Source of the DNA: an uncultured bacterium
GTDB lineage: Bacteria > Bacteroidota > Ignavibacteria > OLB7
Direction: 5' to 3'
NCBI GenBank assembly: GCA_966128725.1
Contig: CBHYLN010000005.1
Span: forward strand, 6,576 to 70,575
DNA length: 64,000 nt
Below the pieces are notes generated by a model that saw only the letters and a list, made by a program, of their open reading frames with translations, was not told the origin of the DNA and made no database searches. This document shows positions 1 through 64,000 of this stretch, one piece after another. A program made the translations under genes and the position numbers. Within the stretch, counting starts at the first letter, position 1. The number at the start of each line of letters is the position of its first letter.

Positions 1-1014
1 TGCGATCGCGGGCAGCTTGTCGGCCAGATCGCGACGTGAGATCTCAAGTTCCTCGTGCCGGCATCCGAAGTGCGCGGCAGCATCGCGCGCGAACTCGCGC
101 TCGTCGTAGGCGGCCGCACCCTCGAATCCCGCCGTGAACGTGTGCACATTGCCGCCGCCCGCCCGCGACATCATCGCAACGTTGGCCGTGGAATCCACAC
201 CGCCGCTCAGGAACACGCCCACCGGCACATCGCTTATCATCCGAAGCGAGACCGACTCGGCCAGCAACTCGCGCACGTCGGCGGCCCAGGCAGCCACATC
301 GCGATCATCGTGCCGTGTTATCGGTTGCTGATACGGGTTCCAGTATGCGCGCAACGCCATTCCATCGGCGGTTACCGTGGCCGTATGCGCCGCGGGCAGC
401 TTCATCACCCCCTCGAACATCGTGGCAGGCGGATACACCTTTCCGAACGCCAGATACTCGCGCAGCGCCGGGGCGTTCAACCGCTTCTCGATGCCGGCAA
501 GCTCAACCACCGGACGGATTTCCGACCCGAACACAAACGCGCCATCGGCCTGGCAGTAATACAACGGCTTGATGCCCATGCGATCGCGCGCAAGGAACAA
601 CAATCGACGGCGCATGTCGTGGATGGCGAACGCGAACATTCCGCGCAGCCTTGGCACAATAGCCTCGCCGAACTCCTGATAGCCGCGCAGGATTACCTCG
701 GTGTCCGTTCGCGACGTAAACCTGTGCCCAAGCGCCTCCAGCTCGGCCCGCAGCTCGGGGAAGTTGTACACCTCGCCGTTGTACACGATCCAGAGCGAGG
801 AGTCGGCATTGGCCATCGGTTGATGACCGGCCGACGACGTGTCGATAATGCTCAACCGGCGATGGCCCAGCACTACATCCCGGTCGGGGCTGACGCGTAC
901 ACCTTCATCGTCCGGACCCCGATGCGCGATCATCGCCAGCGCACGGCGAACCCTGGCGTCGTCGGCCACAGCCCGCGACGCCGAGAAGTTTGCCATGCCG
1001 AGAATTCCACACAT
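1..1014 (-). CDS. asnB: Asparagine synthase (glutamine-hydrolysing), N-terminal 338 codons; 3' end lies beyond the window start
   Basis: Not in the ORF track because there is no stop in the window. My reverse translation from ATG at 1014..1012 reads MCGILGMANFSASR (Ntn Cys2 nucleophile). It stays open to nt 1 through ...PVGVFLSGGVDSTANVAMM (SGGxDS PP-loop). The + ORF 55..1371 is its Arg-rich shadow. Confidence 0.85.
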   Translation of the reverse strand, partial: MCGILGMANFSASRAVADDARVRRALAMIAHRGPDDEGVRVSPDRDVVLGHRRLSIIDTSSAGHQPMANADSSLWIVYNGEVYNFPELRAELEALGHRFTSRTDTEVILRGYQEFGEAIVPRLRGMFAFAIHDMRRRLLFLARDRMGIKPLYYCQADGAFVFGSEIRPVVELAGIEKRLNAPALREYLAFGKVYPPATMFEGVMKLPAAHTATVTADGMALRAYWNPYQQPITRHDDRDVAAWAADVRELLAESVSLRMISDVPVGVFLSGGVDSTANVAMMSRAGGGNVHTFTAGFEGAAAYDEREFARDAAAHFGCRHEELEISRRDLADKLPAIA

Positions 1015-1174
1015 GAGTGTTGCCTGAAGAAGAGAATCGGTATCGATACGCCCAACGCACCGCATGCGCATGTTCTGCGCGCACAACGCTGGCTCACGAG
1101 TCCGTTGCCACGGAAGATTCGGCGAGGGGCTCCGAACCGGATGCCCACCCGGCGTGCCCAGGCGATACGGGTGT

Positions 1175-2323
1175 TCAGCCGGATTGCCTGCTCACCGCAA
1201 GCGCGGCATGGTACAGATCGGTATATCGCCCCACCATGCGCGTTGGGTTGTATCGTTCCACCATCGATTCGCGTGCCGCGTGGCCGATACGCTGGCGCAT
1301 GCCGGCATCGGTGGCCAGTTCGGCAATCGCGGCGGCAAGCTCGGCCACATCGCGCACCACGCATCCGGTAACACCGGGCTGCACGTGTTCAACCAGACCG
1401 CCGCCGTCGGCGAACACAATGGTTGGCAGACCCACACCCATCGCCTCAACCGCGGCATTGCCAAACGATTCCTCCGGACCCGAGGGCAGGGAGAACATAT
1501 CGAATACTTGCAGGTAGTCGCCGATGCGCTCCTTCAGACCAAGGAAGCGAACCCGATCGGCAACGCCCAGATCCCGCGCCAGAGCTTCCAGATCGGCCCC
1601 GGCAGGCCCCTCGCCGATCACGTAGCAGCGCACATTACGGTTGGCCTTGGCCGCGACAGCCCTGATCAACAGATCGATGCGCTTCAGCGGGCGCAGGTTC
1701 GCGCAGGTTCCTATCCTGATGACATCGCCCTGCTCGGCCTCGCCCAGCTCCCGCAGCACATCGCCGCGCGTGCGCGTTGGCGCAAGCAGGGAGAAATCGA
1801 TGCCGTTGTATGTCACGGTGAACCGATTGCCGGGGATACCGAACAGCCGCGAGGCGGATTCGCACGCCTGCTGCGTATTGCCCGAATACCCATGGAACCG
1901 GCGACGGAGATAGTGGCCGGCAATCCGATACCGGGCACGCTGCTTCCACCGATACGCGAACATCCCGGCGCGGTGGGTGTACACACGCGCAACATTGGCC
2001 TGCCGCGCAAGAATGTGCATCAGCCCAAGCTCGGCGCTGTGAAAATGCACCACCGCGTAGTTGCCGGCAATCGCGCGCGCGCGCTCGGCAACTGAGAGAT
2101 CGAACGTGCCGCGCTGGTGCAGCTCGAACACCTGGGCGCCAACCTCGCGCGTACGTTTGCCGTAGAAACCGGCCGCACGCCCAACCACCACGTCGGCCGC
2201 AATCCCCTGCGCGCGCTGCTCGCGCACCAGTTGGAACAGGGCGCGTTCGGCGCCGCCGATCTCCATGTTCCACATCACATGCAGCACACGAAGCGGTTCG
2301 GTATCGTTTGGGGGCAACAACAT
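1175..2323 (-). CDS. Glycosyltransferase, GT-B fold (GT4-like, group 1)
   Basis: 382-aa ORF. The N-terminus has 'VLHVMWNMEIGGAERA' and the C-terminal half has 'PSGPEESFGNAAVEAMGVGLPTIV' (E-x7-E type motif). Confidence 0.8.
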   Translation of the reverse strand: MLLPPNDTEPLRVLHVMWNMEIGGAERALFQLVREQRAQGIAADVVVGRAAGFYGKRTREVGAQVFELHQRGTFDLSVAERARAIAGNYAVVHFHSAELGLMHILARQANVARVYTHRAGMFAYRWKQRARYRIAGHYLRRRFHGYSGNTQQACESASRLFGIPGNRFTVTYNGIDFSLLAPTRTRGDVLRELGEAEQGDVIRIGTCANLRPLKRIDLLIRAVAAKANRNVRCYVIGEGPAGADLEALARDLGVADRVRFLGLKERIGDYLQVFDMFSLPSGPEESFGNAAVEAMGVGLPTIVFADGGGLVEHVQPGVTGCVVRDVAELAAAIAELATDAGMRQRIGHAARESMVERYNPTRMVGRYTDLYHAALAVSRQSG

Positions 2324-2414
2324 CGTATTGGGTCGCTCGGCGAGCGCAAGGTCTCCGGGGAGTTCAGGTTACGGTATCAACGGCATCGCAAACCGGCATT
2401 CGCACGGCACGCGA

Positions 2415-3716
2415 TCAGATTCGGCGCGCGGCCGCCCGGCGTTCCACGAACTCCAGCACGGCACGGGCACGCTCGGCCCACGAGAATTTTTCCACGCGCT
2501 TCAACGCCTGTTCGGCCATGCCGGCAAAGGCATCCGGGCGCTCCAGCACACGGCGAATGGCAACGGCCAGCGCGTCGGGCGCATCCGGCGGCACCATCAA
2601 CGCAAGGGGCGGATCGCCCAGCACCTCGCGGAGCACGGGATAATCCGCCGTGATGATCGGGCGCGCGGCCGCCATGTAATCAAACAACTTGCCCGGCGAA
2701 CGATACCTGTTCAGTTCGATGCCGGAGGGGTAGTACATCACCAGCAGATCGGCCGCGGCCAGATAGACATGCACGTCGGTTGGCGCCACGAACCCGACGA
2801 ACACAACGTTGGTTATGCCATGCCGTTCCATCCGTTCGCGGTACAGACACACGTGGTCCGCACGCCCGCCCACCATCACCAAACGCACACCTTCGGGAAG
2901 ATTGCGCGCGGCCTCGATCAGGTACTCAACCTCGCGATATCCCCAGAAGATCTTGCCTGCATACACAACCAGGCGCTCCCCGGCTGCAAACCCCAGGCGC
3001 TGCCGTGCTTCGGCCTTGGAAACGCGCGCCTGTTCCACCTGCTCCAGATCGATCCCCTGATGCGTGCCGATCACACGCTCGCCATCCAGCCCAAGCTCGC
3101 GTACCAGATCGTGCTCCAGCGCGTACGAATTGGCCACCACGCCGTCAACACTGCGCAGCACCAGCCGCTGCATCGGGCGCTTGGGCATCACATGCGCCTC
3201 GAACAGCACCAGCACCCGCTTCCAGGTGATCGCGCGCAGCACGATAAAGGCCATCGCCGGACCGTAGTTCTTCGCGAACAATACAACGCGCTGCCCGCGG
3301 CGAGCGCGCCATACATAACCGATCGCGTACAGCGTGTTGGCGAACAGCCGTGTAAGCCCCCAACGCACGGGGCCGTTATCCTGATCGCGCTGGTGAATGC
3401 CAGTCTGAAATGTGCGCACGGTGAAGCGGTCGCGGACGCGATACGGCGCCAGCGGGTTGCCCGTGTTTGCCTCGCCGTCCAGCGGCCGAATCCCGAGCGT
3501 CACCAGCTCCAGATCAACCCCGGCCCTGTGCACCGCCTCGCAGAAATGGACGATGCATTGGCGATCCACACGCGGCGCCTGAATGTCCGACGGCGTGAAG
3601 TACAGGAACTTCAACGGGGGCACGGCCGCCGTGCCCGTGGCACGCACCGCCGGCTCGCCTGCGGCGCCCCGTGCGGAAGGTTCGGCATCGCTGCTCTGGT
3701 ATGGGCGATTGCTCAC
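2415..3716 (-). CDS. Glycosyltransferase, GT-B fold (group 1-like)
   Basis: 433-aa ORF with a GTG start that overlaps the upstream stop (GTGA at 3713-3716). The C-terminal 'YPSGIELNRYRSPGKLFDYMAAARPIITAD' is typical of group-1 transferases. The start is uncertain. Confidence 0.7.
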   Translation of the reverse strand: MSNRPYQSSDAEPSARGAAGEPAVRATGTAAVPPLKFLYFTPSDIQAPRVDRQCIVHFCEAVHRAGVDLELVTLGIRPLDGEANTGNPLAPYRVRDRFTVRTFQTGIHQRDQDNGPVRWGLTRLFANTLYAIGYVWRARRGQRVVLFAKNYGPAMAFIVLRAITWKRVLVLFEAHVMPKRPMQRLVLRSVDGVVANSYALEHDLVRELGLDGERVIGTHQGIDLEQVEQARVSKAEARQRLGFAAGERLVVYAGKIFWGYREVEYLIEAARNLPEGVRLVMVGGRADHVCLYRERMERHGITNVVFVGFVAPTDVHVYLAAADLLVMYYPSGIELNRYRSPGKLFDYMAAARPIITADYPVLREVLGDPPLALMVPPDAPDALAVAIRRVLERPDAFAGMAEQALKRVEKFSWAERARAVLEFVERRAAARRI

Positions 3717-4639
3717 GTGAGCGACGGAGGTTGGTTGCTGGATGCCGCCGTGCGCCGAGGCGCGGCGCGGAGGAATCCAAGCCTGTTGCGGAGTTCGTCG
3801 AGGAAGTACTGCCTGTACACGCGCGAGAAGATCGTGCCGCCGTATCTGCGGCAGATCATCAACCGTTCACGCCGACCCTCGCGCGAGATCGCGGCGGTTT
3901 TGCAGTCGTCGTAGTAACGCAGATTGGCCAGCAACGGCTCGATCCTTCGCACCGTGCCGTTGAGCCCCATGCGGATCCACAGGTCGCGGTCCATGGAGTA
4001 ATGCAGATCCATGTCCACCTCGCCCACGGCACGATACGCATCGGCGCGCATGAACACCGCCGGCTGCGGAATGAAGTTCCACGTGTTGACGAGGATCTTC
4101 AGATCGAACTCGCGACTGGGGTATGCATTGCGAAGCGATCCGTCGTCGTTGATGAGATTGCACGAGCCGTAGACCATCGCAAGCGAAGGATCGGCCGCGA
4201 ACGCCAGCGCGGCCTGGACAATTGCCCCGGGGTGATAGGTGTCGTCGCTGTTCAACCACGCGATGATCTCGCCGGTTGCGGCACGGAACCCCTTGTTGAT
4301 CGCATCGGACTGCCCGCGGTCGCGCTCGGAAACCCACGATGCCAGCCACGGCTCGTAGCGCCGTATGATATCAACCGAGCCATCGGTGCTGCCACCGTCA
4401 ACGATGATGTACTCCAGATTGGGATACCCCTGCAACAGCACCGTGCGAATCGTCTCCTCGATGAACCGGGCCTGATTGTACGAGGGCGTGATAATCGACA
4501 CCCGCGGCCACGGGCGTCCGTCGGGCATGGCAGGCGGGATCGCCGGCGAACCAACGGTCCAGGGCCAGCCGCTCAGGCCTTCCGGAGGCGCCGGCAGCGC
4601 ATCAACGGTTATGGCGTTCATCGGTTCGGTTTGCGACAT
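3713..4639 (-). CDS. Glycosyltransferase family 2
   Basis: 'VSIITPSYNQARFIEETIRTVLLQGYPNLEYIIVDGGSTDGS' and 'AWLNSDD' (DxD) are classic GT2 N-terminal domain motifs. Confidence 0.85.
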   Translation of the reverse strand: MSQTEPMNAITVDALPAPPEGLSGWPWTVGSPAIPPAMPDGRPWPRVSIITPSYNQARFIEETIRTVLLQGYPNLEYIIVDGGSTDGSVDIIRRYEPWLASWVSERDRGQSDAINKGFRAATGEIIAWLNSDDTYHPGAIVQAALAFAADPSLAMVYGSCNLINDDGSLRNAYPSREFDLKILVNTWNFIPQPAVFMRADAYRAVGEVDMDLHYSMDRDLWIRMGLNGTVRRIEPLLANLRYYDDCKTAAISREGRRERLMICRRYGGTIFSRVYRQYFLDELRNRLGFLRAAPRRTAASSNQPPSLT

Positions 4640-4677
4640 GCTTCACATCCAATCGAATACATACGGACAAATCCACT

Positions 4678-5730
4678 TCACCGCCGCCCCCGGAACAACC
4701 GGCGTGCACGGCGAAACGGCGCGGCCAGCGGCGCAAGATCCACCAGCAGCAACGCGTTGCCCATCAACCAATAGGCCCGGCCATCAACCAGGCGACGCGC
4801 CACATCCAGTGGGCCGCCGGCGGCTCGCCGCACGCTGCCAAGATTGGCCGTGCCGGCCTGCCGCATAAGGCCACGCAGCTCACGAAGATAGGGAGCATAG
4901 ATGCTTCGGCGCACAACGCCCGCCAGCGAGGCCCGGCGATCGCTGACACCGGCCTCGAACAGACCGCCCGCCAGCCGTTTCATCTTGTGGAAGTGGTAGA
5001 AGATCAACGGCTCGCCGTCGACCGTTGGCCCGTCCTCCCCTTCGGCAATCGCATGGCCCGCCAGATTCCACGGGGCCACGTTTGCGCCCCGATGCCGCAA
5101 CACATGCACGCGAGGGAATCGCGTGGGCCAATCGTCCAGATACTTCTGGTCGGCGAACTTGCCGTCCTCCAGCCGGTCGTGGCACCACTCGATGCACCGC
5201 GCGCGCCACCAGGCAATGCATTCACGCCCAACCGGGTCGTTGGCAAACACAAGCAGCCCAACGTTGAAATGCCCGAACACTTCCAGATGTCGCAGGTGCG
5301 CCGGAAACCGATGTTCGATGATCGCCACCGAGGCATCGGCCGACTCCTGAAACAGCGGCGCCGGCGACGAATAGAAGTACAGATCGGCGTCGAGATACAC
5401 CAGCCGGTCGATGTCGGGGAAACGCCGCAACAGATAGGCAAGGAATGCTGCGGTGCACGTGAAATAATATTCCACACGGCTACGGCTGGCCTTGGTCGCA
5501 TGCAGTTCGGGGTCGGCCTGTTCCAGCTCCTCGAGCGCAACAGGCACCACGCCCTGCAGCTTCATGCGCTCCAGAGTCTGGAATGCCTCGGCATCCAGGC
5601 ACAGAACATACATGCGGAATTCGCCGGCCGTGCGGCTCAGCGATCGGTGCAGCGCTACGCCACGCAGCAGATAGTTGGCGTCGAAGTATGTGCAGAAGTG
5701 ATACACGCAGGAGTTGTTGGGCCGGGGCAT
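4678..5730 (-). CDS. Putative nucleotide-diphospho-sugar transferase (GT8-like, GT-A fold)
   Basis: 350 aa. 'FCTYFDANYLLRGVALHRSL' and 'LVYLDADLYFYSSP' (DxD) resemble GT8-type transferases. Family assignment is tentative. Confidence 0.55.
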   Translation of the reverse strand: MPRPNNSCVYHFCTYFDANYLLRGVALHRSLSRTAGEFRMYVLCLDAEAFQTLERMKLQGVVPVALEELEQADPELHATKASRSRVEYYFTCTAAFLAYLLRRFPDIDRLVYLDADLYFYSSPAPLFQESADASVAIIEHRFPAHLRHLEVFGHFNVGLLVFANDPVGRECIAWWRARCIEWCHDRLEDGKFADQKYLDDWPTRFPRVHVLRHRGANVAPWNLAGHAIAEGEDGPTVDGEPLIFYHFHKMKRLAGGLFEAGVSDRRASLAGVVRRSIYAPYLRELRGLMRQAGTANLGSVRRAAGGPLDVARRLVDGRAYWLMGNALLLVDLAPLAAPFRRARRLFRGRR

Positions 5731-5769
5731 GTCGCAGGGTCCGGAGTATCCAGGCCCTGAAAGTCTGTG

Positions 5770-6924
5770 TCAGAGGATGGGGTTGGATGCAACAGCGCGA
5801 CGACCAACCACGCGCATCACGGCATCACCAACGCGGTCAACGTCGCCGTCCGAAAGTTCCGGGAAGATCGGCAGGCTCATGATCTCCAGCGCCGCGCGTT
5901 CGGTATGCTCCATGCCGAACGGCGTCGCGATTCGCCCGGCATACGCCGGTTGAAGATGCACGGGCACCGGGTAATGCACCAACGTGCCAACACCCAGATC
6001 GCGCAGTTGCCCTCGCACCGCATCACGATCCGCCACGCGCACCACATACTGGTGGTAGACGTGGCGCAGATGATCCGCATGGTTCGGGAGCACGGCGCAC
6101 GATTCGGCCAGCAGGCGGTTGTATCGCGCGGCGATGGCGCGGCGCCGTTCGTTCTCGGCGGCAAGATGTGGCAGCTTCACTCGAAGCGCAGCGGCCTGCA
6201 ACTCATCCAGCCGTGAGTTCGTGCCGGCAAGGCTGCTTACGTAACGCTCGCGCCATCCGTATTCGCGCAACAACCGTGCGCGTTCGGCAATCCCGCGGTC
6301 GCACGAAACCACCGCCCCGCCATCACCCAGCGCACCAAGATTTTTGGTTGGATAGAAGCTGAACGCAGCGGCCGCGCCGAATGTGCCCACCGCGCGTCCG
6401 CCGATGGTTGCGCCATGAGCCTGCGCGCAATCCTCCACCACGGCCACACCGTGGGCCTCGGCAACCGCCATTATCTGCTCAACAGGCGCGGGATGCCCGT
6501 ACAGATGCACCGGCACGATGGCGGCCACATGCTGGCCGCGTTCGGCGGCCATGGCAAGCGCCGATTGAACCTGGTTGGGATCGATGCAGTACGTGGCGGG
6601 ATCGATATCCACAAGGATGGGCACCGCGCCGGCCAGCTCCACCGCCGCAACCGTGGCAACGGCCGTGTGCGCAACGGTAATCACGTGCTGGCCGGGCTGC
6701 ACACCAACGGCCCGCAGGGCTATCACCAACGCGTCGGTCCCACTGCCAACGCCTACGGCATCGGCCGCGCCCACAAATCGCGCGAACTCCTGCTCGAAGG
6801 CGCGAACCTCTTCACCAAGGATGTACCACCCAAGGTCCAGAACGCGCGCGATGGCGGCATCAATCTCCTGGCGATGCGCGCGATAGTTGGCGCCGGGATC
6901 GGTTTGGGGAATCAACTGGGACAT
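5770..6924 (-). CDS. DegT/DnrJ/EryC1/StrS-family sugar aminotransferase
   Basis: 'GWYILGEEVRAFEQEFARFVGAADAVGVGSGTDAL' and 'FSFYPTKNLGALGDGGAV' are family hallmarks. I chose the ATG at 6924 (MSQLIPQ...) rather than the TTG at 6954 used by the track. Confidence 0.85.
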   Translation of the reverse strand: MSQLIPQTDPGANYRAHRQEIDAAIARVLDLGWYILGEEVRAFEQEFARFVGAADAVGVGSGTDALVIALRAVGVQPGQHVITVAHTAVATVAAVELAGAVPILVDIDPATYCIDPNQVQSALAMAAERGQHVAAIVPVHLYGHPAPVEQIMAVAEAHGVAVVEDCAQAHGATIGGRAVGTFGAAAAFSFYPTKNLGALGDGGAVVSCDRGIAERARLLREYGWRERYVSSLAGTNSRLDELQAAALRVKLPHLAAENERRRAIAARYNRLLAESCAVLPNHADHLRHVYHQYVVRVADRDAVRGQLRDLGVGTLVHYPVPVHLQPAYAGRIATPFGMEHTERAALEIMSLPIFPELSDGDVDRVGDAVMRVVGRRAVASNPIL

Positions 6925-6969
6925 CGGCTCAAGATAACCAATTGCCGTTGCCAAGCGCCGGGCGGCGTC

Positions 6970-7377
6970 TCAGCACGTCTGCAGCACGTTCAACACGGGA
7001 AGCGGCGCGCCTTCCAGCGCCACCGGAAGCCGCGGGGCACAGCAGATCTTCGCCAGATGTCTGCGGTCGCGCTGCATGGCCGTATCGGCGCGCAGCCACG
7101 TAATGGTCGAGCGCAGGATCTCGGCCACGTTCGCATCGGCCGGCTCGGCCAATCGGTAATGGATCCACTTGCCATCGCGACGCGCGCTCACCAGTCCCGC
7201 ACGCCGCAGGTAGGCAAGATGCCGCGATACCTTCGGCTGGCTTTCGCCAAGCGTCTCGGTGAAGTAACACACACAGATCTCGCCGTCGCTCATGAGATTC
7301 ACCAGGCGAAGGCGTGTGCGATCGGCCAGGGCACGGAACACGGTTTCGATGGAAACGGCTGCGGACGAACCAGGCAT
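6970..7377 (-). CDS. arsR: ArsR/SmtB-family metalloregulator
   Basis: 'FRALADRTRLRLVNLMSDGEICVCYFTETLGESQPKVSRHLAYLRRAGLV' contains a winged HTH plus the CxC As(III)-site motif. It is divergent from an ars operon. Confidence 0.85.
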   Translation of the reverse strand: MPGSSAAVSIETVFRALADRTRLRLVNLMSDGEICVCYFTETLGESQPKVSRHLAYLRRAGLVSARRDGKWIHYRLAEPADANVAEILRSTITWLRADTAMQRDRRHLAKICCAPRLPVALEGAPLPVLNVLQTC

Positions 7378-7419
7378 CGGGGTATCACGAGTAAAATTTC
7401 GGAAACGAACACATACGGC

Positions 7420-7448
7420 TTGACATATATGTCCGGTCGCGCTATCTT
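7420..7448 (+). promoter_or_regulatory. Candidate sigma70-type promoter of the ars operon
   Basis: TTGACA at 7420-7425, a 17-nt spacer, then TATCTT at 7443-7448. It sits in the only AT-rich patch between arsR and the first + gene. An AGGAGA RBS lies at 7501-7506 before the ATG at 7512. Confidence 0.45.
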
Positions 7449-7453
7449 TGCAT

Positions 7454-7477
7454 CACATTCGCTTATGCGAATATGTG
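7454..7477. promoter_or_regulatory. Imperfect palindrome, candidate ArsR operator
   Basis: cacattcgc-ttat-gcgaatatgtg lies immediately downstream of the putative -10. It is flanked by related 'tttcggaaacga' (7398) and 'ttccgaaacga' (7480) elements. Confidence 0.4.
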
Positions 7478-7511
7478 AATTCCGAAACGATGATCAAAAA
7501 AGGAGACGATC

Positions 7512-8030
7512 ATGAACGCACTGCAAGGGATCAAGACGATGAAGCCACACATTGCATTGAACGTGACGAATGTGGAACGCAGTATCGAGTTCTACCGGGC
7601 GTTGTTCGGCATCGAGCCAAGCAAGGTTCGTTCGGCCTACGCGAAGTTCGACGTCGACAACCCACCGCTGAACCTGACATTGAACCAGGGGCCGGTAACC
7701 GACCGTGGCGCGCTCTCGCATCTGGGCATCCAGGTTCCCAGCACTCAGGAAGTTATCGCCATCGCTGAAACCTGGCGCCAGGCGGGTTTGGAGGCGCGCG
7801 ACGAGATGCAGACCGCGTGCTGCTTCGCCGTGCAGGACAAGGTATGGGCCAGCGACCCGGACGGATACGAGTGGGAGGCGTTCACCGTGTTGCAGGACAA
7901 CCTGCCGGAGGCCGGTTCCGGAAGCTGCTGCACGCCCGCGTCGCTTGCCGAAACCAAGGCATCGCTTGGCGCCACGGTACCGCTGGCCAGCGCCGAACCA
8001 TGCTGCGAGCCCGGTAGCGGCTGCTGCTAA
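7512..8030 (+). CDS. ArsI/CadI-family VOC (glyoxalase-fold) protein, possible C-As lyase
   Basis: 'KPHIALNVTNVERSIEFYRALFG', 'LSHLGIQV', 'TACCFAVQDKVWASDPDGYEWEAF' (vicinal Cys pair) and a Cys-pair-rich tail. It sits in an ars operon context. Confidence 0.7.
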   Translation: MNALQGIKTMKPHIALNVTNVERSIEFYRALFGIEPSKVRSAYAKFDVDNPPLNLTLNQGPVTDRGALSHLGIQVPSTQEVIAIAETWRQAGLEARDEMQTACCFAVQDKVWASDPDGYEWEAFTVLQDNLPEAGSGSCCTPASLAETKASLGATVPLASAEPCCEPGSGCC

Positions 8031-8217
8031 TCCGCCACGTCACCGCGAACAATGGCAATGGCCAGCGCGTTCGCAACGGTGGTGCACAGATCATACGCAC
8101 TGTGGAGTCCGCACGGCCGGCGGCCTCCGCAACGCGCCCACATACGTACCAACCTCAATGGCGTGCCGGGGCTGCGGTCAATCACACCCATCTCAATCGG
8201 CGCGCACCGTACACCAT

Positions 8218-8898
8218 ATGAACGAAAGCTTCGCACGACGCCTCACCGCGGAATTCATCGGCACGGCAATGCTGGTTGCCACGGTGATCGGTTCCGGCAT
8301 CATGGCCGAACATCTCAGCGGTGGGAACATGGCAATCGCGCTTCTGGCGAACACGCTTGCAACCGGCGCCATGCTGGTTGCACTCATCGTCACCCTGGGC
8401 CCGGTTTCCGGCGCCCACATGAACCCCGCGGTTACCATTGCAAGCGCTGTGTTGCGCGAGCATCCGTGGCGCGATGTTCCCGGTTATGCCATCGCGCAGA
8501 TTTCCGGCGGGCTGCTTGGCACGGCATTGGCCAACATGATGTTCGATCTGCCGGCATTTTTCGCGTCGCAGCATCCGCGCACCGGCCCTTCGCAATGGCT
8601 GGCCGAAACGATCGCCACGTTCGGGCTGATGGGGCTCATCATCGGCAGCTCGCGGCGGCGCCCGTCGGCAACGCCGTACGTGGTGGCGTGTTACATCACG
8701 GCGGCATACTGGTTTACCGCGTCAACATCGTTCGCCAATCCGGCGGTAACAATCGCACGAACGCTCAGCGATACGTTCGCCGGAATCCGCCCGGCCGACG
8801 CCCCCGCCTTCATTGCCGTACAACTCGTGGGCGCCCTGGCCGCAACGCTTGTGTTCGGCTGGCTTGTCAGCAAGCCCACACGGCAACCTTCCACTTGA
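8218..8898 (+). CDS. MIP-family channel (aquaglyceroporin, AqpS-like arsenite channel)
   Basis: The internal ATG at 8218 (MNESFARRLTAEFIGTAMLV) is in frame with track ORF 7705..8898. Two NPA boxes are present ('GAHMNPAVT', 'SFANPAVT'). The upstream 171 codons of the track ORF are Arg/Pro-rich junk. Confidence 0.85.
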   Translation: MNESFARRLTAEFIGTAMLVATVIGSGIMAEHLSGGNMAIALLANTLATGAMLVALIVTLGPVSGAHMNPAVTIASAVLREHPWRDVPGYAIAQISGGLLGTALANMMFDLPAFFASQHPRTGPSQWLAETIATFGLMGLIIGSSRRRPSATPYVVACYITAAYWFTASTSFANPAVTIARTLSDTFAGIRPADAPAFIAVQLVGALAATLVFGWLVSKPTRQPST

Positions 8899-8930
8899 TC
8901 AACATCATGGCACCAACAGGAGAATCATAC

Positions 8931-9371
8931 ATGGCATCCCCCAAACAGCGCGTGTTGATATTGTGCACGGGAAATTCGGCACGCAGCCAGATGGCCGAAG
9001 GCCTTCTGCGATATCTGGCGGCCGACCGCTTCGATGTCTTCAGCGCCGGCACGCACCCGGGCATCGTACGCCCCGAGGCGATCGACGCAATGCGCGAAAT
9101 CGATATCGACATTTCCGGCCATCGCTCGAAGTCGTTGCACGAGTTCGACGGCCAGGCATTCGACTACGTTATCACCGTATGCAGCAAGGCCAGCGAGAAC
9201 TGCCCGGTATACCCCGGCGCCAATCGCATCGCATGGGATTTCGATGACCCGGCGGCAATCGAGGGCGAATACGACGTTCGCCTGCGCGCATTCCGTCGCG
9301 TGCGCGACGAGATTCTGGGGCGGCTGCGGTTGTTTCTGGCGGCACTCGACGGCGACGAACGGAACGCGTGA
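8931..9371 (+). CDS. arsC: Arsenate reductase, LMW-PTPase (thioredoxin-coupled) type
   Basis: ATG at 8931 is preceded by AGGAGA. 'VLILCTGNSARSQMAEG' is a CX5R P-loop, and 'ITVCSKASENCPV' gives the Cys82/Cys89-like pair. Confidence 0.9.
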   Translation: MASPKQRVLILCTGNSARSQMAEGLLRYLAADRFDVFSAGTHPGIVRPEAIDAMREIDIDISGHRSKSLHEFDGQAFDYVITVCSKASENCPVYPGANRIAWDFDDPAAIEGEYDVRLRAFRRVRDEILGRLRLFLAALDGDERNA

Positions 9372-9426
9372 CACCCACAACCGGCGCTCGGCAGCTGGCG
9401 CATCGGCGGTTGACGGACTCCGCCGG

Positions 9427-10296
9427 TTACGCCGGCGGGTGTAGCCCGCGTTTGCAGAGCAGGTTGGTGTAGCGGCCGGTTGTGGTGTTATAGCGGGAAA
9501 GGATTTCCCGGCGCGTGCATGGGCCTACCGTACCGGTGGCGTGATCAACATTGCTCAACGAGAACCCAAGGCGCTCCAGCAACAGCAGATAGTCTTCGGG
9601 ATCAACACCAAATGCCGCCAAGGCACGGGGGTTGTACTCGGTGAGCAACACAAGGTCCGGGCTTTGCGCCATAAGCCGTTCGGCGCCGGCCATCGCAAGC
9701 ATCTCGGCGCCTTCCACGTCGATCTTCATGAAATCGATCGGGCCGGTTACCACGTCATCCAGCCGCACGGTGCCGATCTCGATGTAGGCATCCCCCGGCG
9801 CCTGCTCGGCCAGGCTGTGGTGCGCGCCGCTGCGAAGCTGGCGATACAGGCGCGTTGTGCCCGCTGCATCGCTGGCCGCCTTCTCCAGCACCTTCACGTT
9901 GCGGTAGCCGTTGGCTTCCACGTTGCGGCGCAGGATCATGGCATTGTCGGGATCGGGCTCCACGGCAATCACGCTGCCCTGGGGCCCAACACAGCGGGCC
10001 AGCAGCAGCGAGAAGTAGCCGATGTTGGCGCCCAGATCCAGCACCCGCGCCCCCGGCTTCACCTCCGATCGCACGATCGCGGTTTCCAGCGGCTCGTAAT
10101 CCCGCGCCCGCGCCAACCCAAGCGAGTCCACCGGATCCAGCCACATCTCATGCCCGGCAACGCTGACGCGCCGTGGGGTAAGTCGTGCCTTGATAAACCG
10201 GTTCACCCGCTTCAATACACGGGCCCTGGGTAACAGGCCAGAGGCCAGCGCACGCTCGAGCATGCGCTGGTACAGCGAAAGGAAAGGAGCAGCCAT
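9427..10296 (-). CDS. FkbM-family methyltransferase
   Basis: 'VLDLGANIGYFSLLLA', 'IAVEPDPDN' and 'FMKIDVEGAEMLAMAGA' match the FkbM/Methyltransf_21 pattern. Confidence 0.8.
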   Translation of the reverse strand: MAAPFLSLYQRMLERALASGLLPRARVLKRVNRFIKARLTPRRVSVAGHEMWLDPVDSLGLARARDYEPLETAIVRSEVKPGARVLDLGANIGYFSLLLARCVGPQGSVIAVEPDPDNAMILRRNVEANGYRNVKVLEKAASDAAGTTRLYRQLRSGAHHSLAEQAPGDAYIEIGTVRLDDVVTGPIDFMKIDVEGAEMLAMAGAERLMAQSPDLVLLTEYNPRALAAFGVDPEDYLLLLERLGFSLSNVDHATGTVGPCTRREILSRYNTTTGRYTNLLCKRGLHPPA

Positions 10297-10350
10297 TGCA
10301 CCAATCTACGCCGCGCGCGTTATCGGGCAATAACCACACCCACACCCAGC

Positions 10351-11115
10351 CTACTGCGCCACGTAACCGCCATCAACCAGCATCGCGTGCCCGGTCACGA
10401 ACGACGCCGCATCCGAACACAGCCATACAACGGCCTCGGCAATCTCCTGAGGCGTCCCCATTCGCTTCATCGGATGCAGGCCGGTCACGAAATCGTAGAT
10501 GGGATTCCCTTCCACGATGCCCGCATGCTCCAGCATCGGCGTGGCTATAAACGCGGGGCACACGGCATTCACCCGGATGCCCTGCGTTGCGTACTCGATA
10601 GCGCTCACCTTGGTAAGCCCCACCAGCCCATGTTTGGCGGCCACATAGGCCGGCGCATTGGCGAACCCCACGTGCCCCAGTATCGACGCCATGTTCACGA
10701 TCGCCCCGCCGCCGCCAGCAAGCATCGCCGGTATCTGATACTTCATGCACAACCACACACCGGTAAGGTTCACGTCGATCACACGCTGCCAGGCGGCGAT
10801 GGGGTAGTCGGCCGTTGTCGCCGATTCGCCCGCGATGCCCGCGTTGTTGCACGCAAAATCCAGACGGCCATAGGTTGCAACCGCGGCATTCACCAGTGCT
10901 TCAACATCGGCGGGATTGGCGACGTCGCAGTGCACGAACGTTGCCCGGCCGCCGGCCTCGGCAACACGGCGCACGGTTTCGTTGCCCTCGGTTTCCTGGA
11001 TGTCGGCGACGATCACGGCGGCGCCACGCGCGGCAAATGCCAGCGCGCACGCACGACCGATGCCGGTGCCAGCACCGGTAACAATCGCAACACGGTTCTC
11101 GAATTCAAGGCTCAT
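10351..11115 (-). CDS. Short-chain dehydrogenase/reductase (classical SDR)
   Basis: Start chosen at MSLEFENRVAIVTGAGTGIGRA (TGxxxGxG), with the catalytic 'YVAAKHG' (YxxxK). The longer track ORF (to 11319) would overlap ppsA. Confidence 0.85.
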   Translation of the reverse strand: MSLEFENRVAIVTGAGTGIGRACALAFAARGAAVIVADIQETEGNETVRRVAEAGGRATFVHCDVANPADVEALVNAAVATYGRLDFACNNAGIAGESATTADYPIAAWQRVIDVNLTGVWLCMKYQIPAMLAGGGGAIVNMASILGHVGFANAPAYVAAKHGLVGLTKVSAIEYATQGIRVNAVCPAFIATPMLEHAGIVEGNPIYDFVTGLHPMKRMGTPQEIAEAVVWLCSDAASFVTGHAMLVDGGYVAQ

Positions 11116-11161
11116 GATTACTTCTCCTGAACAACATTCATGATGAAAGGGCAACGCGGGT

Positions 11162-13585
11162 TTACGGCATTGTTGCCGAAGCCCCCGCACCTCGTGATTC
11201 GGCCTCGGACACAATGCGATGCATCCGGACAACGGCGTCGGGATTAAGCGAGATGGACGTAATGCCCTGCTCAACCAGCCAGGCCGCGAACTCCGGATAG
11301 TCCGAGGGCGCCTGCCCACATATGCCGATCGGTTTGCCCGCGCGGTGCGCCGCCGCGATCGCCTGGGCGATCATCGCCATCACGGCCGGGTCGCGCTCGT
11401 CGAACAGGTGCGCAACCGTGCCGGAGTCGCGATCGATGCCCAGCACCAACTGCGTAAGATCGTTCGAGCCGATCGAATACCCGTCGAACACCCGCAGGAA
11501 TGCGTCGGCATTCATCACGTTCGAGGGCAGCTCGCACATGGCGTAAATCTCCAGCCCGTTGTGGCCCTGGCGCAGCCCATGCCCTGCCATGGTTGCAATC
11601 ACGCGCTCGGCCTCGGCCACCGTGCGGCAGAACGGGATCATCACCTTCACGTTGACAAGGCCCATCTGCTCGCGCACGCGAAGCAACGCCGCGCACTCCA
11701 GCGCGAACCCCTCGGCGTATCGCTCATCGTAATACCTGGAAGCGCCCCGGAACCCCAGCATCGGGTTTTCCTCGGACGGCTCGAACTCCGCGCCCCCAAG
11801 CAACCTGGCGTATTCGTTGGTCTTGAAATCGCTTGTGCGCACAATCACCGGGCGCGGGAAAAACGCCGCGGCGATACGGGCCACCCCCTCGGCAAGCCGC
11901 CGCACGAAATACTCGGCCGGTTGTTCGGTACCGATACGCTCGGCGATCGCGGCAACCGCTTCGGGGCTGGCCAGCGCGGGGTAGCGCACCAGCGCCATCG
12001 GGTGCATGCCGATCTGGTTGTTGACAATAAACTCAAGGCGCGCCAGGCCAACACCGGCGTTCGGCAGGGCCGCATGCGCAAACGCCTTGGCCGGGTCGCC
12101 CACGTTCAGCATCACCGCCGTGCGCGTGGGCGCCAGTTCGCCAACACCAACGCTCTCCACATGGAACGGGATTTCGCCCGCGTATACATGCCCCTCGTTC
12201 CCCTCGGCGCAGCATACCGTTACCATGGCGCCCTCGACAAGCGATTCGGTTGCATTGCCGGTACCAACAATGCAGGGCAGGCCCAGCTCGCGCGAAACAA
12301 TGGCCGCATGCGCGGTACGCCCGCCCTCGTTGGTGACGATGGCGGCAACCCGCTTCATCACGGGTTCCCAATCGGGATCGGTAATGCGCGCCACAAGGAT
12401 GTCGCCCGGCTGCACGCGCGCCAGATCACGGGCCTCGCGAACGATGCGCACCGGGCCGGCGGCAATCTTCTCGCCCACCGCCTGCCCCCTGGCCAGCACT
12501 TCCCCGCCGGGTACATCAAGGTGGTACGTAACCGCCACCGCCGACGCCGGCCGCGCGGAGTGGACCGTCTCCGGCCGCGCCTGCACAATCGCCAGCTCGC
12601 CGGTTACGCCGTCCTTCGCCCATTCGATATCCATCGGCTGCGGATGCCCGGCCAGCCGCGAATAATGCTCCTCGATACGCACCGCCCAACGCGCCAGCGC
12701 CAGCACATCGTCGTCGGCAAGCGAGTAGCGGGCGCGATCGGCCGCGCTTGTGGGCTGCTCCACGGTGCCGCCATCCTCGGCATAAGCGGCGCGCACCTCC
12801 TTGGTGCCCAGGCGTCGCGCGATGATCGGCATGGGCGCGGTGGCAAGCGTGGGCTTGAACACGCTCCATTCATCGGGCGATACGCTGCCGCGAACAACCG
12901 GTTCGCCCAGCCCCCACGTGCCGCTTACCACAACCAGATCGCGCACGCCCGATTCGGGATCAAGCGTGAAGATCACACCGGCGCTCCCTTCGTTGGCGCG
13001 CACCATCGGCTGCACCCCAACCGAAAGCGCCACGCTCATCTGGTTGTATCCATGCCGCGCACGATAATCGATGGCCCGATCGGTGAACAACGAGGCATAA
13101 CACTCGCTCACCGCGGCAAGCAATCCCTGCTCGCCGCGCACATTCAGCACGGTGGCATGCTGGCCGGCGAACGATGCGCCGGGCAGGTCCTCCGCCGTCG
13201 CCGACGATCGCACGGCAAGCTCGGCATCGCGACCCAGACGATCGCGCAGCCGGCCGTATGCCAGCAGGATCGCCGCGGCAACGTCATCGGGCAACGGCGT
13301 TTCGGCAACCATCGCGCGCGCGGCGGCCCCGCGCGCGGCCAGGTCGGCAATGTTCCCCGTATCAAGCCCGGCCAGCAATTCTTCCAACCGCGAGCCCAGC
13401 GCGCCTTCCTCCAGCAGCCGATGATAGGCGGCCGTGGTAGTGGCAAACCCATCCAGCGCCCGGACACCCGTGCCGGCAAGCGCGTTATACATCTCCCCCA
13501 GCGACGCGTTCTTGCCGCCCACGCGCGGCACGTCGTTCATCGAAATCGAGTCGAAGTCCAGAACGTATGCGCCACTGTTGCCCAT
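11162..13585 (-). CDS. ppsA: Phosphoenolpyruvate synthase
   Basis: 'MNDVPRVGGKNASLGEM', the phospho-His motif 'GGRTAHAAIVSRELGLPCIVG' and a C-terminal PEP-utilising TIM domain. The ATG at 13585 has a GAGGTG RBS; the track uses the GTG at 13594. Confidence 0.9.
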   Translation of the reverse strand: MGNSGAYVLDFDSISMNDVPRVGGKNASLGEMYNALAGTGVRALDGFATTTAAYHRLLEEGALGSRLEELLAGLDTGNIADLAARGAAARAMVAETPLPDDVAAAILLAYGRLRDRLGRDAELAVRSSATAEDLPGASFAGQHATVLNVRGEQGLLAAVSECYASLFTDRAIDYRARHGYNQMSVALSVGVQPMVRANEGSAGVIFTLDPESGVRDLVVVSGTWGLGEPVVRGSVSPDEWSVFKPTLATAPMPIIARRLGTKEVRAAYAEDGGTVEQPTSAADRARYSLADDDVLALARWAVRIEEHYSRLAGHPQPMDIEWAKDGVTGELAIVQARPETVHSARPASAVAVTYHLDVPGGEVLARGQAVGEKIAAGPVRIVREARDLARVQPGDILVARITDPDWEPVMKRVAAIVTNEGGRTAHAAIVSRELGLPCIVGTGNATESLVEGAMVTVCCAEGNEGHVYAGEIPFHVESVGVGELAPTRTAVMLNVGDPAKAFAHAALPNAGVGLARLEFIVNNQIGMHPMALVRYPALASPEAVAAIAERIGTEQPAEYFVRRLAEGVARIAAAFFPRPVIVRTSDFKTNEYARLLGGAEFEPSEENPMLGFRGASRYYDERYAEGFALECAALLRVREQMGLVNVKVMIPFCRTVAEAERVIATMAGHGLRQGHNGLEIYAMCELPSNVMNADAFLRVFDGYSIGSNDLTQLVLGIDRDSGTVAHLFDERDPAVMAMIAQAIAAAHRAGKPIGICGQAPSDYPEFAAWLVEQGITSISLNPDAVVRMHRIVSEAESRGAGASATMP

Positions 13586-13803
13586 GTCATTCACCTCGTT
13601 TGGTTCGCGGCATATCCCTCGTTATTAACGTAGTGGAACGCGCGGGTGCCGTCCATGATGTACATCATGGTTTTGTGATCATTACATGCGTGTGTGGGGG
13701 ATAACGCCATCATTCGGCGGAAACGGAGGCGGGGCACTTGTTCCGATGCGAACGCATCAGGGGATATGCGCTCGCCGCCCTCATCGCCGCTGTATCGAAA
13801 CAC

Positions 13804-14790
13804 TCACAGATACTGGGCCAGATTGGCGCGATAGTACTCAACCGTGCGGCGCAACCCTTCGGCCAGATGCACGCGCGGCGCCACGCCGAGCATGTCGCGG
13901 ATGCGCCTGTCGTCGGCATAATAATCGCCGATATCGATGCGGCGCCTGTCCTCCGGGAACGCACGCAACACAAACTCGCCGCCGCCGGCAGCTGCAACAA
14001 CCATCTCGGCCAGCTCGCGAAGGCTTACCGGCCGTTCGCCACCAAGATTGAACACCTCACCGGCGGCGCGCTCGTGGACCGCGGCGGCAAGCAGGGCATC
14101 AACGGCGTCGTCAACGTAGGTGAAGTCGCGAAGCTGATCGCCCTCCCACACCTCGAACGGCATGCCCTGCACGGCCAGGCGCACCCACACACCCAGGAAC
14201 GTCTGGCGGGCGTCCTTCACGCGCATCCGCGGGCCATACGTGTTGGTAAGGCGCAGCGAGCACGAGCTGATGCCGTACACGTTGTTGTACAGGATGTGGT
14301 ACCACTCGCCGGCCATCTTGTTGATGCCGTTCACATCCACCGGGCGCAGGATGTGGCGTTCGTCCACCGGCAGGTAATCGGGCCGGCCGTACAACTGGCG
14401 CGTGCTGGCGAACACGATCCGGATACCGGGATTGTATCGCCGGCATGTCTCCAGGATGGAAAGCTGCGCGCGGCAATTGATGTCCAGATCGGTGAACGGA
14501 TCGGCCATGGAATCCATGTGGCTTGTCTGGCCGGCCAGGTTGAACAGGTAGTCGCGCCCCTGCACCAGATACCGCATGGAGTGCTCGTCGCGCACATCCG
14601 AAATGTTCACCGTAACGCGCCCTTGCAGGCCATCGATGTTGAACAGATTGCCGCCGTACTCGGGGATCAGGCTGTCCACCAGCAGAACATCGGCGCCGGC
14701 ATCGGCAAGCCTCGCGGCCAGATTGGAGCCGATGAAACCCAGGCCGCCGGTGATAAGCACGCGCGCGCCGTTGAACGATGTATCAGCCAT
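13804..14790 (-). CDS. NAD-dependent epimerase/dehydratase (extended SDR)
   Basis: Start at MADTSFNGARVLITGGLGFIGSN, with 'YGINKMAGE'-type YxxxK. It overlaps the upstream stop by 8 nt. The longer track ORF (to 14994) lies inside the neighbouring gene. Confidence 0.85.
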   Translation of the reverse strand: MADTSFNGARVLITGGLGFIGSNLAARLADAGADVLLVDSLIPEYGGNLFNIDGLQGRVTVNISDVRDEHSMRYLVQGRDYLFNLAGQTSHMDSMADPFTDLDINCRAQLSILETCRRYNPGIRIVFASTRQLYGRPDYLPVDERHILRPVDVNGINKMAGEWYHILYNNVYGISSCSLRLTNTYGPRMRVKDARQTFLGVWVRLAVQGMPFEVWEGDQLRDFTYVDDAVDALLAAAVHERAAGEVFNLGGERPVSLRELAEMVVAAAGGGEFVLRAFPEDRRRIDIGDYYADDRRIRDMLGVAPRVHLAEGLRRTVEYYRANLAQYL

Positions 14791-16051
14791 TGGCTTCTCC
14801 GGTTGCAGCAACGGTGCCGGGGTTGCCCAGCGGTTTGCGGATTTCCTGCCACATGAACGCCAGCATGAACACCACCCACACCGCCGACAGCAGCACGGCC
14901 GAATCCAACACGCCCACCGCACGGCTGAACGGCGGGCCGTTGCCATCGATGCCGTAGAACAGGTACAGGTTGATGTTGGTGAACAACACCACAAACGCGG
15001 AGATCACCGCATAACGGCTGTTGGCCAGATAGATAAGGATGGCGACGATGCCGGCCAGGTACAGGTGATTTTCGTGTACGCCGATGTTGAACGTGAAGTA
15101 CGAGAGGAATCCCAGCAACGCCGTGACCATCAGATTCTCGAAGGTCTTCTGGCGCCGTACGGCCAGCCACAGCGCGGCCAGATACGACGCGCCGAACAAC
15201 GCACGCGAGACCCACGTGATCACCGGCCCGGCCTTGCTGATATACCGTGCAAGGCCATCGTTCAGCGGCGCGTATTGTTCCGGCGCAACCAGGTGCAGCA
15301 CGTACGTCACGATCCAGTTCAGGTTCAGCGCGTTCGCGCTGGGATAGCGGTGCGACATCGCCCGCACAAACGCGCGGGCAATCTCCACGCCATAAATCGA
15401 GAACAGGATGCCAACTATCACGGCGCTTGGCAGAACAACCTGCATCAGAAAGCGCCGCCAGTTCGCCGTCCGAATGCTCGCAAACGAGTTGATCTCCAGC
15501 AGGTGGATGCACATGAACGGCAGCAGCAACACCGACTGCCACTTGATCATGAAGCTGATGGTGTACAGGATTGAGAACGCCGTGAACTTTCGCCTGCTCA
15601 GCATCAGCATCGCCAGCACGAACGTTGGCGTGAAATAGGCATCCAGATACCCGAGCGCCACGCTGTTCAACGTCAGCGCCAGATGCACACATGCGGTAAG
15701 CACCAGGTTGCGTGTGTAGGCGTAGATGGCCGCCGAGGTCAGGAACAGGAACAACACCAACGACCACTTGATGCCAGCGAATATGTCGCCGCCGAACATC
15801 GCCGAGATCTTGGAGCTGGCAAACAGCATGAAGATGGAGATCGGCGGATAATCCCCCTTGTCGGCCGGGTATCCCTGCACCACCCCATACTCGTGGGCAT
15901 TCTTGATCCACGTGGTCCAGATCCCCACATCACCGGTGCCGGGCGAGTTCACGAACGTCAGCGAGAAGACGGCGATCAGAGCAAAGAGCAGCACGGCCCA
16001 GATCGTGGTCCGATTGGTTGCTCCGCCGATTTGTTCAGTGTATGGATTCAT
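14783..16051 (-). CDS. Polytopic membrane protein, probable GT-C-fold glycosyltransferase (DUF2029/GT87-like)
   Basis: About 10 predicted hydrophobic helices. The first periplasmic-loop-type motif is 'GYPADKGDYPPISIF'. It sits next to a polyprenol-P GT2. The ATG at 16051 has an AAGGA RBS. Confidence 0.6.
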   Translation of the reverse strand: MNPYTEQIGGATNRTTIWAVLLFALIAVFSLTFVNSPGTGDVGIWTTWIKNAHEYGVVQGYPADKGDYPPISIFMLFASSKISAMFGGDIFAGIKWSLVLFLFLTSAAIYAYTRNLVLTACVHLALTLNSVALGYLDAYFTPTFVLAMLMLSRRKFTAFSILYTISFMIKWQSVLLLPFMCIHLLEINSFASIRTANWRRFLMQVVLPSAVIVGILFSIYGVEIARAFVRAMSHRYPSANALNLNWIVTYVLHLVAPEQYAPLNDGLARYISKAGPVITWVSRALFGASYLAALWLAVRRQKTFENLMVTALLGFLSYFTFNIGVHENHLYLAGIVAILIYLANSRYAVISAFVVLFTNINLYLFYGIDGNGPPFSRAVGVLDSAVLLSAVWVVFMLAFMWQEIRKPLGNPGTVAATGEANG

Positions 16052-16230
16052 CCGGGCATCCTTGAGCAATCTTCCCAGTCAGTCTGCTGAAATACTTCCG
16101 TTCGATGTTGTCCATCAGGAGGCATAGACAAGCGTGCTGACCAAAGCGTAGCAGAGCCGGCGTGGTACGTTCACGGTGTCGCCTGGTAAGCGGGACATTG
16201 AACAACTCCGAAAGAGCGCCATCGTCAGGC

Positions 16231-16751
16231 CCTCCTACGGAGGCCTATCCACAAGCCCCGGCAGGGGGCGAACCGTCTGTAGAAACCCGGGCACACAACC
16301 ATCAACAAGCCCCGGCAGGGGCGAACCCTACAGCCGCAATTCACGGCACGCTCCGATGGAGCTTCTATTCGCTTCGAGAACATCTCTGCTACAGACAGGT
16401 GCCTCCTCGGAGGCCTATCCACAAGCCCCGTCAGGGGCGAACCGTCTGTAGAAACCCGGGTACACAACCATCCACAAGCCCCGTCAGGGGCGAACCGTAT
16501 GGCCGCAATTCACGGCACGCTCCGATGGAGCTTCATTCCGCTGCCGGAGCATTTCTGCTACAGACAGGGGCCTCCTACGGAGGCCTATCCACAAGCCCCG
16601 GCAGGTACGAACCGTCTGTAGGAACCCGGGCACACAACCATCAACAAGCCCCGGCAGGGGCGAACCGTACGGCCGCAACTCACGGCACGCTCCGATGGAG
16701 CTTCGATCCACTTGACGTGCATCTCTGCTACAGACAGGTGCCTCCTGACGG
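16231..16751. repeat. Tandem array: 3 full copies plus an 11-nt stub of a 170-nt non-coding unit
   Basis: The anchor 'aggcctatcc' recurs at 16241, 16411 and 16581, and a fourth unit begins at 16741. Identity is above 90% outside a 15-nt block. The period is not divisible by 3. Confidence 0.9.
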
Positions 16752-16845
16752 GCACACCGATTTGTCGAAGCGCGCGTTACCACCCTGTCAGACTGTTGAA
16801 CTCATCGGGGCCAGCGGTCTCCCGGCGCGGAGGCACACCAGGCTC

Positions 16846-17640
16846 TCAGTTGCGCTTGCGCGAGCGATGGTAATCGCCCTTCGAGAGCTGTTTCTCCAGC
16901 CAGGCGTACAGCACGATGAAGAGATATCGGCTCCCCATCTCCTTCAACTTCAACTTCGATTCGCCGGTTGTGCGATTGGTCCACGAGATTGGAAGCTTCG
17001 CGAATGTATAGCCGCGCACGATGGCCTTCAGCGGTAGCTCCACGGTCAGGTTGAAGTGCGCCGAGAGCAGCGGCTGCACACCATCGATCACCTCGCGCCG
17101 ATAACACTTGAAAGCGTTGGTGATATCGTTATGGTCTATCCGGAACAGGACCTTGATGAACCAGTTGGCGAGGCGATTGATCGCCAGCTTGTGTTTCGGA
17201 TAATCGATCACCCTGGCGCCGGCCACAAATCGCGAGCCGAACACGCACTCGTACCCTTCCTGGATCTTCCGGTAATAGGCAACGATATCATCCGGAGCGT
17301 CGGAGAGATCGGCCATCACAATGCAGACGGCATCGCCGCGGAAACTCTCCAGCCCCTTGCGCACGGCAAACCCGAAGCCATGCGGCGGCGTGTTGTTCAC
17401 GTATCGGAACGATGGGTACCGCGCGGCAAGGCTGCGCAGAATGGCCTCGGTGCCGTCGCTGCTGTTATCGTTCACCACAACGATCTCGGCGTCGGCGATG
17501 CCCTCCTCCTCGAACTTCCGAAGGATGGCCGTGCAGGTGCGCTCCACGCCGCCCTCCTCGTTGTGGGCGGGGATCACCACGGAGAACCGTACGGCCGAGT
17601 ACGGCCCGCCCTCGGCAATCTGGCTGGCGCTCAGGTCCAT
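16846..17640 (-). CDS. GT2 polyprenol-phosphate glycosyltransferase (Dpm1/ArnC/GtrB-like)
   Basis: '[21 protein letters not shown]', '[11 protein letters not shown]' and '[10 protein letters not shown]' are typical of Und-P/Dol-P sugar synthases. Confidence 0.85.
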
Positions 17641-18695
17641 CGGCTCCTGTTGCCGTCGTGTATCTCAACCAGGATATCGCGCACGTTGCGCGTAAGGCTC
17701 CAATCCGGGAAGTGGCCCTGAAACTTGGCCACGTCGCTCACCCACCAGATGTGATCGCCCACACGATTGTCGGCCACGTACGTGGTGTTCATCCGGTTAC
17801 CGGAGATTTCCTCGCACATGGCAATCGCCTCCAGCATCGAGCAGTTGCTGAATCGCGCGCCGCCGATGTTGTAGGCCTCGCCCGGGCGTGGGTTGCGCGC
17901 GAAATGATCGAACGCGTTCACCAGATCGGTGGAGTGGATGTTGTCGCGGACCTGCTTTCCCTTGTAGCCGAATATCCTGTACTCGCGCCCGGTGATCGCG
18001 CACTTCATCAGATAGGCCAGGAACCCGTGCAGCTCGGCGCCGGAATGGTTGGGGCCGCTGAGGCAGCCGCCACGGAACACGCCGGTTTTCATACCGAAGT
18101 ATCGGCCGTACTCCTGCACCATCACATCGGCCGCCACCTTCGAGGCGCCGAACAGCGAGTGCTTGCTGTTGTCGATCGACATCGTTTCATCGATGCCACG
18201 CTCGAAATACGGATGCGTTTCGGCAACCTCCCAACGGGTTTCCAGCTCCAGCAACGGAAGCGCGTTGGGCGTGTCGCCGTACACCTTGTTGGTGGATGTG
18301 AAGATGAACACCGCGTCCGGCGCATGCAGGCGTGTGGCCTCAAGCATGTTCATCGTCCCCACCGCGTTGACACCAAAATCGGTAAGCGGCTCGCGCGCGG
18401 CCCAATCGTGCGAAGGCTGCGCGGCGGTATGGATCACCAGTTCGATCTGGCCGGCATGTTCGGCAAACACGCGGTTGATCGCGTCAAGGTCGCGTATGTC
18501 GGCATCGATGTTCCGGAAATCAGGGAACTGCGAACGCAGCGCATCCAGAGTCCACCGTGTCGAGGCTTCCTCGCCAAAGAAATACCGGCGCATGTCGTTG
18601 TCGATACCAACCACGTTCATCCCCTTGGCGCAGTAGTATCGCACCGCTTCCGAGCCAATCAGGCCCGCGGCTCCGGTAATGATCGCTGTTCCCAT
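17631..18695 (-). CDS. NAD-dependent epimerase/dehydratase (CDP-paratose-2-epimerase-like)
   Basis: '[18 protein letters not shown]' and '[16 protein letters not shown]' (YxxxK region). It overlaps the downstream GT2 start by 10 nt. Confidence 0.85.
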
Positions 18696-18704
18696 AGTCC
18701 TGTG

Positions 18705-19769
18705 TCAGGCTCCCAGAAGTTTCGCGAAGTCGGCCTCGTGCTCCCGAAGCCACTCATAGGTATCGGCTATCACCGCTCGTGCATCGTGCACGGGGCTCCA
18801 GCCGAATCGTTCGATGCCTCGATTGTCGGTGAGGTACCAGATCACATCGGCATGCCGCTGCGCCAACTCGGCGGCGATTGGCACCGTGTTGCCCGTGATC
18901 GTCCGGCACAGCTCGGTAGTCTCGGCAAGCGAAAGGTTTGCCGTGCGCGAGCCGCCGGCATTGTATACGTCGGCATGGCACTCGCCGATCACGGCAAGTT
19001 GCCGGCGCACCAGCTCAACCAGATCGTTGATGTGCAGCAGATCGCGCACCTGCCTGCCGTTGCCGCCAAAGCCGATGTACGACAACGGACGCCGGAAATA
19101 ATGCGCGGCCAGCCAGTAGGTAAACACTCCCTGATCCACCTTGCCCAACTGCCACGGGCCGGCGATCACACCGCAACGATTGATAATCGAGGGCACGCCG
19201 AAGTTCGCGGAGTATTCGGTAAGCAACAGTTCGGCGGCCAGCTTGGTGGCGCCATACAACGATCGCGGGCCGGCCAGCGGAAAATCCACGCCGATCCCCG
19301 CATCGCTTACACCGGTTGCGCCAGCGGGCGCCGAAAGTTCGAACCGGGTATCGAGCTCCTGAAACTCCAACGCATTGATACGCCCGTACGGATACACGCG
19401 CGACGTGGAGAAGAAGAGCACCGCGGCGCCGGTACGCCGCGCGAACTCGAAGCAGTTGACCGCCCCCACAAGGTTCACGTTCACCATGTAGGCCGCCTCG
19501 TTGCCGCTGCTGCCGGCCAGCACCGAGGGTTCGGCGCTGCACTCGACAAGCACATCGCATCGTTCGCCCAGCTTGGCGAAATCCTCCGGGTTGCGAACGT
19601 CGCCGTGCACGAACCGGCAGCCGTGCGCCCGCACACGATCCAGCAACAACTCCGATCCCCTGCGCGAGAGATTATCGAAACACACAACGCTGTGCCCGTC
19701 GGCGGCCAGCGCCACGGCAAGGTTCGAGCCAACAAAGCCGCAGCCGCCAGTGATTACAATGGTGCTCAT
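18705..19769 (-). CDS. NAD-dependent epimerase/dehydratase, paralogue of 17631..18695
   Basis: 'IVITGGCGFVGSNLAVAL' and 'LYGATKLAAELLLTEY'. It has the same length (354 aa) and architecture as its neighbour. Confidence 0.85.
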   Translation of the reverse strand: MSTIVITGGCGFVGSNLAVALAADGHSVVCFDNLSRRGSELLLDRVRAHGCRFVHGDVRNPEDFAKLGERCDVLVECSAEPSVLAGSSGNEAAYMVNVNLVGAVNCFEFARRTGAAVLFFSTSRVYPYGRINALEFQELDTRFELSAPAGATGVSDAGIGVDFPLAGPRSLYGATKLAAELLLTEYSANFGVPSIINRCGVIAGPWQLGKVDQGVFTYWLAAHYFRRPLSYIGFGGNGRQVRDLLHINDLVELVRRQLAVIGECHADVYNAGGSRTANLSLAETTELCRTITGNTVPIAAELAQRHADVIWYLTDNRGIERFGWSPVHDARAVIADTYEWLREHEADFAKLLGA

Positions 19770-19892
19770 GCCTGTGATACCCGCGGGAATGAATTCGGCA
19801 ATCAGCCGAGAAGGGGATCGATCCGGCCGCCGATGCCTGGCAGGGCACGGCCGTTCAACGATGATGCAGAGGGAACCGGCCGGCGCATGTCA

Positions 19893-20675
19893 TCAATCGC
19901 GCAGCCGGCAGAGAAATGTTTTCACAACGGTTGGCTCGCCGATCACCGAAGCCAGATCGTACGCAATGCCGGCGAACTCGGTATGGACCTCCAGCCCGGA
20001 TGCGGCAAAGGCTGCAACCAGGGCGTCGCGGTTGAAACTCAGCTCCACCGTGGGCGCGCCATACGCGGTTTTGCGCAGGTACACCGTGGGGCGGCTGTGG
20101 TGCACCGTCACGGTGTGGAAGATACACCACGAGCGGGCAACACGCGCCGATTCGGCGATCGCCTGCTCGAAGCGCGCGATATGCATCAGCGCTGCCCCGT
20201 TGAACACGATATCGAAGGACTTGTCCGCGAACGGGAGCCCGGTTGCATCGGCACGGACAAAGGGCACGCCGGGGTAACGCGCGCCGGCAAGCGCAACCAT
20301 GGCCTCCGAATAGTCGGACCCCGTGTATCGCACCGGCCGGCCCAGCAGGTATGGCAGGATCTCGGAGTAATAACCGCTGCCGCAGCCAACCTCCAGAATC
20401 TCAGGTTGATCGATGCCCGTTGCAGCCACCGCGTCGGCGGCCGCGCGAAGGTCCTGACGTACCGATCCGGCGCGCATGGCATCCAGCACACGGCCGAACG
20501 CGGCATCCTGGCGCTCGGCAACATCGGGCGCCGCCCACCCATCCAGCCGCAGGGCAAGCGCCTCGTCCCGGGTCACTACCAGGTAGTTCGCCGAGCTGGG
20601 GCCGCGCGCCGCCGGTCCCTTGCCCATCAGGGAACGGACACGCCGAAGGATGGAACGGAGGGTACGCTTCACCAC
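19893..20675 (-). CDS. Class I SAM-dependent methyltransferase
   Basis: 'ILEVGCGSGYYSE' (motif I) and 'FDIVFNGAALMHI'. I placed the start at the GTG at 20675, just after the upstream stop (20698). The start is uncertain. Confidence 0.7.
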   Translation of the reverse strand: MVKRTLRSILRRVRSLMGKGPAARGPSSANYLVVTRDEALALRLDGWAAPDVAERQDAAFGRVLDAMRAGSVRQDLRAAADAVAATGIDQPEILEVGCGSGYYSEILPYLLGRPVRYTGSDYSEAMVALAGARYPGVPFVRADATGLPFADKSFDIVFNGAALMHIARFEQAIAESARVARSWCIFHTVTVHHSRPTVYLRKTAYGAPTVELSFNRDALVAAFAASGLEVHTEFAGIAYDLASVIGEPTVVKTFLCRLRD

Positions 20676-20697
20676 AGTGTTTCCGGCTGGAGTAACA

Positions 20698-21684
20698 TCA
20701 GCGGCCCCGCCGCATACGCCGCAGAACGCGCCCGGGCAACGAAAGCAACCGCCGGCGACGCATCGCCGAACGGCGGGCTGCAACAACGTATTCGATTTCG
20801 CCCCACATACCCCGTGCAACGGGATCATCGCCGAACTGGTCGCGGTAGGCGAACGCCAGATCGGTTGCATGGCCAAGCTGCCCGCAGGCCATCGCGATCA
20901 CCCATGCCAGCGCGTACTCGCGCTCGCCAAGTTCGGCATCGCGCATGCTGGCGATCGTTCGCAGATACCGGGCCTCGCACCACCCCGGCGCCGAGCCGAA
21001 CGTGTGCCGCACGGTGCGCTCGTCCAGATCGGGCCGCAGTTCCTGAAGGCGCGCGAATGTTGCGCGCTGCATGCGCAGCGTTTCCTTGACGGTACACGCG
21101 GCAAGCCAGAATCCACGGCGCATCAACTCACGGTGGGCATCCACGAAATGATCCTCGCCATGGTACGCGTCGATCAACCCGGGTTCGATATCCAGCGCAA
21201 GAAGGCGCGCGGCGCGGGCCTCGCCAAGGCCGGCGAAAATACGCAGGTCGGTTCCCTGACTGTCCACCTTCAGCCAATCCACCGACGCCAGCCGCAGGCG
21301 GTCGGCAATGGCCGCCAGCGTTGCCGCAGGCACCGTAACGCTCCGCTCCACGGTGAACAGATCGGCGAAGAGATACGCGGCCAGCGATTCGGCGTCCGGC
21401 ATCAACACGCTTGAGCAGAACGGCGAGCGCGTAAGATGGAACGTGACGCTGGCAACGTCGGCACGGTCGGTCACGGCCTCGTTCACCATCGTAGCCCTGG
21501 CGAACGGCGTGCCGGCAGGCTCGTGCAGCTCGCGGCTGTCGGGATCGAACCCCACGTAATGCACAAACGGAGCAAGCCCGCGCCATATCTCCGGTGGCGC
21601 GTCGGACGCGCCAACGTCCACGAACACGGGCACCGGGCTCATCCCGGCAAGAGTCCGGGCAAGGGTCTGCGGCCTGATTATCAT
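20698..21684 (-). CDS. FkbM-like methyltransferase with a C-terminal extension
   Basis: 'VFVDVGASDAPPEIW' and 'VDWLKVDSQGTDLRIFAGLGE' resemble the FkbM family core. The C-terminal 130 aa or so are unassigned. Confidence 0.6.
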   Translation of the reverse strand: MIIRPQTLARTLAGMSPVPVFVDVGASDAPPEIWRGLAPFVHYVGFDPDSRELHEPAGTPFARATMVNEAVTDRADVASVTFHLTRSPFCSSVLMPDAESLAAYLFADLFTVERSVTVPAATLAAIADRLRLASVDWLKVDSQGTDLRIFAGLGEARAARLLALDIEPGLIDAYHGEDHFVDAHRELMRRGFWLAACTVKETLRMQRATFARLQELRPDLDERTVRHTFGSAPGWCEARYLRTIASMRDAELGEREYALAWVIAMACGQLGHATDLAFAYRDQFGDDPVARGMWGEIEYVVAARRSAMRRRRLLSLPGRVLRRMRRGR

Positions 21685-21779
21685 CGGTTCACCGGACGTG
21701 TACGTATCGTTGCCATGAATATCTCATTTGCCATGATCACCGCCAGCCGCCGCGCCCGATCACCGGCGCACGGCATGCG

Positions 21780-22913
21780 TCACGCAGGCAGATGCCGCTC
21801 CAGAATCCGGGCCAGCTCGGCCATTCGGCGGGCGTAATTATGATCGCGTAATGTTCGCTGCTGCCCGGCGTGCGCAATCGCCGCACGCTCCTCCTCGTGT
21901 TTCAGGTAATAACCGATCAGCTCGGCGCATTCCCCGGGGCTTCGATACGCCACCACTTCCCGCCCTGGCTCGAACATCTCGTGCAGGTTTTCCTTCCAAT
22001 CGGTCATCAACAACGTGCCGGCCCCGGTTGCCTCGAACAGACGCATGTTGTTGGCAAACGGACCTGCGATGCCGATATGATGGTTCAGCGTGATGCGCGA
22101 ACCGGCCAGCACCTCGTACATCGCCCGGCCCCACACAGGGCCGTGGTGCCGATTGCGCAGCACCGAGCCGGCAGGCAGGCGCTCGGCCCCCTTGCCCCAG
22201 ATATCGATGCCGATCGTGTTGGCGAGGAACTCCAGCAGCTCGCCGCGCGCGCCATGATGACCCGATACGCTGCCAACAAACGACAGATCAACCGCGGCGC
22301 GCTGTGGCGACAATGCATCCAGCACGCGCGGATCGAATGCAAAGCGGTTAAGCTCGCTGGCGATACCCCGGGTTCGGAACCGTGTCACGAAATTCGGCAG
22401 CGACGAGATGATCAGATCATACGCGCCCAGATCCTCGCGGTCGCTCAGCGGCGAGGCAACCTGCCCCACCACCAGGCGCACCGCCGGCTTCAGCGATCGA
22501 AGGAATGTGCCGCTGAACCCGTCCATGATCTGGTTCAATACCACATCGGGGCGGAAGCTCTCGATCTGCGCGCGCAACACGTCGTACATCCAACGGGTAT
22601 CGGCAACCGGCGAAACCCACGGCACAAAGCCGCCGCGCAATCGCACACCAAGCCGCGTTGCGCCCTCCGGTTGCAGGGCCAATCCGTGCTCGCGCGCCCA
22701 CGCCCGCTGCATCGGCTCGTTGTTCATGTGCAGCTCGCACGCCTCGTGGCCCAGCGCTCGCAGATTGTGCGAGTAGAAATCGGCAACCCCGAACAGGCTG
22801 GCGTTCCGGGCCCCCATCTGCCCGGCATACGGCTCGGCCGCAAGCCCGGGCGTGGAATCATACAGCCAGCGCAGGAAGTCCGTGTAGTCGGAATTGATGA
22901 TCGCTATGCGCAT
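21780..22913 (-). CDS. CgeB-like glycosyltransferase (DUF3880 + Glyco_trans_1_2-like)
   Basis: 'MRIAIINSDYTDF...' at the N-terminus. The C-terminal 'NMRLFEATGAGTLLMTDWKENLHEMFEPGREVVAY' is typical of the CgeB family. Confidence 0.6.
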   Translation of the reverse strand: MRIAIINSDYTDFLRWLYDSTPGLAAEPYAGQMGARNASLFGVADFYSHNLRALGHEACELHMNNEPMQRAWAREHGLALQPEGATRLGVRLRGGFVPWVSPVADTRWMYDVLRAQIESFRPDVVLNQIMDGFSGTFLRSLKPAVRLVVGQVASPLSDREDLGAYDLIISSLPNFVTRFRTRGIASELNRFAFDPRVLDALSPQRAAVDLSFVGSVSGHHGARGELLEFLANTIGIDIWGKGAERLPAGSVLRNRHHGPVWGRAMYEVLAGSRITLNHHIGIAGPFANNMRLFEATGAGTLLMTDWKENLHEMFEPGREVVAYRSPGECAELIGYYLKHEEERAAIAHAGQQRTLRDHNYARRMAELARILERHLPA

Positions 22914-24313
22914 CAGCCGTTGCCTCCGCGTGGGCCAGGCGCCCCGTTGCGGGCAGGCGATGTGTTGCCATCGACGGCTTCATCGGTCCAGGCCAGCAAT
23001 GCCCGGGCCTGGCGAGCGGTTGCCTCCGTGCGCCGATCCGGCTCCGCGCCGGACTCCACTTCCAACGCCGTCTGTATGCTCCAGCGATGCGACTCGTTGC
23101 GCATCAGATTCAGCAACATCAGCGGGTTGCCGATCGGCGGAAGCCCCCGCGCCGGGGCCTTGCCAAATCGGCCCCGCAACGAGGCCATCAGCCGCCCAAC
23201 ATTGGCGCGCACGCCGCCGTCGGCAACAGCGCCGGCCGCGCGTTGAAGCCATCGCCGATACCGTGTATCCCAAAGGTGCACCGCCATCTCCTGCCAGCAC
23301 GCGGCATACAGGTCCGCCTTGGCCAGCACGTCGCCCGCGTTTCGCAGGTGTTCCAGATATGGCGCCGCGTCGGTTATGATCTCCGCGGGTTCGCCGGCTG
23401 CGCAACTGATGGGCAACACATCGGCGGCGACGATACGGCGGCCCAGGAACTGGATCTCAACGGCCAGCCCCCATTCGGTTTTCGGATAACGCGCCGCGTC
23501 CGGATAATCGAACACGAAGTTCCCAAGGCTGTACAGGATCAGCCCGTTGCCATACTGCTCCCACGGCTGCGGCACATGCGGATGATGCCCCACAACCACG
23601 CTGGCCCCGGCGTCGATAAACGAGCGCAGCCGCATGCGGCATTCCGGCGGCGGCAGCGGTATTTCCTCCACGCCGCCATGCGCCAGCACAACCACCACAT
23701 CGTACTGTCGGGCGGCCTCGGCGATACGCGCCAGGGTGTCGGCATGCCCGCACCAGGCCGTGCCGGCCGCATCACCTTCGGCAACACCGAACTCCTTCTC
23801 GCAGCAGCCGATCACCGCCAGCCTCATGCCGCCGGGAACATCGAACACGGCGGGCGCAAGCGCGGCATCGTGATTCTCGCCCGCCCCGCACGTGGCAAGG
23901 CCGGCCTCACGGCAGGCGCGCGCGGTGTGCGCCATCGCCGCGGCGCCAAAATCCATGCTGTGATTATTGGCCAGCGTAACGCCGCCGAAGCCGCACGCGG
24001 CAAGCGCGCGCGGCGTTGCCGCGTCGATCGCTACCGGAGGCCCCGATTTCGGCACGGGCGCGGCGCCGCCACGTATCGCCCCTTCCAGATTGCCCAGCGC
24101 CACATCAGCCGCGCCGATGCGTTCGGCAAGCCGTGGGCCTGCAATGGCCGCGCGGCCATCGGCATCGGCAACCGTGGCATCCAGCCGGCCGGCAACACAG
24201 ATATCACCAACGGCAAACAACGTCCACCGCTGCGCGCCCGTATCGTTGCCGGCGCCGGCGTCGGCACTCATGCCCGGGAAGGTGATATGGTTCGCGTTAT
24301 CCTTCACGATCAT
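22913..24313 (-). CDS. CapA/PGA_cap-family metallophosphoesterase-fold protein
   Basis: 'FAVGDI', 'LGNLEGAI', 'TLANNHSMDFG', 'CGAGEN', 'VVVLAHGGVEE' and 'VVGHHPHVPQPWE'. The start ATG at 24313 forms a TGATG overlap with the upstream stop. Confidence 0.8.
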   Translation of the reverse strand: MIVKDNANHITFPGMSADAGAGNDTGAQRWTLFAVGDICVAGRLDATVADADGRAAIAGPRLAERIGAADVALGNLEGAIRGGAAPVPKSGPPVAIDAATPRALAACGFGGVTLANNHSMDFGAAAMAHTARACREAGLATCGAGENHDAALAPAVFDVPGGMRLAVIGCCEKEFGVAEGDAAGTAWCGHADTLARIAEAARQYDVVVVLAHGGVEEIPLPPPECRMRLRSFIDAGASVVVGHHPHVPQPWEQYGNGLILYSLGNFVFDYPDAARYPKTEWGLAVEIQFLGRRIVAADVLPISCAAGEPAEIITDAAPYLEHLRNAGDVLAKADLYAACWQEMAVHLWDTRYRRWLQRAAGAVADGGVRANVGRLMASLRGRFGKAPARGLPPIGNPLMLLNLMRNESHRWSIQTALEVESGAEPDRRTEATARQARALLAWTDEAVDGNTSPARNGAPGPRGGNG

Positions 24314-26085
24314 CACAACAATCTCAGCGCAAGCGCCTGCAGGGCCTCCAGCCTGTTCACCGCCTGCAGATCGCCGACAACGGCCGCCGCGCGTGCCGCC
24401 GCAACCGCATCCGGCTGGATCCATTCATCAAGCGCCCGGCCCGCCTGCGGGATCGGCCACAACGCCGCATCGCCGCCGGCGCGCATCGCGTCCTGCTCCA
24501 GCGTGTTGCGGGTTGGGTTGAACATCTTCAACGGACCAAGGCGAAGCGGCCGGGGGAGCACCGAGGCAACACCGCGCGAAGCAAGATAGCCGCGCGTCAT
24601 CTTGAACGGCGCGTTCAGGAAGGAGACCGGGATGTCGGCAACGGACTTCAGATTCCGGTTCACCATCTCGATCTGGAGCCGTCGCCCCTCCAGCGCCGTG
24701 CGCGGCAACGACAGCGTGAAGCGCGCCAGCTCGCGATCCACGAACGGCGTTCCCACACCCTTCCAATAGTCATACATCATCGGCTGGTAGTAGGAGAACC
24801 CGAACACATGGCTCCAGTGAAACGCCATCCACACCTTCTGGAAATGCGCGCCATCCACGCCGCGATACTCGGCCTCGAGTTCCGTGTTGATCGCATCAAG
24901 CGCGCTCTCGAGCTCACCGCCAAGCGCAGGCCCCGCCGCCGCCCGCAGTTCCCGGGCGCTCCACATGTACCACTTGTCGGTAAGGCGCTGCAGCATCGTG
25001 CGATCGCCGGGCGCCATCGCCGCGGTCTGCGCGCCGCCGTGCGGGTCGCCGATATAGCCGGTGACAATCGGCTCCGGCTGATTGCGCACGGCTTCCAGAA
25101 ACGGCATCTGATACATGCCATGGAAATGCATGGCGCTGCCGAACCAGTCGCCCCACATCGGCGTATGCCGCGCAAGGTATTCGGTGCCCATTGCAACCCG
25201 CTGCCACGGCAATCCCAGGCGCTCGGCAACACGCCGCGCGAACAACGTATCCTTCCAGCCGGCCGGGCCATAGGTCCAGGCACGCATCGGTATGCCGGCC
25301 TGGGTACCAATCGCCGCGATCAATCGCGAGTCCACCCCGCCGGACAGCGGCAGCGTCCAGGCCGGCGCCGTGCGCAGCGATCGCAGTATGGCATCGCGCA
25401 TCCGCTCGAACATCTCGTCGGCAAGCTCGGCCCAGCCGCGATCCCAGCGCTCGTCGCTTGGCGCCACACTCCACATGCGCCGGCAGGCGAAGCCGCCGGA
25501 TTCGTCCCACGCGGCGGCGCAATCGGCCGGCACCACGCGCATGTCGCGGTACAACGTCCAGTCGCCAACGAAATGCCCGTTCAGCAGCAGCGATACAATC
25601 GAGGGGGTCGAGAAATCGGCGGGGGTGTATTCGGCCGACGCAACCACAACGGGCTCCAGCGTGCTGGCAACACGCCCTGCACCAGTTGCTGCATGAAACA
25701 GCGGGATGCTGCCGGCCCAGTCGCTCCAGGCATTCCAGCGCAGGCCATCGGCGGAGATATGCAGCAGCAGCAGCCGGCCATCCCACGGGATGCGGAAATC
25801 CGCTCCACGCCCAAGCGCTACAGCGCGCGCGGCTTCGGCGGCCGTAGCCGGCAAGCCGGCATCACCCACCGGACGGCCAACGCGGACCACAAGGGCACCG
25901 TCGTGCAACACATGCATATCGCCCGCAAGCGCGCCGTGACCCCACACCTCCACCTCGGTGGCGCCTATGGTGCGGCACTCGCGGGCAAGCCACGGGAAAT
26001 GGCCCAATGCCCGGTCGGCCGCGCGGTCACCGGCAAGCGCCGCATGGTCGGCAATCGCCGTGCGCAGACGCAATCCAACAATCAT
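24313..26085 (-). CDS. Asparagine-synthase-like ATP-pyrophosphatase lacking the N-terminal Cys nucleophile
   Basis: The PP-loop 'TLPLSGGVDSRLIAAIG' sits mid-protein. The N-terminus starts MIVGLRL (no MCG). The N-terminal 230 aa or so only vaguely resemble a glutaminase domain. Confidence 0.7.
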   Translation of the reverse strand: MIVGLRLRTAIADHAALAGDRAADRALGHFPWLARECRTIGATEVEVWGHGALAGDMHVLHDGALVVRVGRPVGDAGLPATAAEAARAVALGRGADFRIPWDGRLLLLHISADGLRWNAWSDWAGSIPLFHAATGAGRVASTLEPVVVASAEYTPADFSTPSIVSLLLNGHFVGDWTLYRDMRVVPADCAAAWDESGGFACRRMWSVAPSDERWDRGWAELADEMFERMRDAILRSLRTAPAWTLPLSGGVDSRLIAAIGTQAGIPMRAWTYGPAGWKDTLFARRVAERLGLPWQRVAMGTEYLARHTPMWGDWFGSAMHFHGMYQMPFLEAVRNQPEPIVTGYIGDPHGGAQTAAMAPGDRTMLQRLTDKWYMWSARELRAAAGPALGGELESALDAINTELEAEYRGVDGAHFQKVWMAFHWSHVFGFSYYQPMMYDYWKGVGTPFVDRELARFTLSLPRTALEGRRLQIEMVNRNLKSVADIPVSFLNAPFKMTRGYLASRGVASVLPRPLRLGPLKMFNPTRNTLEQDAMRAGGDAALWPIPQAGRALDEWIQPDAVAAARAAAVVGDLQAVNRLEALQALALRLL

Positions 26086-27395
26086 GACGCCCCCTCCGGC
26101 CCGGGCGATTGCCCAAGCGCGCGGCGCAACTCGGCGAACCTCTCGATTGGCGCTGTTGCATGGGTCGAAGCCTCGCGCCCAAGGTTCAACATCATGGCGT
26201 TACGATCGCGGAGCAGCGACTCGGCAATCGCCGCCACCGCATCGGGCGTCAGCGAATCCGGCACAAGCCGGGTATGGATCATCGCCTCGCGAGGATCGGT
26301 GTACCGCACATGCAGATCCTGCAGGTAGTTGCCCCAGCGGTCGCCCGGCACCAGTTCCAGCACAGCGCCCGCATGCGCCGAGGGCAGCAGCATGTTGCTG
26401 CCGTGAACGCCGATTACCAGATGGCTTGCCGCGTACAACCCGCACCAGTGGCGCTCGGTGGCTTCGTCGATCGCGGCGGCGCGTTCGTCGGCAATCCATG
26501 CCGGCAATCCGCCCGGCGCCCCCGGCCCCACAACACGAAACACCAGCGATGGGAACGCGGCCAGCAACAGATCGGCAAGGGCCACAACGTGCTGGCGTTG
26601 CACATCTGCACGCGCCGAACCCGCCCCCACCGCACGCCCCAGCCGGTCGGCAAGTTTGCGCATCGGCGTATCGTGGCCGCCCCAGACACGATCGTCGCGC
26701 CAGATGAACGTCACCACAGGCCGGGCGGTCACGGTTGCCCACAGCGCCTCATCACTTGGCGCAACACGGGTGAAGCGTTGGATGGCGACGTCGGCCGGAT
26801 GCGGATGCGGCAGCGCCACCGATAGCAGGCACGCGCCGAACTTTTGCACGCGTTGCCCTATCTGCGCAGCCAGCCGATCGTTCCACTCGGCGCCACGGCG
26901 CAGCGGCAGATCAACGCTCCATACTTCGGCTACACCATCGGGCACCAGCCATTGCAGATATCGCGGCACCAGCAGGATCAAATCCACATCCGGGCGATGA
27001 TCGATGTAATACTGGGCGTTGAACAGCTTCAGCAGCGCGTGGCCGTACAGACGATCCAGACAGTTCAGCACAAGCGGCCGCCGCACGGGGCGGTTCGTGC
27101 GAACCGTGAAACCAAGATCCTCGTTCGATCGCGCGGCGTATGCCTGCGCCAGCCACTTGGCGAACCACGGCACACCGTGGGCATCGAACACCTGGCCGGT
27201 TCCGGCATCCAGCAGCATCGGCGTGTACAGCGCCTGCGCAACCGGCAGATCGCCATAATAACGCCGGCCACACGCAGGGCATCCCAACGCCGCAAGCGGT
27301 CGCATCCCGGGCATGTACCAGCCATCGGCAACCAGCCCGGCCGAACAGGCAGGGCAGGCGGCGTTGATCTGTGGTACCGGATGCAGTGTGATCAT
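26082..27395 (-). CDS. Hypothetical protein with an N-terminal CxxC...CxxC zinc ribbon
   Basis: 437 aa with 'CPACSAGL...GCPACGRRYYG'. The remainder suggests two Rossmann-like halves ('VLNCLDRLYGHALLKL', 'LVIGVHGSNMLLPSAHAG'). ATGA overlaps at both ends argue that it is translated. Confidence 0.5.
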   Translation of the reverse strand: MITLHPVPQINAACPACSAGLVADGWYMPGMRPLAALGCPACGRRYYGDLPVAQALYTPMLLDAGTGQVFDAHGVPWFAKWLAQAYAARSNEDLGFTVRTNRPVRRPLVLNCLDRLYGHALLKLFNAQYYIDHRPDVDLILLVPRYLQWLVPDGVAEVWSVDLPLRRGAEWNDRLAAQIGQRVQKFGACLLSVALPHPHPADVAIQRFTRVAPSDEALWATVTARPVVTFIWRDDRVWGGHDTPMRKLADRLGRAVGAGSARADVQRQHVVALADLLLAAFPSLVFRVVGPGAPGGLPAWIADERAAAIDEATERHWCGLYAASHLVIGVHGSNMLLPSAHAGAVLELVPGDRWGNYLQDLHVRYTDPREAMIHTRLVPDSLTPDAVAAIAESLLRDRNAMMLNLGREASTHATAPIERFAELRRALGQSPGPEGAS

Positions 27396-28132
27396 ACTGG
27401 CTTATGTAGATGGTAACACCCAACGCCAAACCCTGACTCCGGCTCGCGAACGAATCGACCACGATAAATGTAGCGCCGCTCACGAATTTCGAATGGCGCA
27501 AACATCGCAACCAAGTATGCCTCACTGAAGGCACGGTGGGCGTTGAAATACACGCGATTGGTATCGTCCAACGGAACCGAGATGTAGAGATCCCCACCGG
27601 GCGCAACCACGCGCTTCAGCTCCGCAATGGCCAACTCGGAACCTGCGGGATCTAGAGGGTCGCCATAACGCCCCAGGCCGATATGCTCAACCACACACAG
27701 GCTGGAGAGCGAAGACAGGCTTCCGTCAGCAAACGGGAGAGCCAGTATCGAACCTTCAACAAAATTCAACGTGTCCAGTGGAAGAGATAGCGGTCGAATG
27801 TCGACCATGGTAACCGGCACAACCTTCGAAAGCAACGCCACGTATTTATGGTGTGACCCAACGTCCACGTGACTTGCGGGCCTGGCCGATACGATCTTCT
27901 CGAATGCCCAGGAGTCCTGATAAAAGTAGATTGGTTCGATCACGGTCTGAGCCGTATCGTCTCCGATACACGGGTACAGGCGCATCGTGGCGATGTCAGC
28001 CGGCGCCATCATACGATATGTACGATAACCGCGCCAGAATCGACGCCATGCACCAACTTCCCGCCACAATGATCGCACCGTTCCTGTTACACGGCGGCGC
28101 AAATGACGAATAGTCCACAGTATCGGCCCCAT
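27392..28132 (-). CDS. Putative SAM-dependent methyltransferase
   Basis: 246 aa. 'HVDVGSHHKYVALL' and 'GSILALPFADGSLSSLSSLCVVEHIGLGRYGD' resemble the methyltransferase type-11 fold. GC is noticeably lower than in the neighbours. Confidence 0.55.
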   Translation of the reverse strand: MGPILWTIRHLRRRVTGTVRSLWREVGAWRRFWRGYRTYRMMAPADIATMRLYPCIGDDTAQTVIEPIYFYQDSWAFEKIVSARPASHVDVGSHHKYVALLSKVVPVTMVDIRPLSLPLDTLNFVEGSILALPFADGSLSSLSSLCVVEHIGLGRYGDPLDPAGSELAIAELKRVVAPGGDLYISVPLDDTNRVYFNAHRAFSEAYLVAMFAPFEIRERRYIYRGRFVREPESGFGVGCYHLHKPV

Positions 28133-28195
28133 TAGGACGCCACAAGATTATCGATCATACAACTTGATGCTCTCATCGAAAATTCGTCCCTACGC

Positions 28196-29455
28196 TTACG
28201 TTTCCAACCGCCATGATCCATGTACCAACGCCACGCCATGGGATATAGGTGGTACCTCGCCCGATCCATAAAAATCGCCGCCGATTACGTTCAGTTCCAC
28301 AGCATCGGGCACGGCATCCAGATAAGCATCGTCGAGGATAACGCTTATACCAATCCGATACGTAGAGGGTGGAAGCGGCAGATCCGGAATCCGCAGAACA
28401 AAGGAACCACGCGATGGCAAAGCGCCAAATTCTTCCTTGGTCAGTCGGTTGTGATGAAGGAACACCGGCACATCCATCGGTGTAGAGAACAGTGCGCTTA
28501 CGATAGCGCCCCGCAAGTTTTCAGTCCCTTCAAAGTGGAATACAAGTTCCACATCCTGACCGCACAGCGCGGACTCGATAGGATTGCCTGAAATTGAGTC
28601 GCGCAATTCAATCTCCGTGATGCGAACTCTTCCATCACCCCGTCGATTTGTCCGTTCTCGTAGCGATATGCTTGCATCCGACAACCCCGTCAGGTACCGC
28701 GCGATCGTCTCGGTCTGGCTGCCGATGAATTCAACGCCGCCATGATTCAGCAGCACCCCTCGGGTACACAGGTTCTCCACGGCGGCCATGTTGTGGCTCA
28801 CGAACAACACGGTGCGTCCCTCGCGCGCAACATCGCCCATCTTTCCCAGACACTTCTTCTGGAACGCGGCATCGCCAACGGCGAGCACTTCGTCAACCAG
28901 CATGATCTCCGGTTCCAGATGCGCCGCCACCGCGAACGCCAGCCGCACATACATGCCGCTCGAATACCGCTTCACCGGAGTATCGATGAACTTCTCGACC
29001 TCGGCAAACGCCACGATCTCATCGAACTTGCGCACGATCTCGGCGCGGCGCATGCCAAGGATCGCGCCGTTAAGGAAGATGTTCTCGCGCCCGGTCAGCT
29101 CCGGATGAAATCCGGTGCCCACCTCCAGCAACGACCCCACGCGCCCGTTGATTTCCGCGCGCCCCTCGGTTGGCTCGGTGATACGCGAAAGGATCTTCAG
29201 CAACGTGCTCTTGCCTGCGCCGTTGCGCCCCACAACGCCCATGATGTCGCCGCGCCGAACCTCGAACGAAACGTTCCGCAATGCCCACAGGATCTCGGCC
29301 TCGCCCGCGCCGGGGTTATCGCCACGCCTGCGGAACATGCGCGCCGGCGCCGACAGCACATCGGTAATGGTATCGCGCAATGCACGATACTTCTCCCGCC
29401 GCCCAAGCCGGTAGCGCTTGCCAAGCCCCTCTATTCTGATTGCTGCGTCGCTCAT
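28196..29455 (-). CDS. wzt: O-antigen/teichoic-type ABC exporter ATPase with a C-terminal extension
   Basis: Start at MSDAAIRIEGLGKRY. Walker A is 'GRNGAGKSTLLK', the signature is 'YSSGMYVRLAFAVA' and Walker B is 'IMLVDEVLAVGD'. About 160 extra C-terminal residues follow (Wzt-C-like). Confidence 0.9.
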   Translation of the reverse strand: MSDAAIRIEGLGKRYRLGRREKYRALRDTITDVLSAPARMFRRRGDNPGAGEAEILWALRNVSFEVRRGDIMGVVGRNGAGKSTLLKILSRITEPTEGRAEINGRVGSLLEVGTGFHPELTGRENIFLNGAILGMRRAEIVRKFDEIVAFAEVEKFIDTPVKRYSSGMYVRLAFAVAAHLEPEIMLVDEVLAVGDAAFQKKCLGKMGDVAREGRTVLFVSHNMAAVENLCTRGVLLNHGGVEFIGSQTETIARYLTGLSDASISLRERTNRRGDGRVRITEIELRDSISGNPIESALCGQDVELVFHFEGTENLRGAIVSALFSTPMDVPVFLHHNRLTKEEFGALPSRGSFVLRIPDLPLPPSTYRIGISVILDDAYLDAVPDAVELNVIGGDFYGSGEVPPISHGVALVHGSWRLET

Positions 29456-29460
29456 GCTGC

Positions 29461-30357
29461 TCACACCACGTCGGCAAAGGTTCTCTCCATCCTGCGGAAG
29501 TAGGCCAATCCGCCTATCAGCAGCAGCACAACAACAACGGACGAAACGATAATCGTGGGCGCCTCGGCGCCCGAGCGCCCAAGCAGCGCCCAACGGAACC
29601 CTTCCACCACGCCGGCCATGGGGTTCAGGCCGTACAGCGCCCGCCATTGCTCCGGCACGATGCTGCTTGGATAGGCAATGGGCGTGATAAACAACCAGAA
29701 CTGCGTGAGGAACGGGATTGTGTAGCGCACGTCGCGATACTGCACGTTAAGCGCCGAAAGCCACAGCCCCACCGCAAGCGCTGTCACCACCGCAAGCAAC
29801 ACGAACAGCGGAAGCGCCACGATGGCCACGGTGGGCACGATGCCGAAGTACAGCATCATCGCAATAAGCACCACAAAGGCAATCGCGAAATCAACCAGGC
29901 CGGCCAACACGCCCGCAATGGGGATCGCGAGCCTTGGGAAGTAGACCTTGGTGACCAGTCGCTCGTTGGAAACCAGGCTGTTGCTGGATTCGTTGAGCGC
30001 GAACGCGAAAAGCTGCCACGGGATCAGCGCGCAGAACGTAAACACCGGATACGGGATACCGTCGGAGGGCACCTTGGCGAGTTTGCCGAAGAACAGGCTG
30101 AACACCACCATGGTGAAGAACGGCTGGATGATGGCCCACCCGGCCCCCAGCGCGGTCTGCTTGTAGCGCACTTTGATATCGCGCCATACAAGGAAGTAGA
30201 CAAGTTCCCGGTAGTCCCACAGCTCGCGCAGCTTCAGCGCAACCCAGCCCTGCGTTGGCTCGATCACCACCACATGGCCGCGCCCGGCGTGGTCATCCGC
30301 CCCGGCAACCGCGACATCATGCCCGTGCACGGCGCTCACCTCTGGATCAACGCTCAT
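29461..30357 (-). CDS. wzm: ABC-2 type polysaccharide exporter permease
   Basis: 'LWDYRELVYFLVWRDIKVRYKQTALGAGWAIIQPF' followed by 6 hydrophobic segments. The ATG at 30357 forms an ATGA overlap with the fcl stop. Confidence 0.85.
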   Translation of the reverse strand: MSVDPEVSAVHGHDVAVAGADDHAGRGHVVVIEPTQGWVALKLRELWDYRELVYFLVWRDIKVRYKQTALGAGWAIIQPFFTMVVFSLFFGKLAKVPSDGIPYPVFTFCALIPWQLFAFALNESSNSLVSNERLVTKVYFPRLAIPIAGVLAGLVDFAIAFVVLIAMMLYFGIVPTVAIVALPLFVLLAVVTALAVGLWLSALNVQYRDVRYTIPFLTQFWLFITPIAYPSSIVPEQWRALYGLNPMAGVVEGFRWALLGRSGAEAPTIIVSSVVVVLLLIGGLAYFRRMERTFADVV

Positions 30358-31442
30358 CCGGCCTCCTGGCGCATCAGGGCGCCCGTCCGCTGGCGGTACC
30401 ACCGCACCGCGCGCGCGATGCCCGGGCGCAGTTCGATCGACGCACGCCAACCCAGCGCCGCCATGCGCGACACATCCATCAGCTTGCGCGGGGTTCCGTC
30501 GGGCTTGGTGGCATCGAAGGCCGTGGCGCCGTCGTAGCCTACCTCGGCGGCAACCAGCGCGGCCAGTTCGGCAATCGAGGAATCGTGCCCAACACCAACG
30601 TTCACGAACTCGCCAAGCTCGGCGTGGGTGTAGCGCTCCATCAGAAACAACGACGCCAGCGCAAGATCATCGGCGTGCAGGAACTCGCGCAACGGGGTCC
30701 CGGTGCCCCACAGCGTTACGCCTTCGGCGGTGATCCCCAGCCCCGCAAGCAACTCGCGGATCGCCGTTTCGGGCACGGCGCCGTTCGCGGCATCAAACCC
30801 AAAACCGATCGGGATCGCCATAAGGTCCCGACGCACCGCGTCAACATCGCCCAGCCGCAACAGCCGCGCCAGCTCGAACTTGCGGATCAGCGCCGGCAGC
30901 ACGTGCGCGGTCTCCAGGTTGAAGTTGTCGTTCTCGCCGTACAGGTTCGTGGGCATCACCGAAAGGAAATCCGTGCCGAACTGCTCGTTGTAATACCGGC
31001 ACAGCTTGATCGCCGCGATCTTGGCCACGGCATACGGTTCGTTGGTGGGCTCCAGCGGCCCGCCAAGCAGGTATTCCTCGCGCAGAGGCTGCGGCGCGAG
31101 CTTCGGGTAGATGCAGGAGGAGCCCAGGTTCAGCAGCTTGCGAACGCCAAATCGATACGAGGCGTCGATCACATTAAGCGCGATCGCCATGTTGTCGCGG
31201 ATGAACTCGGCACGGTAGGTGTTGTTGGCGACGATGCCGCCCACCCTGGCCGCCGCCAGGAACACGTACTCCGGCCGTTCGGCCGCGAAGAACGCCTCGG
31301 TTTCGGCCTGGCGTGTAAGGTCCAGCTCGTGGCGCGCGCGCGTCACGATGTTGGTGTAGCCGGCAGCGGTAAGCGCCCGGAGTATTGCCGAGCCAACCAT
31401 GCCGCGATGCCCGGCCACGAATATTGAGGAAGAACGGTCCAC
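30354..31442 (-). CDS. fcl: GDP-L-fucose synthase
   Basis: 'IFVAGHRGMVGSAI', 'LAAARVGGIVANNTYRAEFI' and 'LNLGSSCIYPK'. It is adjacent to gmd. Confidence 0.9.
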   Translation of the reverse strand: MDRSSSIFVAGHRGMVGSAILRALTAAGYTNIVTRARHELDLTRQAETEAFFAAERPEYVFLAAARVGGIVANNTYRAEFIRDNMAIALNVIDASYRFGVRKLLNLGSSCIYPKLAPQPLREEYLLGGPLEPTNEPYAVAKIAAIKLCRYYNEQFGTDFLSVMPTNLYGENDNFNLETAHVLPALIRKFELARLLRLGDVDAVRRDLMAIPIGFGFDAANGAVPETAIRELLAGLGITAEGVTLWGTGTPLREFLHADDLALASLFLMERYTHAELGEFVNVGVGHDSSIAELAALVAAEVGYDGATAFDATKPDGTPRKLMDVSRMAALGWRASIELRPGIARAVRWYRQRTGALMRQEAG

Positions 31443-31504
31443 GCTTCGGCCTGAAGTATCAACAGTAAGTGAGATATGCCCGCGCTGCGATGCGGGGCAA
31501 TGCG

Positions 31505-32521
31505 TCAGTGTTCCCGTTCGGTTGCTATGCGCCCGCTGAGCCGGCGATCCAGCAGTTCGATATCGGCATCAACCATGATGCGCACCAGTTCCTTGAAACG
31601 CACCTTCGGCTCCCAGCCAAGCTGGTTCTTCGCCTTCGAGGCGTCGCCGATCAGCAGATCCACCTCGGCCGGCCGGAAGTACTTGGGGTCGATCTCAACA
31701 TGAGCCTGCCAGTCGAGCCCCGCATGCTCGAACGCCTCCACCAGGAACTCGCGCACGGTGTGGGTTTCGCCCGTGGCTATCACATAGTCATCCGGCTGCG
31801 GCTGCTGCATCATCAGCCACATGGCCTCAACGTAATCGGGCGCGTATCCCCAGTCGCGCCGCGCATCGAGATTGCCCAGGTACAGCTTCGATTCCAGGCC
31901 GGCGCGGATGCGGGCAATCGCCCGGGTGATCTTGCGCGTAACAAACGTCTCGCCGCGACGCGGGCTTTCGTGGTTGAACAGGATGCCGTTGCAGGCATAC
32001 ATGCCGTAGCTCTCGCGATAGTTCCGCGTGATCCAGTAGCCGTACACCTTGGCGCAACCGTACGGCGAGCGCGGATAAAACGGCGTCTCCTCGTTCTGCG
32101 GCACGGCCTGCACCATCCCGTACATCTCGCTGGACGAAGCCTGATAAAATCGGGTCTCGATGCCGGTGTCGCGGATCGCCTCCAGCAGGCGCACAACGCC
32201 AAGGCCGGTGATGTCGCCGGTGTATTCGGCGATATCGAACGACACACGCACATGGCTTTGCGCGGCAAGGTTGTAGATCTCGTTGGGCTGCACGTCGCGC
32301 AGCACCCGGTTGATCGAGGAGGGATCGTTCAGGTCACCGTAGATCAGCTTCAGGCGCGCGCCGTGTTCGTGCGGATCCTGATAGATGTGATCGATCCGCC
32401 CGGTGTTGAACGAACTCGAACGGCGGATGATGCCGTACACCTCGTATCCCTTGCGTAGAAGGAATTCCGCCAGGTACGATCCGTCCTGACCGGTAATGCC
32501 GGTAACCAGAGCACGCTGCAT
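31505..32521 (-). CDS. gmd: GDP-mannose 4,6-dehydratase
   Basis: '[44 protein letters not shown]' is near-canonical Gmd. Confidence 0.95.
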
Positions 32522-32639
32522 GGATTATGACGAGCGAATGACGAAGGAGCGAGGCGCACGGGGATACCGCCTCGCGTACCGATTGAGGGCAATCCGAAAC
32601 GCCACTATCCCATGGCGTTCGCGGAATACATGTGGGGGA

Positions 32640-33653
32640 TCATTGCCGGGCCGCGTACCACCGCACGGTTTCGCGCAGCCCGTCCTCGAACGATGTCGCG
32701 GGGGCCCAACCCAGCTCGCGATCGATCTTCGACGGATCAACCGCGTAACGGGCATCATGGCCCGGCCGGTCGGCAACAAACGTGATCAGCGTTGCATAGC
32801 TGCCTTCGGGTCCGGCGCCAACCTCTTCATCAAGCAGGCGGCAGATCGTACGAACCAGATCGAGATTTCGCCACTCGTTGCGGCCGCCGATCAGGTAGGT
32901 TTCGCCCGCGCGCCCGGTACGGAACACACGGTCGAGCGCTTGGCAGTGGTCGCCAACGTACAGCCAGTCGCGCACGTTGGCGCCGGCGCCGTACACGGGG
33001 ATCGGCCGCCCGGCCAGCGCCGAGCCGATCACCGTCGGGATCAGCTTCTCGCGATGCTGCCGCGGGCCGTAGTTGTTCGAGCAGTTCGTGGTTACCACGT
33101 CCATCCCGTACGTATGATGCCACGCGCGCACAAGATGATCGCTGCCGGCCTTCGACGCCGAGTACGGGCTGTTCGGCTCGTAGCGGCTTTCCTCAACAAA
33201 GGCGCCCTCGGGGCCAAGCGAACCGTAGACCTCGTCGGTGGAGACATGCAGAAACCGGCCCGGCCCGCCGGCCCAGGCACGACGCGATTCCTCCAGCAGG
33301 TTGAACGTGCCAAGCACATTGGTCAGCACGAACTGCTCGGGACCCCGGATGCTGTTGTCCACATGCGATTCGGCCGCCAGATGGAAAATGCCGTCGGGCC
33401 GCACCTCGGCAATCAGATTGCGCACGGCCTCGCGATCGGTGATGTCCGTTTTGCTGAAGCTGTACCGGGGCTCGCTCTCAAGCCCTGCAAGGTTTGCCGG
33501 ATCGGCGGCATAGGTAAGCGAGTCAACGTTGACAACCTCCCAACCCGGATGCTCGCGCAGAAGATGATGCACCAGGTTCGAACCGATAAAACCGCAACCA
33601 CCCGTCACAAGCACGCGGCGCGGCGCATCTTCGGCTGCATTCTCATGCAACAT
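32640..33653 (-). CDS. rfbB: dTDP-glucose 4,6-dehydratase
   Basis: 'VLVTGGCGFIGSN', 'HLAAESHVDNSI' and 'YSASKAGSDHLVRAWHHTYG'. The start ATG at 33653 overlaps the upstream gene by 11 nt. Confidence 0.9.
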   Translation of the reverse strand: MLHENAAEDAPRRVLVTGGCGFIGSNLVHHLLREHPGWEVVNVDSLTYAADPANLAGLESEPRYSFSKTDITDREAVRNLIAEVRPDGIFHLAAESHVDNSIRGPEQFVLTNVLGTFNLLEESRRAWAGGPGRFLHVSTDEVYGSLGPEGAFVEESRYEPNSPYSASKAGSDHLVRAWHHTYGMDVVTTNCSNNYGPRQHREKLIPTVIGSALAGRPIPVYGAGANVRDWLYVGDHCQALDRVFRTGRAGETYLIGGRNEWRNLDLVRTICRLLDEEVGAGPEGSYATLITFVADRPGHDARYAVDPSKIDRELGWAPATSFEDGLRETVRWYAARQ

Positions 33654-34614
33654 TCGCACCTCCGCTTGGGGCTGTGTCCGGGTACTGCTCGCGCGCCCAC
33701 GCAATCGTGCGCAGTATGCCCTCATCGAAACTCACATGCGGAGTATATCCGGTAACGGCCTGGAATTTCTCGATCGACGCGAACGAGTGCCGCACATCGC
33801 CCAGCCGCGATTCGGTATGCACGGGTTCGATGCTGCTGCCCAGCGCACGCTTCAACGAATCCACAAGCTGGTTCAGCGTGGTGCGATCGTGGCAGGCAAC
33901 GTTGAACACCTCGCCGGCCACGCCGGCCGCCGTTGTGGCCGCCAGAAGATTTGCCCGCACAACGTTGTCCACGTATGTAAAATCGCGCGACTGCTCGCCG
34001 TCGCCGTGGATGGTGGGCGGCACGCCACGCCGGATCATGTCCACGAACCGGGGGATCACCGCCGAGTACAGACTGTTGGGATCCTGCCGGGGACCGAAAA
34101 CATTAAAGTACCGCAGCGCAACGGTCTCAAGGCCATACAGCCGGAAGAACACCTGGCAGTAATGCTCGCCGGAAAGCTTGGATACGGCGTACGGCGACAA
34201 CGGCGTGGGCGTCATCGCCTCGAACTTCGGCAGTTCCTGCGTGTTGCCGTACACCGAGGAACTGCTGGCAAACACCACGCGCCCAACGCCGCAATCGCGC
34301 GAGGCCTGAAGCACGTTCAACGTACCGTTAACGCCTACTTCGTGCGTGGTGATTGGGTCCTTGATCGATCTGGGCACCGATGGCAGCGCCGCCTGGTGGA
34401 ACACCACATCCACGCCGTCAACGGCCTCGCGCACAAGGTGATACGATCGGATGTCGCCCTCGATCAGCTCGATCACGTCGGCCAGATCGCGAAGGTTCTC
34501 GCGTTTGCCCGTGGAGAAGTTATCCAGCACGCGCACGGTATCGCCGCGTTCCAGCAGCCCGCGCACCAGATTTGTTCCGATGAATCCGGCACCGCCGGTT
34601 ACCAAACACTTCAT
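33643..34614 (-). CDS. NAD-dependent sugar-nucleotide 4-epimerase (WbpP/TviC-like)
   Basis: 'MKCLVTGGAGFIGTNL', 'FHQAALPSVPRSIKDP' and 'YAVSKLSGEHY'. Confidence 0.85.
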   Translation of the reverse strand: MKCLVTGGAGFIGTNLVRGLLERGDTVRVLDNFSTGKRENLRDLADVIELIEGDIRSYHLVREAVDGVDVVFHQAALPSVPRSIKDPITTHEVGVNGTLNVLQASRDCGVGRVVFASSSSVYGNTQELPKFEAMTPTPLSPYAVSKLSGEHYCQVFFRLYGLETVALRYFNVFGPRQDPNSLYSAVIPRFVDMIRRGVPPTIHGDGEQSRDFTYVDNVVRANLLAATTAAGVAGEVFNVACHDRTTLNQLVDSLKRALGSSIEPVHTESRLGDVRHSFASIEKFQAVTGYTPHVSFDEGILRTIAWAREQYPDTAPSGGANVA

Positions 34615-35744
34615 CAGACTATCCCGGATTGCTCGTGAACCGCGGCCACCACCTCACGCACGGCCGCGGCGGTGTAGCGTACCATCTCCTCGGTAAGCTC
34701 GGCGTACATCGGCAACGAGAGCAGGCTCCCCATCTGCCCGCATGCAACGGGGAACTGATCGGCGGTGTAGCCCAGATGCGCGTATGCCTCGCACACCGGC
34801 AGCGCTATCGGATAATGTATGGCCGTGGCCACGCCGCGCGCGGCCAGCTCACGGATAACCGCTTCGCGCTCGGCAACGCGCACAACATACAGATGGTACA
34901 CCGGCGTGGCGTAGTCGGCAACGGCAGGGACCGCAAGGCCCTCAACGTCGGCCAGCAACGTATCGTACAACGATGCAACGGCCCTGCGCCCGGCGTTCCA
35001 GGTATCCAGATGCCGGAGCTTTACCGACAGCACCGCGGCCTGCAGGCCGTCCAGCCGGCTGTTGCGCCCTTCGACGGTGTGCTGATACTTCACAAGGCTG
35101 CCATGATTGGCGTAGGTGCGCGCAACCAGGGCGGCATCGGGATCGGCGAACGTGATGCCGCCGGCGTCGCCGTAGGCGCCAAGGTTTTTCCCCGGATAGA
35201 AGCTGTAGGTGGCGGCGTCGCCGAAGGTGCCAACACGCTGGCCCCGATAATACGCGCCGTGCGCCTGCGATGTATCCTCGATCACCCGCAGGCCGTGCTC
35301 GCGGGCAATCCGCATGATCGGGTCCATATCGGCCGGATGGCCGTACAGATGCACCGGGATCACCGCGCGCGTGCGCGGCGTGATGCATCGCCGGAACTGC
35401 TCGGGATCCAGCGTGTAATGGTTGGGCTCGCTGTCGGCAAACACCACGCGGGCGCCGGCGCAGGTAACCGCCTCCGACGTCGCGATAAACGTATTGGCCG
35501 GCACGATCACCTCGTCGCCGGGGCCGATGCCGAACGCGCGCAGGGCTATCTCGATTGCGTCGGTACCATTGGCAACGGCCACGCAATGCGGATGCCCGGT
35601 ATAGGCCGCGAACTGCTCCTCGAACTCGGCCACCGCGCGGCCGCCAATAAACGCCGTGTTTGCAATGATCTGCTCGATCGCGGGATCAATCTCGGCCTTG
35701 ATGCTCGCGTACTGAGCCCTGAGGTCAACAAATGGGATCTGCAT
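34614..35744 (-). CDS. DegT/DnrJ/EryC1-family sugar aminotransferase
   Basis: 'IPFVDLRAQYASIKAEID', 'VANGTDAIEIAL' and 'YSFYPGKNLGAYGDAG'. Confidence 0.9.
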   Translation of the reverse strand: MQIPFVDLRAQYASIKAEIDPAIEQIIANTAFIGGRAVAEFEEQFAAYTGHPHCVAVANGTDAIEIALRAFGIGPGDEVIVPANTFIATSEAVTCAGARVVFADSEPNHYTLDPEQFRRCITPRTRAVIPVHLYGHPADMDPIMRIAREHGLRVIEDTSQAHGAYYRGQRVGTFGDAATYSFYPGKNLGAYGDAGGITFADPDAALVARTYANHGSLVKYQHTVEGRNSRLDGLQAAVLSVKLRHLDTWNAGRRAVASLYDTLLADVEGLAVPAVADYATPVYHLYVVRVAEREAVIRELAARGVATAIHYPIALPVCEAYAHLGYTADQFPVACGQMGSLLSLPMYAELTEEMVRYTAAAVREVVAAVHEQSGIV

Positions 35745-35817
35745 ATTCTCCGGAATAAGAGTGCCGAGCGAATTCCGCGTCGGCGCCGTAAGATATCAAT
35801 CAATCGCCATGCCGGTG

Positions 35818-37269
35818 TTACTCGCCGCCGGCGATCACGATGGCGTTATCGTGCAGCCGGACCCGATGGCCGCCGCTCAGCGATCCGCGCAACGCGAACG
35901 CCACGCAGCCAAGGCCGGCAATGGGCAGATAAAACGGCACGATGGGAAGCTTGAACCGCATCAGCCCGGCCGCGCCGATCATCACCGAGTACAGGGCAAC
36001 GAACAGCAGCAACGGAACAAAGGCCCCGCGAAAACGATCGCGGCGAAGTATCCACAGGCCATACAGCACCATCGCATACTGCACGATGTGTACCAGCGTG
36101 TTGGCAACCATCACCAGGCGTTCCATGAAGGACTTCTCGCGCACCATCTGCGCCACACCCCTTACCATCCCGCGCTCGGCCATCGCATCCTTCAGATCAG
36201 TCTGGCCAACGTCAAGGCCCATCAACAGCGCGTACGAACCGCTCCCCGAGTTGGTGAACATCTGCACCAGCCCAAGGCCCGTTGCCCACAGAAACCAGCC
36301 CGGATGCTGCCCCAGATAATCAAGCGCAATCGGGCCAAGCTTCTGATGCTGACGGTACAGATTGTCGCGCGGCTCCTGCAGCTCGGCATCGCCAACCCCC
36401 TGCATCCGCTTGATGTTCGCGATTGCCTGCTGCGCCCCGACACCCGAACGGAGCGACTCGGTGGAAACCGCGTACAGGTAGAACAGGTTCAACGAGCCGG
36501 AGGACGACAGGCCGAACTCACCGTACTGCTGATGGTTGTGGATTACCCACGGCGTAAGCACCGCAACAAAAATCCCGGTGGCGGCTATCGTGATGCCAAT
36601 GGCTTGCAGGATGCGCTTGCGCTGATTCCAGAAGATCAGCAGCACGTACAGCGGCATGAAGTACAGCGCCAGCGGCCGTGTAAGCGCGGCAAAGCCAACG
36701 AACAAGGCCCCAAGCAGGTAGAACTGCAGCGACGAGCCCCATACACCCGCTGCAATGGCGCGTTGCAACGCAAGCGCGGCAAGCACCAGGAACAGGGTGA
36801 ACAAGGTGTCGCTCATCAACGTGTTGGTGTTCAGGATCGCAGCGGGATCGATGGCGTAGAACAGCGCCGCCACCAGCCCGCCTTCGGTGCCGATCATGCG
36901 CGAAGCGAACAGGAAGCAAAGCCATGTGATCACGGCATCCATCACGATCTGCACAAGCAGCACGGGCCAGGGGTGCGCGCCGCCTACCGCGTAGATCGCG
37001 GCAACGAAGCAGAGATATCCGGGCGTGCGGATCGGCTCCGGGTGAAAGCTGCCGTTGGTTGCCAGGTAGCTGCTCAGCGTGTGATACTGAAGGGCGTCGC
37101 TCTTGAGAATCGCGCGCTCGCACGATTCCGGTTGCCACGGAGCCGCCGCCACGAACAGCGCCAACCGAAGCACACAGGCCAGCAGCACCACGTGTGCCGG
37201 GCGCACGCGTGCAATCAACCGCGCAAGGCGGCCTTCGGCCAGGTCGACCGCTGTGTGGGGATAATTCAT
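35818..37269 (-). CDS. GT-C-fold membrane glycosyltransferase (ArnT/PMT_2, GT39/83-like)
   Basis: 483 aa, polytopic. 'SDALQYHTLSSYLATNGSF...RTPGYLCFVAAIY' resembles the ArnT-family first loop. It is flanked by two aminotransferases. Confidence 0.7.
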   Translation of the reverse strand: MNYPHTAVDLAEGRLARLIARVRPAHVVLLACVLRLALFVAAAPWQPESCERAILKSDALQYHTLSSYLATNGSFHPEPIRTPGYLCFVAAIYAVGGAHPWPVLLVQIVMDAVITWLCFLFASRMIGTEGGLVAALFYAIDPAAILNTNTLMSDTLFTLFLVLAALALQRAIAAGVWGSSLQFYLLGALFVGFAALTRPLALYFMPLYVLLIFWNQRKRILQAIGITIAATGIFVAVLTPWVIHNHQQYGEFGLSSSGSLNLFYLYAVSTESLRSGVGAQQAIANIKRMQGVGDAELQEPRDNLYRQHQKLGPIALDYLGQHPGWFLWATGLGLVQMFTNSGSGSYALLMGLDVGQTDLKDAMAERGMVRGVAQMVREKSFMERLVMVANTLVHIVQYAMVLYGLWILRRDRFRGAFVPLLLFVALYSVMIGAAGLMRFKLPIVPFYLPIAGLGCVAFALRGSLSGGHRVRLHDNAIVIAGGE

Positions 37270-37344
37270 GATGGAACCAGTGCCAATGCTGAGACGATGT
37301 TCGGCAATTCCGTTCGGCTGGTTGTGGCATGCGCCACAGCAGCA

Positions 37345-38535
37345 TTACGCGCCGGTTGCCTGGGGCTGGACCGCACCGCAGAACTCGGCGATTGTGGACA
37401 CCACATATTCTATCTGCTCGCCGGTAAGCTCCGGATACACCGGCAACGCCAGCACTTCACTGGCAGCCTGTTCGGCAACCGGGAACTGCCCTTGCGCGTA
37501 GCCGAGATCGGCGAAGCACTCCTGAAGGTGGAATGGCACGGGGTAATACACCTCGTTGCCGATGCCACGCTCGGCCAGAAGCTCGCGCAGCTCGGCGCGA
37601 CGCTCCACCCTGATCACATACTGGTTGAAAATATGGTGGTTGGCCACGCCGCTTTGGGCGAACACCGAAGCCGGCGTCAGTACGCGATTATGCTCGTTGA
37701 AATTCGCGTGCCCGGGCCCCTGGCTAACCCCGTGCGCCTGGAACAGCGCATCGTAGCGCGCGGCATTCTCACGGCGGGCGGCGCTCCAGCCATCCAGGCG
37801 CGGCAACTTCACGTTCAACACCGCGGCCTGTATTTCATCAAGGCGAAAATTGCCGCCGATCACCGAATGGTAGTACCGCCGCTCGCCGCCATGCACACGC
37901 ATGATTTTCATCCGCTCGTACAACGCGGTGTCGTTGGTGGTCACCAGGCCGCCATCGCCAAAGGCGCCCAGATTCTTCGAGGGGAAGAAGCTGAAGCACC
38001 CGACCGTGCCGATACCGCCAACCGGACGGTTGTCGCTGTAACGCACGCCGATTGCCTGCGCGGCATCCTCCACCACGGCGATACCGTGCGCGCTGGCGAT
38101 GCGGAGAATCGGTTCCATCGCGGCGCTCTGGCCGTACAGGTGCACCGGCATGATAGCGCGCGTGCGGGGCGTGATCGCCGCCTCGATCGCGGCCGGATCG
38201 ATGTTCCAGGTGTCGGGCTCGATATCCACGAACACCGGACGCGCGCCGGTGCGGCACACGGTGCCCGCGGTGGCGAAGAAGCTGAACGTTGGCACGATCA
38301 CCTCATCGCCCGGGCCGATGTTCAGCGCCATCAGCGCAAGCAAGAGCGCATCGGTGCCGGAGCTTACGCCAAGCGCGTGCCGCACGTCGAGATATTCCTC
38401 CATCGAGCGCTCGAGCCGGGTAACCTCGGGACCGAGAATGAAGTACTGGCTTTCGGCCACACGCAGAACGGCTGCATCCAGTTCGTCCTTCATGGTCGCG
38501 TACTGGGCTTTCAGATCGAGCAATGGAACGGTCAT
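37345..38535 (-). CDS. DegT/DnrJ/EryC1-family sugar aminotransferase
   Basis: Start at [20 protein letters not shown], with '[12 protein letters not shown]' and '[16 protein letters not shown]'. The 100-codon N-terminal extension in the track ORF is Arg/Cys-rich and implausible. Confidence 0.9.
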
Positions 38536-39032
38536 CTTCGATTGATTCAGGGGTTGGACGATGCGGATTGCCGGGCCACTACGGGCACCGTACAGCAGGA
38601 AAGCGTCAAATATAGGGAACGCGGGCGTAGCGAACGCCGCATTGGCGGTAAACCAATGGCAACACCGCGCATCAACCGATCGCGCCACCGAAACGCAATC
38701 CCCCGCGCAGCGCACCCTGCCACCGGCGGGCCATCTCCGTTGCCGGCACCCGCAACACGCCGCCGGCCCTGCATGCGGCGCCTGGCCCGGCGAACCAAAC
38801 ATTTTATCGAAATCTACCCGCAATATTTTGTGCATTTACCAAAAATGGCGATGTTTAGCCCAACGCACCCACAACCAACGATCCATCACGTCGGCACGCC
38901 GCAACCACGGCTGTCACAGGCTCGCAGCGGGACAGGCCCATGGTACGGTAACGATGCAATGCACGAGAAAAACGCATTCGATCGTCATGGCGGCAGCACC
39001 GCGCGCATTTGTATATTGGGCGTCTTGAACCT

Positions 39033-39114
<82 letters not shown>

Positions 39115-39199
39115 CAATCATTGCCCGGTAGTCACGCGCGAAGGTGATTGCCATTGCATGCCGGCCCGGAAGTTCCGCACGGCATGCGCGCCGACATTC

Positions 39200-39240
39200 A
39201 AACGCCCGGCCGGTGTTGCCGCATGGGCGTTTGTTGTTGC
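39200..39240 (+). terminator. Hairpin + G/T-rich tail downstream of tRNA-Leu
   Basis: aaacgccc...gggcgttt stem followed by gttgttgc. Confidence 0.4.
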
Positions 39241-39355
39241 AGGGGCAGTGAAACGATCTGGCAATTCGTTGCCGCCGGCTGCACGCGCTACGGCGGCGCG
39301 CAGATCACACGTTGTTCTTTGTTGTTGTTTCAGAACGAGCATATCGCACAGCAGA

Positions 39356-40750
39356 ATGGAATCCACGATCCGTCAGACCAACTCAATCAAGTTTGAGCTC
39401 GATGTCGCGCTTACACCCGCCGAGCTCACCCCATATCTCGATTCGGCCTATCGCGAAGCGCAGAAGCATGCATCATTGAAGGGCTTCCGCAAGGGTAAGG
39501 TTCCGATCGGCATGATCAAGAAGCTCTACGGGCAATCGTTGGAGCGCGAAGCCTACGAGGAGGCCGTGCAGCAGGAATTCGCGCGTGCGATGCAGACTCA
39601 GGATGTACAGCCGGTTGGCTCGCCCGCGATCACCAAGCTGGACCGCACCGACGACGGCGGGCTTTCCTTCACCGTGGCCTACGAGACGCTGCCCAAGGTG
39701 GAGCTGACCGATTACAAGGGGCTGCCGGCCCGCAAGGTGTTCCATGTGATCACCGACGAAGAGTTCGAGGCCGAGATGGCGCGCATTCGCGAGTCGAACG
39801 CCACGCAGGAGGATGAGCCGGCCGAATCCGTTGCCGACGAGAACCACATCGTGAAGGTGAATCTCCAGAAGCTGGAGGCCGGCGTGGTGGTGGAGGAAAA
39901 CGTGATGAGCGACATGCCGGTATACCTTGCGCGGCACGACGTCAACCCCGAGCTGAAGGCGATGCTGCTGAACACGAAGGTTGGCGACACCTTCCGTATC
40001 GACCTGCCCACCGGCGAGGACGCCACGATGATCAACTACGAGGTGACCGTGCGCGAGATCCACCGCATGGCGCTGCCGGAGCTGGACGACGCGTTCGCCG
40101 CGCAGTTGATGGGCCGTGAGGACGCCACCGTCGCCGACCTGCAGGATGCCGTACGTCAGGGAATCATGGGCGAATACGAGCGCCGTTTCTCCGGGTTCTT
40201 CCGCGATGAACTGATCAACGCGCTTATCGAGCGCCACCCGTTCGATGTCCCCGATGTGTTCGTGGCCGAGGTCATGAAGTCCTTCGTGGACGACATGCGC
40301 CGCGGCCCGAAGAAGGAGTTGCCGAAGGATTTCGACGGCGAGCGCTTCGTTCGCGAAATGCGCCCCACCGCCGAACGCACGGCCAAGTGGGCGATCCTGC
40401 GCGACCTCATCATCGAGAAGGAAGGGCTGACGCCGGAAGAGAGCGATTACGAAGGCCTGGCCGATATCGAGGCGCAGCGCACCGGCATCGACTACGACAC
40501 GCTGATCGGGTACTTCAAGAAGTCCGACAAGATCCGCGATCGGATTGTGGCCGAGAAGGCCGTGCAGTTGCTTGAGGACTACGCCGTGGTCACCGAGGTC
40601 GAGGATCGCACCATGCCGCAGATGACCGCGCCGGACCATATCGGCCACGATCACTCGGATCACGATCACGCCGATCATGACCATGCCGACCACGATCACT
40701 CGGATCATGATCACGCCGATCACGATCACGCAGGCCACGACCACGCGTAA
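39356..40750 (+). CDS. tig: Trigger factor with a C-terminal His/Asp-repeat tail
   Basis: Start at MESTIRQTNSIKFELDV. The ribosome-binding signature 'GFRKGKVPIGMIKK' is present. The central PPIase-region is followed by the C-terminal arm domain, then the tail HIGHDHSDHDHADHDHADHDHSDHDHADHDHAGHDHA. Confidence 0.9.
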   Translation: MESTIRQTNSIKFELDVALTPAELTPYLDSAYREAQKHASLKGFRKGKVPIGMIKKLYGQSLEREAYEEAVQQEFARAMQTQDVQPVGSPAITKLDRTDDGGLSFTVAYETLPKVELTDYKGLPARKVFHVITDEEFEAEMARIRESNATQEDEPAESVADENHIVKVNLQKLEAGVVVEENVMSDMPVYLARHDVNPELKAMLLNTKVGDTFRIDLPTGEDATMINYEVTVREIHRMALPELDDAFAAQLMGREDATVADLQDAVRQGIMGEYERRFSGFFRDELINALIERHPFDVPDVFVAEVMKSFVDDMRRGPKKELPKDFDGERFVREMRPTAERTAKWAILRDLIIEKEGLTPEESDYEGLADIEAQRTGIDYDTLIGYFKKSDKIRDRIVAEKAVQLLEDYAVVTEVEDRTMPQMTAPDHIGHDHSDHDHADHDHADHDHSDHDHADHDHAGHDHA

Positions 40751-40762
40751 GATGCCAGCCTC

Positions 40763-40792
40763 GGGCGCCGGCACACCGATGTGCTGGCGCCC
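40763..40792 (+). terminator. Strong GC hairpin after tig
   Basis: gggcgccggcaca-ccga-tgtgctggcgccc (13 bp including one G-U). There is no clear U tract, so its function is uncertain. Confidence 0.4.
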
Positions 40793-40951
40793 GACAACTT
40801 TGCCCGGTTTTAATCGTCAACAGCTCGTAGACAACCGGAGCCCCCGAACTAACAGCGTTGATGCGCGGCGGCTGCTCCACACGGTTCCCTTTGCGGCCAC
40901 GCAATGCCCACGGTGGAACCGATTCACTACGATATCTATCACGGAACGCAC

Positions 40952-41632
40952 ATGATCATTCCACGTATCGTTGAACGGACCGCTCGCGGTGAGGAAGTCT
41001 GGGATCCGTTCAGCCGACTGCTGAAGGAGCGCATCCTGTTTCTGGACGCACCGATCACCGACGAGGTAGCAAGCATCGTTATCGCGTCGATGGTGTTTCT
41101 CGAATCGGAGGATCCGGCGAAGGACATCATCATGTATATCAACTCGCCCGGCGGCTCGGTAAGCGCCGGCATGGCGATCTACGATACAATGCAGTTCATC
41201 CGGCCGGACATCTCCACCATCTGTATCGGCATGGCCGCATCGATGGCACAGGTTCTGCTGTGCGCCGGGGCCAAGGGAAAGCGCATGGCGCTGCCCAACA
41301 GCCGCATCATGATGCACCAGCCGTCGGGCGGCTCGCAGGGGCAGACCACCGAGATCGAGATCTATCTTCGCGAGATGATCAGCCAGCGCGACCAGTTGTA
41401 CAACATCATTTCGGCCCACTCCGGCCAGCCGGTCGAAAAGATCCGCAAGGATGCCGACCGCGATTTCTGGATGTCGCCGAACGATGCGGTGGAATACGGC
41501 CTGATCGACCGCGTGCTTACCAGCCGCAAGGAAGTCAGCAAGAACCTGCCGCAGATGCCCACAACCGGGCTTGACCAGGCGGCCATTGTTGGCTCGGGCT
41601 CGGCTGAAACGGCAAACGTCGAGCAAAAGTAA
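40952..41632 (+). CDS. clpP: ATP-dependent Clp protease proteolytic subunit
   Basis: Start at [31 protein letters not shown]. 'GMAASMA' (Ser) and 'IMMHQP' (His) are present. A C-terminal extension of about 38 aa runs beyond the usual end. Confidence 0.9.
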
Positions 41633-41692
41633 CGGCCCGCAGGCGCCGCACACATCACAGCCCGGATACGCCGGGCTCCGTTATCGTTGTCA

Positions 41693-41737
41693 GCGGCCCC
41701 GCTTGCACGCTTGGTGCGGGCGGGGCCGCTTCTTCTG
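41693..41737 (+). terminator. Hairpin between clpP and clpX (terminator/attenuator candidate)
   Basis: gcggccccgc (41693-41702) pairs with gcggggccgc (41720-41729), followed by ttcttctg. Confidence 0.4.
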
Positions 41738-41778
41738 CCACACGCCCGTAACCGCGGGCAGTTCGCTATCTTCGCGTC

Positions 41779-43047
41779 ATGGCCAACGACATTCACACTC
41801 TGCCGTCCGATACGGTCCGCTGCTCGTTCTGCGGGCGCACATCCGACGAGGTCACCTCCATCATCGCCGGCCCGAACGTTTACATCTGCGACATCTGCAT
41901 CCAGAACTCCGTGGAGCTTCTCCGGCAGAACGCGCGCCTGTTCCGGCCAACACAGCCCGAACGTCGCCTTACGCCCAGCAGCATCCGAACGGCGCTGGAC
42001 GAATACGTGATCGGGCAGGAGTACGCCAAGAAGGTTCTGGCGGTGGCGGTATACAACCACTACAAGCGCATCGAGTCGCAGGAAACCCTTGCGGGCTTCG
42101 ATGACGTCGAGATCGAGAAGTCGAACATCCTGATGCTGGGCCCCACGGGCGTTGGCAAGACGCTGCTGGCCCAGACGCTTGCACGCCTGCTGGATGTGCC
42201 GTTCGCCATCGCCGACGCCACAACGCTTACCGAGGCCGGCTACGTGGGCGACGATGTGGAAACGATCCTTGTATCGCTGCTGCAGAACGCCGACTACAAC
42301 GTTGAGCGCGCCGAGCGCGGGATCATCTACATCGACGAGGTGGACAAGATCACCCGCAAGAGCGATTCCGCCTCGATCACCCGCGATGTCTCGGGCGAAG
42401 GCGTGCAGCAGGGCTTGTTGAAGATCCTGGAAGGCACGCGCGCCAACGTGCCGCCAAAGGGCGGCCGCAAGCATCCGGAACAGCCGTTGATCCAGATCAA
42501 CACGCGCAACATCCTGTTCATCTGCGGCGGCGCGTTCGAGGGTCTGGAGAAGATCATCGCGCATCGCATGCGCAAGACCTCGATGGGATTCGGCAGCGAG
42601 ATTCAGGATCGCGTGGAGGAGCGCGCCGAGCTGTTCCGTCATGTTGAGCCGGAGGACCTGATCCGCTTCGGGCTGATCCCCGAGCTGATCGGCCGCCTGC
42701 CGGTGATATCCCCGCTGGAACCGTTGTCCGACGAGGCCATGCGCGCCATCCTTACCGCGCCCAAGAATGCGCTTGTGAAGCAGTACCGCAAGCTGATGGC
42801 GATGGAAGGCGTGGAGCTGGAGTTTTCCGAGGATGCGGTGGTCGAGATTATCCGCCGCGCGAAGATCCGCAAAACCGGCGCGCGCGCACTGCGTGGCGTG
42901 ATGGAGGAAGCGATGCTGGAAGTGATGTACGCCCTGCCGGACCGGCCTGGCCTGAAGAAAGTGGTGATCAACGCCGACACCGTTCGCCGCGAAGGCGAGC
43001 CGGAATACGAATACGGCGACACCGAACGCAAGGTTGGGCACGGCTGA
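41779..43047 (+). CDS. clpX: ATP-dependent Clp protease ATPase subunit
   Basis: N-terminal zinc finger 'CSFCGR...YICDICI', Walker A '[11 protein letters not shown]' and '[10 protein letters not shown]'. Confidence 0.95.
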
Positions 43048-43141
43048 GTTTCCGGATGTCGCGGGGAAGCTGTCCGAAGTGCCTCCGCGATCGCAGGAAA
43101 CGCATCACCGGCGAGATTGAACACGGACCGAACTCGAATTG

Positions 43142-43178
43142 AACACGGCAGGACGCAATTGATGTGCCCTGCCGTGTT
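43142..43178. terminator. Hairpin between convergent clpX and a small Cys-rich gene
   Basis: aacacggcagg / cctgccgtgtt, an 11-bp stem with a 15-nt loop. It is located between two convergent stops. Confidence 0.45.
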
Positions 43179-43198
43179 GCTGTATACAGCCGATACGA

Positions 43199-43615
43199 TC
43201 AGCCTCCCGGGCAGAAGCAATGCCCCGCGGCACCACGGCCCAGATTAAGCTGCAGGCAACCGAATTCGTTCACCCGCAGACATGCATCGATGCAGCATGG
43301 CGCCGGCCCCGGTATGTTATACAGGCATCCGCCCACCGGCACCTGTTGCCGCTGGCCACAGCCATCGATGATAACGATGTTGCCTCCGCTTGGGCACGAT
43401 ATCACCGTATCGGTGCCGGGCGCAACCAGCTTGCACTCGGTCCAGGCCACGCCGGACAAACACACCTGCACCGAGCACAGCAGATTGGAATCGGCATGGA
43501 TCTGCACCAGATGGCAGGCACAGTCGATCTGGGCATGGGCACGCTGCCCTCCCAGCAACAGCATAAGCACCATCATCGCCCCACACAGCGAAATCGCGCG
43601 TACATGATTGTTCAT
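43199..43615 (-). CDS. Small secreted cysteine-rich protein, unknown function
   Basis: ATG at 43615 is preceded by AAGGAGA. A signal-peptide-like '[29 protein letters not shown]' is followed by about 110 aa containing 14 Cys. Confidence 0.6.
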
Positions 43616-43755
43616 GACGTCTCCTTTGATTGATCGTGATTGTGGGGGATAGCGCTTCTGCGTCGACAGTCCCGGGAATATCGCACTCGGCACGCACGAT
43701 TCCCATCTCGGGCATCCCGGCTGGCGCATTTTCATGGCAATAGTAGTTTACCGTC

Positions 43756-44613
43756 ATGGCTATCACACGTAACCCGGATTCCAGCACATTCAACCCGGCA
43801 CCGGCCACCCCTGTACGCCAGGAGGTGGCGGCGCTTATCGCCCAGCGTCTGGAGACCGTCGAGCAACAGGAGAACGTGCGCATCATCCTTGCATGCGAAT
43901 CGGGCAGCCGCGCGTGGGGCTTCCCCTCGCAGGACAGCGACTACGATGTCCGGTTCATCTACGTTCATCCCAAGCAGTGGTATCTGTCCATCGATGCCAG
44001 CACAACACGCGACGTTATCGAACGGCCCATCGAGCAGGACATCGATCTTGCAGGCTGGGATCTGCCCAAGGCCCTGCGCTTGCTGCGTAAATCGAACCCG
44101 CCGCTGCTGGAGTGGCTTGCCTCGCCCATCGTGTATCGCTGCAACGAAACCCTCGCCGGGCCATTGCGTGCGCTGGCATTCCAGCATTTCCAGCCGGCCA
44201 CGCTCCGCCAGCACTACTTTCACATGGCCGAAGGCAATTACCGCGAGTACCTGCTTGGCGAGCTTGTGCCCGCAAAGAAATATTTCTACGTGCTCAGGGC
44301 GGCGATGGCCGCGTTGTGGGTGCTTCAGGATCGTGGCCCCGTGCCGATGGAATTCGATCACCTTGTTGCCGCCATCGTCACCGATGCCGCCGTGCTCGCC
44401 GAGATCCAGTCGCTGCTGGAGCGCAAACGCGCCGGCATTGAGCTGGCGCCACAACCGAGCATTCAAATCCTGAACGCCTTCATCGAGGATGCGTTCCAAC
44501 AGGTTCGGGCCGCACCGCTGCCGCCGCGCCCCACCGACGCGCAAGCCGAGGAGTTCACAAATACATTGAACGCATATTATCGTTCGGTGCTCGACGCCAA
44601 CGAATCACAATAG
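43756..44613 (+). CDS. Predicted nucleotidyltransferase (Pol-beta superfamily, PF10127/RlaP-like)
   Basis: 'ILACESGSRAWGFPSQDSDYDVRFIYV' (GS...DxD nucleotidyltransferase core) and 'KALRLLRKSNPPLLEWL'. Confidence 0.7.
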   Translation: MAITRNPDSSTFNPAPATPVRQEVAALIAQRLETVEQQENVRIILACESGSRAWGFPSQDSDYDVRFIYVHPKQWYLSIDASTTRDVIERPIEQDIDLAGWDLPKALRLLRKSNPPLLEWLASPIVYRCNETLAGPLRALAFQHFQPATLRQHYFHMAEGNYREYLLGELVPAKKYFYVLRAAMAALWVLQDRGPVPMEFDHLVAAIVTDAAVLAEIQSLLERKRAGIELAPQPSIQILNAFIEDAFQQVRAAPLPPRPTDAQAEEFTNTLNAYYRSVLDANESQ

Positions 44614-44734
44614 TCCTTCGCGGCATACGCGCAGGGCCGCGCGAAGGAAATATGCGCGCGAGTATCGATTTTCGGCCCTTGCTATTGCCCACGTCCGTGA
44701 GATGGGCGTATATTGACGCTGTTCTAAAAGTTTT

Positions 44735-44834
44735 GGGGTCAAGTCCTGTGCGACCGTGCCATACCCAACCCCGTCAGGTCCGGAAGGAAGCAGCGGTCCG
44801 TATAGGCAGGTGTGACACAGATCAGCTTGACCTC
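44735..44834 (+). ncRNA. ffs: Signal recognition particle RNA (small 4.5S type)
   Basis: Contains the conserved domain IV core 'gtcaggtccggaaggaagcagc'. The 5' ggtcaagt pairs with the 3' agcttgacc, followed by a T8 run. Boundaries are approximate. Confidence 0.8.
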
Positions 44835-45209
44835 TTTTTTTTGTCCATCCCAGTCCACTGTCCGTGGCACTCATCGGCAACGATGTGCCGACGATGCGCT
44901 AGCTAACGGGATTCACCGTGCGCGCGCCCAGAGCCCTTCACCGGCACCGGGTCGCATCGCGCCTAAACCCGTCGCGCGCCAGCGTCGCACCGCCGAGAGG
45001 AAGTTCGCAGCGATGCGTACCCGATCGTACTGCGGGCATCTGATGCCGTGTCCATTCGCAGGACATGCACCTGATGCCCCACAAGGAAAGTTTGTTCTCT
45101 CCTCGCCCGCTTCTCGATTGGCTACGTCCCAACCCTGGTTCTCTCCGCCGCGCATCTCCTCGAACGCCTTCGCTCGTGCCCGCCCGTCCACGGACCCACA
45201 GATCCGTAC

Positions 45210-48200
45210 ATGAAAAAAGATATCATCATCAACGCGACCTCCACGGAGATTCGTGTTGCCATTACCGAGGATGACCGCCTTGCGGAAATCTTCCTCGAAG
45301 TTCCGGACAAAGAGCGCCACGTCGGTTCTATTTATCTCGGTCGGGTCGAACGTGTGGTTCAGGGTATGAACGCCGCCTTCATCGATATCGGAGAACCCCA
45401 GGATGCCTTCCTGCATTTCTCCGACGTCGGCTCGGCGCTCGACGAGTTCAAGGATCTGCTGGACGACCGCGACGATGACGACGACGATGATGCCGATGAG
45501 CAGGACGATGCCGAAACCACTACGGCCGCCGCTTCAAGCACCGAGCGCGGAGGCCGAGGCTCGCAGAAGAGCCGCGGCGGAGCCGAGCGCAAGCACACCG
45601 ATACCACTTCCGATCAATCCGACCAGCCACAGGATACAGCACCCGAACGGCGTGACCGTGGGCGCGGGCGTGACCGCAAATCCGACCGCCGGGGCGGGCA
45701 CGACAACGATGCTCCGCGTGCCGAGCGCGCGCCGGGTAGCGACCTGGAAAGCCGAGCCGATGGCACCGAACGCGACGAACGCCCACGGGAGGACCGCCCC
45801 GAACGCGAGCGCGGCCGGGGTGATCGCCGCGATGGGCAGAGTCGCCGCGACGGGCAGGGCCGCGGAGGCGCTGATCGTGCATCCGACGGCGCACGATCCG
45901 ATGGCCGGCGCGATCAGCGCGCCGATGCCGCAGCGGGCTCGCGCCCGGTGGATGCCGATGCGGACATCGAGGATGTTGATCCCGTGGATGCCGACAATGC
46001 CACGGCCGAAGGCGATCACAACAGCGAAGAAGCTCACCGCAAGCGCCGCCGCAAGCGCGGCCGCCGCGGTGGCCGTGGCCGCAACCGGCGTGGGCGTGAC
46101 GAGGAAGGCGTAGCAGGCGATCGCGACACGACACGTGACGCCGCCGATGATCGAGACACGGACGATCGCGGCGACGATGACATGGATGACGACGATCGGG
46201 ATGCCGAGGCACAGCCCGCCGCGCACCGAGCCGAGGCCCCGCAGCGCGAACATCGCGGCGATCGCAACGATCGGGACAACCGTGGGCGCGGCGGCAATCG
46301 GAACGCGCCGCGCGTACAGGAGGCGCAGGCCGGGCACGACGCCGACGACGATGAACGCGACGACGACATGCCCGAGGGCGATGCTGGAACCGATAATGCC
46401 GGCGAGGGCGTCGACGCCGAAGGCCGTCCACGCCGCCGCAGGCGCCGTGGGCGCCGGGGCGGGCGCAACCGGCGCGAAAACAGCGATGGCGGAAATCGTG
46501 AGAACACCGCCGAGCAGCCGCGTGGCGAGCAAGCGCGTGGCGAGCAATCACGTGGTGAGAACATTCGTTCCGAGCGGACACCGGACCAACGTGGCAACGA
46601 CGCCGGCCGCGGCAACACCGCGCCACCCGATGACCGACGTGGCGAACGGCGCGGCGACGGCGATCGCCGCGATGATAACCGTCGCGGCAACGACCGGCGC
46701 CCGGATGACCGGCGCACCGACGAACGCCGTCCGGAGGGTCGCCCGGAGAGCCGTAGTACCAACGAGCGCCACGCCGACGATCGGGAAGGCCAGCGCCAGC
46801 ACGGCAACGAACGGAGCGCAGGCGGCGCACGGACCGAACAACCCAGAACCGAGCAGCCCCGAGCCGAACACCCGCGAGCCAATGATCGCGGGCACGGCGG
46901 ACGCCGGGACGAACGACGGGATGATACGCGAGGCACCGCGCCGGAAACCCCGGCAGCACCTCGTGCCGAGGCAGTGGCACCGAACGACGATGTAGCGGGC
47001 GCCGATCGTCCGGCAGGCGGCCGCAAGGCACGCCCGTCACGGCGCAAGCCGGCCGAGGACACACCATCGCTCTTCCCCGCCGACGAACCGCACCAGGCCG
47101 CCGAACCGGCCGCAACGCCACCCCCCAAGCCGAAGCGCGCCTCGACACGCAAGGCGCCGGCCGCCGCGAAGGACACTCCGCCTCCGGGCGAGACCCCGGC
47201 CAATCCAGCAGGCAAGCCCAGCCGGCGAGGCAAACCCGCCGGACGGCGCGGAGGTCGCGACGGGGATTCCGACGCACCGATCAAGGGCTCCACGGCCGAC
47301 GCGAAGCTCCCGACGTTTCAAACGAAGCGCTCGGGTGAGGTAACCATCGCGCTGGAGAAGGGCCAGGACGTGATCGTGCAGGTAACACGCGAATCGTACG
47401 CCTCGAAGGGTGTGCGTGTTACCACCAAGGTGAGCCTGCCCGGGCGATTCCTGGTGCTGCTGCCGCTGGACCCCGCGATCGGCATTTCGCGCAAGGTGCA
47501 GAACATGAAGGAGCGCCGCCGCCTGCGCCGCATCGCACGCGGCATCCTTCCGGAAGGGCATGGCTGCATCATCCGTACGGTTGCGCAGGACAAGGAAGAA
47601 GCCGTGATCCGCCAGGATCTGATGAAGCTCATCGAAAACTGGCGCGAGATCGAGCAGAAGCTGAAGGATACCAACGCCCCTTCCCTGCTGTACAAGGATC
47701 AGTCGATTGCCGCAACGGTGATGCGCGATCTGTTCACGCCCGACACAAACCGCGTGGTGATCGACAACAAGGCCCTGTATACCGAGATCCGCGACTACGT
47801 GGAGTGGGCCGCGCCCGGCCTTGCCGACAAGGTGGAGCTGTACACGGGAAGCCGTCCGATCTTCGACGAGTACGGCATGGAACGCGAGATGCAGAAGATC
47901 GCCGAGCGCCGCGTGTACATCCCGTCCGGCGGCTACATCATCCTGGACCAAACCGAGGCCATGATGGTGATCGACGTCAACTCCGGCCGATATGCGGGCA
48001 AGAAGGATCAGGAACTGAACTCGCTGCGAACCAACCTGGAGTCGGCACGCGAAATCGCCCGCCAGATTCGGCTTCGCGATATCGGCGGGTTGATCGTGAT
48101 CGACTTTATCGACCTGTACGACGAGAAGAACCGGAAGAAGGTCTACGACGAACTGAAGAAGGAAATGCGGCGCGACCGGGCCAAATCCGTGGTGCTGCCC

Positions 48201-49676
48201 ATGACCCAGTTCGGCCTGGTGCAGATGACACGCCAGCGCATCCGCCAGCAGGTTGTGCAGACGATGTCGGAGCCATGTCCCGTGTGCGCCGGCAGCGGCC
48301 TGGTGCAATCGCGCAGCACCGTCGCACGCAACATCGAGCGCTGGTTGCAGCGCTTCCGCGAGGGTTCGCGCGAGTTCCGCCTTACGCTCTCGGCACATCC
48401 TCACGTCATCAACTATCTCTCCGAAGGCGCCAACAGCAGGCTGACGGCGATGATGATGAAGTACTTCGTGCGCCTGAAGGTTGTGCCCGATGAATCGCTG
48501 ATGGTGTCGGAGTTCCATTTCTTCTCCACGCACCACCAGGCCGATATCACCGAGAAATATCTGGAGGATATCGCCGCACGCAAGCGCGAGGAAAAGGCCG
48601 CCAAGCGGCTCGAGGCCAAGCGCAAGGACGAACAGAAGAAGGGCGATGACGAGCGCGATGCCGCGGCCGGCCCACAGAAGCGCGGACCACGCCGGGATGA
48701 TCGCCGTGGCGGTGAGGAACGCAGAAGCGATGACCGCAGGGCCGATGGACGCCGTGGCGAGGAGCGCCGTGGTGAAGAACGCCGGAGTGACGATCGTCGT
48801 GGTGAAGAGCGTCGTGGCGACGATCGCCGGAGCGAGGAGCCTCGGAAGGATCGGCCCGACCGCAGGGACGGACGCCGCCCGAACGACAGGACGGGCGCGC
48901 GCCAGGGGGACCGCCGACCCCAGCACGCCGAGCCAACCGAAGCAGCCGATGCTTCGGCACGCTCGCAGCAACCAGCGGCACAGGACGCCAATGGGCAGCC
49001 AGCCGAGGGCGGCCGTCCGGCTTCCAGCGGTCGCCGTGGCAGCCGTGGTGGGCGCGGGCGCGATAACCGCCGAGGTGGCCGCGGCCGCGATGAACATGCA
49101 AGCGGCGAGCCAAGGGGCACACAGGCACCGCAAACCAATGCGGCCGATGTGCCCGCGCAAACCGATCGCCCCGAACGGGCGGATGCCGGAAGCGGCGCCG
49201 AGAAGCGACCCGATCGCAGCAGGCCGGCGCGTGGACGCGATCGCGCCGTCACCGAAAGCGGTGGCGAACCCTCGGCACGCGGAACGGCCAGGCCCGATGT
49301 TCGCCGGGAGGCCCCGACCGAACGGACCACCATCGAGCGTCCGGTAGCGGAGCAGCCCGCCGAGGCCGCCGCAAGCGCCCCCAAGAAGCGTGCGGGCAGC
49401 CGTAGTACCAAGAAGGCCGCCACACCCGATCGGGAGGCACCGGCAGCCGCCGAAGCCGCCCCGCCGGCCAAGAAACGCGCCGCACCGCGACGCACGGCCG
49501 AACCGGAAACCGGCGCCGCAACCGTGGCCGAGAAACCCAAGCGCGCATCACGGGCAAAGAAGAAGCCCGAGACGGACGCACCGGCAGGGGCTGCCGCCAC
49601 CGGCGGCGGCGAAAAGCCCGCCCCGGCAAAGGCACGCCGGGGAAGCACCCGTGGCCGGTCGGCCCCGGAGGAATAA
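45210..49676 (+). CDS. rne: Ribonuclease E/G family endoribonuclease with very large low-complexity regions
   Basis: The N-terminus has 'MKKDIIINATSTEIRVAITEDDRLAEIF...GSIYLGRVERVVQGMNAAFIDIG' (S1 start). The core resumes at 'EKGQDVIVQVTRESYASKGVRVTTKVSLPGRFLVLLP'. It also has 'YIILDQTEAMMVIDVNSG' and the Zn-link 'CPVCAGSG'. R/D/E/G-rich tracts fill the rest. Confidence 0.85.
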   Translation: MKKDIIINATSTEIRVAITEDDRLAEIFLEVPDKERHVGSIYLGRVERVVQGMNAAFIDIGEPQDAFLHFSDVGSALDEFKDLLDDRDDDDDDDADEQDDAETTTAAASSTERGGRGSQKSRGGAERKHTDTTSDQSDQPQDTAPERRDRGRGRDRKSDRRGGHDNDAPRAERAPGSDLESRADGTERDERPREDRPERERGRGDRRDGQSRRDGQGRGGADRASDGARSDGRRDQRADAAAGSRPVDADADIEDVDPVDADNATAEGDHNSEEAHRKRRRKRGRRGGRGRNRRGRDEEGVAGDRDTTRDAADDRDTDDRGDDDMDDDDRDAEAQPAAHRAEAPQREHRGDRNDRDNRGRGGNRNAPRVQEAQAGHDADDDERDDDMPEGDAGTDNAGEGVDAEGRPRRRRRRGRRGGRNRRENSDGGNRENTAEQPRGEQARGEQSRGENIRSERTPDQRGNDAGRGNTAPPDDRRGERRGDGDRRDDNRRGNDRRPDDRRTDERRPEGRPESRSTNERHADDREGQRQHGNERSAGGARTEQPRTEQPRAEHPRANDRGHGGRRDERRDDTRGTAPETPAAPRAEAVAPNDDVAGADRPAGGRKARPSRRKPAEDTPSLFPADEPHQAAEPAATPPPKPKRASTRKAPAAAKDTPPPGETPANPAGKPSRRGKPAGRRGGRDGDSDAPIKGSTADAKLPTFQTKRSGEVTIALEKGQDVIVQVTRESYASKGVRVTTKVSLPGRFLVLLPLDPAIGISRKVQNMKERRRLRRIARGILPEGHGCIIRTVAQDKEEAVIRQDLMKLIENWREIEQKLKDTNAPSLLYKDQSIAATVMRDLFTPDTNRVVIDNKALYTEIRDYVEWAAPGLADKVELYTGSRPIFDEYGMEREMQKIAERRVYIPSGGYIILDQTEAMMVIDVNSGRYAGKKDQELNSLRTNLESAREIARQIRLRDIGGLIVIDFIDLYDEKNRKKVYDELKKEMRRDRAKSVVLPMTQFGLVQMTRQRIRQQVVQTMSEPCPVCAGSGLVQSRSTVARNIERWLQRFREGSREFRLTLSAHPHVINYLSEGANSRLTAMMMKYFVRLKVVPDESLMVSEFHFFSTHHQADITEKYLEDIAARKREEKAAKRLEAKRKDEQKKGDDERDAAAGPQKRGPRRDDRRGGEERRSDDRRADGRRGEERRGEERRSDDRRGEERRGDDRRSEEPRKDRPDRRDGRRPNDRTGARQGDRRPQHAEPTEAADASARSQQPAAQDANGQPAEGGRPASSGRRGSRGGRGRDNRRGGRGRDEHASGEPRGTQAPQTNAADVPAQTDRPERADAGSGAEKRPDRSRPARGRDRAVTESGGEPSARGTARPDVRREAPTERTTIERPVAEQPAEAAASAPKKRAGSRSTKKAATPDREAPAAAEAAPPAKKRAAPRRTAEPETGAATVAEKPKRASRAKKKPETDAPAGAAATGGGEKPAPAKARRGSTRGRSAPEE

Positions 49677-49704
49677 TCACGCGCAAACATCACGTGCACC
49701 GAAC

Positions 49705-49740
49705 GGGCGGGGGGATCGTTTCCCCCGCCCCGTTTGTTGA
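49705..49740 (+). terminator. Intrinsic terminator candidate after rne
   Basis: gggcgggggga-tcgt-tcccccgccc followed by cgtttgttga. Confidence 0.55.
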
Positions 49741-49789
49741 ACGCTGAACCGATCGCGACTGCCTCGTTTGCGGCGATCGCGGAACAAGC

Positions 49790-50962
49790 ATGACATCGAA
49801 CCAGATCTCCGTGCAACAGCTCACGATTCTTGGATCAACCGGATCGATCGGAACGCAGACGCTTGACATCGTCCGGCGAAATCCGGATAGATATCGTGCC
49901 GCCTGCCTTACTACCAATGCCCGCATCGAGATCCTTGCCGAGCAGATCGAGGAGTTCCAACCGGACGCGGTGGTGGTGGGCAACGAGCAGGGCGCCGAGG
50001 AGATCGAACGCCGGTTTGGCCGGCAGCTCCAGGTGGCATGCGGTCCGGAAGCGCTTGTTGAAGCGGCTACACGCGCCAATGTAGGCGTTGTGGTAAGCGC
50101 GCTGGTGGGTTTTGCCGGCTTGGCGCCAACCGTTGCCGCCATCAAGGCCGGCAAACGAATCGCGCTGGCCAACAAGGAAACCATGGTGGTCGCCGGCGAG
50201 CTGATCAACAGTTTGCTGCGCGCGCACAACGGCACGCTTATCCCTGTCGACAGCGAACACAGCGCGATCTTCCAATGCCTTGTTGGCGAGGCACCCGGCA
50301 GCATCGAACGCCTGATCCTGACCGCGTCCGGCGGCCCGTTCCGCGAATTGCCGGCCGATCAGTTCGCCGGCATCACCCTGCAACACGCGCTGGCCCATCC
50401 GAACTGGAGTATGGGACCGAAGATCACGATCGACTCGGCAACCCTGATGAACAAGGGGCTGGAGGTAATCGAGGCCCGATGGTTGTTCGATATCCCGGCA
50501 ACCGCCGTGGATGTCGTGGTGCACCCGCAATCGATCATCCACTCGATGGTGCAGTTCGTGGATGGCTCGGTGAAGGCCCAGCTTGGGCTTCCCGACATGC
50601 GATTGCCGATTCAGTACGCGCTGGGATATCCGGAACGCCTTGCGAACGATTTCGAGCGCATGCACCTTCCGAAGCTGAGCGCATTGTCGTTTTTCGAGCC
50701 CGACACCGCGCGATTCCCGGCGCTCCGCCTTGCCTACGAAGCGCTTGAACGCGGCGGCACCGCGCCCGCGATCCTCAACGCCGCCAACGAGGTGGCCGTT
50801 GCGGAGTTCCTTGCCGGTACAATCACTTTTCTCGACATTCCCCGTATCCTGAGCGCGGCATTGGAGGCGATGCCTGTCGACGATACCCCCTCACTTGAGG
50901 ATATCACCGCGGCGGATAAACGAACACGCGATTACGTTCGTTTGTATCTTGTGCCGCGTTAG
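49790..50962 (+). CDS. dxr: 1-deoxy-D-xylulose-5-phosphate reductoisomerase
   Basis: 'LTILGSTGSIGTQTLDIV', 'LANKETMV', 'PVDSEHSAIFQCL' and 'HPNWSMGPKITIDSATLMNKGLEVIEA'. Confidence 0.95.
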   Translation: MTSNQISVQQLTILGSTGSIGTQTLDIVRRNPDRYRAACLTTNARIEILAEQIEEFQPDAVVVGNEQGAEEIERRFGRQLQVACGPEALVEAATRANVGVVVSALVGFAGLAPTVAAIKAGKRIALANKETMVVAGELINSLLRAHNGTLIPVDSEHSAIFQCLVGEAPGSIERLILTASGGPFRELPADQFAGITLQHALAHPNWSMGPKITIDSATLMNKGLEVIEARWLFDIPATAVDVVVHPQSIIHSMVQFVDGSVKAQLGLPDMRLPIQYALGYPERLANDFERMHLPKLSALSFFEPDTARFPALRLAYEALERGGTAPAILNAANEVAVAEFLAGTITFLDIPRILSAALEAMPVDDTPSLEDITAADKRTRDYVRLYLVPR

Positions 50963-51305
50963 CAGCCCATTGAAATTTCCGCGGATCGGCAACCTGTTCA
51001 ACGGCAATACGTTGCCGAGCACTTCAACCGGCCGCGGATATGGTATGCGCGTGAAGCTCGCTGCGGGCGCGCGTGCAAACCAACGCATCGATAGCGTTGC
51101 CAGGCGGATCGCGGATGCCGTCGCCGATGGCATCAACAGCGACATTGCTCAACGGTCTGCCTGAATCGCGAAACGGTTCTTGCCCTATCTTTAGGGGCGC
51201 GGCGGCACCTTCGCGAACAGCCGCCGCCGTTGGCATACACACACTGGCTTCACAGTTCCCGGGCGTATTCAACCTGGCGAGTACGAGGTAGAGAGAGGTA
51301 TTGGC

Positions 51306-52661
51306 ATGGTGTTCTTAGAAACAGTCCTGGCATTTATAGTCCTGGTGGGCATCCTGGTGTTTATCCACGAGCTGGGGCACTTCCTTACGGCCCGTTGGAC
51401 CGGCATGCGCGCCGACGTGTTTGCCGTGGGCATGGGCCCGCGGTTGGTTGGCTGGAATCGCAAAACCGGTTTCTCGTTCGGCAAGCTGCCGGAACATCTC
51501 GATCTGGAGGGCGGTACCGATTACCGCATTGCGATGCTGCCGATTGGCGGCTATGTGAAAATAGCCGGCATGGTGGACGAAAGCATGGACACCGATTTCG
51601 CCACGCGCAAGCCGCAGCCGTGGGAGTTCCGCTCCAAGGGCGCGGCCGCGAAGATTCTGGTGATATCGGCCGGTGTGATCATGAATGTGCTTCTGGCAAT
51701 CGCGCTGTTCAGCGGCCTGAAGCTGGCCAACGGCGAGGAGTATTACGCCACCACCACGCTTGGCGCCCTGCCCACCGACGGTGTGGCATACAAGGCCGGC
51801 CTGCGCCCGGGTGACAAGATCGAAATGGTGAACGGTGTTGGCGTCAAGTACTTCCAGGATATCATCGAACAACTTGCCGGGGCGAATCCCAACGAGAACG
51901 TCGCGGTTGTCATCAACCGTGCCGGCGCCACAAGCACGATATCCCTCCCGCGCCCAAGCATTGCAACCGGCCCGCTGGAGCTGTATCCGGAGAACCAATC
52001 GGTTGTGGTGGAAAGCACCGTAAGCAATACGCCGGCCGAAACCGCCGGGTTCAAGAAAGGCGACCGGATCGTAGCCGCCGACAACACACCGATCGCCAGC
52101 CAGCAGCAGTTGATCACCTACATTCAGGCGCACGGCAAGAAGGCCATCAGCTTCAACGTTGAGCGCGCCGGCGTTGCGCAGGTGATCACCGCCACGCCGG
52201 ACTCCTCCACCGCGAAGCTGGGCTTCGTGATCATGAACGACTACCAGGGCGCAACGTATCATCGCGATTATTCGCTGGGCGAGTCCGTGAGCCACGGGTT
52301 CAACCAGACGATGTTCGCGATCACCGGCACGTTCCGCGGTATCTGGGATCTGATTACCGGCAAGGCAAAACTTGCGCAGTCGGTAAGCGGCCCGGTGAAG
52401 ATCGCCAAGATGGCGCGCGAAACCGGTCTGCGCAGCCTTACCGAGTTCCTGCAGCTTATGGGGCTGCTCTCGGTTGCACTGGCCTGCATGAACATCCTGC
52501 CCATTCCGGCGCTCGACGGCGGCCACCTGGTGTTTATCATCACCGAGGCGATCATGCGGCGCGAGGTGCCGTTGAAGCTCCGCATGGTGATCCAGCAGGT
52601 CGGCTTCGCTCTGTTGTTGATCTTCATGATCTTCGTGATCTACAACGACACGTTCAACTAG
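51306..52661 (+). CDS. rseP: RIP zinc metalloprotease (site-2 protease)
   Basis: 'FIHELGHFLTA' (HExxH), PDZ-type middle region, and 'NILPIPALDGGHL' (NxxPxxxLDG). Confidence 0.9.
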   Translation: MVFLETVLAFIVLVGILVFIHELGHFLTARWTGMRADVFAVGMGPRLVGWNRKTGFSFGKLPEHLDLEGGTDYRIAMLPIGGYVKIAGMVDESMDTDFATRKPQPWEFRSKGAAAKILVISAGVIMNVLLAIALFSGLKLANGEEYYATTTLGALPTDGVAYKAGLRPGDKIEMVNGVGVKYFQDIIEQLAGANPNENVAVVINRAGATSTISLPRPSIATGPLELYPENQSVVVESTVSNTPAETAGFKKGDRIVAADNTPIASQQQLITYIQAHGKKAISFNVERAGVAQVITATPDSSTAKLGFVIMNDYQGATYHRDYSLGESVSHGFNQTMFAITGTFRGIWDLITGKAKLAQSVSGPVKIAKMARETGLRSLTEFLQLMGLLSVALACMNILPIPALDGGHLVFIITEAIMRREVPLKLRMVIQQVGFALLLIFMIFVIYNDTFN

Positions 52662-52810
52662 GCGCTGGCAGGCAACGTTATCCGGGGGCCGCACCGTGGC
52701 GCTCGTATGCGCCCGCTTTCGGCACCGAACCAAATTTCCGGCAGCGCCTGGCCGGGACGCCTGTTCCGGTAACAGACCCGGCGTACGAACGCCCACACAC
52801 GTTGATGTTC

Positions 52811-52848
52811 CGAAGCGCGGTTCCATGCCGCGCTTCGCCGTTGTTAGC
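52811..52848 (+). terminator. Intrinsic terminator candidate after rseP
   Basis: cgaagcgcgg-ttccatg-ccgcgcttcg (10 bp) followed by ccgttgttag. Confidence 0.5.
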
Positions 52849-52908
52849 ATGGCCGCCGTTGCCCGGCAACCGGACCATGCATCTGCACTGGACTCGTAAA
52901 TCACACTC

Positions 52909-53697
52909 GTGAATCCCGACCTACGCATTCTTGTTTCGAACGACGACGGAATCGACTCCGGCGGAATATTCGCTCTTGTTCAGGCGATGAAGCGGATCGG
53001 CCACGTTGACGTGGTGGCACCGCTTACGCAGCAATCGGCCGTAGGGCATGCGCTTACCGTGGCGGTACCGCTCCGCACGGTGCAGCACGAACGCAAGGGC
53101 CAGCCGTTCGGTATCGGCGTAAGCGGCACACCCGCCGATTGCGTGAAGCTGGCGGTACAACATCTGCTGCCGGAACGCCCGCATATCGTGGTAAGCGGCA
53201 TCAATCACGGCCGGAACACGGCGGTATCGCTGGTGTACTCCGGCACGGTATCGGCCGCTACCGAAGGCACCGTGCTGGGTATCCCGTCGGTAGCAATGTC
53301 GCTGGACGACTTCGCGGACGATGCGGACCCAACGGTGGCGGCCGATGTGGCCGAGTGGATCGTGCGCCAGGTGCTGGGGCAAGGGCTGCCGAAGGGCGTG
53401 CTGCTCAACGTGAACGTGCCCAGCCTTCCGCGCGATCAAATCCGAGGCGTGCGCCTTGCGCCGCAGGGGGAATCATACTGGGACGACAGGTACGATGTGC
53501 GCCACGACCCGATGAACCGCCCCTACTATTGGCTTACCGGCAAGCACATCGTACAGGGCCCCGAGGGCAACGACAACGAACTGCTCAGCGCGGGCTACGT
53601 GACGATCACGCCGGTGCACTACAAGCTTACCGACGAGCCGATGCTGCAACGGATGCGCGAGTGGAATGTGGAGTCGGGCGAGGACCTGCCGTTCTGA
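52909..53697 (+). CDS. surE: 5'/3'-nucleotidase SurE
   Basis: GTG start. 'ILVSNDDGIDSGGI' and 'SGINHGRNT' are present. Confidence 0.9.
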   Translation: MNPDLRILVSNDDGIDSGGIFALVQAMKRIGHVDVVAPLTQQSAVGHALTVAVPLRTVQHERKGQPFGIGVSGTPADCVKLAVQHLLPERPHIVVSGINHGRNTAVSLVYSGTVSAATEGTVLGIPSVAMSLDDFADDADPTVAADVAEWIVRQVLGQGLPKGVLLNVNVPSLPRDQIRGVRLAPQGESYWDDRYDVRHDPMNRPYYWLTGKHIVQGPEGNDNELLSAGYVTITPVHYKLTDEPMLQRMREWNVESGEDLPF

Positions 53698-53725
53698 AAC
53701 CAGCGGCACGAATCATACGATCTGA

Positions 53726-54889
53726 ATGCTCATGAGTCGCCTTGATCGATATATCCTTCGGCAGTTTGCCCTGACATTCGTGTTCGGGATCTGGGCGTTT
53801 GTGTCGATCTTCATCATCGTTGACCTGCTGGAGAACCTTGGCAAGATTCTCGATCACAACCTCCCCACCACGGTCATCCTGAAGTTCTATCTGTACAAGA
53901 TCCCGGAGATCCTGCACCTGATCGTGCCGATCGGCATGCTGCTGGCCAGCCTGTTCACCATCGGCAAACTGGATCAGTCGAACGAACTGACCGCCATTCG
54001 CGCGGCTGGGCGCAGCATGCGCCGGACTGCCCTGCCGTTGATGCTGTTCGGGGTGGTGGTAAGCTGCGTGATGGTGTACTTTGATGGCTGGGTTGTGCCG
54101 ATCAGCAACAAGCGGCATTTCGCGATCGACCGCCAGTACCTTGGCGAGAATGTGATCACCGGGCAGCACAACGTGTATCTCCGCATCTCGCCAACGGTGA
54201 ACCTGTTGATGGACTATTTCGATGCGATGAAGGGCGAAGCCAATCTGGTGACGATCGAGCGATTCGACACCAACGCGCGCGTGGCGATCACATCGGTGCA
54301 TCGAACGTCGGCCGCCACGTTCGACTTCAAAACCGATACCACCACCGCGGTGAAGATCACCGAGCGTATCGACGCGGCATCGATGCGCTACGATTCGGTG
54401 AAGAAGATCTGGGTGCTGGCCAACGGTGTCAGCAGGAATTTTCAGGATGCGAACAACATCGTCACAACGGCATTTGAAAAGCGCGAGCTGCCCGCGTTGC
54501 CGATCACGCCGGACGAGCTGAACCTTTCGCAGCAGAACATCGGCGAGCTCACCATCGAGGAGTTCCGCGACCGCATCGAACAGGAACGCCTGAGCGGTCG
54601 GGATGTCAACCGTCTCGAGGTTGATTTCTATGCCAAGTTCTCCTTCCCGTTTGCCTCGGTGATCGTTGTGTTCTTCGGCATCCCCTTTTCTTCGCGCCAG
54701 CGGAAAAGCGGCGCGGCCATGCAGATCGCCATCACCGGCCTGGTAAGCGCCATCTATCTGGTGCTGTCGGAGATCAGCAAGGCGTTCAGCTACGGTGGCG
54801 CGCTGGAACCAATAGCAATCGCCTGGGCGGTAAACGTGTTGTTCGCGCTGGTCGGCATCGCGAATCTGTACCGCATCGAGCGCGGTTAA
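53726..54889 (+). CDS. LptF/LptG-family LPS export permease
   Basis: 'SRLDRYILRQFALTFVF' and 'ELTAIRAAGRS', with the 6-TM YjgP/YjgQ architecture and a periplasmic insert. Confidence 0.85.
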   Translation: MLMSRLDRYILRQFALTFVFGIWAFVSIFIIVDLLENLGKILDHNLPTTVILKFYLYKIPEILHLIVPIGMLLASLFTIGKLDQSNELTAIRAAGRSMRRTALPLMLFGVVVSCVMVYFDGWVVPISNKRHFAIDRQYLGENVITGQHNVYLRISPTVNLLMDYFDAMKGEANLVTIERFDTNARVAITSVHRTSAATFDFKTDTTTAVKITERIDAASMRYDSVKKIWVLANGVSRNFQDANNIVTTAFEKRELPALPITPDELNLSQQNIGELTIEEFRDRIEQERLSGRDVNRLEVDFYAKFSFPFASVIVVFFGIPFSSRQRKSGAAMQIAITGLVSAIYLVLSEISKAFSYGGALEPIAIAWAVNVLFALVGIANLYRIERG

Positions 54890-55022
54890 CCCATTTCAAC
54901 CTGTCGCGTTGCCGCCCCGGGCGCCTGGCCGGATCGCCTGCCGGCACGGCCGCGATAACCAACCAGGTGGCGAAGCCGGCCCCACGCAGCACCCTGATAT
55001 CATACATGTTCGGAGCTTCTTC

Positions 55023-56240
55023 ATGATCTCGTTCGACGACGCCGTTGCCCTTGTTCTGAACAGCATCGAGCACACGCTCCCGTCCGAGACCGTTCCGCTG
55101 GTGCTGGCATCGGGCCGCGTGCTGGCCCAGGCAATCGTAGCCGACGCGAACATCCCGCCGACCGCGAACTCGGCGATGGACGGGTATGCCGTACGCGCCG
55201 AGGACGTTACCCAGGCAACCCTGGAGCACCCGGTGCCGCTTACGGTGATCGGCGAGGCCGCCGCCGGCACCCCTTTCGCCGGAACCGTAGGCCACGGCTG
55301 TGCCGTGCGTATCATGACCGGCGGCATTATCCCGGAAGGGGCAACGGCCGTGATCGAGGTGGAGGCAACGTCCGAGGCCGATGGCACGATGTACGCGCGC
55401 CGCTCGTTGCGTCCGGGCGAGGCAATCCGTGCCGCTGGCGAGGATATCCGGGCGGGAGAGGTGGTGCTGGCAGCCGGCACAACAATTCGCCCCGCCGATG
55501 TGGGTCTGCTGGCCTCGGTGGGCGTTGTCAATGTACCGGTGCGGATACAGCCGAAGATCGGCATCCTCTCCACCGGGAACGAGATCGTGGAAGCGTTTCG
55601 CACGCCGGGCGAGGGGCAGATTCGCAACAGCACGGGGCCGGCGCTGTACGCCGCCTGCATGGCGCTTGGCGCGGAGCCGATCGATCTGGGGATAGTGCGC
55701 GATACACGGGACGAACTGGCCGACCGGCTTGAGGAAGGGCTCCGTTACGATATCCTGATAACAACCGGCGGCGTTTCAGCCGGCGCGTACGACCTGGTTC
55801 AGCACCTGCTGCCCGAACTTGGCGTGACCATCGTGTTCCACAAGGTGAAGATCCGGCCCGGCAAACCGGTACTGTTCGGCACGTTCGGCGACTCCGAGCA
55901 CCGCACGCTTGTGTTCGGGCTGCCGGGCAATCCCGTTTCCACGCTTATTACGTTTGGCCAATTTGTTGCGCCGGCGGTTGCGCGGATGCTGGGCTCAACA
56001 GCGGTGCCGCTGCGCCTGCAGGCACGCCTGGCCGTTCCGCTGCGCAAAACGGACGATAAGCGCCACTTCGTGCGCGGCATTCTCAGCACCGATGCGGGCA
56101 GCGTGCCGGCGGTGACAACAACGGGCACACAATCCAGCGGGGCGCTCAGCTCGATGAGCCGGGCAAACTGCCTGATCGTGCTGGACGAATCATCCGGCTC
56201 GCTGGAATCCGGCGACCTGGTAACCGTGGAGCTCCTGTAG
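55023..56240 (+). CDS. moeA: Molybdopterin molybdotransferase
   Basis: Start at MISFDDAVALVLN. 'NSAMDGYAVRAED', 'ITTGGVSAGAYD' and 'KPGKPVLFG' are present. Confidence 0.9.
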   Translation: MISFDDAVALVLNSIEHTLPSETVPLVLASGRVLAQAIVADANIPPTANSAMDGYAVRAEDVTQATLEHPVPLTVIGEAAAGTPFAGTVGHGCAVRIMTGGIIPEGATAVIEVEATSEADGTMYARRSLRPGEAIRAAGEDIRAGEVVLAAGTTIRPADVGLLASVGVVNVPVRIQPKIGILSTGNEIVEAFRTPGEGQIRNSTGPALYAACMALGAEPIDLGIVRDTRDELADRLEEGLRYDILITTGGVSAGAYDLVQHLLPELGVTIVFHKVKIRPGKPVLFGTFGDSEHRTLVFGLPGNPVSTLITFGQFVAPAVARMLGSTAVPLRLQARLAVPLRKTDDKRHFVRGILSTDAGSVPAVTTTGTQSSGALSSMSRANCLIVLDESSGSLESGDLVTVELL

Positions 56241-56460
56241 TACGGCCCACGCGGCCACCACGGCATATCGAAGCCGATACGGTTATCGAGCGGTTTCAGG
56301 GGCGGATGTTTCGGAAATACGGACGGCGAATGCAACTTCTCCGGCTCGTCATGGTTTTTTAAGTTTACGGGGTTGCACACTCCGTGCAGCCCCCATGTCT
56401 CCGGGCTTGCGTCACTCCGCATTCGCGGTGCTCTTCGGTTGAACTATCCTACTTCGCGCA

Positions 56461-59400
56461 ATGATACGAACGCTTGGAATCGGTGTGTTGGCCCTGTTCA
56501 TGTGGACCGTTGTTGCGGTGTCGTTGCGGGCGCAAACCCCAACAACACTGTTCCGCCTTCTCTCCACATCGGAAACCGGCATCACCTTCCGTAACGACAT
56601 CACCGAAAACGAGATGTACAACGGAATCAGCTTCACCAATGCCTATAACGGCAGCGGTGTGGCGGCCGGCGACGTAAACGGCGACGGGCTTCCGGATCTG
56701 TTCTTCTCCGGCACGCAGGTGTGCAATCGCCTGTACATCAACAAGGGGAACTTCCAGTTCGAGGACGTTACCTACCGTGCGGGCGTTGCCGACTCCGGAA
56801 GCGTTGGGCGAGGTGTGGTGATGGTTGATATCGACGGCGACGGCGATCTGGATATCTACGTGTGCCGCGTGAGCCTGCCGAACCGGCTGTACATCAACGA
56901 CGGCCACGGCATGTTCACCGAGCGCTCGAAGGCGTACGGGCTGGATTACAGTGGCCACTCCACGCAGGCGGCGTTCCTGGACTACGACCTGGACGGTGAC
57001 CTTGACATGTACCTGGCCCTTACCGGCGCCGGCCTTGGCGAGTACTACGCGCGTTACGGTGTCAACGACAAGATGTACCGCAACAACGGCAACGGCACGT
57101 TCACCGATGTTACCAAGGAAGCCGGCATCGTGGATCAGGGCTACGCGATGAATGTGCTGGCCTCCGATGTAAATGGCGATGGCTGGCCCGACCTGTACGT
57201 CTCGAACGATTTCGAGGAACAGGACAAGCTGTACATCAACAACCGCAACGGCACGTTCACCAACATGCGCGGCAAGGCAATCCTGCACACCAGCCACTCC
57301 TCGATGGGCTGCGACGCGGCCGACTACAACAACGACGGTAACATCGATGTGGTGACGCTGGACATGATGGCCCGCGATCACACGCGCGAGATGCGGCTTT
57401 CGGCAACCCTGTCGGTGCTCAGCCCGATCTTCGACTCGTCGCAGGTGCCCCGCAACGTGCTGCTGCTGAACCGGGGCAACGGCCTGTTCACCGATATCGC
57501 CGGCGTGGTTGGGATCGACGCAACCGACTGGAGCTGGCCCGCGCTGTTCGCCGACTTCGATAACGATGGCCGCAAGGATCTGTTTATCGGCAACGGCATG
57601 AAGCGCGACATGACCGACCGCGACGCATCGTACAAGGTGGTTCAGGGAACCAAGAAGATGGATCTGATCAGGATGTTCCCGGTGAACCGGCTTGCGAACT
57701 TCTGTTTCTGGAACGCCGGCGACATGATGTTCCGCGACAGCGCGACCGCGTGGGGCCTTGACCAACCAAACTTCACCTACGGCGCAGCGTACGTTGATCT
57801 GGATCTCGACGGCGATCTGGATCTGGTGCTGAACACCGTGGATACAACGGCGTTTCTGTACCGCAACTACTCCGGTGAAAAGGGGCGCGGCAACTACCTG
57901 CGCGTGAAGCTGGAGGGTACCGGCGCGAACCGCTACGGCCAGAACGCCCGGGTGGAGTTCAAGACCGGCGACCAGATGCAATTGCTGGAGCAGATGCCCG
58001 TTCGCGGCTATCTGGGCTGCGTGGACCCGGTTCTGCATGTTGGCCTTGGCGCGGCGCGGGCCGTTGATACGGTTACGGTGCGCTGGCCGGGCGGCACGCA
58101 GCAGACGCTCACGAACGTGCAGGCCAACCAGACGATCACGCTGCGCCAGAGCGAGGCCGCGCGCACCACCGGGGCCCAGGCCGCGGCGGTGAAGCCGTTG
58201 TTCACCAAGCCCGACAGCGGCACCGTGATCAACTATTCGCACGAGGAGAACAGCTACGACGATCTGAAGCGCGAGCGCCTGTTGCCGCGGCGACTGTCGC
58301 AGAACGGGCCGGGCATGGCCGTTGGCGATGTTAATGGCGACGGTCTTGAAGACCTCTATATCAGCGGCGCCAAGGAATTTCCGGGTCGTCTGTTTATGCA
58401 ACGGCCCGATGGGCGGTTCGCGCGCTCGGCCGATTCGGCGGTGTTCGTGAAGGACTCCGCCAGCGAGGATATGGGCGCGCTGTTCTTTGATGCCGACAAC
58501 GACGGCGATCTGGATCTGTATGTGGTGAGCGGCGGCGCGGAGTTCGATGCCCGCGCCCCCGAGCTGGCCGACAGGTTGTACCTGAACGACGGTAAGGGGC
58601 GTTTCACCAAAACGACGGGCAAACTGCCGGAAGAGACCGCGAGCGGCTCGTGTGTGGTGGCCGCGGACTACGATGGCGACGGCGATCTGGATCTGTTCGT
58701 GGGCGGCCGCATGGTGCCCGGGAAGTATCCGCTTGCCAGCCGCAGCATGATCCTGCGCAACAACCAGGGAACGTTCACCGACGTCACCGCCGAGGTTTGC
58801 CCGAGCCTTGCCGCGCAACCAGGCATGATTTGCGCTGCGATATGGTCCGATGTTGATGCCGACGGACGCCTGGATCTGGTCACCGCCGGCGAGTGGACCA
58901 GCGTTCGGATGTTCCATAACGACGGCAGCGCGTTCACCGAGATGCCGAACACCGGCCTGGAGAACATTACCGGATGGTGGAACAGCATTGCCTCCGGCGA
59001 TTTCGACAACGACGGCGATATCGACTACATCGTTGGCAACGTTGGCACCAACTGGCGGTACCAGCCTTCGGCCGACGCACCGGTAAAGATTTACGCGGCG
59101 GACTTTGACGGCAACGGCAGCCTGGATCCGGTGCTCACGTACTTCGATCGGACGTACAAGAAGGAATTCCCCGTGATGGATCGCCTGCGACTGATCTCGC
59201 ACATCCCGAGCATCCACGCGAAGTTCACAACCTTCGCGGCGTATTCCACGGCGACCATCAACGACATGTTCCCCAAGGCCAAGCTGGATTCCTCGTACAA
59301 GCTTACCGCCACCGAGTTCAAGAGCTGCTACATCGAGAACCGAGGCAACGGTACGTTCACCGCCACCCCGCTGCCGCTGCTTACACAGGCATCGCCGGTG

Positions 59401-59910
59401 TTCGGCATTGCCGTGCAGGATTTTGATGGCGACGGTAATCTGGACGCCATGCTGACCGGCAATTATCTGGACGGCCCGGAGCCCACGGTGGTACGCTACG
59501 ACGGAAGCTGGGGCCTGGTGCTCAAGGGCGACGGGCACGGGGGGTTCAAGCCGCTTACGCTGGCCGAGGGCGGCATCATCGTGCGCGGCGATATGCGCGG
59601 CGTGGCGCTTGTGCATATCGGCAAGGCCACAAGCCAGAAGCTGTGCGCGATGGTGTTGATGAACTCCGGACCGGTGACGCCATTTTTCCGCGACGTATCG
59701 GCCGCGGGCGACAAGCTCTGGACACTGGATCGCAAGACGCGGGCAACACACGCGATGATCGCCTTGAAGAACGGCTCGACACGGCGATGCGAGTTCAACA
59801 TGGGCTCGGGGTACCTTACACAGAACACCCCAACCATCATCGTTACGCCCGATATGGTATCGATGACGTTGTTCAACGGAAGCCAGACCGTGCAGCAGGT
59901 GAAGTTCTGA
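56461..59910 (+). CDS. Secreted FG-GAP/VCBS-repeat protein with two ASPIC/UnbV domains (CRTAC1-family)
   Basis: Signal peptide 'MIRTLGIGVLALFMWTVVAVSLRAQ'. Repeated 'DVNGDGxxDL'/'DxDGDGDLD' motifs occur throughout. 'TVRWPGGTQQTL' gives one UnbV-like module and a second lies at the C-terminus. Confidence 0.85.
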   Translation: MIRTLGIGVLALFMWTVVAVSLRAQTPTTLFRLLSTSETGITFRNDITENEMYNGISFTNAYNGSGVAAGDVNGDGLPDLFFSGTQVCNRLYINKGNFQFEDVTYRAGVADSGSVGRGVVMVDIDGDGDLDIYVCRVSLPNRLYINDGHGMFTERSKAYGLDYSGHSTQAAFLDYDLDGDLDMYLALTGAGLGEYYARYGVNDKMYRNNGNGTFTDVTKEAGIVDQGYAMNVLASDVNGDGWPDLYVSNDFEEQDKLYINNRNGTFTNMRGKAILHTSHSSMGCDAADYNNDGNIDVVTLDMMARDHTREMRLSATLSVLSPIFDSSQVPRNVLLLNRGNGLFTDIAGVVGIDATDWSWPALFADFDNDGRKDLFIGNGMKRDMTDRDASYKVVQGTKKMDLIRMFPVNRLANFCFWNAGDMMFRDSATAWGLDQPNFTYGAAYVDLDLDGDLDLVLNTVDTTAFLYRNYSGEKGRGNYLRVKLEGTGANRYGQNARVEFKTGDQMQLLEQMPVRGYLGCVDPVLHVGLGAARAVDTVTVRWPGGTQQTLTNVQANQTITLRQSEAARTTGAQAAAVKPLFTKPDSGTVINYSHEENSYDDLKRERLLPRRLSQNGPGMAVGDVNGDGLEDLYISGAKEFPGRLFMQRPDGRFARSADSAVFVKDSASEDMGALFFDADNDGDLDLYVVSGGAEFDARAPELADRLYLNDGKGRFTKTTGKLPEETASGSCVVAADYDGDGDLDLFVGGRMVPGKYPLASRSMILRNNQGTFTDVTAEVCPSLAAQPGMICAAIWSDVDADGRLDLVTAGEWTSVRMFHNDGSAFTEMPNTGLENITGWWNSIASGDFDNDGDIDYIVGNVGTNWRYQPSADAPVKIYAADFDGNGSLDPVLTYFDRTYKKEFPVMDRLRLISHIPSIHAKFTTFAAYSTATINDMFPKAKLDSSYKLTATEFKSCYIENRGNGTFTATPLPLLTQASPVFGIAVQDFDGDGNLDAMLTGNYLDGPEPTVVRYDGSWGLVLKGDGHGGFKPLTLAEGGIIVRGDMRGVALVHIGKATSQKLCAMVLMNSGPVTPFFRDVSAAGDKLWTLDRKTRATHAMIALKNGSTRRCEFNMGSGYLTQNTPTIIVTPDMVSMTLFNGSQTVQQVKF

Positions 59911-59970
59911 CAGGTCCCCGTGTGCAACCAGGCACGGAAACCGCGGAACGCATCAACCCTACGATCAAAC

Positions 59971-60006
59971 GCCCCGGCAGCCTGTGCTGCCGGGGCGTTG
60001 TTGTTC
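59971..60006 (+). terminator. Intrinsic terminator candidate after the FG-GAP/ASPIC gene
   Basis: gccccggcagc-ctgt-gctgccggggc (11 bp) followed by gttgttgttc. Confidence 0.6.
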
Positions 60007-60201
60007 AATGCTCCCCCACCGATTCGGCAGGCGGGAAGCACGCTAAACATGTAGCGAAGTACTGCTATCCTCCACGAGCCACCTAGCCCGCAGGCCTTGC
60101 TGTACAAGGGTTTGCGGGCTACACATGGCATCAACCGCTCGCACGTTCAGCTCGGCATCAATCCGCGTTGTATCTTGGGGCCAATTGCAATATCCCGGGC
60201 C

Positions 60202-60726
60202 ATGGAAACCTTCAAGATCATCCTTCTCAGCGTGATCGCGGCCGTCTGTTACGGCATCCTGCACGACCAGATCACCGCTCGAATCTCGGTTGAGTATTTC
60301 ACAATCGGCCATCCGATCATCATCGAAACCACCGACCCCACAACGCTGGGATTGCTGTGGGGTGTGTTGGCAACATGGTGGGCGGGGCTGCTCGTTGGCA
60401 TCATGTTCGCTATCGCCGCGCAAGCAGGCACAAAGCCCAAACGGAATGCGCGGTCGCTGGTGCGGCCCATTCTGATCGTGATGGTCGTGATGGCGGTGTG
60501 CGCGGCCGGCGCGGGATTCGTGGGCTGGGGGGCAACCGAGAACAACGCCTTCGCCTTGCCGCAACAGATTGCACGGCTGGTGCCACGCGACCGCCATATC
60601 GCGTTTGCCACGGCCATGTGGGCGCACAATGCCAGCTACCTGATGGGCTTTGTGGGCGCGACCATCGCGGCGCTGGTGGTGGCGAGGTCGCGGCGATTCC
60701 TCCCCAAAGGGCAGGCGTCACACTGA
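60202..60726 (+). CDS. Hypothetical membrane protein (about 4 TM)
   Basis: The ATG at 60202 (METFKIILLSVIAAVCYGIL) is in frame with track ORF 60097..60726. Hydrophobic segments alternate with short loops. I recognise no family. Confidence 0.5.
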   Translation: METFKIILLSVIAAVCYGILHDQITARISVEYFTIGHPIIIETTDPTTLGLLWGVLATWWAGLLVGIMFAIAAQAGTKPKRNARSLVRPILIVMVVMAVCAAGAGFVGWGATENNAFALPQQIARLVPRDRHIAFATAMWAHNASYLMGFVGATIAALVVARSRRFLPKGQASH

Positions 60727-60760
60727 GCGCAACGCCGGTGTAGGCGCACACGACGGCCGC

Positions 60761-61306
60761 CTAGCGCCGCTTGCCGCTGGCGACGGCCGTACGAAGCGAA
60801 TCCGCATAACGCCGAAGCGAATCGGCAACACGCATCAGCGAATCAACTTTCGCCGAGGAATTCGCTGGCGTCGCGGCGGGGGCCTGCGTAGTGGCCTGGC
60901 CTGCGCCAGGCGCGGGCTGCGTGGCCACCGGAGCCGATCCCAGCGACACCACGGTGATCTCCTCGGGATCGGTTGAATCGTATGCGGCTACCACCGGCAC
61001 CCCTTCCTGAAACATGTGCAGCGTGCGCAGCGAGGGCACGAAGTCCGTGGTGGCGGTATCCAACGTTCCATCGGCCCGATGGAACTGGATGGTAAGCTCC
61101 AGCTCGGGCGAATCGTTCACCACCGTTCCGGTTTCCTCCACACCGATCAACACCCCCTCCGCCTTTATCCCATGTTCCACCAACCGGTTATGCCGCACCG
61201 ACGGTCCGATAAAGAAATACCAGACCATCAGGAACACGAACGCCGGAATGATCAGCCCCAGTATCCACTTCTTTCCGCGTTTTGCTGTTGGCTGCTCGGT
61301 CATCAT
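60761..61306 (-). CDS. Hypothetical membrane-anchored protein (DUF3592-like)
   Basis: Start at MMTEQPTAKRGKKWILGLIIPAFVFLMVWYFF (single TM), then a beta-rich segment and an Ala/Pro/Thr-rich tail. Family assignment is tentative. Confidence 0.45.
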   Translation of the reverse strand: MMTEQPTAKRGKKWILGLIIPAFVFLMVWYFFIGPSVRHNRLVEHGIKAEGVLIGVEETGTVVNDSPELELTIQFHRADGTLDTATTDFVPSLRTLHMFQEGVPVVAAYDSTDPEEITVVSLGSAPVATQPAPGAGQATTQAPAATPANSSAKVDSLMRVADSLRRYADSLRTAVASGKRR

Positions 61307-61378
61307 TAGCGGTACCTCCCTGATGTTGAAGTGTGAGGAACAACAGACCACCCACGTATGGCCTGGCGAGCGGTTACG

Positions 61379-62143
61379 TCAACCGAACTGTACCGACCGG
61401 CGCGTGAACGTTCCGGCCATGAATCCGGTGATCGGGAACGTGACGGGCTCGGATGAATCAATCGCCGCACCACTGGCAACCACCACGGGCACGAAGTGTT
61501 CGTGTGTGGGAAGTGCCTGGCGAACTCCGGGGGCCCGCTCACGGTACTGCACCAGCGCGTCCACATCGCGGCGCACCAGCACATCGGCGGCCCAGGCATC
61601 GAACTCCGAGGCCCATGCCGGCGTCTGCGGAGTACGGCTCATGTCGAACGTGCGCAGGTTGTGCGTAAGGAAGCCGCTGCCAACAATCAGCACGCCTTCG
61701 TCGCGCAGCGGCGCAAGGGCCCGCCCAAGCTGATACAGTGTGGGCGCGTCCATCGTGGGCAGCGAAACCTGCAACACCGGAACATCGGCCTCCGGATACA
61801 TCGCAACCAGCGGAACATAGGCGCCGTGATCCAGGCCGCGCGCCGGATCGTTTGCAACCGGCTGCCCGGGGCTCAGCAGACCACGTACCCGCTCGGCCAG
61901 CTCGGGAGCGCCCGGCGCGGGATAGGTTACCGCGTAGTACTCCGAGGGAAAGCCGTAGAAATCGTACACAAGCGGCACGGTCTGGGTGGCGCCCAATGTC
62001 ACCGGGCGCTGCTCCCAGTGCGCCGAAAGCATCAGCACGCTGCGCGGCCTCGGCATGGCGGCGGCCCAGCCATGAAGTTCGGAAACCCAGGCGGCATCAT
62101 CCAGCAACATAGGCGAACCGTGCGCAAGGAAGATCACCGGCAT
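61379..62143 (-). CDS. Class III extradiol dioxygenase (LigB/YgiD, 4,5-DOPA-dioxygenase-like)
   Basis: 'MPVIFLAHGSPM', 'LMLSAHWE', 'YDFYGFP' and 'DHGAYVPL'. In-frame alternative starts at 62233 or 62248 would add a repeat-containing N-terminus. Confidence 0.8.
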   Translation of the reverse strand: MPVIFLAHGSPMLLDDAAWVSELHGWAAAMPRPRSVLMLSAHWEQRPVTLGATQTVPLVYDFYGFPSEYYAVTYPAPGAPELAERVRGLLSPGQPVANDPARGLDHGAYVPLVAMYPEADVPVLQVSLPTMDAPTLYQLGRALAPLRDEGVLIVGSGFLTHNLRTFDMSRTPQTPAWASEFDAWAADVLVRRDVDALVQYRERAPGVRQALPTHEHFVPVVVASGAAIDSSEPVTFPITGFMAGTFTRRSVQFG

Positions 62144-62165
62144 ACGCCCAGTGTTTCGGCCGCCG

Positions 62166-62210
62166 GCGTCGGAAGCCACCGCGTCGGAAGTCGCCGCGTC
62201 GGAAGTCACC
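62166..62210. repeat. 15-bp tandem repeat x3, plus a degenerate 4th copy to 62225
   Basis: gcgtcggaagccacc / gcgtcggaagtcgcc / gcgtcggaagtcacc, located directly upstream of (or within the 5' end of) the dioxygenase gene. Confidence 0.85.
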
Positions 62211-62500
62211 GCATCAAAAGCATCGTTGTTCATGTGAATGTCGATCATCGTTCGGGAGAGAAACAGGCCAGCATGCATACAATTGCAGGCCGGAACCTGG
62301 CACCCGCGCAGAATACCGGGCCATGCACTGCGGGGGTGGAACAGACGGCTGGGCGCGCACAATAGTACGTAATTGAACCAAGGTACGGTATCGCGAAGCG
62401 GTAGCCCGGCAACGATGCCGATGCATGATTGATACACGTGCCCGGGCGAACACGCACCACCGTCAACACATACGCGGGCATCCGGCTGGCACGATATGGC

Positions 62501-62938
62501 CTACAGAAAACCCCGACATCGGGTGCTGCCGCACCGGCACGGAAGCGTGTTGTTGTGGTGAGTTTCGCCGTAGTCGCAGGTAAGCTCCTCGCCTGCATCG
62601 ATATCGCGCAGCGCATAGAACTCCACACGGTGTCCGTACAGCCGAAGGAATGTGTTTGGCGAGCACGAGTGGTTGATGTATTTCAGATCGCTGCCAAGGC
62701 GCGACGCATCAATCGCCATTCCGTCGTCGAACTCCACAACGGCGATGTGGCGCATTTCCCGGGCTCGGCGGCGCCCCTCGCGACGCCCCACAAGCTCCCC
62801 GCCGATCTCGCCCAGCTTGGCACGCCGTGGTATCGGTTCGGTTGCGAACGCCCCCTTCCCCTCGATCCGGCTGGGACGCACGCTGATCCCTACCCGGACA
62901 ACACCGGGCACATGAATCGGTTCACGTTTCCTTGTCAT
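62501..62938 (-). CDS. SET-domain protein (putative protein lysine methyltransferase)
   Basis: 'KYINHSCSPN', 'GEELTCDYG' and the post-SET Cys cluster 'CRCGSTRCRG'. 145 aa. Confidence 0.85.
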   Translation of the reverse strand: MTRKREPIHVPGVVRVGISVRPSRIEGKGAFATEPIPRRAKLGEIGGELVGRREGRRRAREMRHIAVVEFDDGMAIDASRLGSDLKYINHSCSPNTFLRLYGHRVEFYALRDIDAGEELTCDYGETHHNNTLPCRCGSTRCRGFL

Positions 62939-63029
62939 CGTCCACTACACATCCGTGACAGTCTATGGCCCCGAGACGCAGCCTGCTACCGGCTGCGCCG
63001 CCACGCACACAACGCGATCGATGAGCGCA

Positions 63030-63368
63030 TCACGCCTTGAACACTATCAGAACGATGCCGGCCGCCATCAGACCAAAGCCGGCTATCTGCGACATGCTTA
63101 ACGGCTCGCCCAGATAATAGCGCGATACCAGCGCCACGCACACCACCCCGGCAACCAGGTGCATGGCTGCCATCTGCGCGCCCGAGAAAACCTCACGACC
63201 CCACCGGGCCGAAAAAACGTTGAGCACGTATTCCGGGAGCACGAACAGCCAGCTCATTGCCAGAGCGCTCCAGAAGCCCATGCCACGGAACTTGAGATGG
63301 CCGATCCATGCAAACGACATCAGCAACCCTGCAAGGCAGAGCATGGCAGGCACAAGAAAAAACTTCAT
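63030..63368 (-). CDS. Small DMT-superfamily membrane protein (DUF486-like)
   Basis: Start at MKFFLVPAMLCLAGLLMSFAWIGHLKF. 112 aa with 4 hydrophobic segments. The longer track ORF (to 63638) has an implausible N-terminus. Confidence 0.65.
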   Translation of the reverse strand: MKFFLVPAMLCLAGLLMSFAWIGHLKFRGMGFWSALAMSWLFVLPEYVLNVFSARWGREVFSGAQMAAMHLVAGVVCVALVSRYYLGEPLSMSQIAGFGLMAAGIVLIVFKA

Positions 63369-63755
63369 GAGGGTACGGGATACTGGGGAGAGAATGGCTA
63401 CGGCGCGCCCGGGTGCGGAAGGCCGCATGCCCGCGTAGACGCATCGTACAACTGGCCCGGGCGCGGCATAACCGCATAACGGATAGCCCGATCCGCATGC
63501 ATCAACGGCACCACATACGCGGGCCCGGAATTCGCGGACTCCAAAGATATGATACGGGAGGTTCCCGGCAGCAGCACCGCCACGCACGCGCACCATGGCC
63601 GGCTGGTTTGACTGCCGCGTATGCAGTGATGCCGTCACCGGCGACCGGCAACGGCATCACAACCACACATTCCAGGGGCATCGGTCGCGGCGTGATATTG
63701 GCAATGCCGGGCGGAGCGCGCCGGCCGGATGTGCCGATCGGAATCGCCACGACAA

Positions 63756-64000
63756 CTACGTAAGCCGGTGATGCATCCACACGTTGGGCTCAACATACAC
63801 GGCATAATTGTGCTCCGGCGCGACGTGAACCCGCGCCAGCGCGCCCGGCACCACAACCGGACCGGCGGCATCAAACGGCAGAGGAACCCACGCGCGCCAT
63901 TGTTCCAACGTTCCGGCGATGGTCATGCTGCACGAGGCCACGGACACGATTGTTGCACCGGCACGGGCGTGTACACGAAGCCAGGGGTCATCGGGCAGGC
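63756..64000 (-). CDS. C-terminal fragment of an unidentified protein (ORF open to the window end)
   Basis: The frame of track ORF 63756..63947 has no stop upstream to nt 64000 (...LPDDPWLRVHARAGATIVSVASCSMTIAG...). I recognise no family. Confidence 0.3.
   Translation of the reverse strand, partial: LPDDPWLRVHARAGATIVSVASCSMTIAGTLEQWRAWVPLPFDAAGPVVVPGALARVHVAPEHNYAVYVEPNVWMHHRLT

Follow-up and report, generated by a model that had tools for sequence, protein, structure and literature searches.

A tandem cluster of palindromic repeats, probably REPIN-like and amplified in place, between two glycan-synthesis genes of a Kapabacteria/Chlorobi-like bacterium

Results

The stretch of DNA analysed here (64,000 nucleotides, referred to as the window) carries one repeat that is by far its strongest. 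TRF placed it at 16231-16751 as a tandem array with a period of 170 nt (3.1 copies, 88% matches, score 834). A separate repeat search returned 3 copies with a spacing of 169/170, and a unit model run with nhmmer matched at 16246-16413, 16416-16584 and 16586-16753. The head-to-tail array of 170-nt units that a previous sequence-only reading had described at 16231-16751 was thereby confirmed, and its anchors (AGGCCTATCC) were found at 16241, 16411 and 16581 exactly. The array begins 95 nt past the stop codon of a family-2 glycosyltransferase gene (GT2), and no compositional anomaly was seen there. The flanking genes and the parts of the cluster are as follows.

16846-17640, minus strand: upstream flanking gene, GT2 (Pfam PF00535, E = 1e-24); context, outside the element
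14783-16051, minus strand: flanking gene on the downstream side, encoding a GT-C-like membrane protein of 422 aa (names given to some of its homologues: Gpi18-like, ALG6/ALG8); context, outside the element
16228-16756, no strand: whole cluster, in which three 170-nt units are preceded by a He-type hairpin and followed by a terminal hairpin that has decayed (TRF, repeat search, nhmmer)
16245-16414, no strand: unit 1, in the phase Ha ... He
16415-16584, no strand: unit 2, with Ha and Hb sub-repeats identical over 29 nt, GTCA loops included
16585-16754, no strand: unit 3, with Ha degraded (GGTAC) and the terminal hairpin decayed (GCCTCCTGACGGGCA)
16255/16309, 16425/16478 and 16595/16648, no strand: pairs of GCCCC-GGCA/GTCA-GGGGC hairpins, twice per unit, 53-54 nt apart
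16425-16443, no strand: Ha and flank in unit 2, GCCCC-GTCA-GGGGC-GAACC; equivalents at 16255-16274 (unit 1) and 16595-16613 (unit 3)
16444-16451, also 16275-16282 and 16614-16621, no strand: left arm of the long-range pair, GTCTGTAG
16558-16565, also 16389-16396 and 16728-16735, no strand: right arm of the long-range pair, CTACAGAC, which pairs with the left arm
16478-16496, also 16309-16327 and 16648-16666, no strand: Hb and flank, second copy of the 29-nt sub-repeat
16502-16516, also 16333-16347 and 16672-16686, no strand: Hc hairpin, GCCG-CAATTCA-CGGC
16519-16531, also 16350-16362 and 16689-16701, no strand: Hd hairpin, GCTCC-GAT-GGAGC, the same in all units
16534-16553, also 16365-16384 and 16704-16723, no strand: hypervariable 20-nt segment, each version able to form its own 4-6 bp hairpin
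16569-16585, also 16228-16245 and about 16401-16414, no strand: He hairpin, GGCCTCC-TAC-GGAGGCC, the inverted counterpart of Ha

Each unit contains five to six GC-rich stem-loops with stems of 4-7 bp. Every hairpin listed in the sequence-only reading was found in the array, as were the GTCA loops in both hairpins of copy 2 and the sequence GGTAC where GGGGC is expected in copy 3. The long-range pair encloses 106 nt. Two Hb sites were flagged as terminator-like on the minus strand (GCCCCTGCCGGGGC TTGTTGATGG); on the same strand, Ha and its flank read GGTTCGCCCC-N4-GGGGCTT, a 21-nt core shared with Acido-Lenti-1-like modules elsewhere. The 29-nt identity of Ha and Hb in unit 2, loops included, indicates gene conversion within this unit.

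The units differ from one another at 30 of 171 columns. Identity between them falls to 55-60% in the 20-nt segment, compared with 89-93% outside it (scan-statistic P about 0.003). The unit is also dyad-symmetric, its HMM matching both strands. The hypervariable stretch and the symmetry had both been missed in the earlier reading. A 22-mer core has 5 matches and a 24-mer core 3 matches, where shuffles lead to an expectation of 0.00. When one unit was compared with dinucleotide shuffles, it folded better on both strands (z = -4.0 on the plus strand, -2.6 on the minus strand). Taken as indicators of strand, G-U asymmetry and fold energies give contradictory answers from copy to copy, and covariation, based on three lineages, is thin and uninformative.

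Open reading frames cross the gap at 16162-17037 (plus strand, 291 aa), 16484-16783 (minus strand) and 16225-16467 (minus strand). None of them gave a match in a Pfam search, and when their translations were compared with 5.8 billion and a further 1.84 billion proteins, only two homologues came up: the ORF of the window itself and the corresponding one of a sister strain (L012). In each unit a minus-strand ATG precedes the variable stretch; it was considered as a coding start and rejected, since the frames differ between units, unit 2 has a stop in a hairpin loop, Pfam gives no match, and the homologues described below (L004 and L013) lack the ATG. The earlier description of the gap as structured, tandem and non-coding was borne out in all three respects. 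As to annotation, the called 199/291-aa "gene" spanning the array is spurious, and the 0.8-kb gap should carry a repeat-region label.

No sigma-70-like promoter was found in 15800-17100 (the promoter types of the host lineage may differ), and inspection of the units revealed no Bacteroidota-type TAnnTTTG motif. Terminator-like hairpins in the units are weak, with 5 bp only. In sRNA arrays of the NsiR1 type, each unit has its own promoter and terminator; judged by sigma-70-like promoters, which are missing, and by the weak hairpins, the array does not have this layout. The sRNA array that the sequence-only reading had proposed as one option also lacks strand-consistent structure.

Among the about 50 ORFs of the window we found no transposase, nuclease or Cas protein, no TnpB, IscB, Argonaute, reverse transcriptase (RT) or recombinase, and no RAYT (Y1 transposase, PF01797). 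RAYTs are typically single-copy per genome, so that their absence from a 64-kb sample says little. Outside the array, the window contains no other copy of the element or of its GCYCC-N3-4-GGRGC hairpin, and the variable 20-nt segments have no other match anywhere in it.

Homologous single copies of the unit were found at unrelated loci in other bacteria of the FCB group. The unit architecture (about 160 nt), Ha-GAACC-GTCTGTAG...GCTCC-NNN-GGAGC...CTACAGAC-AGG-He, occurs once in a Cytophagales MAG (L004) and once in a metagenome contig (L013), the Hd stem included. The unit HMM matched both strands of L004 (E = 5e-45 / 2e-20) and of L013 (E = 6e-40 / 1e-20). The L004 copy is flanked by convergent unrelated genes (PNPOx-like and HGLS), whereas the L013 copy lies 3' of a gene for a metallo-beta-lactamase-fold protein. 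Elements are 155-170 bp in size, and distant hosts share a block of 32 nt without any difference. The minimum-energy fold is one long imperfect hairpin, with 65 bp and -104 kcal/mol in L004 and 54 bp in L013; in L004 it has inverted arms of about 27 nt (GCCCCGTCAGGGGCGAACCGTCTGTAG against GCCCCGTAGGAGCGACCTGTCTGTAG). The stretch equivalent to the hypervariable segment is, in both loci, the partner strand of this long palindrome. In the window units, only a 10-bp pairing of the arms and the outer hairpins survive from the arms of the long hairpin.

Across all searches, the exact unit family was seen on four contigs only. A metagenome scan with a strict two-arm pattern returned a single locus, L013; pattern scans of viral contigs gave 0 to 1 match, the one probably by chance, and blastn against plasmids gave none. 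GT-C orthologues (46-49% identity, different contexts) have no such element upstream, and about 43 kb from a relative whose trigger factor is 62% identical (L014-L016) contained no copy. The sequence-only reading had named occurrence at dozens of unrelated loci as what would speak for a simple MITE or REP; as far as unrelated loci are concerned, this holds qualitatively, L004 and L013 lying in unrelated contexts.

In the sister strain L012, the flanks are 98.5% identical to those of the window, and the locus has two units of about 116 nt without Ha and the left arm (coverage 3.4x, so that a path error is possible). The two assemblies differ in unit number, length and order. Two versions of the variable segment are kept in L012, one identical and one with 2 changes; the long-range stem is lost.

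No target-site duplication flanks the array, the only word shared by its flanks being a 5-mer located about 30 nt beyond the ends, and none was visible by inspection at the L004 and L013 insertion sites. No fetched locus contains a parent IS or a transposase.

The array was also compared with known families. It gave no match in Rfam at the gathering threshold (window) or at E <= 10 (gap), in agreement with the earlier statement that no known RNA family was recognised. A DUF3800-III match (E = 0.36) and matches to miRNA precursors in L004 and L013 were discarded as long-hairpin noise, and a resemblance to group II intron domain V, noticed by eye, was dropped since Rfam gave no match. A CRISPR array was rejected because the 29-nt sub-repeats are unequally spaced (by about 25 nt and about 87 nt in turn), the units have most of their "spacer" sequence in common, and no cas gene lies among the about 50 window ORFs. 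An integron attC or CALIN was also rejected: GTTRRRY is missing from both strands in 16201-16800. The sequence-only reading had not recognised the unit as an attC site either.

A relation was seen to Acido-Lenti-1 (RF01687; Weinberg et al. 2010, PMC2864571), a motif that is multi-copy, intergenic and frequently tandem, and with which the units share the 21-nt core GGUUCG-CCCC-N4-GGGG-CUU. The layout of this motif consists of an 8-bp 5' hairpin, a CUA-N9-CG linker and a 4-5 bp 3' hairpin followed by CU. The window units keep the linker end and the 3' hairpin only (CUACAGACGGUUCG-CCCC-UGCC-GGGG-CUU) and, instead of the 8-bp 5' hairpin, have CCCGGG or a 4-bp stem with a 7-nt loop. Membership in this family was rejected: there was no match at the 37-bit gathering threshold or at E <= 10, nor with a covariance model that we built from 42 published seed sequences and ran with filters off at E <= 10, in which the controls L001, L002 and L008 scored 38-46 bits.

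The 21-nt core recurs in MAGs of Acidobacteriota, Alphaproteobacteria and Bacteroidota, where Acido-Lenti-1 modules coincide with it or lie next to it (Rfam matches of 43-46 bits). In L001, L003 and L005 it is the 3' hairpin of Acido-Lenti-1 or of sub-threshold modules, our model scoring 46, 25 and 22 bits, respectively, over the core; in L002 and L008 it adjoins Acido-Lenti-1 modules. In this broad family, the Rfam seed contains dozens of copies per genome, a 165-nt element occurs at least 4 times in one MAG, and L008 has two tandem 378-nt composites. Lentisphaera araneosa has more than 50 copies of Acido-Lenti-1, many of them in tandem with a spacing of 74, 110-115 or 192-200 nt. Convergent genes flank all six of the loci for which both flanks are known.

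Discussion

Considering these observations, we think it probable that the array consists of REP/REPIN-like extragenic palindromes that were amplified locally into a cluster (known as a REP cluster or BIME) and is not a new RNA gene. REPs are reported to lie for the most part downstream of ORFs, between unidirectional or convergent genes; they form inverted dimers and clusters in which such dimers follow one another in tandem, and include GTAG- and CGTC-tagged classes (Di Nocera et al. 2013, PMC3733652). REPINs are described in Bertels and Rainey 2011 (PMC3116915) as REP doublets that form hairpins and are mobilised by RAYTs. Like these, the array is built of short GC-rich palindromic stem-loops (the REP criterion is 20-40 bp) and is extragenic, lying after GT2 in the window, between convergent genes in L004 and 3' of a gene in L013. 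Its inverted-arm units are able to fold into larger structures, three of them stand in tandem with intervening DNA, and copy number varies between the window and L012 (coverage 3.4x in the latter). Two inverted arms and a spacer that form one long hairpin, clearest in L004 and L013, are the build of a non-coding, extragenic REPIN.

The likeness is not complete. The stems of the element have just 5 bp. REPs occur as many copies dispersed over a genome; in the 64 kb covered here, the copies are confined to this array. The window units are much reduced in arm complementarity, and the element, at 155-170 nt, is longer than a REPIN and contains three inner hairpins. Both REP tags are present (GAAC-CGTC-T-GTAG): each arm carries GTAG, and the left one also CGTC. 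They lie 4-9 nt from the outer hairpin (GTAG at 9 nt), whereas REP tags abut the stem; towards the inside, their only direct neighbours are CCCGGG or the variable hairpin. REP/REPIN genomes carry a cognate RAYT; none was seen among the about 50 window ORFs, a sample in which a typically single-copy gene may well not appear. Points against the REP reading are also that the family is rare (four contigs), that it is not dispersed within 64 kb, that no mobilising enzyme was seen among these ORFs and that the array has no flanking target-site duplication. Another observation of this kind is the hypervariable 20-nt stretch, which simple recent duplication does not predict.

A REP identity had been set aside in the sequence-only reading. 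The GC-rich stem-loops, the inverted arms, the homologues at unrelated loci and the change between strains argue for it; of the three options offered there, the selfish repeat is probably the right one. The long-range stem, presented as an RNA feature, is no more than one inverted arm pairing with the other, and it is lost in the units of the sister strain.

Other structured repeats offer looser comparisons. Pneumococcal BOX elements have the form boxA-boxB(n)-boxC. Like these and the neisserial NIMEs, the array is a mosaic of sub-modules with variable tandem copy number, structured, intergenic and of a type sometimes found inside operons; sequences and hosts are unrelated.

A purpose-built cis-acting RNA platform of the glycan operon, selected as RNA and setting the GT2:GT-C ratio, seems unlikely to us. 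Such a platform might serve in processive antitermination, in attenuation or in processing by an RNase. The two genes that enclose the array do belong to one polysaccharide cluster and run in the same direction, and an array is retained at this locus in L012; however, homologous elements occur in unrelated contexts without glycan genes, and GT-C orthologues with 46-49% identity lack the element upstream. The transcript in the operon sense (minus strand) would fold stably, with -74.5 kcal/mol (z = -2.6), and two hairpins per unit are terminator-like on this strand. Yet the element is symmetric, both strands fold, the plus strand has the stronger z, G-U asymmetry is inconsistent from copy to copy, and the units of the sister strain are missing the long-range stem. 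No Rfam cis-regulatory family matches. In Bacillus, EAR (eps-associated RNA) is a processive antitermination RNA within an exopolysaccharide operon, and it resembles the array in being structured, non-coding and placed between genes of a polysaccharide operon. EAR, however, is single-copy, strand-specific and conserved with its operon, whereas the array is symmetric and tandem, has homologues in unrelated contexts and belongs to no Rfam family.

It is improbable that the element is a classical MITE, that is, a non-autonomous derivative of a DDE-type IS with terminal inverted repeats of about 27 nt, tandemly duplicated later. The inverted repeats of L004 have this length, a MITE could well be of this size (155-170 bp) and lie between genes, and the 32-nt block identical in distant hosts suggests horizontal spread. 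Target-site duplications are absent around the array and not visible by inspection at L004 and L013, no parent IS or transposase was present in any fetched locus, and the REP/REPIN class agrees better with the REP-type hairpin build and with the link to Acido-Lenti-1.

We give little credence to an array of trans-acting sRNAs or guides, in which a conserved scaffold of about 150 nt and a different 16-20-nt seed per unit would be processed from the operon transcript. The concentration of differences in one 20-nt stretch and the retention of two of its versions in L012 are what such an array would show, and on the minus strand this stretch is followed by small hairpins and a terminator-like hairpin. 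In L004 and L013, however, the equivalent stretch is merely one strand of a long palindrome, and single-copy homologues lie between convergent genes. The variable segments match nothing else in 64 kb, no effector-like gene (Cas, TnpB, IscB, Argonaute, RT, recombinase) is present among the about 50 ORFs, and the units have neither a sigma-70-type promoter nor, by inspection, a TAnnTTTG motif. A related and highly speculative idea is that units are cut from the operon transcript as guide- or sponge-like RNAs (a shared multi-hairpin scaffold with a 16-20-nt variable segment) with no adjacent effector gene, and that GGUUC-hairpin-UU modules, those of the orphan Acido-Lenti-1 included, are binding sites for a protein conserved across phyla.

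A mis-joined or inflated repeat of the metagenome assembly is very improbable: the number, length and order of units are not the same in both assemblies, and L012 has 3.4x coverage, but two independent assemblies put the same repeat family at the same site, the 30 of 171 differing columns suffice to resolve the units, and L004 and L013 are independent homologues.

Returning to the REP/REPIN-like cluster, we propose that the array arose when a REPIN-like palindrome outside genes was amplified locally in tandem. Each unit is a doublet of inverted arms, each arm an outer 5-bp GC hairpin followed by GAACC and GTCTGTAG, flanking three inner hairpins; the long-range stem is the pairing of both arms. 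The cluster could grow and shrink by unequal recombination or replication slippage between identical hairpin modules, and the family may be spread by an enzyme encoded elsewhere, RAYT-like or of another kind. Minus-strand operon transcription through the array would produce GC-rich stem-loops acting as barriers to 3'-to-5' exonucleases or as weak terminators, so that the upstream, GT2-containing message would exceed the downstream GT-C message in abundance. Co-transcribed with the operon, the array would probably act as an RNA-decay barrier or weak attenuator.

The finding is real but fairly ordinary, most likely a repeat cluster rather than a new RNA gene, and the array opens no long-standing question. 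It adds a previously uncatalogued palindromic repeat family, in a host of the poorly sampled Kapabacteria/Chlorobi-like lineage of the FCB group (Bacteroidota/Chlorobiota group). Our results also suggest a REP-type behaviour for Acido-Lenti-1, an orphan "sRNA" of Rfam; it is multi-copy and tandem and occurs on both strands and between convergent genes. If transcribed, the cluster may set the expression ratio of two glycan-synthesis genes, and it differs between strains; if so, it would be a small, testable source of variation in surface-glycan expression.

Structure of the tandem array

The stretch 16231-16751 was identified by TRF as an array with a 170-nt period (3.1 copies, 88% matches, score 834, versus 159 for the runner-up in the window), and a repeat search returned three copies spaced 169/170 nt apart. 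The sequence-only reading had described three such units with anchors at 16241, 16411 and 16581; the array and the anchor positions were confirmed, and all the hairpins it listed, including the long-range pair, were located in the array sequence.

Elements of the array units and flanking genes
Twice per unit: hairpin GCCCC-GKCA-GGGGC
Array units: hairpin GCCG-CAAYTCA-CGGC
Array units: hairpin GCTCC-GAT-GGAGC
Array units: hairpin GGCCTCC-TAC-GGAGGCC
Long-range pair: GTCTGTAG / CTACAGAC, 106 nt enclosed
14783-16051, minus: GT-C-like membrane protein (GT-C), 422 aa, flanks the array
16846-17640, minus: family-2 glycosyltransferase (GT2), flanks the array

Within the window, the core words (a 22-mer and a 24-mer) are confined to the array (0.00 expected from shuffles). 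For a single unit, folding is more stable than in dinucleotide shuffles, with z = -4.0 on the plus strand and z = -2.6 on the minus strand; GC content is 0.60-0.61, no different from the adjoining genes. The unit has dyad symmetry, in that its right arm (CTACAGAC-AGG-hairpin) repeats the left arm (hairpin-GAACC-GTCTGTAG) in inverted orientation; the long-range stem is what forms when these two arms pair. In unit 2 the two 29-nt sub-repeats do not differ, and both carry the GTCA loop and the ATCCACAA flank, a flank that units 1 and 3 have only in the first sub-repeat; this pattern indicates gene conversion inside unit 2. Separately, 16738-16759 and 16815-16836 form a 22-nt inverted repeat (73% complementary) made of the decayed last array hairpin and the sequence directly past the GT2 stop codon; paired, the two could give another stem spanning the beginning of the gap.

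Of the 30 columns that vary between units, 11 are concentrated in one 20-column stretch (scan-statistic P ~0.003) directly 3', on the plus strand, of the invariant GCTCC-GAT-GGAGC-TTC. Inter-unit identity is 55-60% in this stretch and 89-93% elsewhere. An array of RNA scaffolds with variable seeds is an unlikely reading; no promoter, no effector gene and, in the window, no target for the variable segment was found. In the homologous elements L004 (a Cytophagales MAG) and L013 (a metagenome contig), the counterpart of the stretch does no more than pair as the other strand of the palindrome. Most simply read, the window units lost complementarity here and constraint relaxed, which leaves the conservation of the opposite linker unaccounted for.

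Coding potential and gene context

ORFs cross the gap, one of them a 291-aa plus-strand ORF (16162-17037) that runs through all three units and reads them in three frames; three periods amount to 510 nt (3 x 170), which is divisible by 3. The gap-crossing ORFs had no Pfam match. In a word-indexed search of 5.8 billion proteins and in a full HMMER scan across 1.84 billion representatives, their only homologues were the ORF of the window itself and the corresponding ORF of the sister strain. That the array is non-coding, with a frame that changes from copy to copy, had been proposed from the sequence and is borne out by these searches. The gene call at 16162-17037 is spurious, a product of the repeat; its counterpart in the sister strain is annotated as a 199-aa gene.

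The array lies 3' of a gene, and both GT2 and GT-C belong to a long minus-strand cluster of epimerases, methyltransferases, aminotransferases, glycosyltransferases and a Wzm/Wzt-type ABC exporter. About 50 window ORFs compared with Pfam were housekeeping or glycan genes, with no transposase, Y1/HUH enzyme, reverse transcriptase, integrase, Cas, TnpB or IscB among them.

Elsewhere in the window we observed the following features.

39033-39115, plus: tRNA-Leu (anticodon TAG), directly 5' of the trigger factor gene
40634-40746: in-frame 15/45-nt tandem repeat CACGATCACGCCGAT at the 3' end of the trigger factor ORF (39158-40750)
43756-44613, plus: RlaP-family gene (RNA repair pathway DNA polymerase beta family, E = 2e-87), directly 5' of the SRP RNA
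44737-44835, plus: bacterial small SRP RNA (RF00169, 56.9 bits)
45210-49676, plus: RNase E/G ORF with several short tandem repeats (e.g. 48750-48840, 46511-46559)

The CACGATCACGCCGAT repeat would give trigger factor a repetitive His/Asp-rich C-terminal tail. The best named relatives of this protein are 'Chlorobi bacterium' and 'Candidatus Kapaibacterium' (61% identity), compared with ~34% for Bacteroidota proteins. The RNase E/G ORF encodes 1488 aa, and its counterpart in L014, from a syntenic relative, 1118 aa; this points to either a long, low-complexity extension rich in repeats or a start placed too far upstream. The syntenic relative also encodes a T9SS-tail protein, and ~43 kb of its sequence held no copy of the element. 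Together with the trigger factor identities, this places the host in a thinly sampled lineage of the FCB group.

The array in a sister strain

L012, a 3.2-kb contig from another sample, encodes an identical GT2 protein and matches the window at 98.5% identity in the flanks. The array is unstable: the gap of L012 holds only two units of ~116 nt, both without the DNA that separates the two sub-repeats in the window, so that the left arm of the long-range pair is missing. One variable segment in L012 is identical to that of window unit 2 and the other differs from that of unit 1 by two changes; their order is reversed compared to the window, and no segment corresponds to unit 3. Coverage is 3.4x, and an assembly path error could account for some of this difference; whichever unit structure holds, the same repeat is at the same site in an independent assembly.

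Homologous elements in other genomes

A scan of 185,579 species-representative genomes with the pattern AAGCCCCGNCAGGGGCGAACC gave ten loci. By our own estimate, about one match in the 596 Gb is expected by chance (20 specified bases), with a few more in GC-rich genomes. L006, L009 and L011, a viral match, had no similarity beyond the pattern and are probably due to chance. L004 showed homology across the entire unit, sharing a 32-nt identical block, both arm sequences, GCTCC-NNN-GGAGC hairpins and the terminal hairpin; L013 was found by a metagenome scan with a strict two-arm pattern. A unit HMM matched L004 with E = 5e-45 (opposite strand 2e-20) and L013 with E = 6e-40 (opposite strand 1e-20), and the minimum-energy fold is one long imperfect hairpin of 65 bp and 54 bp, respectively. 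Rfam gave only spurious miRNA-precursor matches for the two.

These homologues stand in unrelated contexts, with no glycan genes in either: L004 is flanked by convergent PNPOx-like and 2-oxoadipate dioxygenase-like genes, and the L013 copy follows the 3' end of a metallo-beta-lactamase-fold gene. Another palindrome family, GGCGTTTTRGGC...GCCYAAAACGCC, was observed on both sides of the element in L013 (91-121 / 297-327) and as a 283-nt long hairpin adjoining it in L004 (1359-1641), indicating that these intergenic regions are mosaics of several palindrome types. In one MAG among the AAGCCCCGNCAGGGGCGAACC loci, a 165-nt element occurs at least four times; its boundaries are sharp and a stem closes it. 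In this broader family of loci, both flanking genes were identifiable at six, and at all six the element lay between convergent genes; we estimate that about one quarter of intergenic regions are convergent by chance.

Relation to Acido-Lenti-1

Rfam matches to Acido-Lenti-1 (RF01687) were obtained in L001, L002 and L008. The match in L001 takes in the 21-nt core as its 3' hairpin, and those in L002 and L008 lie 20-70 nt away from the core, on both strands in L008. In this Balneolaceae MAG, 868-1584 comprises two tandem 378-nt composites of Acido-Lenti-1 modules on both strands plus the core; a second repeat pair with ~335-nt spacing (3167-3750) lies 1.6 kb from them. Our own covariance model, built from 42 published seed sequences, scored 38-46 bits on these three loci as controls, and 24.6 bits (L003) and 22.2 bits (L005) exactly over the core.

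The sequence-only reading had not recognised the unit as any known RNA family, and the Rfam search agrees, with no match in the window array. The covariance model, with filters off, found nothing there at E <= 10. Acido-Lenti-1 membership is ruled out, since neither search matches the array. The window unit has one module in common with Acido-Lenti-1-type elements, GGUUCG-CCCC-N4-GGGG-CUU with a linker ending in CUA. Among the seed sequences, Lentisphaera araneosa has >50 copies, many in tandem at 74, 110-115 or 192-200 nt (Weinberg 2010, PMC2864571, supplement file 183), and Koribacter versatilis about a dozen dispersed copies; the hairpin is followed by CUA(N), which reads NTAG plus palindrome on the opposite strand (Weinberg 2010, PMC2864571).

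A probable REP/REPIN-type repeat cluster

REPs are short stem-loops associated as inverted dimers able to fold into larger structures; in clusters the dimers are reiterated in tandem with intervening DNA. They lie 3' of ORFs, between unidirectional and convergent genes, cluster size varies from strain to strain, and at least one family (T. roseum) is clustered at few loci rather than dispersed (PMC3733652). Since the window array fits these published features, we read it, with moderate confidence, as a cluster that arose by local amplification of a REPIN-like element. The array described in the sequence-only reading is real; its interpretation shifts from an unknown structured RNA array to a REP/REPIN-type repeat cluster, and a REP identity, which that reading had not recognised, is now the favoured one.

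Several features speak against this reading: the 64-kb window has no second copy of the element, few copies of the exact unit family turned up in any of the collections searched, the units do have GTAG and CGTC tags but displaced from the stem, no target-site duplication was found at the array, and the hypervariable 20-nt stretch does not fit.

The cluster may grow and shrink through unequal recombination between identical hairpins, and an enzyme whose gene lies elsewhere may mediate the spread of the element. Each unit has two hairpins with a U-rich tract behind them on the minus strand, and these were flagged as terminator-like. If the operon is transcribed through the array, the repeats could act as an exonuclease barrier or a weak terminator.

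The array is most likely a cluster from a new repeat family of the already known REP/REPIN type. The most useful by-products of the analysis concern annotation: the spurious gene call across the array, and the repeat-like behaviour of Acido-Lenti-1, which resembles a REP-type repeat more than it does an sRNA gene.

Follow-up and report, generated by a model that had tools for sequence, protein, structure and literature searches.

The array and its genomic setting

The window (the whole 64-kb stretch of DNA analysed) contains one tandem array, at 16231-16751, with a period of 170, 3.1 copies and 88% matches according to TRF. The array occupies a 795-nt gap (16052-16845) flanked by minus-strand genes, inside a ~38-kb cluster for glycan synthesis on the same strand. 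The features of the locus are listed in Table 1. The main open reading frames (ORFs) scanned between ~1 and 39 kb are minus-strand genes of glycan synthesis, among them those for aminotransferases, epimerases/dehydratases, methyltransferases, glycosyltransferases and a Wzm/Wzt-type ABC exporter. The two exceptions among them are a PEP synthase (11162-13594) and a short-chain dehydrogenase of the enoyl-ACP-reductase type (10351-11319). None of these main ORFs, across the ~1-39 kb scanned, matched a nuclease, recombinase, Cas, Tas, TnpB or reverse-transcriptase family.

The source is a soil or wastewater bacterium from a very poorly sampled lineage. The closest homologue of the 422-aa protein encoded beside the array is only 49% identical. 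Similarly, ClpX (41779-43047), ClpP (40904-41632), RseP and RNase E are each alone in their 90%-identity cluster, among ~15 billion proteins. GC content falls to 56-61% over the array and the gene on each side (14800-17400), compared with 64-70% at 12-13.5 kb and 20-21 kb; a local drop of this sort is as expected of a recombining or exchanged segment in a glycan cluster.

Table 1. Features of the array and its surroundings (positions are those of the window)
Feature	Position	Strand	Remarks
Downstream gene, 422-aa membrane protein	14783..16051	-	no Pfam match; some homologues named Gpi18-like or ALG6/ALG8 glycosyltransferase
Degenerate inverted partial unit, left flank	16109..16156	.	from inverted-repeat search; kept in L008
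291-aa ORF through whole array, into antisense of the family-2 glycosyltransferase (GT2) gene	16162-17037	+	predicted protein P0121; P0122 in L008
Whole array: opening hairpin H1 and three units, each closed by an H1-type hairpin	16228..16758	.	from TRF, alignment and motif coordinates
Unit 1	16246..16415	.	170 nt; block allele A
Unit 2	16416..16585	.	170 nt; block allele B; both H2 loops GTCA
Unit 3	16586..16758	.	block allele C; first H2 degenerate (GGTAC); terminal variant hairpin at end
Nested 53-nt module, unit 1	16275..16327	.	GTCTGTAG...GGGGCGAACC; duplicates H2
Nested 53-nt module, unit 2	16444..16496	.	
Nested 53-nt module, unit 3	16614..16666	.	
Conserved box 1, 18 nt	16517..16534 (unit 2); also 16348-16365, 16687-16704	.	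ACGCTCCGATGGAGCTTC; contains H4
Conserved box 2, 36 nt	16550..16585 (unit 2); also 16381-16415, 16720-16758	.	CATyTCTGCTACAGACAGG with H5, then H1
Variable block, allele A	16366..16380	.	TATTCGCTTCGAGAA
Variable block, allele B	16535..16549	.	ATTCCGCTGCCGGAG
Variable block, allele C	16705..16719	.	GATCCACTTGACGTG
CCGGCAG sites complementary to block B	16257-16263, 16311-17, 16650-56		
Upstream gene, family-2 glycosyltransferase	16846..17640	-	

The three tandem units, of ~170 nt, are ~95% alike outside one 15-nt block. We took each unit to end in hairpin H1, which gives an opening H1 and then three full units. The core unit, of 117 nt, is a chain of short GC-rich hairpins, in the order H2, H3, H4, variable segment, H5 and H1. 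In the full unit, a 53-nt module that repeats H2 is placed between the first H2 and H3. The hairpins are H1 (GGCCTCC-TAC-GGAGGCC), H2 (GCCCC-GNCA-GGGGC), H3 (GCCG-CAAyTCA-CGGC), H4 (GCTCC-GAT-GGAGC) and H5 (TCTG-CTA-CAGA). All five are present in nearly every unit, the two degenerate copies being the first H2 of unit 3 (H2a) and the H3 of unit 1. The last unit closes with the variant hairpin GGTGCCTCCTGACGGGCACACC. H1 is followed by the next unit after only 10 nt. Each unit also has an invariant linker (CAUCUCUGCUACAGACAGG) and one long-range inverted repeat, an 8-nt pair (CTACAGAC/GTCTGTAG), which is the sole such repeat inside a unit. Box 1 is identical in all units, and the best-conserved stretch of the family consists of ACGCTCCGATGGAGCTTC, the variable segment, CATCTCTGCTACAGACAGG and H1.

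The flanking motifs of the array are confined to it within the 64 kb, where 0 are expected by chance, and no diverged further copy of the unit was found in the window by nhmmer with the unit as query. The partial unit in the left flank has GGAGGCA within 16112-16124 and GTAGCAGAG at 16148-16156; it matches the CTCTGCTAC...TGCCTCC part of the unit in reverse complement. Whichever strand is transcribed, this inverted partial unit could base-pair with any of the array units. In Rfam, the whole window yields only the small SRP RNA (44737-44835) and tRNA-Leu (39033-39115) at the gathering threshold. A permissive scan of 15000-18000 returned only DUF3800-III, for unit 2 alone, at 18.8 bits (threshold 43.8, E = 0.97).

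Could the array be coding? The repeat might specify a repetitive protein, or small peptides, with the block supplying five variable residues. The 291-aa ORF, which public collections hold as a predicted protein, speaks for this, as does an ATG on the minus strand (the conserved CAT) directly before each 15-nt block. However, neither the 170-nt period nor the 53-nt module keeps successive units in the same frame, some blocks are 16 or 17 nt long, and between them the period, module and 15-17-nt blocks break every reading frame. The minus-strand peptides end variably (22-52 aa) and their start is lost in allele F. The 291-aa ORF extends antisense into the GT2 gene and, in HMMER searches of 1.84 billion representative proteins, the only homologues were the ORF itself and its copy in L008, the equivalent locus of a related strain. 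The ORF is almost certainly a spurious gene call, and coding of a protein or peptides by the repeat is next to inconceivable.

Confinement of variation to one block

According to the first-pass annotation, divergence between the three units is concentrated in a 15-nt block with about 5 of 15 columns invariant. The blocks are where that annotation placed them (Table 1), and exactly 5/15 columns are invariant among the three window units. A protein search, with the translation of the spurious plus-strand ORF through the array, led to L008, the syntenic locus in a related strain whose flanks are 98.4-98.5% identical. Its array consists of two 117-nt units, lacking the 53-nt module, with block B followed by block A'. 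The block of unit 1 is identical to window allele B, and A', in unit 2, is allele A with 2 changes. Columns of the 117-nt core were counted over the three window units and the two of L008, all five complete. Within the block, 10/15 columns are variable, compared with 10/85 outside (Fisher p = 1.9e-5). Moreover, the most variable 15-nt interval is exactly the block (10 variable columns) and the next best, non-overlapping, interval has 4. The annotation had proposed collecting more copies, or an orthologous array, as a check. Since L008 and copies at other loci still vary mainly in the block segment, the architecture of a conserved scaffold plus a variable segment survives that check. The feature is real, the variable segment is truly confined, and this is not due to chance.

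In comparisons of orthologous units, changes affect 14/90 block sites and 39/611 scaffold sites (odds ratio 2.7, p = 0.005). The rate of change in the block is raised, but this is not hypermutation. Simple neutral decay does not account for a variable segment so sharply bounded by near-invariant boxes. Scaffolds differ at 3/85 positions within a genome (l1-l2 and w1-w3, 3/85 each) and at 6/85 across strains in units sharing block B (w2-l1). Because scaffolds tend to be closer within a genome than between block-B units, we suggest that the scaffold is homogenised around persistent blocks. Block B itself is 0/15 different in the two strains whose scaffolds differ at 6/85. Its identity despite this scaffold divergence hints at selection on the block, which counts against the reading favoured below.

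Each block was also said to form a small local hairpin. The three hairpins are present as sequence but are marginal, at 0 to -4 kcal/mol on the plus strand, and no better than shuffles. Most alleles can form a hairpin of 3-5 bp; local folding of the 14 alleles, on both strands, does not differ significantly overall from that of shuffles. The block might be a functional stem-loop held by compensatory substitutions, with its sequence free and its structure constrained. A 4-bp helix can be drawn between block positions 3-6 and 11-14; 73% of cells pair, with G-C, G-U and one A-U double change. In addition, an unrelated 23-nt segment in some copies at other loci (G-type) folds into a 5-bp hairpin of -7.5 kcal/mol, with 2.8% of shuffles as good. 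However, the helix was fitted by hand, alleles C and D need another register, and the covariation score of the block was reached by 71/500 shuffles. RNAalifold predicted only H4 and H5, and no block helix. Mean local folding energy on the plus strand is -2.4 kcal/mol, against -1.7 for shuffles, and allele A' breaks the stem that the annotation had drawn for A. We consider a stem maintained in this way unlikely.

Two short complementarities link blocks to H2. The 3' half of block B, CTGCCGG (16541-16547), complements CCGGCAG, which is the 5' arm and loop of the GGCA-loop H2 of units 1 and 3. Similarly, CTTGACG in block C (16712-16718) complements CGTCAGG of the GTCA-loop H2 in unit 2 (16429-35, 16482-88). 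Kissing loops, between block B CUGC and H2 GGCA(G), or block C UGAC and H2 GUCA, were rejected, since in 11 units from several strains the loop type does not follow the block type.

Variation between strains and loci

At least six array layouts occur among the other relatives, and even at ~98% identity, strains have arrays of different copy number, unit type and block order. Units of L008 have no 53-nt module, those of the window have one, and X24 and X11 have units with two. Units range from 117 to 223 nt and the whole unit is found in tandem ~1-3 times at the locus. In Logan contigs, arrays are one unit shorter in X1, X18 and X9, and joints also show 117-nt units. The unit next to the right flank varies by strain, its block being C, C', C'', B, A' or a chimera of C and A'. 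Note that allele sequences from public runs are reconstructions from difference tables, rather than printed contigs. Accordingly read, a contig of run X3 has no listed block difference from window allele B, and an RNA-seq contig of X24 has none from window allele C. Variants C' and C'' were found in seven runs.

The scaffold also exists elsewhere. Several contigs of X3, X13, X17, X11 and X5 match 16505-16585/91 and then continue into unlike DNA. These other-locus contigs stem from organisms coded A and B, of which there are isolates, and from soil metagenomes. Their blocks are D, D', E, F, F' and the 23-nt G-type segment, which has three variants; one G-type unit is ~229 nt downstream of another unit. 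Since such contigs carry the scaffold with further blocks, it forms a small multi-locus family in the lineage. The copies keep box 1 and their match ends just after H1 (16585 or 16591). In the other direction, ~22 nt further 5', they are ~64% identical to the window. The boxes are near-invariant in copies ~35% diverged just upstream; this is more sequence constraint than a purely structural or selfish repeat would lead one to expect, and counts against the reading favoured below. Run X3 has at least five scaffold copies, on short contigs, at three or more loci; the 64-kb window has no other. Neither terminal inverted repeats of >8 nt nor target-site duplications were seen, in flanks that are known for <=30 nt around the other copies.

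Wider searches returned little. Among species-representative genomes, a set apparently lacking the window's own genome, a 21-mer of H2 hit four loci, none with the unit. In JGI metagenome contigs, a 24-mer gave 0 matches and a gapped flank pattern gave one chance match, in eukaryote-like DNA (L007). The 422-aa protein has its closest homologues at 49% and 46% identity; their orthologous loci have no array, and a concatenated minus-strand query found nothing in a protein search.

Altogether, 14 block alleles were collected and each has a neighbour at 1-4 edits. One is a chimera, with its 5' half from C and its 3' half from A'. Positions 3, 5 and 8 of the block are constant, and its six 5' bases (wATyCG) are partly conserved. 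The variable segment is 15-23 nt long. The same alleles recur across strains and runs, in different order. Given this network of 1-4 edits, chimera included, the alleles look mutated and recombined rather than acquired. The pattern fits mutation plus recombination and not the uptake of foreign spacers.

These data bear on the idea that the array encodes CRISPR- or TIGR-like guides, with the 102-155-nt scaffold as the repeat and the 15-nt block as a spacer directing an effector to foreign nucleic acid. A conserved repeat with a confined variable segment is confirmed, and array content does differ between strains. However, blocks that are 1-4 edits apart, with a semi-conserved 5' half, are not independent acquisitions. 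Furthermore, many strains and runs share alleles, other loci have copies too, and no main ORF scanned within ~15 kb matches a Cas, Tas (Nop-domain), TnpB, IscB or reverse-transcriptase family. The annotation had suggested looking for the 15-mers in phage and plasmid DNA; phage and plasmid collections gave no match. Exact 15-mer searches of IMG/VR gave 36 matches for C and 96 for B, compared with 16 and 30 for the reversed controls (a 2-3x excess), as single matches on different contigs; we do not see a convincing enrichment in this. The scaffold pattern is absent from viral contigs, and matches of >=12 nt to a block are lacking in the rest of the window. We regard guides as very improbable. 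The first-pass annotation had likened the architecture, as a suggestion only, to that of guide or specificity-bearing RNAs or of a compensatory stem; the confined segment holds, but guides are not supported and the stem has no statistical support.

CRISPR arrays have repeats of ~23-50 nt, unrelated spacers of similar length, and adjacent cas genes or spacers that match mobile elements. Like CRISPR and TIGR arrays, ours has tandem conserved repeats, short variable segments and strain-variable content. Unlike CRISPR, the conserved part is 102-155 nt, the variable part is 15-23 nt, and the variable parts are mutational relatives. Unlike both systems, no leader polarity or protospacers were seen, and no cas or tas (Nop-domain) gene is among the scanned neighbouring ORFs. 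TIGR-Tas loci have short units with two spacers beside a Nop-domain Tas gene (PMC12385481). Our array differs, with one variable segment per 117-170-nt unit. Type III toxin-antitoxin arrays of the ToxI kind have ~36-nt units beside a toxin gene. Type I Sib/QUAD repeats are opposite a conserved small toxin ORF, and their variable patches give cognate specificity. Both ToxI and Sib resemble the array in being tandem non-coding repeats; unlike them, it has no toxin gene or conserved small ORF. A diversity-generating retroelement, in which template and variable repeat differ specifically at adenines, was also rejected, given that substitutions involve all four bases and that no reverse transcriptase is encoded among the scanned window ORFs.

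Transcription and interpretation

The X24 metatranscriptome contains a 175-nt contig of the array at a depth of 19.8 (a single contig, unstranded, with DNA carry-over possible). For comparison, an epimerase gene 2 kb away has a depth of 22.3 and other genes of the same organism are at 8-15. This fits co-transcription of the array with the gene cluster, and gives no sign of a separate abundant small RNA. A search of the array for a sigma-70-like promoter gave none, for a consensus that may not be of the host's type. A U-tract after H1 is absent and terminator-like hairpins are weak on both strands. A promoter reading of the two boxes (ECF-like GGAGCTT...TCTG) was rejected by inspection; the spacing, of 20-22 nt, is too long and the boxes are far longer than hexamers.

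Folding was compared with shuffles for each strand; z is -3.6 on the plus strand and -2.4 on the minus strand, from 20 shuffles only. Single changes that keep G-U pairs on the plus strand only are 16516 C>T (H3), 16555 C>T (H5) and T4/T11 of the block. Those that do so on the minus strand only are in H2 of L008 unit 2, in H4 (16352) and in H5 (16394). Since such changes occur in both senses, the strand signal is mixed.

Could the units be sibling small RNAs? They would probably be on the plus strand, and either cut from a common transcript or ending at H1. The boxes would then serve a shared function (protein binding, stability or a common seed) and the block would specify a different partner for each paralogue, comparable to btuB for the centre of OmrA. 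The OmrA and OmrB RNAs have near-identical ends and a divergent centre, with the centre of OmrA providing the paralogue-specific target btuB (PMC12692685). Our units are alike in being adjacent paralogues with near-identical ends and a divergent central segment, and such conserved ends around a divergent centre match the OmrA/OmrB pattern (PMC12692685). Blocks persist as alleles across strains, and conservation at other loci stops at, or just after, the 3' side of H1. The better folding of the plus strand, the G-U pairs kept there in H3, H5 and the block, and the presence of array sequence in an RNA-seq library all point the same way. However, there is no promoter-like site, nor a U-tract after H1, and only 10 nt lie between H1 and the next unit. 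Other changes keep G-U pairs on the minus strand only, depth in the RNA library equals that of the neighbouring gene and is not above it, and sites complementary to the blocks, in the 64 kb, are not beyond chance. Unlike OmrA/OmrB, no promoters, U-tract terminators or targets were found, the units are 10 nt apart, and copy number is unstable between strains. Sibling small RNAs are the main rival to the reading favoured below, though rather improbable.

A more specific proposal is that the units are a new family of trans-acting RNAs, in which the 15-23-nt segment, set between two invariant boxes that bind protein or structure, is an address for an RNA target or cognate protein specific to each paralogue. 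We think this quite doubtful. If true, strains would recombine a limited set of addresses within a surface-glycan locus, and a block acting as specificity determinant would define a new class of paralogue-specific RNAs.

The reading that we favour, and to which we give about an even chance, is that the array is a lineage-specific, modular, structured intergenic repeat of the BOX/MIRU kind, transcribed within the glycan cluster, with the block as a poorly constrained spacer or weak stem-loop. The array would be transcribed together with the minus-strand glycan genes. Unequal recombination and gene conversion between units would expand, contract and reshuffle it, while function and homogenisation would keep the two boxes (18 and 36 nt) near-invariant. 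The 15-23-nt segment between them would be a tolerated spacer, perhaps forming a weak stem-loop, that may look hypervariable because of ~2.4x more changes per site and mixing by recombination. The likely effect is that of a structured intercistronic RNA, modulating read-through, processing or stability. Relative expression of the flanking genes would be altered as a result, and differently by strain.

BOX elements are modular, with a variable count of tandem boxB, and are transcribed with predicted stem-loops (PMC3049150). In the BOX of Streptococcus pneumoniae (boxA-boxB(n)-boxC), as in our array, an inner module is present in variable tandem count (here the 53-nt module, 0-2). Both are also found at several loci, vary in length between strains, have predicted stem-loops, are transcribed and contain spurious ORFs (PMC3049150). 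Unlike BOX, the array has the whole composite unit in tandem too, and there is no sequence similarity between the two. Its sharply bounded variable segment is not a described feature of BOX, and the ~five copies per genome visible in run X3 are far fewer than in BOX or REP families. The MIRUs of mycobacteria are tandem units, of tens to ~100 bp, between genes of one operon and at several loci. Their copy number differs between strains, and short ORFs within them couple translation of the genes on either side. The array is MIRU-like in having tandem intergenic units, several loci and strain-variable copy number. Unlike MIRUs, the units are longer (117-223 nt), nested and dominated by hairpins, and translation-coupling ORFs were not seen.

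If the BOX/MIRU-like reading is right, the repeat family is previously undescribed, while the kind of object is known and ordinary, in an unusual lineage. The array would then be a highly polymorphic strain marker and a likely point of expression control, or of recombination, in a surface-polysaccharide cluster. It would also explain a spurious 291-aa 'protein' in public collections.

Some further repeats are worth recording. H2 with its flanks (CAAGCCCCGTCAGGGGCGAAC) occurs ~5 times, in both orientations and within 900 nt, at 2470-3350 of L003, from a Planctomycetota MAG, among other GC-rich palindromes. Single copies of H2 with flanks are in three unrelated MAGs (L001, L002 and L004). The recurring hairpin may be a widespread REP-like hairpin or a case of convergence. 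Elsewhere in the window, the plus strand encodes a 1488-aa RNase E/G homologue (45210-49676), whose catalytic domain starts at ~residue 707, and 15/30-nt tandem repeats are found in the 3' part of its gene (48749-48840). Tandem repeats with a 15/45-nt period (40634-40746) are also at the 3' end of the trigger-factor ORF (39158-40750), and would imply a repetitive C-terminal tail.
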